A stretch of 34,251 nucleotides of DNA from Fidelibacterota bacterium (GTDB lineage Bacteria > Fidelibacterota > Marinisomatia > Marinisomatales > UBA1611). A program made the position numbers and the translations under genes. Position 1 is the stretch's first letter. Every line of letters starts with the position of its first letter. The stretch is from the NCBI GenBank assembly GCA_012964275.1, contig DTUG01000179.1, positions 1 to 34,251 of the forward strand, given 5' to 3'. The notes under the pieces were generated by a model. It did no database searches. It was not told where the DNA came from and saw only the letters and a program-made list of their open reading frames with translations. Of this stretch, positions 1 through 34,251 are shown piece by piece.

Positions 1-843
1 GTTCCAGGTATCCGTACGATAGTTCAGGTTGCCGCTGATGTTATTTTTATTGTACTCACCTGCAGATAAGGATGTGTTGCCGTTAAACCCTTCAAATGCA
101 CCTCGCCTAAGAATAAGATTAATGATACCGCCCACACCGTCCGGGTCATACTTGGCCGAGGGGTTGGTAATGACTTCCACTTTCTCGATCATGGATGCCT
201 GCAGGTTGTCAACCATGGAGCGGCGATCAAAGCCCACTTTTTTACCGTCGATCAGGACTGTTACATTGGCATCGCCTCGGAGTGTAATATTACCATCGAT
301 GTCTACGGCTACAGTGGGTACCTGATTCAAAACATCTTCTCCTGAACCTCCGGAAGCGGCCAGATTCTTACCTACAGTAAAAATTTGTTTATCAATGGTT
401 TGAATGAACTGGCTTTCTCCAAGAACCTCGACCTGTGCAAGGTTGACCGATGAAATCCTAAGCTGAATATTCCCCAGGTTCTGTTCAATACCACCACCTT
501 CACCGGGAAAAATATTTATGGGTGAAATCTCTTTTGCTGCATAGCCGATGAATTCTACCACTGCCCGATATCGTCCTAAGGGTACTTCACGGATATTAAA
601 CCTGCCTGTTTTATCTGATAATGCTCCAGTCACCACTTCATCAGAGCGCATATTTACCAAAGATATTGAAGCGTATTCAAGAGGTTGGCCCGAAGTGGAA
701 TCCATCACTGAACCATTCACAACGCCGATGGCGGGCATTTTTCCTCCCGCTCCTGGCCATTGTCCCTGCAAGTTATCGGGGGAAATATTTAAAATCAGAA
801 ATGCTATTAAAATGCTGCTATGGCGAATATGGAATTTTTTCAT
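1..843 (-). CDS. TonB-dependent outer membrane receptor, N-terminal part (runs off the window start)
   Basis: Not in the ORF track. Manual translation from ATG at 843 gives MKKFHIRHSSILIAFLIL..., then a carboxypeptidase-regulatory-like domain (GSVMDSTSGQPLEYASISL), then plug motifs VLNQVPTVAVDIDGNITLRG and IEKVEVITNPSAKYDPDGVGGIINLIL. The frame is open to position 1. Confidence 0.9.
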   Translation of the reverse strand, partial: MKKFHIRHSSILIAFLILNISPDNLQGQWPGAGGKMPAIGVVNGSVMDSTSGQPLEYASISLVNMRSDEVVTGALSDKTGRFNIREVPLGRYRAVVEFIGYAAKEISPINIFPGEGGGIEQNLGNIQLRISSVNLAQVEVLGESQFIQTIDKQIFTVGKNLAASGGSGEDVLNQVPTVAVDIDGNITLRGDANVTVLIDGKKVGFDRRSMVDNLQASMIEKVEVITNPSAKYDPDGVGGIINLILRRGAFEGFNGNTSLSAGEYNKNNISGNLNYRTDTWN

Positions 844-904
844 TTATTAATATTATGTTTTAAATAGTAGTCAGGCTAATCAAAGACCGGGAAGTTAAAA
901 CTTC

Positions 905-2032
905 TTACCGAACGTCATTCCAATGTATATCCATTGTATGATATTGAATTTTTCTTCGACCTTGAATGGCCACAGGGAAATTATAAGTTGCGGTCTGACC
1001 GGGTTCTAAGGCAGTATCTGCAATGACTCCAGATTCGTATACGATCCGGGTTCCTTTTACAAACACAGAGTCTTTCCCGGCCGGTTTTGTAGTCTGGGTA
1101 AATAGGTTGGAAATGACCCGAACAAAATCGGCACGTTTATCGCCAATGTTTTTCACTCGTCCAGAAAAAATATGTCGATTCGGATAGATGTTAACAAAGG
1201 GGTCACCAAGGAATACAACCTTTGGGGTTGGTTCTTCATGTTTATCTCGTCGAATAACCATTTCTTTTCTCAGAACCAGTTTTCCAATTTGTGTCTGGAG
1301 TACAAGAGTAGAATCGGATTCTTCCAGAATATCACCCATCACCACAGTTCCATTTCGCAATTCAATTCGGTACTGATACTCTGGTACCTTGATCAGGTCA
1401 AGCAATTCTCTGCTTATATTTGGCATCGTTTGTTTTTTCTCAAAAGCGATCACAATATTTTTGAGCGAATCTATCTGGTTTTTCAGGGCTCTAAGGTTGG
1501 ATTTGTATTCAAAAAATGTATCTTCAAAAGCCAGTTTATCGACACGGTCAAATGGACGGACTTGAGGCAAAAGTTCTTCAGCACTTTCAGTTTTAAGCGG
1601 AGTGTTCAACCCGCCATCTGATGCCTGTTGAGTTGTACCTGTTGTGGTATCAGCTTCAGCATCTTTTTCTGGCTTATTATCACCAGTTTCGGCTACAACC
1701 GCATCTGTTTTTTTCGCTACTGAAAGGACAATTATGATATCTTCCACGTTCTTATCTGTTATGGATATTGTCTGCTCCCCGCCCCCTTCACTTTTTTGTT
1801 TTGCTTTTACCGTATAGGTTCCCGGATCGACCTTTTTAAACTTGAATTCACCCTTTCGATTTGTATTATCATCTTTGATTTTCTCCCCATCTGAGTTGAT
1901 CAACGTTACTTTTGCCTTTTTAACTTCATTTCCATCAGAATTTTGCACTATTCCAGAAAGAGTATAACTGTTTTTTGGGAAAGCAATACTTAGTGCGAAA
2001 CAAAGTGGCAAGATTCGAATCAGTTTAGTCAT
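905..2032 (-). CDS. Secreted modular protein: carboxypeptidase-regulatory-like beta-sandwich, linker, coiled coil, small beta domain, C-terminal Ig-like (FxLYD-like) domain
   Basis: Likely start MTKLIRILPLCFALSIAF (ATG 2032, signal-peptide-like, overlapping the upstream gene's stop) rather than 2299. Motifs YTLSGIVQNSDGNEVKKAKVTL...GTYTVKA and IFSGRVKNIG...LEPGQTATYNF. Confidence 0.75.
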   Translation of the reverse strand: MTKLIRILPLCFALSIAFPKNSYTLSGIVQNSDGNEVKKAKVTLINSDGEKIKDDNTNRKGEFKFKKVDPGTYTVKAKQKSEGGGEQTISITDKNVEDIIIVLSVAKKTDAVVAETGDNKPEKDAEADTTTGTTQQASDGGLNTPLKTESAEELLPQVRPFDRVDKLAFEDTFFEYKSNLRALKNQIDSLKNIVIAFEKKQTMPNISRELLDLIKVPEYQYRIELRNGTVVMGDILEESDSTLVLQTQIGKLVLRKEMVIRRDKHEEPTPKVVFLGDPFVNIYPNRHIFSGRVKNIGDKRADFVRVISNLFTQTTKPAGKDSVFVKGTRIVYESGVIADTALEPGQTATYNFPVAIQGRRKIQYHTMDIHWNDVR

Positions 2033-3158
2033 GTTCTTTCCGTTTAAAGTTGGCTTTGTACGCCATCCTGCGAACTTTCTCTGCCCATATTTTTTCTTCA
2101 CCCAGCATATAAACCATATCCAGAATATTATCATAATAAACGTAATTCTCTTTTTTCTCAAGCACAGGCAGGATCTTGGAAATGACGCTGGGGTCTTTGA
2201 ATGTACCCAGGTTATCAATGGCCTTTTTCCGGATATCGATGGGATAATCATCGCTCCTGGCGATCTCGATAACGGCTTTTTTGACTTCTGGATCATCAAA
2301 TTCTCCCAGGGCTGACAACATAGTATTCAATAGGGAGTAGTATTGCCGTTTTCCGGTGTTATATGTATTAAGCAAGGCCAGCACCAGGTTTTCCTGGCGA
2401 ACTCCAGCCATAGTATTGATGGCAAACTCACGGACTTCTAAGTTGGTGTTGGGATCGCCTAGCAGTTCAGCAAAGGCGATAGCAACCTCGTCAGGGTTCT
2501 TCTTTCCGAGGATTTCCACGGCCTTGTTGCGGATTCCGATACGAACATCAGGGTCTTTTGCAATAGTTGTCAGTACAGGGATTACCTGATCACTGCCTAG
2601 GGCTCCTAATGTTTGGGTCAATAGATTTTCAGTTCGACTCATGTTTGCCTTGGCTACTTCGTAGAGATCTAGAAGGACCAGAATCTGATCTTTAGTACGG
2701 ACCTTGTGCAGGTTTTCCACCAGGGTGATGTGAAGATCATTTGTCCGTTCTTCTAACACATGCATGGCTTTTACCATTGCCATACTTGCCTTTGGGTTTT
2801 CGCGAAAAAGAGCCAGCATTTCAACAGATGCTTTTAGAAATGAGAAATCGACAGCGCTGGTAGTTTCCACCATATTGGCGATGGCATTTAAAGCCATGGG
2901 ATGCTGGGTATTGGCTAAAGCCCTGCCAGCTTCAGTCCTGGCCTTGGGGTGCTGATCATCATCATTATATAACTGAATCAATTCATCTAGAGCCTGGACG
3001 TTCCCGTCTTGATATGCACTCCTCAGTTTTTGGATATTGTTCAAGAAATTTGGGTCGTCCGGATCCATAATGGATTTTCTTCCAAAAAAATTCTTAATAG
3101 TAGCACATCCCTGAAGAAGCATCAGGCATGAAAAGGTAATTAACAGTACCTTACGCAT
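2025..3158 (-). CDS. HEAT-repeat lipoprotein
   Basis: Start MRKVLLITFSCLMLLQGC (lipobox LQGC). Repeated HEAT-like helical units (DPDVRIGIRNKAVEILG, NLEVREFAINTMA, IDIRKKAIDNLG). Confidence 0.8.
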   Translation of the reverse strand: MRKVLLITFSCLMLLQGCATIKNFFGRKSIMDPDDPNFLNNIQKLRSAYQDGNVQALDELIQLYNDDDQHPKARTEAGRALANTQHPMALNAIANMVETTSAVDFSFLKASVEMLALFRENPKASMAMVKAMHVLEERTNDLHITLVENLHKVRTKDQILVLLDLYEVAKANMSRTENLLTQTLGALGSDQVIPVLTTIAKDPDVRIGIRNKAVEILGKKNPDEVAIAFAELLGDPNTNLEVREFAINTMAGVRQENLVLALLNTYNTGKRQYYSLLNTMLSALGEFDDPEVKKAVIEIARSDDYPIDIRKKAIDNLGTFKDPSVISKILPVLEKKENYVYYDNILDMVYMLGEEKIWAEKVRRMAYKANFKRKEHD

Positions 3159-3891
3159 CCTGTCCCCATGGATGTATGGTAAGATCCTCTCCGTCAAATA
3201 CGGCATAAAATGGGTTATGTACCCAGTCTCCAAGAACGGCCAATTTTCCTTGGTTTACCTGTATCATTTCGCCTAAATGATAATGACCGCAAACCATATA
3301 GTCAAAACCATTATCAAACTGGTTCGCAGCAGCCTGCTTTAATTCATTTCTAATTTCCAATTTGGATTCTTCAGAATGTACAGAATGTCGACCACTCCTT
3401 GAAATTTTACGGGCAATTTTGTAGCCGATGGTAGGATGAAGCCATCGAAAACACCATATGAAAGCAGGGTTGCGGATGATATGTTTTAGTAATCGATACC
3501 CCCAATCCCAACTTAAGATACCATCACCATGTGTGATGTAAAAATTCTTGCCGTTTACAGAAAACGTGGTGTCATCAAAATAAGTTTTATTCATGATTTT
3601 CTTTTTCATAAAGTCCATCAGCCAATAATCATGGTTCCCCACGACAAATCGCAGATCCACACCTGCTTTCTTTAGTTGATAGGCTTTGTTGTAAAAGTCA
3701 AAATAAGCCTTTGGCACCATATCAGGGTATTCAAAATAAAAATCAAATACATCTCCCACAAAAAACAAGGTGCCTCTCGTTGTTCTGACGTAATTCATGA
3801 AACGATATAGTTTTTTCCGACGATGTTCTTCTTCTTCAGAGTTATTCAGCATCAGATGAATATCGGAAATGAAGTAGATAGGTAAATCCAT
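3151..3891 (-). CDS. lpxH: UDP-2,3-diacylglucosamine diphosphatase (LpxH-like metallophosphoesterase)
   Basis: Calcineurin-like motifs SDIH, GDVFD, GNHD, THGD, CGHYH; size typical of LpxH-family proteins. Confidence 0.8.
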   Translation of the reverse strand: MDLPIYFISDIHLMLNNSEEEEHRRKKLYRFMNYVRTTRGTLFFVGDVFDFYFEYPDMVPKAYFDFYNKAYQLKKAGVDLRFVVGNHDYWLMDFMKKKIMNKTYFDDTTFSVNGKNFYITHGDGILSWDWGYRLLKHIIRNPAFIWCFRWLHPTIGYKIARKISRSGRHSVHSEESKLEIRNELKQAAANQFDNGFDYMVCGHYHLGEMIQVNQGKLAVLGDWVHNPFYAVFDGEDLTIHPWGQDA

Positions 3892-3969
3892 GGCTGTAAA
3901 ACTAACTTTTTCACTTTAGGAGTGGCAAGTACAGTAAATTATGAGAATCATCGGATAAATGACCATTTA

Positions 3970-4001
3970 TTGACATTTCCAGTATTTTTTAACTAATGTC
4001 A
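3970..4001 (+). promoter_or_regulatory. Putative sigma70 promoter (TTGACA-N18-TAATGT) with an overlapping inverted repeat TGACATT-N17-AATGTCA
   Basis: Perfect -35 TTGACA at 3970-3975; TAnnnT at 3994-3999; 7-bp inverted arms at 3971-3977 and 3995-4001, in the divergent intergenic region. Confidence 0.45.
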
Positions 4002-4040
4002 GGGACCGGTGTCTTGAATAACACATTTAGTTTAGACAGT

Positions 4041-7000
4041 ATGTATAGATCCTTTATTCTGGTACTCACATTAATATCGATAGCCTACGGGCAGTCCTTT
4101 GGTCAAAACAAGGTTCAATACCGTGATTTTGACTGGTCGTTTATCCAAAGCGCTCATTTTGATATCTATTTTTATGGCGGTGAACAGAATTTGGCAGAAT
4201 TTACCTCAGGTATAGCTGAAGAAGCCTATGAACAAATTTCCAGACATTTGGGTTGGGACCTGCGGAAACGTGTATCAATCTTGGTCTATAATTCACATAA
4301 TGAATTTCAGCAGACAAATGTGGTTGGGACATATATGAGAGAAGGTATTGGTGGTGTGACGGAACTATTCAAGAATCGGGTGGTATTCCCCTTTTCGGGA
4401 AATTATGAGCAATTCCGGCATGTGATCCATCATGAGCTGGTTCATGCGATGGTTAATGATATGGTTTACGGTGGCAGTATGCAGAATGTGGTTTCCAGCC
4501 GCACTAAACTTCGGGTCCCTATCTGGGTAAACGAGGGCTTAGCGGAGTTTCTAAGTTCAAACTGGGATACAAAAGCTGATATGGTTCTTCGCGATATTGC
4601 TATCCATGAGCGTATTCCGACAATAAAAGAACTGAATTATTTTATGGCTTATAAAGGCGGTCAGTCATTATGGCGATTTATTACGAGTAAATACGGCCGC
4701 GAAAAAGTTGGGGAGATCTTCCGATCCATGAAAAGGGTTCAGAATTCAGAAAAAGGCTATCAGCGTGCTATGGGTATGAATTGGAATGAACTCACAAAAC
4801 ACTGGCATAAGTATTTGAAGAAGGAATACTGGCCCGATATCGCGGATCGGGAAGCGTTAGAGGATATGTCTGAAAAGCTGACCGATCATAAGAAAAACAA
4901 AAATTTTTATAATATATCCCCAGCGCTTTCGCCAGATGGTAGCATGGTGGCTCTTCTGACAGATCGATCAGGATATTTTGATATCTACTTGCTGGATGCC
5001 CAGACTGGGAAAAAGAAACGGGTATTGGTAAAAGGAAGTCGATCTGTTGATTTTGAGGAATTGAAGTGGTTGCAGTCTGGTATTTCATGGTCTCCTGATA
5101 ATCGGAAGCTCGTATTTGCCGCCAAAGCAGGCAAAGGGGATGTGCTGCATATTTTAGATGTAAAAACGAAAAAGTCAGAAAAGATTGATATTGATTTGGA
5201 CGGTGTATTTTCAGCTGCATGGAACCCCAATGGGAATGATATTGCGTTTATAGGGAATAAAGGTGGTGCCAGTGATATCTATGTTTATAATTTGAACGAA
5301 AAAATATATCGGCAGATAACGAATGACCGTTTTTCCGATTCAAATCCATCTTGGAATTTATCCGGTACAGAAATTGCTTTTGCTTCTGATCGTGGGGACT
5401 ATGTTGATGGCCGCTATGAAGGGAAAATGGAAGATCATAATTACCGGCAAACTGATATTTATGTATTGAACGTTGAAACTGAAACGATTCGGCGCATTAC
5501 CAATACCTCTGAAAATGAAGATCACCCAATCTGGATGAATATGCAGCCGGCCCTGTATTATACTTCCGATCAAAATGGAGTGTGGAATCTATACTTTCAT
5601 CCCTTGGGTTCCGATGGTAATCAGGATAGTCAAGAATCAGGCCCTTATGCCATCACTAATGTTTTAACAGGCCTCCAACAACCCACCATTTCCAGAAATG
5701 ATGATTTTTTAATATTTGCAGGATATGCTGGAACCGGCTGGGACCTGTATAGTTTAACTCAACCATCCAGCCTTCCGCCAGTGACGGTTGCCCCGACACA
5801 ATATATCTTGAATATGGATTCAGGTGATGAATCAGTTGTAGACCTGCGGAAAAGCAAAAAAATATTTGGGATGGAAGATGAAATGTCAGCAAGTTATTCC
5901 AAATGGATATTTTCCCAGGGTTACGAAAATTATAACACTGCAATTTTGGATAAAAAGAAAGATACTTTACAAAGTATAATTAATGATACCTTGGTTGACG
6001 GTTGGCACGTTCCACAAGCGTATAAAACACGGTTTACTCTAGACCTCATTAGTGGAAACTTGCAGATCAGCAATGTTTTTGGTGCAACCGGGATGACGTA
6101 TTTTGCTTTCAGTGACATTCTTGGGGACCACCAGATTGCTTTTGGTACGGAAATGGTACTGACTCTGGAGAATAGCGATTATTACTTTTATTATGGTTAC
6201 CTGAAAAATCAGACCGACTATCATTTTGTTGGCTTTCAAAATGCTAACTTTTTTCAAATTGGTTATTATACGCTTGGCCGTCTCCGGCATTGGGGGTTCC
6301 AGACATTAGTTTCTTATCCTTTCAGCCGCTTTCAAAGGCTGGATGTTGGATTGTCCTTGCACAATGTTACCTATGATATTTTGGATCAGGTCTATAATCC
6401 AGTTTTAGACCAGCGTGAGTATGTTAAAAGATCATCCCAGGGATTTTCAACTATTTTGCCAACGTTCAGTTGGGTAATTGATAATTCTGTTTTTGGGGTT
6501 ACCGGTCCTATTGATGGATATAGGCAGAATACATCAATGACAGTAAGTCCAGGTGGTGGTGAAACTGATATGTCATTTCAAACAATGAAAATAGATATAC
6601 GGAAATACTGGCGTTTAGGCCGGGATTATACGTTTGCTTTGCGTGGGTTTTTGGGGCGCAGTCAGGGCGATGATGCACAAAAATTCTTCCTTGGCGGTAT
6701 GCCCTATTTGCTAAGCGGAAGCGGTGAGACCAATGGGATTAAGGATAATAGCTATTACCGTAATGTTCTTATGGACACATCAAACACATCTATGATCAGT
6801 GATATCTATTTTACAGAATATGCTTTTCCGTTGCGAGGAGCCAGGTTCGCTGAACGGATCGGAACTCAGGCCGCTTTATTTAATTTTGAGATCCGGTTTC
6901 CATTTATAAACTATCTTGCACTGGGTTTTCCGCTAAAAGTTGTATTAGGTAATATTCGCGGTCACGCATTTGTGGATATGGGCGCAGCTTGGGATGATTT

Positions 7001-7202
7001 TAAGGAATTCACAGATAATGATTGGCCAGTTAAATATGGTTTAAATAATGAAGGTAATTATTCACCCTGGGTGATCACAGCCGGGCTGGGGGTAAAGATA
7101 AATCTGGGGTACTTTCTGCTGAGGATTGAATCCGCCTGGGATAAGAATCCTAATGGCTATTCCAAACCTCAATGGTATTTTTCCTTAGGGCCGGACTGGT
7201 AA
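4041..7202 (+). CDS. Omp85/BamA-TamA-family outer membrane protein with N-terminal zinc metallopeptidase (MA-clan-like) and TolB-like PD40 beta-propeller
   Basis: Signal peptide from ATG 4041 (MYRSFILVLTLISIAYGQ-SFGQNKVQY); HELVH...NEGLAE gluzincin motif; PD40-like repeats (PALSPDG, SWSPDN, AWNPNG, PSWNLSG); barrel motifs FPLRGARF, AFVDMGAAW and C-terminal WYFSLGPDW. Confidence 0.85.
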   Translation: MYRSFILVLTLISIAYGQSFGQNKVQYRDFDWSFIQSAHFDIYFYGGEQNLAEFTSGIAEEAYEQISRHLGWDLRKRVSILVYNSHNEFQQTNVVGTYMREGIGGVTELFKNRVVFPFSGNYEQFRHVIHHELVHAMVNDMVYGGSMQNVVSSRTKLRVPIWVNEGLAEFLSSNWDTKADMVLRDIAIHERIPTIKELNYFMAYKGGQSLWRFITSKYGREKVGEIFRSMKRVQNSEKGYQRAMGMNWNELTKHWHKYLKKEYWPDIADREALEDMSEKLTDHKKNKNFYNISPALSPDGSMVALLTDRSGYFDIYLLDAQTGKKKRVLVKGSRSVDFEELKWLQSGISWSPDNRKLVFAAKAGKGDVLHILDVKTKKSEKIDIDLDGVFSAAWNPNGNDIAFIGNKGGASDIYVYNLNEKIYRQITNDRFSDSNPSWNLSGTEIAFASDRGDYVDGRYEGKMEDHNYRQTDIYVLNVETETIRRITNTSENEDHPIWMNMQPALYYTSDQNGVWNLYFHPLGSDGNQDSQESGPYAITNVLTGLQQPTISRNDDFLIFAGYAGTGWDLYSLTQPSSLPPVTVAPTQYILNMDSGDESVVDLRKSKKIFGMEDEMSASYSKWIFSQGYENYNTAILDKKKDTLQSIINDTLVDGWHVPQAYKTRFTLDLISGNLQISNVFGATGMTYFAFSDILGDHQIAFGTEMVLTLENSDYYFYYGYLKNQTDYHFVGFQNANFFQIGYYTLGRLRHWGFQTLVSYPFSRFQRLDVGLSLHNVTYDILDQVYNPVLDQREYVKRSSQGFSTILPTFSWVIDNSVFGVTGPIDGYRQNTSMTVSPGGGETDMSFQTMKIDIRKYWRLGRDYTFALRGFLGRSQGDDAQKFFLGGMPYLLSGSGETNGIKDNSYYRNVLMDTSNTSMISDIYFTEYAFPLRGARFAERIGTQAALFNFEIRFPFINYLALGFPLKVVLGNIRGHAFVDMGAAWDDFKEFTDNDWPVKYGLNNEGNYSPWVITAGLGVKINLGYFLLRIESAWDKNPNGYSKPQWYFSLGPDW

Positions 7203-7252
7203 AACCTCCTGCTTGATTCCATCCGCCGTGAAAGGCAATTTCTTATCCTTTC

Positions 7253-8602
7253 ATGGCCAAAATAAAATCCAAGATACATTTTCTTTGTTCTGCATGTGGT
7301 GATGATTTTTCAAAATGGCATGGTCAATGTCCCACATGCAAGGAATGGGCGACTCTTTCTGAATTCAAGGTATCACCTAAAAAGAACGGACGCAAGATTG
7401 AGCCTCGTGAATCCAAATCACTTTCCAGTATTTTAACTCAAGAACCAAGGAAACGAATCCCAACAGGGCTCAAGGAAGCTGATCGTGTTTTGGGCGGTGG
7501 TTTAGTGCCTGGATCTCTGCTCTTGCTTGGGGGAAGTCCCGGTGTAGGAAAATCTACCTTAGCCCTGCACATTTGCTCCGGGATCAAACGCAAGGCCCTT
7601 TATATTTCTGCTGAAGAAAGTGAAGAGCAGGTTGCACTGCGAGCCCGGCGGCTAAATATAAATCCAGATCAACTCCACCTTTCAGGAGAGAATGAATTAA
7701 ACGGTATAATTTCACATATTGACAGAATCTCACCTGAGCTGGTGATTATTGATTCCATCCAGACTATCATGAACTCAGAGTTGGATTCATTACCTGGTTC
7801 ACCCAGTCAGCTTCGGGATTGTGGGCAGCGTTTCCTGGAAGTCAGCAAGCAAAAGGGTGTAATAATTATGATCACTGCTCATGTAACAAAAGAAGGGACT
7901 ATTGCTGGGCCAAAAATGCTGGAGCACATGGTGGACACCGTGCTGTACATGGAAGGAGATGATCGCTACGATCATCGTATTTTACGTTCCGAAAAAAACC
8001 GATTTGGCGCAACCCATGAAGTGGGGATCTTTAATATGGACGAAGAAGGATTGAGCGAAGTTGTCAATCCATCTGAAATGTTTTTGGCTGAGCGAAGTAA
8101 AAAAATCCCCGGAACTTGTATTTATCCTTCCTTGGAAGGGACCCGGCCTATTTTAGTCGAAGTTCAAGCATTGGTTTCCAATGCCAATTTTGGAACACCC
8201 CAGCGAAATGTGAATGGTTTTGATTTTCGCAGACTGTCAATGCTTATGGCTGTTCTGGAAAAACGAATGGGATTAATTGTAGGAACAAAGGATGTTTTTG
8301 TAAACCTAGTAGGCGGCCTACGGGTGGATGACCCGGCAGCAGATTTATCAATTTTGTGTTCAGTGGCATCCAGTGCTATGGATAAAGCCATAGATGAAAA
8401 TATAGTTTTATTGGGCGAAATAGGTTTAACTGGAGAAGTTCGTTCAGTCAGTCGATTGGAATATCGGTTAACAGAAGCTAAAACACTTGGCTTTAAAGAA
8501 GCAGTTGTACCTATAGCCAGTTTGAATGAAAAAGTAAAAAGGATAGGATTAATAATCCATTCCGTCCACTCAGTAAATAATGCATTTAAAGTATTATTTT
8601 AA
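7253..8602 (+). CDS. radA: DNA repair protein RadA/Sms
   Basis: Zn finger CSAC..CPTC, Walker A GSPGVGKST, IIDSIQT, KNRFG motif, Lon-like C-terminal domain. Confidence 0.97.
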   Translation: MAKIKSKIHFLCSACGDDFSKWHGQCPTCKEWATLSEFKVSPKKNGRKIEPRESKSLSSILTQEPRKRIPTGLKEADRVLGGGLVPGSLLLLGGSPGVGKSTLALHICSGIKRKALYISAEESEEQVALRARRLNINPDQLHLSGENELNGIISHIDRISPELVIIDSIQTIMNSELDSLPGSPSQLRDCGQRFLEVSKQKGVIIMITAHVTKEGTIAGPKMLEHMVDTVLYMEGDDRYDHRILRSEKNRFGATHEVGIFNMDEEGLSEVVNPSEMFLAERSKKIPGTCIYPSLEGTRPILVEVQALVSNANFGTPQRNVNGFDFRRLSMLMAVLEKRMGLIVGTKDVFVNLVGGLRVDDPAADLSILCSVASSAMDKAIDENIVLLGEIGLTGEVRSVSRLEYRLTEAKTLGFKEAVVPIASLNEKVKRIGLIIHSVHSVNNAFKVLF

Positions 8603-8698
8603 GATATAAGATCATTACGATCAACTTGTGATGAAGAAATTTGCAATATTTTGAATGAGTTTTCTTTGTCCCAATCGCAATGAATCAAAAATAAATAA

Positions 8699-9832
8699 AT
8701 GAAATTTTCATTAACAAATACAGACGAAATCACATCCGCAAGGACAGGCATTTTAGAAACTGGTCATGGTTCTATCGAAACACCTGTATTCATGCCTGTT
8801 GGGACAGTGGGTGCTGTAAAAACTTTCGCGCCCCATGAACTGGAAGGCTTGGGTGCCCAGATTATCATTGGAAATACGTATCATCTTTATCTGCGGCCTG
8901 GAACAGATGTTATACATCAAGCAGGCGGATTGCAAAAGTTCATTAACTGGTCGAAACCAATTTTAACAGATAGTGGCGGTTTCCAGGTCTTTTCTTTAGC
9001 TCGATTGAATAAGATAACAGATGATGGGGTGGAATTCCAATCTCATCTGGATGGCAGTAGGCATACCATGACACCAGAAATATCCATGGAGATCCAGCGA
9101 AACCTAGGTGCCGACATTATTATGGCCTTTGATGAGTGTCCACCGGGTAATGCGGATAAAAAATCCATCAAGTCAGCCGTAGTTCGTACCGCTAAATGGA
9201 TGAAAAAATGCAAAGTTTTTCTTGATGAAAATCCACCCCTTTATAATTATGAACAAACACTTTTTCCAATTATTCAGGGAGCAGTGGATAAAGATTTGCG
9301 TAAAGCAAGCACTGATGAATTGATGCCTTATTCTTCATGCGGAATGGCCATTGGTGGCCTGGCTGTAGGAGAAGAAAAAAATGCTATGCTTGATACAATT
9401 GAACAGTGTGATGGTCTTCTGCCGAAGGATCAACCACGATATCTTATGGGTGTAGGGCGACCATCGGATCTGATTAATGCAGTCAGCCGGGGCATGGATA
9501 TGTTTGACTGTGTTATGCCAACCCGTAATGGACGTAATGGGCAAATTTTTTCAGGTATGGGTATTATCAATATTAATAATGAAAAATACAGAAAGGATTT
9601 TTCACCCATTGATGAAAACAATCCCCATGCTTTTGGTCGAATTTTCTCAAAAGCTTATCTTCGACATCTCTTCAATATCAATGAAATACTGGGTTTGAGG
9701 ATCGCATCTACATTGAACCTTGGATACTATCTGAATCTTATGACAATCATGAGACAAAAGATCCAGGCGGGTGATTTTAGTGCCTGGTCTAGGTCTTGGT
9801 TCAGAGACATGGAAGATAGGAAAGGGATGTAA
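8699..9832 (+). CDS. tgt: tRNA-guanine(34) transglycosylase
   Basis: ETPVFMPVGT, GNTYHL, LTDSGGFQVFSL, AFDEC, GGLAVGE, RYLMGVG, DMFDCVMPTRNGRNG. Confidence 0.97.
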   Translation: MKFSLTNTDEITSARTGILETGHGSIETPVFMPVGTVGAVKTFAPHELEGLGAQIIIGNTYHLYLRPGTDVIHQAGGLQKFINWSKPILTDSGGFQVFSLARLNKITDDGVEFQSHLDGSRHTMTPEISMEIQRNLGADIIMAFDECPPGNADKKSIKSAVVRTAKWMKKCKVFLDENPPLYNYEQTLFPIIQGAVDKDLRKASTDELMPYSSCGMAIGGLAVGEEKNAMLDTIEQCDGLLPKDQPRYLMGVGRPSDLINAVSRGMDMFDCVMPTRNGRNGQIFSGMGIININNEKYRKDFSPIDENNPHAFGRIFSKAYLRHLFNINEILGLRIASTLNLGYYLNLMTIMRQKIQAGDFSAWSRSWFRDMEDRKGM

Positions 9833-10293
9833 TGCCAAAAACAAAGATTCGCGTTGTTGATGCTTATGTATTCCGCCAAACGAAAAATGGTTTTCGGTTT
9901 TTACTATTAAAACGCGCTAGGACGAAGATGTATGAGCATCTTTGGCAGGGTGTAGCAGGTGAGATCGAAAAAGGTGAAAAAGCCTGGCAGACGGCGATCC
10001 GCGAGCTAAAAGAAGAAACAGGATTTGATCCGATACGAATATTTGTTGCGGATCATGTTAGCCGGTTTTATGAGACACATGGTGACCGCGTCAACCTGGT
10101 TCCTGTTTTTGGAATTGAAGTAGAAAATGGAGACGTAACCCTATCTAAAGAACATTGTGAATTTCAATGGGTTGATTTTGAGACTGCCAGAAACACTTTA
10201 GTCTGGAATGGGCAAAAGGAAGGCATTGCTGCTGTATTTGATATGTTAAATTCTAATGATGATAGAATCAAATGGTCAGAAGTAAAGATTTAA
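9832..10293 (+). CDS. NUDIX hydrolase, NudB (dihydroneopterin triphosphate diphosphatase)-like
   Basis: WQGVAGEIEKGE..WQTAIRELKEETG Nudix box and LSKEH motif like NudB (WQSVTG...LxEH); TAATG overlap with tgt. Confidence 0.75.
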   Translation: MPKTKIRVVDAYVFRQTKNGFRFLLLKRARTKMYEHLWQGVAGEIEKGEKAWQTAIRELKEETGFDPIRIFVADHVSRFYETHGDRVNLVPVFGIEVENGDVTLSKEHCEFQWVDFETARNTLVWNGQKEGIAAVFDMLNSNDDRIKWSEVKI

Positions 10294-10358
10294 CACGAAG
10301 ACCAACGAGAACTCAAAGTAATTTCTTGGAGAACTTTTTATTTTAAAAAGGAAATAAT

Positions 10359-10814
10359 ATGTTAGAAGAAGGTACAAAAGCACCGGATTTCACCATCGAT
10401 GACCAGGATGGTAATCCTGTTAGTTTAAATGATTTTGAAGGGCAGAAAATATTGCTCTGGTTTTATCCCAAAGCAAGCACCCCTGGATGAACGATCGAAG
10501 GTCAGGAGCTCCGGGATGAGTTCCAGAATTTTCAGGATAAAAATATTGCTGTACTGGGTATGAGTGCTGATTCTGTGACGAGACAGAAAAATTTTTGTGC
10601 TAAACAGGAATTTCCCTACCAGTTGCTATCGGATCCAGATAAAGAAACTATCCGTGCATACAAGGCGATTGGGATGAAAAAAATGTATGGCAAGGAGTAT
10701 GAGGGCATCCTGCGTATTTCTTATATTATTGATGAAAATGGAATGATTGAAATAGCCTATCCAAAAGTGCAGCCCAAGGAGCACGCACAACAGGTTCTGG
10801 CCGATCTTGCTTGA
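10359..10814 (+). CDS. bcp: Peroxiredoxin BCP/PrxQ, selenocysteine-containing (UGA at codon 44)
   Basis: AAGGA RBS, then ATG 10359: MLEEGTKAPDFTIDDQDGNPVSLNDFEGQKILLWFYPKASTPG-TGA(10488-10490)-TIEGQELRD..., continuing in frame into the 10560 ORF (MSADS...LLSDPD...RISYIIDENG). The TGA occupies the peroxidatic Cys of the PxxxTxxC motif. Confidence 0.9.
10502..10527 (+). promoter_or_regulatory. Bacterial SECIS-like hairpin
   Basis: Stem GGAGCTC (10505-10511) / GAGTTCC (10518-10524) with one G-U pair; loop CGGGAT with G at loop position 2; 21 nt between UGA and the loop; extendable by TC/GA pairs. Confidence 0.75.
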
Positions 10815-10831
10815 TTAATAATTCGCACTGA

Positions 10832-11368
10832 ATGGATCAGATTGTTCTGGTCGCAACGTGGCTAATGCTGGGCTATGCTCTGGTTGGTAGCATTGATGGT
10901 GTTTATTATCATCTCTATAAATTTAAACTATATGCCCATCCGGAGTCTCGATATGAACACATACTGCATACCATTCGCGTCTTAACATTTCCATTGGTAT
11001 TATTATTATTGTTTGTAAAAAACTATGGCGGTATTTACCTATGGTTGGGAACGGGATTGGTTATAGTGGATTTGTTGGTGGAGACCCTAGACATATATTC
11101 CGAGGAGAAGAGCAGAAAACATCTCGGTGGTCTGCCTCGAACAGAATACTATATTCACATGATGACCAATGGGCTGCATTTTGCGTCCATGGCTATGATT
11201 ATTGCAGTCAAACCTCTTTTTGCGTGGAAATTGAATTCTGAAATAGTTCTGAATCCATATCCGGAATTCACATCAATGATTTCAGCCGTTATGATCCCCG
11301 GAATAGTTATTTTATTTTTCCTGCATGTGTATCTCTATCTTTTTCCTCAGGGAAAGTTAAAAATATGA
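10832..11368 (+). CDS. Hypothetical integral membrane protein with several His/acidic motifs
   Basis: About 5 hydrophobic segments; motifs DGVYYH, HPESRYEHILH, D..EE..R, GGLPRTEYYIH; begins 17 bp after bcp. Confidence 0.75.
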   Translation: MDQIVLVATWLMLGYALVGSIDGVYYHLYKFKLYAHPESRYEHILHTIRVLTFPLVLLLLFVKNYGGIYLWLGTGLVIVDLLVETLDIYSEEKSRKHLGGLPRTEYYIHMMTNGLHFASMAMIIAVKPLFAWKLNSEIVLNPYPEFTSMISAVMIPGIVILFFLHVYLYLFPQGKLKI

Positions 11369-11401
11369 TCTTTTTAAGCCTGAAACCTGCGTCCTTTTTA
11401 T

Positions 11402-12337
11402 TTATAACATTAGGTACAATGCGTCATCTCTAAACCCTATTTCATTTGCTTTATCATTTAGATAGCCCATCATTACTGAGTGTCCTTGAATTTTTAATTC
11501 AGATTTACCTTTTTCATAATGAGTAAGATGGACAGGTGAATCTCCTAGGCAAAATGCAGCAGTATTTTCCGGGCAGATCCCGAAATGATGATTCTCAAAT
11601 TCTTCCAGATTTTCCCAATCATTTCTAAGTTGAAAGCCATTTTTTTGATTCACATCAGAAAAAGAGAAGATTATATCGGGGTTAGACTCTGTGTATAAAC
11701 ACCCAGCATAAATCGGCAACATAGCTTTGAATACCACCCAGGCAGTAGAAACAGGCTGCAGATTACAGGATAATTTTGTCCTGACTTTGAGATCCAGGGC
11801 CTTTTGTATACTGTTTGTATTGACAAGCAGGTTATAATGCGACAAACGGATAGATTTATCCTTAGTAATAAAAACGAGTGCTTCATCGCTAAGCAGAGCT
11901 TTGTATTTGGGGTCGAAAAAGGTAGGAAAAGATTTAATCTCACTGATTAGGTTGATTTTTGCAGGGATTTTTTTTGCAAAATTTTTTATCTTATCAATAG
12001 GAATTATAATTTCGTTTTCTATAAGTACACCAATAGCCCCCAAGTGCCAAATTCCAAATAGCAGTATTTCTGTCTGTGGAAATTCCAGTTGCTGGATAAT
12101 AACCCGATCTTTCGGCTGGATACCCAGCCCATCCAGCCAATGAGCTGTTTGTTGAACAAATTCATAAAACCGAAGGTTGGTAATATTTTTCTTTTTGTAA
12201 ATAATCTGATCACTGAATTTGATATTCTGACCTTCGATTAGTGACTGGGTACTGGGATAGGGGACCATATATTCAATAGGCTCAACATTACCGATGCACT
12301 GCGCTCGATAGATTCGATCAGCAAGACTGGCTGTCAT
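11402..12337 (-). CDS. Truncated/degenerate AMP-binding (adenylate-forming superfamily) protein
   Basis: Recognisable segments LGIQPKDRV, LGAIGV, IRLSHYNLLVN, ELKIQGHSVMMGYLND; lacks the TSGTTGxPKG loop, the TGD motif and the C-terminal domain; intact 311-aa ORF. Confidence 0.7.
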   Translation of the reverse strand: MTASLADRIYRAQCIGNVEPIEYMVPYPSTQSLIEGQNIKFSDQIIYKKKNITNLRFYEFVQQTAHWLDGLGIQPKDRVIIQQLEFPQTEILLFGIWHLGAIGVLIENEIIIPIDKIKNFAKKIPAKINLISEIKSFPTFFDPKYKALLSDEALVFITKDKSIRLSHYNLLVNTNSIQKALDLKVRTKLSCNLQPVSTAWVVFKAMLPIYAGCLYTESNPDIIFSFSDVNQKNGFQLRNDWENLEEFENHHFGICPENTAAFCLGDSPVHLTHYEKGKSELKIQGHSVMMGYLNDKANEIGFRDDALYLML

Positions 12338-12346
12338 ATATTGAGT

Positions 12347-12970
12347 TTATTTGTCTGGCTTGATCTTGCGTATAGATTCAAAAATGTTTGTGATCTTTGT
12401 GTAATTATTTCCTGCGAGTCGGCCTACTGGATTTAATTTTTCTAGATTAATCCTCCCGTTTTCGTACACGCCGTCATCAATATGGAACATGACAATGATT
12501 CCCATGACAACAAATCCACTTCCGGGAGATCCATCACCCACTTCTACAACCTGATAAAGTTTACATTCAAAACTGATCTGTGATTCTTGAACAAGGGGTG
12601 GTTTTACCTTTTGGGATGGGCCGGGGGTAAGCCCGGATTCATCAAATTCATTAATGGTCGGGTCAAAATCCGTGGCACATGTTACCATCTGATCAACAAA
12701 TCCTTCTGAAACAATATTGACCACAAATTCGTGTGTGTCCTGTATATTCTGTAATGTATCCTTGATTCCGCCATCGTATCCGCGGCGCCCTGGAGCAAAC
12801 ATTATAGTAGGCGGATTTGAGCAAACACCATTGAAATAGGAAAAAGGAGCCAGGTTTAGAATTCCATTTTTAGATATAGTAGATACAAAGGCGATTGGTC
12901 GGGGGACGATGGATCCGATCATCAATTTATGGGATTCTTTGAATGGATGCTCAGCAGGATCAAACAGCAT
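12347..12970 (-). CDS. Flavin reductase-like FMN-binding protein (DIM6/NTAB/flavoredoxin family)
   Basis: IVPRPIAFVST, NLAPFSYFN, KDTLQNI, EFVVN, VGRLAGNNY. Confidence 0.9.
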   Translation of the reverse strand: MLFDPAEHPFKESHKLMIGSIVPRPIAFVSTISKNGILNLAPFSYFNGVCSNPPTIMFAPGRRGYDGGIKDTLQNIQDTHEFVVNIVSEGFVDQMVTCATDFDPTINEFDESGLTPGPSQKVKPPLVQESQISFECKLYQVVEVGDGSPGSGFVVMGIIVMFHIDDGVYENGRINLEKLNPVGRLAGNNYTKITNIFESIRKIKPDK

Positions 12971-12975
12971 GGATA

Positions 12976-14118
12976 TTATAGCCAGGAAGATGGGTAATCA
13001 CTATCATCCACTGCTTTAGCCTGAGTTGTAATTTGAAGGGGTTTGAAAGTATCAATCATCACAGCCAGTTCATTGGTTTCCTTTGCACCCAATGATTCCT
13101 TGATCTTGCCGGGCTGGGGGCCATGAGGCAATCCCCCAGGATGAAAAGTTATAGAACCATCTTCCATACCTTTACGGCTCATAAAATTTCCTTTTACATA
13201 ATAGAGAATTTCATCCGAGTCTACGTTACTGTGAGCGTAGGGTGCAGGCACAGCATGGGGATGGTAATCATATAGGCGGGGGACAAAATTACAGATGACC
13301 AATCCCGGTGCTTGGAACACCTGATGGACCGGTGGAGGTTGATGCACCTTACCAGTGATGGGCATGAAATCATTTATATTAAAGACCCAGGGAAAAAAGT
13401 AACCATCCCACCCTATGATATCAAAGGGATGGGTTCGATATTCATAGGATTGATAGCCATCTTGGAGCCTAACCTTAACATTGACTGGACCATCAGTTTT
13501 GGGTTTCATATACTCAGGAGTGCGTATATCTCGTTCGGAGAGAGGGGAACTTTCCAGGAGTTGCCCATGTCTGTTTCGGTACCGTGAGGGTGTTTCCACA
13601 GGACCTGAAGTTTCTATAATAATCTGCTTCATAGGTTCATTGATTTCAAGTTGCCAGATAACCCCCCGTGGGATTATTGTATAATCACCAGGTCCCAAGT
13701 TTAACCTTCCAAAATTGGAATGTAGAAAACCTTTGCCTTCGTGGATAAAAATCACCTCGTCGTGATGACCATTTCGATAATATATATCCATGGAAGCGTT
13801 CACATGGGCTTTATAGAATTTGACGTCACTATTAAAGAAAAGGGGTATCCGAGCACTGATTGCATCCCCGGTAGAATTTAAGTTGTGGGTAAAAAGATGG
13901 TGATGACGATGTTCTTTTTTCCAGGGAACCAAACTAATTTGTCGAAATTTTCCAACTTTAGATACAGCCGTAGGCGGATTTATATGATAGACATTAGAAT
14001 AGATCCAACCGAACCCTTCACGGCTGATCAATTCTTCCCAGTAGAGGTCGCCTGATTCGTCGTAAAACTGGATATGCCGTTTTTCTGGTATCTGTCCTCT
14101 TTTTTGATAGAATGGCAT
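12976..14118 (-). CDS. hmgA: Homogentisate 1,2-dioxygenase
   Basis: HPFDIIGWDG, HQPPPVH, CNFVPR, PYAHSNVDSDE, HPGGLPHGPQPG, ELAVMIDTF. Confidence 0.95.
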   Translation of the reverse strand: MPFYQKRGQIPEKRHIQFYDESGDLYWEELISREGFGWIYSNVYHINPPTAVSKVGKFRQISLVPWKKEHRHHHLFTHNLNSTGDAISARIPLFFNSDVKFYKAHVNASMDIYYRNGHHDEVIFIHEGKGFLHSNFGRLNLGPGDYTIIPRGVIWQLEINEPMKQIIIETSGPVETPSRYRNRHGQLLESSPLSERDIRTPEYMKPKTDGPVNVKVRLQDGYQSYEYRTHPFDIIGWDGYFFPWVFNINDFMPITGKVHQPPPVHQVFQAPGLVICNFVPRLYDYHPHAVPAPYAHSNVDSDEILYYVKGNFMSRKGMEDGSITFHPGGLPHGPQPGKIKESLGAKETNELAVMIDTFKPLQITTQAKAVDDSDYPSSWL

Positions 14119-14124
14119 GGCGAA

Positions 14125-15111
14125 TTATACGATTTTGTTTTCTAAAACACCCAATTGTTCTACTTCCATCCGAACCACATCACCCTTTTGTATCCATCCA
14201 CCAGTATTTTCCGGCCGGAGTTCAAGGATGCATCCCGTACCAACTGTTCCGGATCCAAGATAATCGCCGGGCAACAGGTTTGTATTCATGGAAGCACGCT
14301 CGATCATTTTGGTGAATGGATGGTAAAGATCGTTTGTGTTCCCATCAGATATAAGGTTACCATTCACATGGCAGGTCATACGGAGATTTAGTCTTCCTTT
14401 ATCATCCCAGTTATGTTCCAATTCGTCGGGGGTCACCATGTAAGGGCCAAAACTGGATGCAAAATCTTTTCCTTTGGCCGGGCCAAGGTTCATGGCCATT
14501 TCTTCCCGTTGCAGGTCTCGTGCTGACCAGTCATTACAGATCGTGTAACCAGCAATGTATCTATCCGCGTCTTTTTGGTTGATGTCTGACCCGCCTTTGG
14601 CGATGATGACAGCGAATTCCAATTCAAAATCCAGTTCTTCTGTACCCCTTGGATAAGGGACATCTTCACCGTGTCCGTATAGTGCTGCAGGATTTGAAAA
14701 ATAGAATATAGCGATCTTGAACCAGTCCGGGTGCATTTCCAGTCCACGGAGTTTTCTTGCAGATTTCACGTGTTGTTCAAAGGCATAAAAATCACGGAAA
14801 GATTGCGGGTTTGGGACAGGAGGTAATAGTTGTACACCATCTTCCAAAACGGCAATGGGTTTTCCACCACCGGTATGAGATTGAATATTCATGTCCGGCA
14901 AAGAAGCATCCAATTCTTTCAATTTGGTGAAATTGGTATCCCAATTCTCCAATGTATTTTTCAGCGTAGACGGGATTTCAAGGAAGCTGGAATCACCTTT
15001 ATTTTCATTCACCCATATCGCAGCCCTGATCATATCTATTATATATTCATCTTTTTTAAAACCAAATCTGGATTGAGCCCCACCTTCCAGGTTGTAAGTC
15101 ACAAATTTCAT
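14125..15111 (-). CDS. fahA: Fumarylacetoacetate hydrolase family protein (fumarylacetoacetase by context)
   Basis: RDFYAFEQH, LDFELE, NDWSARDLQ, GPAKGKDF, PGDYLGSGT; located between hppD and hmgA. Confidence 0.88.
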   Translation of the reverse strand: MKFVTYNLEGGAQSRFGFKKDEYIIDMIRAAIWVNENKGDSSFLEIPSTLKNTLENWDTNFTKLKELDASLPDMNIQSHTGGGKPIAVLEDGVQLLPPVPNPQSFRDFYAFEQHVKSARKLRGLEMHPDWFKIAIFYFSNPAALYGHGEDVPYPRGTEELDFELEFAVIIAKGGSDINQKDADRYIAGYTICNDWSARDLQREEMAMNLGPAKGKDFASSFGPYMVTPDELEHNWDDKGRLNLRMTCHVNGNLISDGNTNDLYHPFTKMIERASMNTNLLPGDYLGSGTVGTGCILELRPENTGGWIQKGDVVRMEVEQLGVLENKIV

Positions 15112-16206
15112 TTAAAGGTTTCCTCTTCTTTCTTGTTCTCTTTCAATGGATTCAAATAATGCTCTAAAGTTGCCCTTTCCAAAACTGTTGGAGCCTTTCC
15201 GTTGGATGACCTCAAAGAAAAGGGTAGGTCGATCTTGGAGTGGCTGGGTGAAGATTTGGAGCATATAACCATTCTTATCTACATCCACCAGGATACCCAA
15301 ATCCGCCAGCGTTTCAACATCTTCCTCGATTGGGCCAACTCTATCGGTCAGGTTATCATAATAAGTTCTTGGGGTAGGAAGAAAATCCACACCGTTCTCC
15401 CGCATCATTCTCACGGTGGAAATGATGTCTCGTGTGGACATGGCCAAATGCTGGACACCGCCAGTTTCATAATAATCAATAAACTCCTGGATTTGTGATT
15501 TCTTCAGACCATCCGCTGGTTCATTGATGGGCATCTTTACGACTTCATTATCATTGGCCATCACAATAGAACGCAGGGCAGAATATTCGGTGTTGATATC
15601 CTTGTCATCCACACTCCAGAATCGGTGCCAGCCAAAAACCTTCTCATAAAAATCACAAACGGGCTGCATATCGCCATCGGGCTGATTTCCAACAACATGG
15701 TCAATATGAACCAGCCCTGTTGAATCAACTTTCAATCCAAAATCATTAGATTCAAAACCAGGGAGAAATGAACCTATATAATTATTCCGCTCCACAAATG
15801 TATGGATCGTGTCGCCGAATGTTTCAATGGCAGAAACAACGGCTTCGCCATCATCATCCTTGATCTCATTCGGCTCCATGGCACTTTTGGCGCCACGCTC
15901 CAATGATGTTTTCCATGCTGCTTCTGCATCGTTTACCCTAAAAGCGACATCTTTGACACCATCACCGTGACGATCAATGTGTTTGCCAATTTCCGTATTT
16001 TTCTCCAGAGGAGAGGTAATAACCAGGTTGATTCTGTCTTGGTTCAAAACATAACTGACCCTGTCACGAGTTCCGGTTTCCAAGCCACGGTAAGCCACCG
16101 GCTGAAACCCCATTGTGGTCCGGTAATAGTAGGCAGTCTGTTTTGCATTGCTTACGTAGAATTCGCAATGGTCAAATTCTTTGATCGAGTAATTTAAATC
16201 GCCGAT
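15112..16206 (-). CDS. hppD: 4-hydroxyphenylpyruvate dioxygenase (probable start at ATC 16206, not ATG 16113)
   Basis: HGDGVKDVAF, IDHVVGN, KMPINEP, SQIQEF, GVQHLA, LQIFT, FFEVIQR, FGKGNFRALFESIE. The conserved N-terminal DHxEFYVxNAKQ segment lies upstream of ATG 16113, in frame. Confidence 0.93.
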   Translation of the reverse strand: MGDLNYSIKEFDHCEFYVSNAKQTAYYYRTTMGFQPVAYRGLETGTRDRVSYVLNQDRINLVITSPLEKNTEIGKHIDRHGDGVKDVAFRVNDAEAAWKTSLERGAKSAMEPNEIKDDDGEAVVSAIETFGDTIHTFVERNNYIGSFLPGFESNDFGLKVDSTGLVHIDHVVGNQPDGDMQPVCDFYEKVFGWHRFWSVDDKDINTEYSALRSIVMANDNEVVKMPINEPADGLKKSQIQEFIDYYETGGVQHLAMSTRDIISTVRMMRENGVDFLPTPRTYYDNLTDRVGPIEEDVETLADLGILVDVDKNGYMLQIFTQPLQDRPTLFFEVIQRKGSNSFGKGNFRALFESIEREQERRGNL

Positions 16207-17288
16207 AGGACACTCCTTAAACTTTCAATACATTGAATATTTTCTTCTTCAAGTCCCACAGATATCCGAATACAATTTGGCCAGCCAAAAGCTGTCAATT
16301 GTCGCAGAATCACGCCTTTTGCCAGTATATTTTGATGTATTTTTGCAGCTTGCTCATCTGATTCCCAGATTGTGGTGATGAAATTTGCAGCACTGGGAAC
16401 CTGCTCAATACCTAAATTATCTAATTCGTCTTTCAAATAAGACATTCCTTTTTGGTTAGTCTGGATGGTTTTTTCCAAAAATTCTATATCATCCACAGCT
16501 GCTGTGCCTGCAGCCTGAGCCACCAGTGATGGTTCAAAAGGTACTTTTACCTTCATCAGATTATTGATTAGTATATCATGAGCAAAACCATATCCGATCC
16601 GAATTCCTGCCAATCCATAGGCTTTGGAAAAAGTTCGAAGTGTGATCACGTTATCGTAACGATAACTCATGGAGTCTGGGTAGTCTGGTGAATCCTGGGC
16701 AAATTCGTAATAGGCTTCATCCAAGATAATAAGTATACGCTCTGACACGTGAGAAAAAAACTCATCGAATTCTTCACGGGTCACATAGGTACCCATGGGA
16801 TTGTCCGGGTTGGCAATATAAATGATCTTGGTGTAATCCGTGATCTTGTCAGCCATGGCTTGCAGGTCGTACCGGTGATTTTTCATAGGGACCCAATGGA
16901 CCCGTCGACCAGATGCATTGGCCAAAACACGAAATCCGATGAAAGAATTATCGGCACTGATGAGCTCGTCATCGCTTAATAAGAATGTTCTCATGATAGT
17001 AGACATGATCCCTTCAGAACCGGCACCGAGAATCACATTTTCCATCTTAACGTTGTATTGCTTAGCCAATTTGTTTCGTAGTTCATAGCCAGTGGCATCG
17101 GGATAGCGATGAAATCGATTAAAGGATTTTTCGACGGCTGCCAATCCTTTTGGAGAAGGGCCTAGTGGATTTTCGTTGGATGCCAGCTTAACGAAATCAG
17201 CCCTCCCCAGTTCCCGTTGGGCTTCGGTAATGGGTTTACCAGGCTTGTAGCTGGCCAGTTGTTTGATGTATGAAGGAACCAGTGCCAT
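16194..17288 (-). CDS. HisC-family PLP-dependent aminotransferase (probably aromatic amino acid aminotransferase by context)
   Basis: YKPGK, KLASNENPLG, RYPD, NPDNPMG, DEAY, RTFSKAYGLAGIRIGY, RISVG; start is ATG 17288 or TTG 17294. Confidence 0.88.
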   Translation of the reverse strand: MALVPSYIKQLASYKPGKPITEAQRELGRADFVKLASNENPLGPSPKGLAAVEKSFNRFHRYPDATGYELRNKLAKQYNVKMENVILGAGSEGIMSTIMRTFLLSDDELISADNSFIGFRVLANASGRRVHWVPMKNHRYDLQAMADKITDYTKIIYIANPDNPMGTYVTREEFDEFFSHVSERILIILDEAYYEFAQDSPDYPDSMSYRYDNVITLRTFSKAYGLAGIRIGYGFAHDILINNLMKVKVPFEPSLVAQAAGTAAVDDIEFLEKTIQTNQKGMSYLKDELDNLGIEQVPSAANFITTIWESDEQAAKIHQNILAKGVILRQLTAFGWPNCIRISVGLEEENIQCIESLRSVLSAI

Positions 17289-17290
17289 GG

Positions 17291-17749
17291 TCAAATCACC
17301 AACCGCGTCTCCTGTTTAAAGGTAGAAAGAACAACCGATGTTTTCAAGTTCTGTACATTGGGCAAAGCAGATAATTGATGCAGAATCAATTCCTCATAAC
17401 TGGGGATATCTTTAGTAGCGATCTTTAAAAGAAAATCTGCTTCCCCGGTGATGTGATGGCATTCCAAAACTTCAGGTATATCAGCAATGGATTTGAAAAA
17501 ATCTTCTACGGGTGTTTCTCCATGGCGGGCTAGTTTTACTTCAACATAGGTAAAACAGCCGTAGCCGGCTAACCGAGGATTCAATAAAGTGATATATTTG
17601 TCAATGAGCCCTGATGTCTCCAGTTTCTTGACCCTTTCCAGGGTGCTGGATGGGGAAAGGCCCACGTGCCTGGCTAGTTCTGTATTGGTGATGCGGCTAT
17701 TCTCCTGAAGCTTATCCAGTAATTGTATGTCTTTACTATCTAAATTCAT
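17291..17749 (-). CDS. Lrp/AsnC family transcriptional regulator
   Basis: LDSKDIQLL..LQENSRIT..ELARHVGLSPS..LERVKKLE HTH; ECHHITGEADFLLK ligand-binding domain. Confidence 0.95.
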   Translation of the reverse strand: MNLDSKDIQLLDKLQENSRITNTELARHVGLSPSSTLERVKKLETSGLIDKYITLLNPRLAGYGCFTYVEVKLARHGETPVEDFFKSIADIPEVLECHHITGEADFLLKIATKDIPSYEELILHQLSALPNVQNLKTSVVLSTFKQETRLVI

Positions 17750-17893
17750 GAATATATTTCGTAATTAATTAATAATAGTAAATAATATATGGAGATAATT
17801 GTAATATACCAAATAATATACCGTTATTATATAGCTCTTATATAGAAATGTTAGGCAGAATAAACTTTCATCACTTAATATGCGGTATCTATT
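17750..17893. promoter_or_regulatory. AT-rich divergent promoter region (lrp operon / sfsA operon) with phased direct repeats
   Basis: TAATATACC at 17802 and 17814; TTATATAG at 17827 and 17838; minus-strand TATAAT at 17831-17826. Confidence 0.5.
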
Positions 17894-18616
17894 ATGAAAA
17901 TTAAAGGTCCGCTGGTTCACGCAAAATTTATTGAACGCCCTAATCGGTTTATCACTATTATTGAGATTGATGGTATTCAACACCGAAGTCACCTGCCGGA
18001 TCCGGGACGGCTAAAAGAATTATTGATCTCCGGTGCAGATCTTGTGGTCCGAAAGGCTCCGGGTGGCTCAGAGCGCAAAACAAAATATTCCACTGTTATG
18101 GTTAAGCACAAAGGACAATTAATATCCCTAGTTTCCTCATTACCCAACCAGTTTGTAAAAGAAGCGTTGGAACAAAAGAAACTTTCTATGTTTAAGAGTT
18201 ATAAATTGATTCGTCCTGAAATAAGTGTAGGAAAGCACCGTTTTGACTTTTTGTTAAATGATCATCAGGAGAACAAGTTTTATCTGGAAGTAAAGTCAGT
18301 TACCTTTGTTAAAAATGGGATAGCCCAGTTTCCAGATGCGGTCACGGCGCGTGGAGCAAAGCATGCCTTGGCATTAAAGGAATTGGTTGAATCTGGAGAA
18401 AAAGCAGGGATCATATTTGTTTGTCAACGGTCCGATGCAATATCATTCCGTCCAATGTGGGAACGGGATCCAAGATTAGCACAGGCGGTACTTTCGGCCA
18501 GTCGAGCTGGTGTAAAAATATGGTGCATCACCCTTAATATCAGTGAGTCAGAAATGACATTTTGTAAAGAGATTCCTGTAAATTTGACCCGGCCAGATTC
18601 TATTCAAACAAATTGA
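17894..18616 (+). CDS. sfsA: SfsA DNA/RNA nuclease family protein
   Basis: RPNRF, HLPDPGRLKEL, RFDFLL, YLEVKSVT, FPDAVTARGAKH. Confidence 0.93.
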   Translation: MKIKGPLVHAKFIERPNRFITIIEIDGIQHRSHLPDPGRLKELLISGADLVVRKAPGGSERKTKYSTVMVKHKGQLISLVSSLPNQFVKEALEQKKLSMFKSYKLIRPEISVGKHRFDFLLNDHQENKFYLEVKSVTFVKNGIAQFPDAVTARGAKHALALKELVESGEKAGIIFVCQRSDAISFRPMWERDPRLAQAVLSASRAGVKIWCITLNISESEMTFCKEIPVNLTRPDSIQTN

Positions 18617-20286
18617 TCTTGACCAGAAAATACGCAATCATATATTTCAGCCTTAGTGGGTTTCTTTTTTTATATTCCTGTGCTGCGATTCAGGCACCTC
18701 CCGGAGGGCCAAAAGACATTATTCCACCGGAGTTGGTTCATGCTGTGCCTGCTGACGGGTCCATTTATTTTGCTGGTGGTCAGGTTGAGCTGGTCTTTTC
18801 CGAATACCTACTAGAAAGTTCTGTTGAAATGTCGATTCGGATTCAACCAAGCTTACCAGAACCACCGGAAATAAAGTATAGAGGTCGAACTTTATGGATC
18901 AATTTCCCAGATTCTCTGGCAGAAAACCAGACCTATATTATATCCATAAGCAGGGACCTGCGGGATGAACATAATGTGCAGTTAGGTCAAGGTCTGCAGA
19001 TCGCCTACGCTACTGGTGCCGAAATTGATCAGGGGAAGATCAGCGGTAAAATATATTATGAGAAACCTGCTGTTGTACATCTTTGGAAAATAGTTGAAGA
19101 AAATGACCTGTCTCAATTTTATAAAAGGTCCCCAGATTATGTAACAGATACTGATGATGATGGGAATTATTTGTTTTATTACCTATCGCCTGGCGCTTAT
19201 AAATTGTTGGGTACGGACAGATCATTTGCAGGGTTACCGCTCGATCCCGAACGTATGATATATGGACTGTCCTGGAACAATATTATTCAACTCGATTCTG
19301 TCAATACTAAGGATGGGATCAATATGCGGATCACAAATAAACCCCGTTCAATCAGGTTAGTAAGAGGAGAATGGCAAAGTAAAAACTGGGGTAGGCTCAT
19401 CTTTTCTGATAATATATCAAATTACGAAAAATTATTGCCCGTCCGTATTTTAAAGGATAGTGCTGTTATCGTATCCAAGACCTTCCTTGATGAATTGGAT
19501 CAAAATATTCTCCACTTTATGCTTCGGGATTCTGTGCCGGGTGGCTCTCACATTATAATTTCCATACCGGCAGTTTCTCAGGGCGAACAAACTATTATTG
19601 ATTCTGGGAAGGTGACAATAAGAACACCAATGGAACTGGATACGACTTATCTTGATATTGTTTATCCTAAAAGCGGATTTGAGATAGAACCTGAGCAGGA
19701 CCGGATTGTGCCATTGGATATTTATTTTTCCCGGACTATGATTGATTCTATTGGCAAAAATGCGGTACAACTGTTTGCAGATACAACCTCTTTTCCATTT
19801 GATATCCAATGGTTATCACCTCTCCATCTTCAGATTAATCCAATGGATAATTGGAAACCAAGATCAAAATTCTCACTTGTTGTAGCTCGTGAAGGAATTT
19901 TCCCATTTTTTGGTCGCAGTATTCAAGATTCAATACAAACTATCCAGATTTCGACGACCCGTTATAAAGGGTTTGGAAACTTGATCGGACGTATAGAAAA
20001 GCCTTACCCACAACCATTAATAGCTGAATTGATACCCCTTGAAAAGGAACAAAGTAAACAAAGGACTGTTGTAAATTCCAACTCTGAATTCGAGATTAGC
20101 CATGTTTCCGAAGGAAAGTACTCGTTGTTAATTTTTAATGATCTGGATGGCATCCGGAATTATTCCTATGGCCAGGTGGATCCATTTCGGCCTGCAGAAT
20201 GGTTTCAGTTTCTCCCAGATACAATATCCATTCGTAATAACTGGGATATGGAAATAACCAATATTCAATTGAAGCAGCAACCTTAA
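18613..20286 (+). CDS. Ig-like (Big_5-type) domain lipoprotein
   Basis: TTG start overlapping the sfsA stop; lipobox LYSC followed by AAIQAPPGGPKD..PP, typical of FCB-group Ig-like lipoproteins; beta-rich repeats. Confidence 0.8.
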   Translation: MILTRKYAIIYFSLSGFLFLYSCAAIQAPPGGPKDIIPPELVHAVPADGSIYFAGGQVELVFSEYLLESSVEMSIRIQPSLPEPPEIKYRGRTLWINFPDSLAENQTYIISISRDLRDEHNVQLGQGLQIAYATGAEIDQGKISGKIYYEKPAVVHLWKIVEENDLSQFYKRSPDYVTDTDDDGNYLFYYLSPGAYKLLGTDRSFAGLPLDPERMIYGLSWNNIIQLDSVNTKDGINMRITNKPRSIRLVRGEWQSKNWGRLIFSDNISNYEKLLPVRILKDSAVIVSKTFLDELDQNILHFMLRDSVPGGSHIIISIPAVSQGEQTIIDSGKVTIRTPMELDTTYLDIVYPKSGFEIEPEQDRIVPLDIYFSRTMIDSIGKNAVQLFADTTSFPFDIQWLSPLHLQINPMDNWKPRSKFSLVVAREGIFPFFGRSIQDSIQTIQISTTRYKGFGNLIGRIEKPYPQPLIAELIPLEKEQSKQRTVVNSNSEFEISHVSEGKYSLLIFNDLDGIRNYSYGQVDPFRPAEWFQFLPDTISIRNNWDMEITNIQLKQQP

Positions 20287-21345
20287 ATGCATTGTGTAAT
20301 ATTAGCAGGTGGCAGTGGTACGAGGTTTTGGCCGTATAGTCGGACTGATCGACCAAAACAACTCTTAAAAATTATTGGAAATCAGTCCATGCTCCAAATG
20401 ACGGTTGATCGTTTGAGGAAACTGAAATTGACAAAGAGAATTTATATTATTACCCGAAAAGAATTGCATGATTCTATTGCCTCAGAAATAAAAGGAATTA
20501 ACCTGGAAAATATCATTGTGGAACCGAGCGGAAAAAATACAGCTCCGGCCATAGGACTAATGAGCTTGAAAATATCTGCAAATGATCCGGAAGCGGTTAT
20601 GGGTGTGTTTCCCGCAGATCATTTGATTGTAGGTCACCGCGATTTTGAAAAATCTATAAACCAAGCTCATCGTATGGTTAAGAAACATTCCGGTTTGATA
20701 ACAATTGGAATTAAGCCTACTTATGCTTCAACAGCATATGGATATATTCAATTTGAGCAGGTAAAGAGCAAAGAAAATCTAGGTGGATACAGGGTAAAGA
20801 CATTTGCGGAAAAACCACACGAAAAGTTAGCCAAACGTTTTTTAGCCAATGGCGACTTTTTATGGAATGCTGGTATTTTTGTTTGGGAAACCAATACATT
20901 ATTATCTTCCATGGAAACACATATGCCGGAGCTCTATGAATATTTAGGAGAAATCAAGAAATGTATTCAGAAAGATAAACCATTTGACCATATTTGGAAT
21001 AATATTACTCCAGAATCAATTGATTATGGAGTAATGGAAAAATCGGATAATATTTTTGTAATTCCCGGAACGTTTAAGTGGAGTGATTTAGGATCCTGGA
21101 ATGCCTTGTACGATGTACTTACAAAATCCAAAGATGGGAATGTGGTCCGCGGGTCTGGTATGGTACTAGGCGGTGAGAATAACCTAGTACATTCGAATGG
21201 CCGTTTTACTGCTATTTTTGGTGCGGATAATTTAGTCGTTATCAATACAGAAGATGCAACCTTGGTGGTTCCTAAGGAAAAGGTAGAGAACATAAAAGAC
21301 TTGGTATCTTGGCTAAGAAAAGAAGGTCACGAGGATTTGCTTTAA
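20287..21345 (+). CDS. manC: Mannose-1-phosphate guanylyltransferase
   Basis: VILAGGSGTRFWP.SR..PKQ, EPSGKNTAPAI, PADH, YGYI, FAEKP, WNAGIF, SIDYGVME, WSDLGSW; no cupin/PMI tail. Confidence 0.93.
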   Translation: MHCVILAGGSGTRFWPYSRTDRPKQLLKIIGNQSMLQMTVDRLRKLKLTKRIYIITRKELHDSIASEIKGINLENIIVEPSGKNTAPAIGLMSLKISANDPEAVMGVFPADHLIVGHRDFEKSINQAHRMVKKHSGLITIGIKPTYASTAYGYIQFEQVKSKENLGGYRVKTFAEKPHEKLAKRFLANGDFLWNAGIFVWETNTLLSSMETHMPELYEYLGEIKKCIQKDKPFDHIWNNITPESIDYGVMEKSDNIFVIPGTFKWSDLGSWNALYDVLTKSKDGNVVRGSGMVLGGENNLVHSNGRFTAIFGADNLVVINTEDATLVVPKEKVENIKDLVSWLRKEGHEDLL

Positions 21346-21605
21346 TGACATATGAAAAATTATTAGAAGAATTTGAATTACTTAGCGATCGATTGGGTAT
21401 AAAGATCATCAAAGGTAAAGGTGACTTTGCGGGTGGCAATTGTACCGTGAATGAAGAAAAGATAATCGTAATTAATAAGAACAAACCTATAGAACAGCGT
21501 CTAAATATTCTGGCAAAATGTTTTATAGAATATGATCTTGATAGACTTTATATTATTCCCGCTCTTCGAGCATACATTGATGAGTGCCGGACTTTAGACC
21601 TTTAA
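21345..21605 (+). CDS. Small hypothetical protein (86 aa)
   Basis: TAATG coupling with manC; MTYEKLLEEFELLSDRLGIKIIKGKGDFAGGNC...YIIPALRAYID. Confidence 0.7.
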   Translation: MTYEKLLEEFELLSDRLGIKIIKGKGDFAGGNCTVNEEKIIVINKNKPIEQRLNILAKCFIEYDLDRLYIIPALRAYIDECRTLDL

Positions 21606-21610
21606 TTTTC

Positions 21611-21657
21611 TTGATTTGCAGGGAGTCCGGGTTTTACAATCCAACCCTTTCCCTTTT
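21611..21657 (+). terminator. Possible intrinsic terminator hairpin overlapping a possible sigma70 promoter for the EF-G2 gene
   Basis: AGGGA(21620)-GTCC-GGGTT...AACCC-TT-TCCCT(21654) followed by TTT; also TTGATT(21611)-N18-TACAAT(21635). Confidence 0.4.
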
Positions 21658-21686
21658 AATTATTACAACTATATAAAGGAATATAC

Positions 21687-23762
21687 ATGAAACAATTTAA
21701 TTCTGGGGATATAAGGAATTTTGCTATTGTAGGTCATGGTGCTACTGGTAAAACATCACTCGTAGAAAGTATGTTGGTACTTGGGGGTGAAATAAATCGT
21801 ATGGGCACAATAGAAGCTGGTTCAACTGTGGCTGATTATCACCCTGGAGAAACAGAACGACAAATATCTATTCATTCCACTCCGCTGCATATGGAATGGA
21901 CTGATAAAAAGTTTAATATGATAGATGTTCCCGGTTACTCTGATTTTATTGGCGAAGCTATTAGTTCACTGGCTGTTGTAGATATGGCTGTGATTTTGAT
22001 CCATGCCGTTAACGGTTTAGAAGTCGGCACTGAGAGCATGTGGAATAATGTCACGAAAATTGGTATTCCCAAGACATTGGTGATTAACGGTTTGGATCGA
22101 GAACACACCAGATTTGATCATATATTAAAACAGACTAGGGAACGGTTTGGGAAAAATGTTTTCCCTATGCATTTGCCGGTGAATGCTGGACCAAACTTTA
22201 ATCAGATAGTGGATGTATTACGCCGGGAATTAATTACGTATAATACTGATGGCAGTGGTCGGTATCAGGAAGATGATGTGCCTGAAAACCTGGAATCGGA
22301 AGTAGGCAGGCTCCATGAGGAACTTATCGAATTTGTAGCCGAATCAGATGATTCATTGCTTGAGAAGTTTTTTGAGGAAGGTGGCTTAACGGAGGAGGAA
22401 ATGCGCGGTGGTATTCACCGTGCCATTCAGGACCAAACGTTTATACCTCTTTTCTGTACGTCTGCTACGACCAATATAGGCGTAGCCAGACTCTGCGATT
22501 TTATTGCAAAATATGGAGCGTCACCAGATGACCGTAAAATAGTAAAAGCACTCGATGAAAGCGAAAACGATGTGGATGTTTCGCTGAATGGCAGTGATAC
22601 GGTTATTCAAGTGTTTAAAACAACGGCGGAATCTCATGTAGGTGAACTGTCATTGTTTCGCGTCTATTCAGGATTAGTTAAAACAGGCACCGATCTATAT
22701 AATACCAATCGAAAGAATTCTGAAAGATTGGGACAACTGTTTGTCTTAAATGGAAAAAACCGTACACAGGTAGATCGTTTATCAGCTGGTGATATCGGCT
22801 CCGTGGTCAAGCTTAAAGATACCCACACAGGAAACACACTTTGTTCCGGTAAAAAGGTAAAACTCCCAGAATTAGACTTGCCCAATCCCAATATCCACTC
22901 TGCTATCAGTTCATCAGCAAAAGGTGACGAGGAAAAATTGGCTGTTGGACTCGCTACACTCCATGAAGAAGATCCTACTTTTGTGTACCGTGTAGATAGC
23001 GAAGTAAAACAAACCATTATTTCAGGACAAGGTGAATTGCATTTACAGGTTAGCACAGAAAGGCTGAAGCGAAGGTTCAATCTTGAGATTGAACTTGCGA
23101 AGCCAAAGATCCCATTTCGGGAAACGATCAATGGCAAGGGGGAAGCTAAATACCGACATAAAAAACAGTCAGGCGGCGCTGGTCAGTTCGCAGAAGTTTG
23201 GATGCGTATCGAACCTAAAGGTCGAGGTGAAGGAGTTGAATTCACCCATTCACTTGTGGGCCAGAATGTAGACCGTGTCTTTGTACCTTCTGTTGAAAAA
23301 GGGGTTAATGTAGTCTGTAGCGATGGTGTTCTGGCTGGATGTAAGGTAGTGGATCTCAAGGTAGATTTTTATGATGGTAAAATGCATCCAGTAGATTCCA
23401 AAGATGTGGCTTTCCAGATGGCGGGGAAAATGGCCTTCCGGGAATGCTTTATGGCGGCTCAACCCTGCCTTCTTGAACCAATTATGAATATAGAGGTGAA
23501 AGTACCAGAAGAAGACATGGGTGATATCATGGGTGATATCTCTGGCAAACGAGGTAAAATAATCGGAGTGGACTCGGATGGCAGTTTTCAGGTAATTAAA
23601 GCACAAGTACCGCAGGCTGAACTTTATAATTATGCCACCACAATTCGTTCATTAACCGGGGGTCGCGGATTACATTCAGAAGACTTCAGCCATTATGAGA
23701 AAATGCCTAAGGATCTGGAGTCCAAAGTCATTGCAGTCAAGACAAAAAAAGACAAAGAATAA
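21687..23762 (+). CDS. Elongation factor G-like protein (EF-G2 type paralogue)
   Basis: Full five-domain EF-G length; GHGATGKT, RQISI, DVPGY, NGLD; KKQSGGAGQF, HPVDS; not in an rpsL-rpsG-fusA-tuf context. Confidence 0.9.
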   Translation: MKQFNSGDIRNFAIVGHGATGKTSLVESMLVLGGEINRMGTIEAGSTVADYHPGETERQISIHSTPLHMEWTDKKFNMIDVPGYSDFIGEAISSLAVVDMAVILIHAVNGLEVGTESMWNNVTKIGIPKTLVINGLDREHTRFDHILKQTRERFGKNVFPMHLPVNAGPNFNQIVDVLRRELITYNTDGSGRYQEDDVPENLESEVGRLHEELIEFVAESDDSLLEKFFEEGGLTEEEMRGGIHRAIQDQTFIPLFCTSATTNIGVARLCDFIAKYGASPDDRKIVKALDESENDVDVSLNGSDTVIQVFKTTAESHVGELSLFRVYSGLVKTGTDLYNTNRKNSERLGQLFVLNGKNRTQVDRLSAGDIGSVVKLKDTHTGNTLCSGKKVKLPELDLPNPNIHSAISSSAKGDEEKLAVGLATLHEEDPTFVYRVDSEVKQTIISGQGELHLQVSTERLKRRFNLEIELAKPKIPFRETINGKGEAKYRHKKQSGGAGQFAEVWMRIEPKGRGEGVEFTHSLVGQNVDRVFVPSVEKGVNVVCSDGVLAGCKVVDLKVDFYDGKMHPVDSKDVAFQMAGKMAFRECFMAAQPCLLEPIMNIEVKVPEEDMGDIMGDISGKRGKIIGVDSDGSFQVIKAQVPQAELYNYATTIRSLTGGRGLHSEDFSHYEKMPKDLESKVIAVKTKKDKE

Positions 23763-23770
23763 ACTAATGC

Positions 23771-24256
23771 ATGGATAAACTCTGGGCACCTTGGAGAATA
23801 GACTACATCCGCTCGGAGAAAGAAGAAGGATGCATTTTTTGTGACAAACCAGCAAACGGAGATGACCGTACCATGCTCATTCTTTATCGGGGAGAGTATA
23901 GTTTTGTTCTCATGAATCTGTATCCCTATAATAATGGGCACCTAATGATTGCTCCTTATCAACATACAGGGAATACCCAGGAATTAAGCTACAGTTCCAG
24001 AAGTGAAATTATGGAATTAGCTGATCAGACAATGACGATTCAGAAAAATGTTATGAATGCTGAGGGTTTTAATTATGGTGCTAATATCGGATATAGCGGA
24101 GGTGCGGGGATCGCAGACCATATCCACTTTCATATTGTTCCTCGCTGGGCCGGTGATACCAATTTCATGCCCGTTGTAGGCCATACCAAGGTTCAGGTGC
24201 AAGGTCTTCGGGAAACATATGATGACTTAAAACCTCATTTTGACAAATTGAGATAG
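23771..24256 (+). CDS. HIT-family dinucleoside polyphosphate hydrolase/phosphorylase (Fhit-like)
   Basis: LWAPWR, CIFC, NLYPYNNGHLM, HIHFHIVPRW.GD.NF. Confidence 0.92.
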   Translation: MDKLWAPWRIDYIRSEKEEGCIFCDKPANGDDRTMLILYRGEYSFVLMNLYPYNNGHLMIAPYQHTGNTQELSYSSRSEIMELADQTMTIQKNVMNAEGFNYGANIGYSGGAGIADHIHFHIVPRWAGDTNFMPVVGHTKVQVQGLRETYDDLKPHFDKLR

Positions 24257-24264
24257 AAAATTTA

Positions 24265-24567
24265 ATGTCATATTTCTCCCATTCTTGGCTGCCGTTTATT
24301 TACCTGTACGGCTTGGGCGGATTGTTATTTATTTCAGGAATTATTATTACTCTTAAATCCGGCTCTTTTAATCTTAAAAATCATATTCACCAACAGTGGC
24401 TCTGGGTACTCGTTTTTGGTTTTATCTGGTATATGGCGATGCATGGTGTTCTGACCCTTATAGCGCTTGGATATAATCAACTCGCTGTCGTAATAATGTT
24501 TCTAGTCATAGGTCTTTCAATTACAGGTACTATTCTGTTGCAGAGAAAAACACTGCATAATAGGTAA
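24265..24567 (+). CDS. Small membrane protein (about 3 TM), translationally coupled to the symporter
   Basis: Hydrophobic 100-aa ORF; TAATG overlap with the SSS gene. Confidence 0.75.
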   Translation: MSYFSHSWLPFIYLYGLGGLLFISGIIITLKSGSFNLKNHIHQQWLWVLVFGFIWYMAMHGVLTLIALGYNQLAVVIMFLVIGLSITGTILLQRKTLHNR

Positions 24568-26675
24568 TGGAAACAGGTACAACTACATTTCATAGTATTG
24601 GGACAACCGCTGATTGGGTAGTAATGGTGGTATATTTCATATCCATTATGCTATTTGGAACCTATTTTGGCCGGTATACCAAAACGACGTCCGATTTCTT
24701 TTTTGGTGGTCGCCGATTTTCTTGGTGGTTGATCACCATGTCTATTGTGGCAACCGGTGTAGGAAGCCATAGTTTTGTAAAATATTCTGCGAAAGGGTTC
24801 GAGCATGGTATCTCCTCATCCATGACCTATTTGAATGACTGGTTCTTTGTGCCTTTTTTTATGTTTGGCTGGCTGCCGATCCTTGTTTATTCCAAAGTTC
24901 GCTCCATTCCGGAGTATTTTGAAAAACGGTTCAGTCCTTCAGCGCGATTCCTGGCTACAATTCTACTGCTCCTTTATATGGTCGGGTATATTGGGATCGG
25001 ATTTCTAACTTTGGGTAAAGCGCTAATACCCATGTTGCCGGAAGCGTTCACTGTTTTTGGCATGACCATACCAGTAACCTTAATGGGGGCCATAATTATA
25101 ATCGCTGTCATCACTGGCGCTTATATTACTTTTGGTGGTCAAACAGCTGTGATCTTTACCGACTTATTGCAGGGATTTATACTCCTGTTTGCAGGTTTTA
25201 TATTGTTTATTCTAGGGATATCATATCTGGGCGGGTTTGAGATATTTTGGAAACTGTTGCCTGTGGAGTGGAAACTGCCTCTTGCAGATTTTAACCAGCC
25301 ACCCAACTTTAATTTTGTAGGAATATTCTGGCAGGATGCTATCGCAGGATCCATCGGGTTCCTCTTCATGAACCAAGGACTGATTATGAGATTCATGGCG
25401 TGTAAGAGTGTGAATGAGGGTAGGAAAGCTGCGGCAGTGAATATCCTTTTTGTGCTACCTCTTTCTGCCATTGTGGTTGGGAACGCAGGTTGGGTCGGAA
25501 AAGCTATTTCCGTGGCTGATCCTTCTATTGTTGCACCCACTACATCGCCTGACCAGATCTTTGTAGTTGTTGCCAATATAGTTTGCAGTCCCGGAGTGTT
25601 TGGTTTTGTTATGGCAGCACTTACAGCTGCCCTCATGAGTACAGTAGACACACTGATCAATGCAACCGCTGCGATTTTTATCAATGACGTCTATCGTCCA
25701 ATAAAACGTTTAATGGATACGAATGCCAAAGGAAACAAATTAGAGGATAAACAGGAATTATTTGCTGCCAGATTATCATCCATTGCAATCACCGCTCTCG
25801 GTGTGGCTGCTGTGCTGGCGTTTAAAAATTTCCCAACGGTTTATGAAGCTCACGGTTATTTCCATTCAACACTGACGCCACCCCTGGTAGTGGCTATTTT
25901 CATGGGTGTGTTCTGGAAACGATTTTCCCCAGCAGGCGTGATCACAACATTTGTAGGAGGTGTGGCACTGATGATTCTTGGTGCACGGTATCCCGGGGTT
26001 TTTATTGCCCCGTTTGATCATGGAATTACAATGAATCCAGATCGACCTTATTCTTATATACGTGCATTATATAATATCCTGGCTTGCACAGGAGTAGGTG
26101 TTTTAGTTACCTGTACCACATCTCTCCAGGAATGGGTCGTAGCGTGGTTTAAATCTAGACCATCGGGGCGAACAGAAATGATAGGTCTGTCGGGTTTTTC
26201 AACCTTTGCTTTTATATTGATCCTTTTTAATGGTGCCGATCTTTTCCTGCAGGTCATTTCTGTAATGATAGTCATAATACTAGTTCCGACAATTGTTGGA
26301 TATTTTGTTTCTTACAATAAACAAACTGCGACAGAAGGTCTCACGTCATGGTCTATAGATAAAGCGAGAGCTATGTTTAAAGGTTCAGATCCAAACGATA
26401 AAATTGGAGCAGTAATTCAAGTAAAGTTCAAGGTGATTGAAGGCGATGGAACAAACATCATGTTTTCGGAAAGCGATATGGATCGTATGGCTGCAAAACC
26501 AGGTGATCTTGTATATCTTTCTGATAAACGGAAGTGGCTGGGCGGTTTAAAGTCAATTCATTCTGTGTATGGTAAACCGCATCAAGATGATGAAATTGTT
26601 TATTTAGATGATGGTCAGGTGGCACAAGGACTGTTTGATCATGGACGTACTTTAACTGCAGAAAAAGAAATGTAA
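24567..26675 (+). CDS. Sodium:solute symporter (SSS/SLC5) with a C-terminal soluble extension
   Basis: DFFFGGR..WW, SIPEYFEKRF, YITFGGQTAVIFTDLLQ, AALMSTVD, FWKR motifs; about 90-aa hydrophilic C-terminal domain. Confidence 0.93.
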   Translation: METGTTTFHSIGTTADWVVMVVYFISIMLFGTYFGRYTKTTSDFFFGGRRFSWWLITMSIVATGVGSHSFVKYSAKGFEHGISSSMTYLNDWFFVPFFMFGWLPILVYSKVRSIPEYFEKRFSPSARFLATILLLLYMVGYIGIGFLTLGKALIPMLPEAFTVFGMTIPVTLMGAIIIIAVITGAYITFGGQTAVIFTDLLQGFILLFAGFILFILGISYLGGFEIFWKLLPVEWKLPLADFNQPPNFNFVGIFWQDAIAGSIGFLFMNQGLIMRFMACKSVNEGRKAAAVNILFVLPLSAIVVGNAGWVGKAISVADPSIVAPTTSPDQIFVVVANIVCSPGVFGFVMAALTAALMSTVDTLINATAAIFINDVYRPIKRLMDTNAKGNKLEDKQELFAARLSSIAITALGVAAVLAFKNFPTVYEAHGYFHSTLTPPLVVAIFMGVFWKRFSPAGVITTFVGGVALMILGARYPGVFIAPFDHGITMNPDRPYSYIRALYNILACTGVGVLVTCTTSLQEWVVAWFKSRPSGRTEMIGLSGFSTFAFILILFNGADLFLQVISVMIVIILVPTIVGYFVSYNKQTATEGLTSWSIDKARAMFKGSDPNDKIGAVIQVKFKVIEGDGTNIMFSESDMDRMAAKPGDLVYLSDKRKWLGGLKSIHSVYGKPHQDDEIVYLDDGQVAQGLFDHGRTLTAEKEM

Positions 26676-26755
26676 AACACTTTTATTCTTTCAAATACTT
26701 TTTCAAATTAATTGTGAGAGAAATTGGCAAATTTCTTGAAATTATTTTTTACACA

Positions 26756-26804
26756 CCTGACTAACATCCTCTTAAATAAACCACATTTGAAAGGATCGGT
26801 CAGG
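26756..26804. other. Long imperfect hairpin in the 237-bp intergenic region upstream of kynA
   Basis: CCTGACT/GGTCAGG, ATCCT/AGGAT and TTAAAT/ATTTGA arms around loop AAACCAC. Confidence 0.5.
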
Positions 26805-26912
26805 ATCTTATTTGAAGGAGTAAAAGTAATGTTGTGCACCCGGCATAAGTAAATTTTAAGATGAATTTGTGATTGAATTTTCTTAATAAATTGCGCACAT
26901 AATTTTCCACAA

Positions 26913-28016
26913 ATGAAAAAGCAAGTCCCACCTCAGTATTACCATGATTACTTAAACTTAGAAAACCTTCTGACTAGCCAGAAATTGTTAAGTGAGAAAA
27001 TTGGCCAGAAGGCACATGATGAAATGCTCTTTATTATTATTCATCAGGTATATGAGCTCTGGTTTAAACAGATCTTGTTTGAATTAGATTCTATTATTAG
27101 AGCATTCGACCGGGACGTTATCCGAGAATCACATATCGGTATTGCAGTTAGTCGGTTGAACCGGATCATTGAAATTCAGCGTATTCTCATTGACCAAATC
27201 CAGGTTTTGGAGACGATGACTCCCATGGACTTTCTTGATTTTCGTGATTTGCTTACGCCCGCATCCGGCTTCCAGAGTATTCAATTTCGTCTCATCGAAA
27301 ATAAGTTGGGACTGAAAGCTGACAGCAGATATGAATACGGACGTCGCGATTATAAATCACAGATGCATGATGAACATCAAATGATCCTTAAAAAATCAGA
27401 GGCTTCCTCATCGCTCTTTGAATTGGTTGAACGTTGGCTTGAACGCACACCATTCCTGGTTTTTGAAGACTTCAATTTTTGGGAACAGTATCGTTCAGCT
27501 GTAGATAAAATGTTAGCCAGTGATCGCGAGATCATTTTAGAGAATAATACACTCTCGAATAAAGAGAAAAAAACCCACCTGAAAGAATATGAAAATACGG
27601 AAATTATGTTTGACGCTGTATTCGATAAAAAAAAGCATGATGATCTGGTCAATAAGAGCGAAAGGCGCCTTTCTCATAAGGCAACACAAGCTGCATTACT
27701 GATCCTTCTGTATCGCGATCGCCCCATTCTACATAACCCATACAAGTTATTGAACAAACTGATGGATGTGGATGAATTGTTGACCACTTGGCGCTATCGA
27801 CACACACTGATGGTGACCAGAATGATTGGCCGTAAAATTGGTACGGGTGGATCAACGGGTTCTTCCTACCTGAAAGAAACTGCAGAGAGACATAGAATTT
27901 TTGCCGATTACGGAAATTTGACTACATTTCTAATCCCCAGATCATCATTACCTAAATTGCCCGATGAAATAATAAGAAACTTGGGTTTTTATTATAATTC
28001 AAATGCACATAAATAA
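26913..28016 (+). CDS. kynA: Tryptophan 2,3-dioxygenase (long form)
   Basis: YHDYLNL..LL..Q, HDEMLFIIIHQVYELWFKQ, LETMTPMDFLDFR..L.PASGFQSIQFR, WRYRH, RMIG.K.GTGGS.G..YL. Confidence 0.96.
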   Translation: MKKQVPPQYYHDYLNLENLLTSQKLLSEKIGQKAHDEMLFIIIHQVYELWFKQILFELDSIIRAFDRDVIRESHIGIAVSRLNRIIEIQRILIDQIQVLETMTPMDFLDFRDLLTPASGFQSIQFRLIENKLGLKADSRYEYGRRDYKSQMHDEHQMILKKSEASSSLFELVERWLERTPFLVFEDFNFWEQYRSAVDKMLASDREIILENNTLSNKEKKTHLKEYENTEIMFDAVFDKKKHDDLVNKSERRLSHKATQAALLILLYRDRPILHNPYKLLNKLMDVDELLTTWRYRHTLMVTRMIGRKIGTGGSTGSSYLKETAERHRIFADYGNLTTFLIPRSSLPKLPDEIIRNLGFYYNSNAHK

Positions 28017-28436
28017 ATGACTGATTCTGTAAACTCAGATAAAGCTCCGGAACCAGTTGGCCCATACCCTCATGCCAGGAAAGTAGGCAACCTGCTTTTT
28101 CTATCTGGTGTTGGTCCGCGCAAACCCGGCATGAAAACAATACCGGGGGTTGAATTAGATAAAAGTGGAAATATTCTTTCCTACAATATAGTCGATCAAT
28201 GTCGGTCAGTGTTTGAAAATGTACGCAACATTTTGGAAGATGCAGGGAGCCATTGGGACAATCTTGTAGATGTAACCGTATTTTTAACGAATATGAAAAA
28301 TGATTTTCCAGTTTATAATCAGATATATGCAGAATATTTCAAAAATAATCAGCCTTGCCGTACGACAGTGGAAGTAACTGCGTTACCAACACCGATAGCT
28401 ATTGAGCTTAAATGTATTGCAACCATTAGGAAATAG
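28017..28436 (+). CDS. RidA/YjgF-family protein, probable 2-aminomuconate deaminase
   Basis: APEPVGPYPHA, LFLSGVGPR, PCRTTVEV..LP..IAIELK; located in the kynurenine operon. Confidence 0.85.
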   Translation: MTDSVNSDKAPEPVGPYPHARKVGNLLFLSGVGPRKPGMKTIPGVELDKSGNILSYNIVDQCRSVFENVRNILEDAGSHWDNLVDVTVFLTNMKNDFPVYNQIYAEYFKNNQPCRTTVEVTALPTPIAIELKCIATIRK

Positions 28437-28438
28437 AC

Positions 28439-28954
28439 ATGGGTTTAAATCTGCCTATTAATTTTAGACATTGGATCCGGGATAATCGCCATCTCTTAAA
28501 ACCGCCTGTAGGCAATCAGGTTGTGTATAATGGCACTGATTTTATGATTATGGTTGTAGGTGGTCCTAATTCCCGGAAAGATTACCATGTGGATCCCGTT
28601 GAAGAATTTTTCTATCAATTGGAAGGAGATATGCTCCTAAAAGTCATAGAAGATGGTTCCCGGGAAGACATCCCCATTAAAGAAGGTGAAATTTTCTTAT
28701 TACCTCCGAATGTTCCCCATTCACCTCAACGTTTTGAAAGTACTGTTGGTCTTGTTATCGAATACAAAAGGGAGGATGGTGCACTGGATGGATTCCAATG
28801 GTATTGCGACACCTGTGACAAACTGCTTTATGAAGAATTTTTTGTTTTAACAGATATTGTTGCCCAACTGCCGCCATTATTCCAAAAATACTGGGATACG
28901 CTAGAATATAGAACTTGTAATCATTGCGGTTCGGTGCAGGATCCGCCTAACTGA
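28439..28954 (+). CDS. nbaC: 3-hydroxyanthranilate 3,4-dioxygenase
   Basis: LKPPVGN, VGGPN.RKDYH, EEFFYQ, PHSPQR, rubredoxin-like CDTC / CNHC. Confidence 0.96.
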   Translation: MGLNLPINFRHWIRDNRHLLKPPVGNQVVYNGTDFMIMVVGGPNSRKDYHVDPVEEFFYQLEGDMLLKVIEDGSREDIPIKEGEIFLLPPNVPHSPQRFESTVGLVIEYKREDGALDGFQWYCDTCDKLLYEEFFVLTDIVAQLPPLFQKYWDTLEYRTCNHCGSVQDPPN

Positions 28955-28963
28955 TTCCAATAT

Positions 28964-29977
28964 TTGAGAATCGATATCCACACTCATATTCTGCCGAAAG
29001 AATGGCCTGACTTAAAAAAGAAATATGGTTATGGCGGCTGGATTCACTTAGATCATCATAAAACAGGCTGTGCCCGCATGATGAAAGATAACCAGTTTTT
29101 TAGGGAAGTAGAGTCTAACCTGTGGGATCCAGAAATCCGGGGCAATGAATGTGATAATTATGGTATAGATATTCAGGTTCTCTCCACTGTGCCGGTGATG
29201 TTCAGTTATTGGGCGAAACCAGAGCATGGCCTTGATCTGTCCAAGCTGTTAAATGATCATATTGCATCAATAGTTGCTGATCAGCCAAGGCGTTTTATCG
29301 GTTTGGGGACATTACCAATGCAGGAACCATCTTTAGCCGTATCTGAATTGGAACGCTGTGTAAAAGAGCTTGGTTTAGTAGGCGTTCAAATTGGGACCAA
29401 TATAAATGGTATGAATCTTAGCGATGATTCGTTATTTGAAGTGTTTGAATCAGCTGAGTCTCTAAACGCCGCAATTTTCATTCATCCATGGTATATGATG
29501 GGTGAAAAGGATATGATTCAATATTGGTTGCCATGGCTTGTCGGTATGCCTGCAGAAATATCCAGGGCCATCTGTTCCATGATTTTTGGCGGAATATTTG
29601 AAAGATTACCCAATTTGCGAGTTGCTTTTGCCCATGGTGGTGGGGCGTTTCCAGCAACGATTGGACGTATTGATCATGGCTTTAGTGTCAGGCCGGATCT
29701 TTGCGCTGTTGATAATGATAAACTTCCTTCTACCTATCTGGGAAAATTCTGGGTGGACTCCCTATTGCATGACAGAACTGCCCTATCATACATCATCAGT
29801 AAAGTCGGTATGGAGAAAATTGCTTTGGGCACTGATTATCCATTTCCTCTTGGAGAACTTGAGCCGGGATCGTTAATTGATGAAATGGAAAATCTTTCAG
29901 CGGATAACAAAGATATGCTTTATTGCAGAAATGCATTAAACTGGCTAGGGCTTGACAATAATTCGTTTTTGAAATGA
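28964..29977 (+). CDS. nbaD: 2-amino-3-carboxymuconate-6-semialdehyde decarboxylase (ACMSD)
   Basis: IDIHTH, STVPVMFSYW, FIHPW, WLVGMPAE, AHGGG.FP, GTDYPFPLGE; TTG start. Confidence 0.94.
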   Translation: MRIDIHTHILPKEWPDLKKKYGYGGWIHLDHHKTGCARMMKDNQFFREVESNLWDPEIRGNECDNYGIDIQVLSTVPVMFSYWAKPEHGLDLSKLLNDHIASIVADQPRRFIGLGTLPMQEPSLAVSELERCVKELGLVGVQIGTNINGMNLSDDSLFEVFESAESLNAAIFIHPWYMMGEKDMIQYWLPWLVGMPAEISRAICSMIFGGIFERLPNLRVAFAHGGGAFPATIGRIDHGFSVRPDLCAVDNDKLPSTYLGKFWVDSLLHDRTALSYIISKVGMEKIALGTDYPFPLGELEPGSLIDEMENLSADNKDMLYCRNALNWLGLDNNSFLK

Positions 29978-30765
29978 AGTGTAACGTAAAAGTGGGTCAT
30001 CGGTGGTTTGAATATGAATCCACACAGTTTCAAGATGTATCCATTCCCCTGGACTTTAAAGGACCTCAGGTAAATTTCTTTAGTGTTGATCATGCATCGG
30101 CATCGCCTTACAGAAGTGAAAACGTCATTGGTGATACTGTTCAGGGAGGTGGGTGCAATTTTGATACAATTACTTTCATACCCCATTGTTGTGGAACCCA
30201 TACGGAATGTGTTGGCCATATTGTAAATGATGATGTTTATATCAATGACATTTTACCAGACACATTGGTTCCTGCATCCCTCGTGTCTATTGAAACAATA
30301 AAAAAAAATAGTAGCAGTGATCAAATTATTCCAATGGACAAACTGGAATCGGAATTGTTGTCTCTAGACGATGAATTTAAATCCGCTTTGGTTATACGAA
30401 CCTTGCCGAATTCGGAAACAAAACTATCAGCAAGCTATGATGCTGACAACTTACCTGCCTATTTAGAGAAAGGTACGATGGAATTAATCATTGAACATGG
30501 CGTAGATCATCTGCTGGTTGATTTGCCTTCTATTGATAGAGCTTATGATGAAGGAAGATTGGATTGCCATCATCTTTTCTGGGGATTACCTAGAGGATCG
30601 CATAACTTGGATGGCATTGAACCTTCCCATAGAACAATTACCGAGTTGATTTTTGTACCCAATATTATAAAAGATGGCAGGTATCTGTTGCAGTTGCAGA
30701 TCACTAATTTTATACGTGATGCGGCACCCAGCCGGCCGCTGTTGTTTTCTATTGTTGAAAAATGA
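29974..30765 (+). CDS. Cyclase-family metallohydrolase, probable kynurenine formamidase (KynB-like)
   Basis: HCCGTHTECVGH (variant of HxGTHxDxPxH), DLPSIDR, ITEL, DAAPSRP; operon context. Confidence 0.82.
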   Translation: MKCNVKVGHRWFEYESTQFQDVSIPLDFKGPQVNFFSVDHASASPYRSENVIGDTVQGGGCNFDTITFIPHCCGTHTECVGHIVNDDVYINDILPDTLVPASLVSIETIKKNSSSDQIIPMDKLESELLSLDDEFKSALVIRTLPNSETKLSASYDADNLPAYLEKGTMELIIEHGVDHLLVDLPSIDRAYDEGRLDCHHLFWGLPRGSHNLDGIEPSHRTITELIFVPNIIKDGRYLLQLQITNFIRDAAPSRPLLFSIVEK

Positions 30766-32015
30766 ATTTTCAAACAACGGAAGAATTCGCAAAACAACTG
30801 GATCGTAAAGATCCACTTCGTAAGTACCGTTCCAGATTTCATATTCCGCATCGGGATGACAAGGATGTCATTTATTTTTGCGGGAATTCATTGGGCTTGA
30901 TGCCCAAGACGACTGAAGAATATTTGAATAGGGAATTAGCTGTTTGGAAGCAAGATGGCGTTCTGGGAAACCACACCCGCTGGGAACCGTACCATGAACA
31001 TGTAACTGAGTCAACAGCAAGATTGGTAGGAGCACAACCTTCGGAAGTTGTTGTCATGAATGCTTTGACAGTGAACATTCATTTACTGCTCGTTTCATTT
31101 TATCAACCGACAGAAGATAGATTTAAAATCATCATCGAAAAAGGTGCTTTCCCTTCCGATCGGTATGCGGTGGAATCGCAAATAAAATTTCATGGTTTTG
31201 ACCCAGATAATGCATTAGTGGAACTAGAGCCGCGTAGTGGTGAAAGATGTCTGCGTACCAATGATATTTTAAATACACTTAGGGAAAACGAAAACACTGT
31301 TGCAACCATTATGATTGGTGGAGTTAACTATTATACCGGTCAGGCTTTTGATATGGGCAAAATCACAGAGACAGGACGAGAATGTGGTGCGAAGGTCGGT
31401 TTCGACCTAGCTCATGCTGTAGGAAATTTGCCGTTAAGTTTACATGAATGGGGTATGGATTTTGCAGCTTGGTGCAGTTATAAATATCTCTGCGCTGGTC
31501 CTGGAAGTCCTGGAGGCATTTTTGTTCACGAACGCCATGGCAGTTGGGATGGTCCTCGTTTTAATGGTTGGTGGGGACATGATAAAAACACCCGCTTCAA
31601 TATGGACCCGGATTTCATTTCTACCAAAGGAGCAGAAGGGTGGCAGATCAGTAATGCCCCCATTTTAGGATTAGCCTGTTTGCGGTCATCGATGGAGATT
31701 ATAAATGATATCGGTATGTTGGCATTACGGATCAAAAGTGAAGAATTAACAGCTTATATGGAGTATCTACTGAATCAATTGGGTGACTCTCTAAAGATTA
31801 TTACACCATCTGATCCAGCTCAACGGGGCTGTCAGTTATCTGTGGTTATGAATAATTCCGGTAAACAAGTATTTGAAAAATTGAAAGTAAAAAATGTTAT
31901 CTGCGACTGGCGAGAACCCGATGTTATACGGCTCGCCCCAAAACCACTTTATAACTCATTCTCTGAAGTCTATCAATTTGTTGAAATATTGAGATCCATT
32001 CTGCAAACCAGGTAG
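30762..32015 (+). CDS. kynU: Kynureninase
   Basis: YFCGNSLG, MNALTVN, AFPSDRY, DLAHAVGN, WCSYKYL, GWWGH, RGCQLS, DWREPDVIR.AP.PLYN. Confidence 0.97.
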   Translation: MNFQTTEEFAKQLDRKDPLRKYRSRFHIPHRDDKDVIYFCGNSLGLMPKTTEEYLNRELAVWKQDGVLGNHTRWEPYHEHVTESTARLVGAQPSEVVVMNALTVNIHLLLVSFYQPTEDRFKIIIEKGAFPSDRYAVESQIKFHGFDPDNALVELEPRSGERCLRTNDILNTLRENENTVATIMIGGVNYYTGQAFDMGKITETGRECGAKVGFDLAHAVGNLPLSLHEWGMDFAAWCSYKYLCAGPGSPGGIFVHERHGSWDGPRFNGWWGHDKNTRFNMDPDFISTKGAEGWQISNAPILGLACLRSSMEIINDIGMLALRIKSEELTAYMEYLLNQLGDSLKIITPSDPAQRGCQLSVVMNNSGKQVFEKLKVKNVICDWREPDVIRLAPKPLYNSFSEVYQFVEILRSILQTR

Positions 32016-32016
32016 C

Positions 32017-33366
32017 ATGCCTGTTCCGGAAAAAATAGTTCTGATTGGTGCCGGACTAACAGGACCGCTTTTAGCTACATATTTAGCGAAACGTGGTTTT
32101 GAGATTGAAATATTTGAGCGCCGTCCTGACATGCGCACTGAACCTATCGGTGCTGGTCGTTCCATTAATCTTGCTGTTTCATTAAGAGGGGTCCATGCCC
32201 TGAAAGAAGTAGGGTTATTTGAGGAAATTAAAAAGATTTTTATTCCAATGAAGGGCAGAATTATCCATGACTTGAATAATTCTATGCATTTTCTTCCTTA
32301 TGGAAAGGGTGAAAAGGAATTTATTAATTCTGTTTCGAGAGCAGAATTGAATATGCAATTGATGAGCCTTGCTGAAAAAACTGGCAAGGTTAAAATTCAT
32401 TTTGAGCAGCGTTGCTTGGGTATGGATTTTACTAAACGTATAGTGTCTTTTGTTGATGAAGCCAGCCAGGAAAAAAAGTCTCTGAGGAGCGATTGTGTAA
32501 TAGGTACAGATGGTTCTGCTTCCAACTTGCGGTCTTCCATGGAAAGTCTGGAAGGCTATGTATCACGGTTTATTCCACTGGGTCATGGATATAAGGAACT
32601 TTCTATTTCAGCTGATAGTAATGGGGATTTTAAAATGGAACCGCACGGGCTTCATATTTGGCCTCGTGGCAATTATATGCTTATCGCTTTGCCGAATTTG
32701 GATCGTTCATTTACATGTACATTATTTTTTCCAATGAAAGGCGATGTAAGCTTCGAAAGTTTAAAAACAAAATCTCATATAGCATCTTTTTTCGAAGAAC
32801 AATTTCCTGATACAATTGAACTGATGCCGGATGTGGTAGATCAGTATATTTCTTATCCAACCAGTACACTGGGAACTGTCCGGTCTGAGCCTTGGAATGT
32901 AGAAGATATTGCATTGATCATTGGTGATGCTGCCCATGCAATAGTCCCTTTTTTCGGCCAGGGAATGAACGCTGCTTTTGAAGATTGTACAATTTTAAAT
33001 GCAATGATGGATGATTATGAAGATGATTGGAAAAACCTGTTTTCTGATTTTAGTCAACATAGAAAGCTGCATACAGATGCAATCGCCGACATGGCTATGG
33101 AAAATTATATTGAAATGAGGGACCTGGTAAATGACCCTGATTTCTTGCTGGCAAAAGAAGTAGAAAGAGAATTGGAAGAAAAATTTCCTGGAAAATTTAT
33201 TCCCCGTTATTCAATGGTTTCATTCCATCGTATTCCTTATGCTGAAGTATATGCAAGGGGTCGGAAACAGATCACTATCGTGGAAGAATTAATGAAAAAT
33301 TTAAATCAGGTCAGGGATCTGGATATGAAGCGCGCTACTGAATTAATGGCGGATTATAAAGTATAA
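32017..33366 (+). CDS. kmo: Kynurenine 3-monooxygenase
   Basis: GAGLTG, GRSINLA, GYKEL, LHIWPRG, IALPN, GDAAHAIVPFFGQGMNAAFED, NYIEMRD, YSMVSF. Confidence 0.96.
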   Translation: MPVPEKIVLIGAGLTGPLLATYLAKRGFEIEIFERRPDMRTEPIGAGRSINLAVSLRGVHALKEVGLFEEIKKIFIPMKGRIIHDLNNSMHFLPYGKGEKEFINSVSRAELNMQLMSLAEKTGKVKIHFEQRCLGMDFTKRIVSFVDEASQEKKSLRSDCVIGTDGSASNLRSSMESLEGYVSRFIPLGHGYKELSISADSNGDFKMEPHGLHIWPRGNYMLIALPNLDRSFTCTLFFPMKGDVSFESLKTKSHIASFFEEQFPDTIELMPDVVDQYISYPTSTLGTVRSEPWNVEDIALIIGDAAHAIVPFFGQGMNAAFEDCTILNAMMDDYEDDWKNLFSDFSQHRKLHTDAIADMAMENYIEMRDLVNDPDFLLAKEVERELEEKFPGKFIPRYSMVSFHRIPYAEVYARGRKQITIVEELMKNLNQVRDLDMKRATELMADYKV

Positions 33367-33388
33367 AATAATTTAGATTTTATTAGGT

Positions 33389-34251
33389 TCATTGCGACCG
33401 TATAACCGCTAAGCCTCTTTCTATAATATCAGAATATTGTGTACCGGTTGAGATCATTTCCTTTAACTGATGGTGAATTTCCATTGCCTTTTTTGATAAG
33501 TGTTTTTCAGTTAGGATCATTTCATAGATCTCCATCAGGAGAAGCCAATCATTAGGGAAGGAATTGTTTAATTTTTCTAGTACAGGGATATATTCTTTTT
33601 TTTCAATGTTCTTTTCTCTCATTTCCCTGACCATGCTATATAATTCGTTCAAGGATTTGTTCTCTTCAGTCAGGTTTGATGATTGACTAATAGTATTCTC
33701 TTTTTGTTTTTTATTTTTATAGTATGCTGTCCAGTCTGCTGGACCGCCAAATACTGAAACGATCCTGCTCCCGCAGGCAAGATCATATACTCCCCATTCA
33801 GGTCGGAACAAGAATTGGTTATTCAGTGTTACACTACAATCTTCAAGCGAAATCAATAATGGCGTGGCATTATTATAGTGTGTCTTGATTACGATTCCTG
33901 AAATCTTGATACCATTGGAAAAATGAATACTCACCGCATTATCATCGAAAATTCCCAGCCCCTGCAAATCTGTGCGACTGAGTTGATGCAGTGATTTACC
34001 AACATTTGAAATTATACCAACCGGCGCTCCAAATCCATCTGAATGATAATCAACACTGTGCCCTGAGATTTCATTATCATTGTAAGAGAGTTGGACAGGC
34101 CCAGTATATTTGATATAGGCAAGCTCATTACTATCAATGATCATAAGATCGGATAAAACACCTGAGACTTGCAGCCCTGAATCATAAACCGCTGTAGTTA
34201 CGGTTTCTGCAGTTTTTGCTTTTTTTAGTCCTAGGATTCCCCCTGTTTTGT
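33389..34251 (-). CDS. phhA: Long-form aromatic amino acid (phenylalanine 4-) hydroxylase, C-terminal part (5' end beyond the window)
   Basis: Frame stays open upstream of ATG 34144 to the window edge (KTGGILGLKKAKTAETVTTAVYDSGLQVSGVLSD...). GH...H.DGFGAPVG, LFRPEWG.YDLA.G..IVSVFGGPAD and PNDWLL.MEIYE match the C-terminal extension of Bacteroidetes/Bacillus-type hydroxylases. The catalytic domain is not visible. Confidence 0.78.
   Translation of the reverse strand, partial: KTGGILGLKKAKTAETVTTAVYDSGLQVSGVLSDLMIIDSNELAYIKYTGPVQLSYNDNEISGHSVDYHSDGFGAPVGIISNVGKSLHQLSRTDLQGLGIFDDNAVSIHFSNGIKISGIVIKTHYNNATPLLISLEDCSVTLNNQFLFRPEWGVYDLACGSRIVSVFGGPADWTAYYKNKKQKENTISQSSNLTEENKSLNELYSMVREMREKNIEKKEYIPVLEKLNNSFPNDWLLLMEIYEMILTEKHLSKKAMEIHHQLKEMISTGTQYSDIIERGLAVIRSQ

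Follow-up and report, generated by a model that had tools for sequence, protein, structure and literature searches.

A PrxQ-type peroxiredoxin of Marinimicrobia with a predicted selenocysteine at the peroxidatic position

We propose, with a probability of roughly 0.92, that positions 10359–10814 of the window encode one thioredoxin-dependent BCP/PrxQ peroxiredoxin with selenocysteine (Sec) as its peroxidatic residue; the insertion of selenium and the enzymatic activity are predictions from sequence. The gene is almost certainly intact, a real selenoprotein gene rather than a broken one, and its catalytic residue is almost certainly selenocysteine. The window is the whole 34,251-nt stretch of DNA that was analyzed, contig C179 of a 2.12-Mb assembly that comprises 255 contigs and is 81.6% complete. 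The sequence itself shows a forward-strand frame of 151 codons that opens with ATG, closes with TGA, and contains one internal TGA, codon 44, which lies within FYPKASTPG-U-TIEGQ (table 1). Translation table 11 yields just an ORF of 84 aa for the tail of the gene (10560–10814). A sequence-only reading of this DNA had recognized a full BCP of 151 codons behind an AAGGA where the ORF track shows 84 aa only, and the sequence, Pfam, and the NCBIfam equivalog NF006960 all agree with that reading.

Table 1. Positions of the peroxiredoxin gene and its elements in the window
Feature	Positions	Strand	Basis or remark
Shine-Dalgarno-like AAGGA (putative)	10348..10352	+	6 nt upstream of the ATG; read from sequence
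CDS of predicted Sec-containing BCP/PrxQ peroxiredoxin, 151 codons and terminal TGA	10359..10814	+	translation, Pfam, NCBIfam, model, Foldseek
Pro37–Thr41 codons of the PxxxTxxU active-site motif	10467..10481	+	P37 and T41 invariant in 30-sequence alignment
U44, peroxidatic position, TGA predicted to be read as selenocysteine	10488..10490	+	conserved TGA/Cys column; aligns with Cys48 of Xanthomonas campestris PrxQ
SECIS-like hairpin	10505..10524	+	arms 10505–10511 and 10518–10524, loop CGGGAU 10512–10517; fold and conservation
Cys80 (TGT), sole cysteine, candidate resolving residue in helix α3	10596..10598	+	alignment with X. campestris PrxQ, and model
Arg119 (CGT), conserved peroxiredoxin active-site arginine	10713..10715	+	invariant in 30 orthologues
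Terminal TGA, read as stop	10812..10814	+	homology ends there; orthologue stops; downstream fold unremarkable

Assignment of the protein to the BCP/PrxQ family is supported by profile, fold, and motif. The Pfam domain AhpC-TSA (PF00578) spans residues 5–131, on both sides of the TGA, with an E-value of 1.8e-35 (122 bits against a cut-off of 26), and NF006960, the Bcp equivalog, scores 158 bits against a cut-off of 140. The AlphaFold model has a pLDDT of 96.5; Foldseek matches it to BCP/PrxQ structures at TM 0.91–0.96, and a sequence search of the PDB returns PrxQ/BCP entries down to E 8e-33. Pro37, Thr41, position 44 (U or C), and Arg119 are invariant across 30 orthologues, and U44 lies in the first turn of model helix 42–53, so that the protein combines a BCP/PrxQ domain above the profile cut-offs with the active-site motif of the family, its nucleophile in helix α2, and the arginine. 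We take Arg119 to be the catalytic arginine from what is general for the family and from its alignment with the GIERS segment of Xanthomonas campestris PrxQ (XcPrxQ). The motif is the one defined as Pxxx(T/S)xxC in the text of PMC8945050.

The comparison with XcPrxQ/BCP (PDB 5IIZ, 3GKK, and others) is informative for both redox positions. The alignment is gapless over residues 11–150 (E 3.4e-27) and places Cys48 of XcPrxQ opposite U44 and Cys84 opposite Cys80, the latter within a common NFCAKQ motif; the model superposes on the structure at TM 0.91 with 36% identity. The active-site segment reads TPGCTTEGL in XcPrxQ and TPGUTIEGQ here, and both proteins are devoid of the CxxxxC arrangement. 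Together with the Pfam match across the TGA, the alignment with Cys48 bears out the earlier proposal that the UGA occupies the place of the catalytic Cys in PxxxTPGC and that homology continues on either side of it. XcPrxQ differs in being a gammaproteobacterial protein that carries Cys rather than Sec. Its entries, as described in the text of PMC8113037, include C48S and C84S mutants and forms with a disulfide between the peroxidatic and the resolving cysteine (CP–CR); this disulfide has been solved (5IOX, 3GKK; PMC8113037), whereas the corresponding Se–S bond is inferred here.

A comparison of the codon at position 44 among relatives shows a recurrence of TGA well beyond what chance would give. 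A search of the read-through protein against 40 related genomes and the window's own genome gave 33 orthologue rows with 53–99% identity over residues 1–149 or more, 27 of which hold one TGA and six none; the orthologue frames stay open, at 53–77% identity over residues 1–150 in these 33 rows. Thirty orthologues with given loci were extracted for a comparison of codons: the catalytic column holds TGA in 25, TGC in three, and TGT in two, and a stop occurs in no other column. A second set took one genome per species and comprised the best 80 of 596 confirmed relatives, four of them loci already counted in the first set; here, 12 loci have TGA in the column and 68 have TGT or TGC. All 12 TGA loci are titled Marinimicrobia or "uncultured bacterium," and the 68 Cys loci are mostly from Bacteroidota. 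The orthologues are akin to each other, and counts across them therefore overstate independence. The in-frame UGA is thus aligned with the Cys of homologues within a frame that is conserved on both sides, and homologues with TGA or a Cys codon at this column, which the sequence-only reading had proposed to look for, occur in both sets. At 10488–10490 itself, no other letter appears in the contigs that span these positions, which come from three independent DNA studies and, in one case, from an RNA library. The RNA-library contig spans 10348–10608 and is no proof of transcription because such libraries may contain DNA.

A hairpin, GGAGCUC-CGGGAU-GAGUUCC, with a stem of 7 bp begins 14 nt past UGA-44. 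Its loop, CGGGAU, and its position after the UGA agree with the description of the bacterial SECIS element as worded in PMC1088965, namely a small apical loop that holds a G just downstream of the UGA. The fold energy of the region is ordinary (z of −1.17 for 53 nt and +0.38 for 81 nt), and since energy by itself is not exceptional, the case for the hairpin is drawn from its conservation. Across 25 Sec forms, 91.4% of the cells are paired and both partners have changed in four of the seven pairs. The covariation score of 0.242 compares with 0.161 in shuffles, none of 500 of which attain it, and with at most 0.129 in controls with slid partners. Sec forms hold five to seven of the seven pairs (mean 6.4, n = 25; mean 6.25, n = 12), and the 68 Cys forms of the one-per-species set hold 2.49 on average. 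One coupled change joins Leu-CUC with Glu-GAG in 19 sequences and Phe-UUC with Glu-GAA in six, with zero mismatches. This clearest case of covariation is an amino-acid change coupled to a synonymous one. CUC is the rarest Leu codon of this genome (8.3%) and GAG a minor Glu codon (25%). Part of the conservation of the hairpin is nevertheless at the protein level, because the stem codes for a conserved peptide, L/F-R-D-E-F, and because three Cys forms nested in the Sec clade retain the stem, with 6, 6, and 7 of the seven pairs. A putative outer helix, pairing 10497–10503 with 10525–10532, was dropped, with 57% of its cells paired and no compensatory changes. Neither Rfam nor ARAGORN reports a match in the window, the hairpin included; the tRNA-Sec gene of this genome sits on another contig, C27.

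This genome encodes most of the machinery for selenocysteine insertion. A tRNA-Sec with the anticodon TCA scores 66.9 bits against an Rfam cut-off of 47, with ARAGORN concurring, and the adjacent selA and selB genes, on contig C193, encode proteins that score 493 bits (TIGR00474, cut-off 268) and 345 bits (TIGR00475, cut-off 242). Of the components that the sequence-only reading had named, tRNA-Sec, SelA, and SelB are therefore accounted for. SelD was not found: a profile search of this 81.6%-complete genome gave only a 32.5-bit match in an ORF of 345 aa, which we take to be PurM-like. SelD scores above the cut-off in all 25 relatives searched, and 24 of those matches themselves contain a TGA. 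The gap is most likely explained by the missing ~18% of the genome or by an assembly gap. Family searches that read through stops identified five further TGA-bearing redox candidates in the genome, a second PrxQ with a hydrophobic N-terminus and the motif TPGUIKEAC, two Prx-like genes with UxxC, a thioredoxin-like gene with WUPSC, and a SelW-like gene with CxxU; each is followed by a hairpin with a small, G-holding loop that starts 13–18 nt past the TGA. These searches replaced a blind scan for the selenoproteome, which allowed one TGA to be read through with at least 10 codons from the start upstream, at least 20 downstream, and at least 90 in total, and which returned 1612 candidates (642 after a redox-motif filter), too large a number for Pfam analysis.

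By analogy with the bacterial Sec pathway, SelB carrying Sec-tRNA(Sec) would be recruited by the hairpin, and UGA-44 would be decoded as Sec. The UGA that closes the gene has no conserved element behind it and would terminate the protein. Homology stops at this codon, and the 30 orthologues end in TAA (19), TAG (6), or TGA (5). That UGA has two meanings within one gene, as had been pointed out earlier, holds for the present sequence but is particular to this genome, given that TAA or TAG closes the gene in 25 of the 30 orthologues. A 7-bp hairpin at 10834–10852 prompted us to consider a second Sec at the terminal TGA. We rejected it because the region folds no more stably than shuffled sequence (z of −0.78), because the read-through tails of the five TGA-ending orthologues look unrelated, and because of the TAA and TAG stops of the other 25.

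Two other accounts of the internal TGA would leave position 44 without selenocysteine. Under one, an ordinary Cys-BCP has acquired a nonsense Cys-to-stop mutation and is dead, or the TGA is an error of sequencing or assembly; the lack of a SelD match in this 81.6%-complete genome and the fragments given by table 11 are what one might cite for it. The same TGA is, however, found in 25 of 30 orthologous loci of different species with the downstream frame intact, and it is present in the contigs of the three independent DNA studies. A sequencing error or a nonsense mutation private to this genome is excluded, and with the covariation of the hairpin and the presence of tRNA-Sec, SelA, and SelB also standing against it, we regard a dead or misread gene as very improbable. 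Less probable still, to the point of being negligible, is a genome-wide reassignment of TGA to Trp or Gly (tables 4 or 25), although some public gene calls on near-identical contigs read both TGAs as W and so obtain a product of 168 aa. We conclude that TGA is not reassigned because it closes 391 of the 1302 frames of at least 200 codons in this genome. Furthermore, the catalytic column alternates with Cys codons only, and no orthologue matches the 17-residue tail of the 168-aa form, the frame being closed at that point by TAA or TAG in 25 of the 30. With Trp or Gly in place of the peroxidatic residue, a peroxiredoxin would be deprived of its nucleophile. The original proposal of a Sec-containing BCP/PrxQ is thus sustained by the TGA/Cys column, the covarying SECIS-like hairpin, tRNA-Sec with SelA and SelB, and the use of TGA as a stop elsewhere in the genome.

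We next consider how the oxidized selenium may be resolved. The residue at position +5 from U44 is Gln, so the resolving Cys of the CxxxxC type is absent, and the sole Cys is Cys80 in KNFCAK, as the sequence-only reading had stated. Its placement of this residue at a helix-3 type position is likewise supported, in that Cys80 aligns without gaps with Cys84 of XcPrxQ and sits in model helix 73–83; the protein has a resolving-type Cys in α3, 36 residues past the peroxidatic residue, and none at +5. A table of cysteines was compiled from 110 rows, which represent 106 distinct loci since four loci of the one-per-species set repeat the first set. Among its 37 Sec-form rows, the +5 residue is Q in 32, K in three, E in one, and C in one; Cys80 is present in 27 of these rows, absent from 10, and found in none of the 68 CxxxxC-type rows. 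Three orthologues (L030, L035, and L036) have no Cys at all.

From what is general for the family, we expect that the selenolate of U44, held in the pocket of PxxxTxxU and Arg119, would reduce a hydroperoxide and be converted to a selenenic acid. By analogy with cysteine-dependent relatives, Cys80 of helix α3 would then probably attack the selenenic acid after local unfolding to form an intramolecular selenenylsulfide, here and in most orthologues, and thioredoxin would reduce that bond; genes for thioredoxin and thioredoxin reductase, candidates for the reductant, adjoin each other on contig C6 of the same genome. In orthologues without Cys80, the selenenic acid would have to be reduced directly by thioredoxin or another thiol, in a "1-Sec" cycle. 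The Se–S cycle through Cys80, and with it the resolving pair suggested earlier, is plausible but not obligatory, because Cys80 is missing from 10 of the 37 Sec forms and three orthologues are free of Cys altogether.

A 1-Sec cycle, in which thioredoxin, glutaredoxin, or a small thiol would directly reduce the selenenic acid of U44 and Cys80 would have no catalytic role, might also operate in the present enzyme; such a cycle competes with the Se–S step only and leaves the selenocysteine in place. In its favor, the Cys-less orthologues still keep both the TGA and the hairpin, and the best PDB sequence match, 5enu, has no Cys at +5 or at the α3 position in the alignment. The majority of prokaryotic BCPs are without a resolving Cys, according to the text of the review PMC8945050. 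Against it, Cys80 is kept in 27 of the 37 Sec rows at exactly the position of the proven resolving Cys84 of XcPrxQ, and its absence from all 68 CxxxxC-type relatives marks it as a trait of the clade and not background. We consider a 1-Sec cycle in this enzyme possible but somewhat doubtful, and prefer resolution through Cys80 as a plausible route.

The nearest relatives outside Marinimicrobia are Cys-type BCPs of Bacteroidota (for example, Flavobacteriaceae), which are 49–58% identical over the full length and among which the Marinimicrobia clade branches. In contrast to the Sec forms, they have TGT or TGC at the catalytic column, the CxxxxC arrangement (CTAEAC), no downstream hairpin, and never Cys80. 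In a quick maximum-likelihood tree, which gives neither the root nor the direction of change, the 44 rows that group with the window (37 Sec, 7 Cys) form a clade with an SH-aLRT value of 100 on a long stem among the Bacteroidota BCPs, and those of its rows that have informative titles are Marinimicrobia. The minimum number of changes on the tree is at least five between Sec and Cys, one for the +5 Cys, and five for Cys80. Given that the +5 Cys changes only once, the tree offers no replication with which to test whether Sec goes with the loss of this residue. Several of the Cys forms are nested well within groups of Sec forms (L014 beside L018, L023 with L026, and L041 beside L040), and we read them as probable reversions. 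We tentatively hypothesize, as one possible course of events that we do not hold to be established, that the gain of Sec in the PrxQ of Marinimicrobia accompanied the loss of the helix-2 CxxxxC and was followed by a helix-3 Cys for the Se–S bond or, in some lineages, by no resolving residue. If true, one orthologue group would contain a graded series of 2-Cys, U-x4-C, Sec with an α3 Cys, 1-Sec, and Cys revertants with a fossil SECIS. Such a series could show what benefit selenium confers, for example that no protective resolving Cys is needed because a selenenic or seleninic acid is easily reduced.

Selenium-containing peroxiredoxins are not new. The Prx selenoprotein family with the TxxU motif (COG1225/PF00578) was described with 43 genes in the Sargasso Sea (Zhang, Fomenko & Gladyshev 2005, PMC1088965), and later reports list 12 members in complete genomes with five inferred Cys-to-Sec events (Zhang et al. 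2006, PMC1794560), 253 members in the GOS data (Zhang & Gladyshev 2008, PMC2398784), and 91 in 78 organisms (Peng et al. 2016, PMC5029168). The present protein shares with that family its Pfam/COG membership, the T-x-x-U motif, a SECIS hairpin with a small G-holding loop just downstream, and a marine origin, and in the passages of these papers that describe the family we see no essential difference. In their main-text passages, the TxxU Prx papers make no assignment to Marinimicrobia and describe no arrangement of resolving Cys; three SAR406 single-cell genomes are mentioned by Peng et al. (2016, PMC5029168) solely for an "orphan SelD." Among the titles and abstract openings returned by a literature search on Marinimicrobia/SAR406 or PrxQ with selenocysteine or selenoproteins, none concerns this gene in the phylum, and the review PMC10298544, in the passages at hand, is silent on Sec-peroxiredoxins and treats peroxiredoxins as non-selenoproteins. 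Experimental support for Prx as a selenoprotein family comes from PrxU of Eubacterium acidaminophilum, as stated in the relevant part of a 2026 review (PMC13188914, naming Sohling et al. 2001). PrxU is likewise a PF00578 peroxiredoxin whose peroxidatic residue is Sec, with a UGA recoded by a bacterial SECIS element, as we propose here; however, it represents a different subfamily, whose equivalog NF040737 (233 positions) gives the present protein 38.6 bits against a cut-off of 270. Since TxxU Prx was recognized as a marine selenoprotein family in 2005, and has been among the most abundant such families in print from then on, the present gene adds a member and does not change what is known of selenoproteins; the arrangement of resolving residues within the clade is the sole mildly new angle.

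The gene neighborhood of the peroxiredoxin is well conserved. It is preceded, in order, by genes for a KaiC/DnaB-type ATPase (7253–8602), presumably RadA, for Tgt (8699–9832), and for a NUDIX hydrolase (9832–10293), and it is followed by an ORF (10832–11368) for which no family match was found. The neighbors are housekeeping genes. The order Tgt–NUDIX–peroxiredoxin recurs at 26 of the 30 loci from related genomes, which supports the view that the peroxiredoxin gene is an old resident and not a cassette.

Public databases hold this protein in pieces. The exact 84-aa tail and the 43-aa head are both public as separate proteins, in clusters of 91 and 11 members, respectively. Among the 15 members listed of the tail cluster, nine are 79 aa long, two 84 aa, one 107 aa, and three 168 aa; all 11 members of the head cluster are 43 aa. 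The 168-aa form that was examined (P0004) has Trp at both TGAs. The earlier description of this selenoprotein as hidden is therefore apt, with the public calls either split into 43 and 79 or 84 aa or read with Trp. Marinimicrobia are an abundant phylum of the deep ocean and of oxygen-minimum zones, and given that their PrxQ is stored as fragments of 43 and 79 or 84 aa or as a Trp-read product of 168 aa, both the peroxide defense and the selenium demand of the phylum are under-counted. Taken with the Sec-containing SelD of its relatives, the set of at least six candidate selenoproteins in this genome, all with thioredoxin-like folds, suggests that SAR406 has a redox toolkit dependent on selenium.

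The 168-aa ENA gene call P0004, from a near-identical contig, places tryptophan at both TGA codons of the peroxiredoxin gene, as if translated with table 4, and thereby gains a 17-residue tail; P0010, P0011, and P0015 are three other 168-aa members of its protein cluster. When the five orthologues that end in TGA are read through this codon, their tails look unrelated. The 7-bp hairpin beyond the terminal TGA of the window's gene folds no better than shuffled sequences (z of -0.78), and we take it to be either a chance occurrence or tied to the start of the next gene. At approximately 10503-10548, the region of the SECIS-like hairpin and the LRDEF-coding stretch, each of the three DNA runs has many public contigs that end or fork, and variant letters begin at 10536. 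The probable cause is that heterogeneous strains share a conserved stretch here, on which their assembly graphs converge.

The hydrophobic ORF directly downstream of the peroxiredoxin gene has no match in Pfam or NCBIfam and was found at none of the 29 related loci. In 23 of these 29 loci, the peroxiredoxin is followed downstream by a homologue of the window gene that weakly matches AMP-binding; in the rows inspected among those 23, the homologue comes immediately after it. The hydrophobic ORF has the look of an insertion specific to this lineage. Elsewhere in the window, a minus-strand cluster resembles one for aromatic amino-acid catabolism of the homogentisate type.

Versions of the peroxiredoxin with a cysteine codon (TGT or TGC) are nested in the Sec clade at L014, L023, and L026 (loci of the related genomes G004, G019, and G005, respectively). 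All three retain six or seven of the seven hairpin pairs together with the glutamine five residues after the Sec position (+5), and they look like recent Sec-to-Cys reversions carrying a fossil SECIS. The sole Sec form that retains a cysteine at +5 is L108 (UTVEGC; uncultured bacterium, genome_contigs), which has a long branch within the clade's unresolved basal part and may be an intermediate between the CxxxxC forms and the Sec forms with glutamine at +5.

The window's own genome (G000) encodes five further candidate selenoproteins, each with a small hairpin 3' of the TGA (see table). A weak thioredoxin match containing one TGA is also present in G000 (C142:5137-5406, minus strand).

Coordinates of candidate selenoprotein genes in G000 (C-numbers, contigs) and of features in the window
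Feature	Position	Strand	Remark
Second PrxQ	C26:4008-4370	-	TPGUIKEAC; hydrophobic N-terminus
Prx-like	C244:9649-10050	-	APGUPVC; near-identical to C128 gene
Prx-like	C128:7-327	+	APGUPVC; near-identical to C244 gene
Thioredoxin-like	C231:22513-22896	+	SWUPSC
SelW-like	C47:1887-2099	+	CSVU
7-bp hairpin	window 10834-10852	+	GAUCAGA-UUGU-UCUGGUC; 20 nt past terminal TGA, spanning next ORF's start
Hydrophobic ORF	window 10832-11368	+	178 aa
Gene with weak AMP-binding match	window 11402-12337		
Flavin reductase	window 12347-12970		
Putative catabolic cluster	window 12976-17749	-	HgmA_N-like protein, FAA hydrolase, HPPD-like glyoxalase-fold dioxygenase, class I/II aminotransferase, AsnC-type regulator

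SelD was not found in G000, which is 81.6% complete; among the relatives (G001-G034), all 25 genomes searched have a match that scores over the cut-off of the SelD family (e.g., loci L122-L125). One in-frame TGA is present in 24 of these 25 matches, so this lineage appears to make SelD, too, as a selenoprotein.
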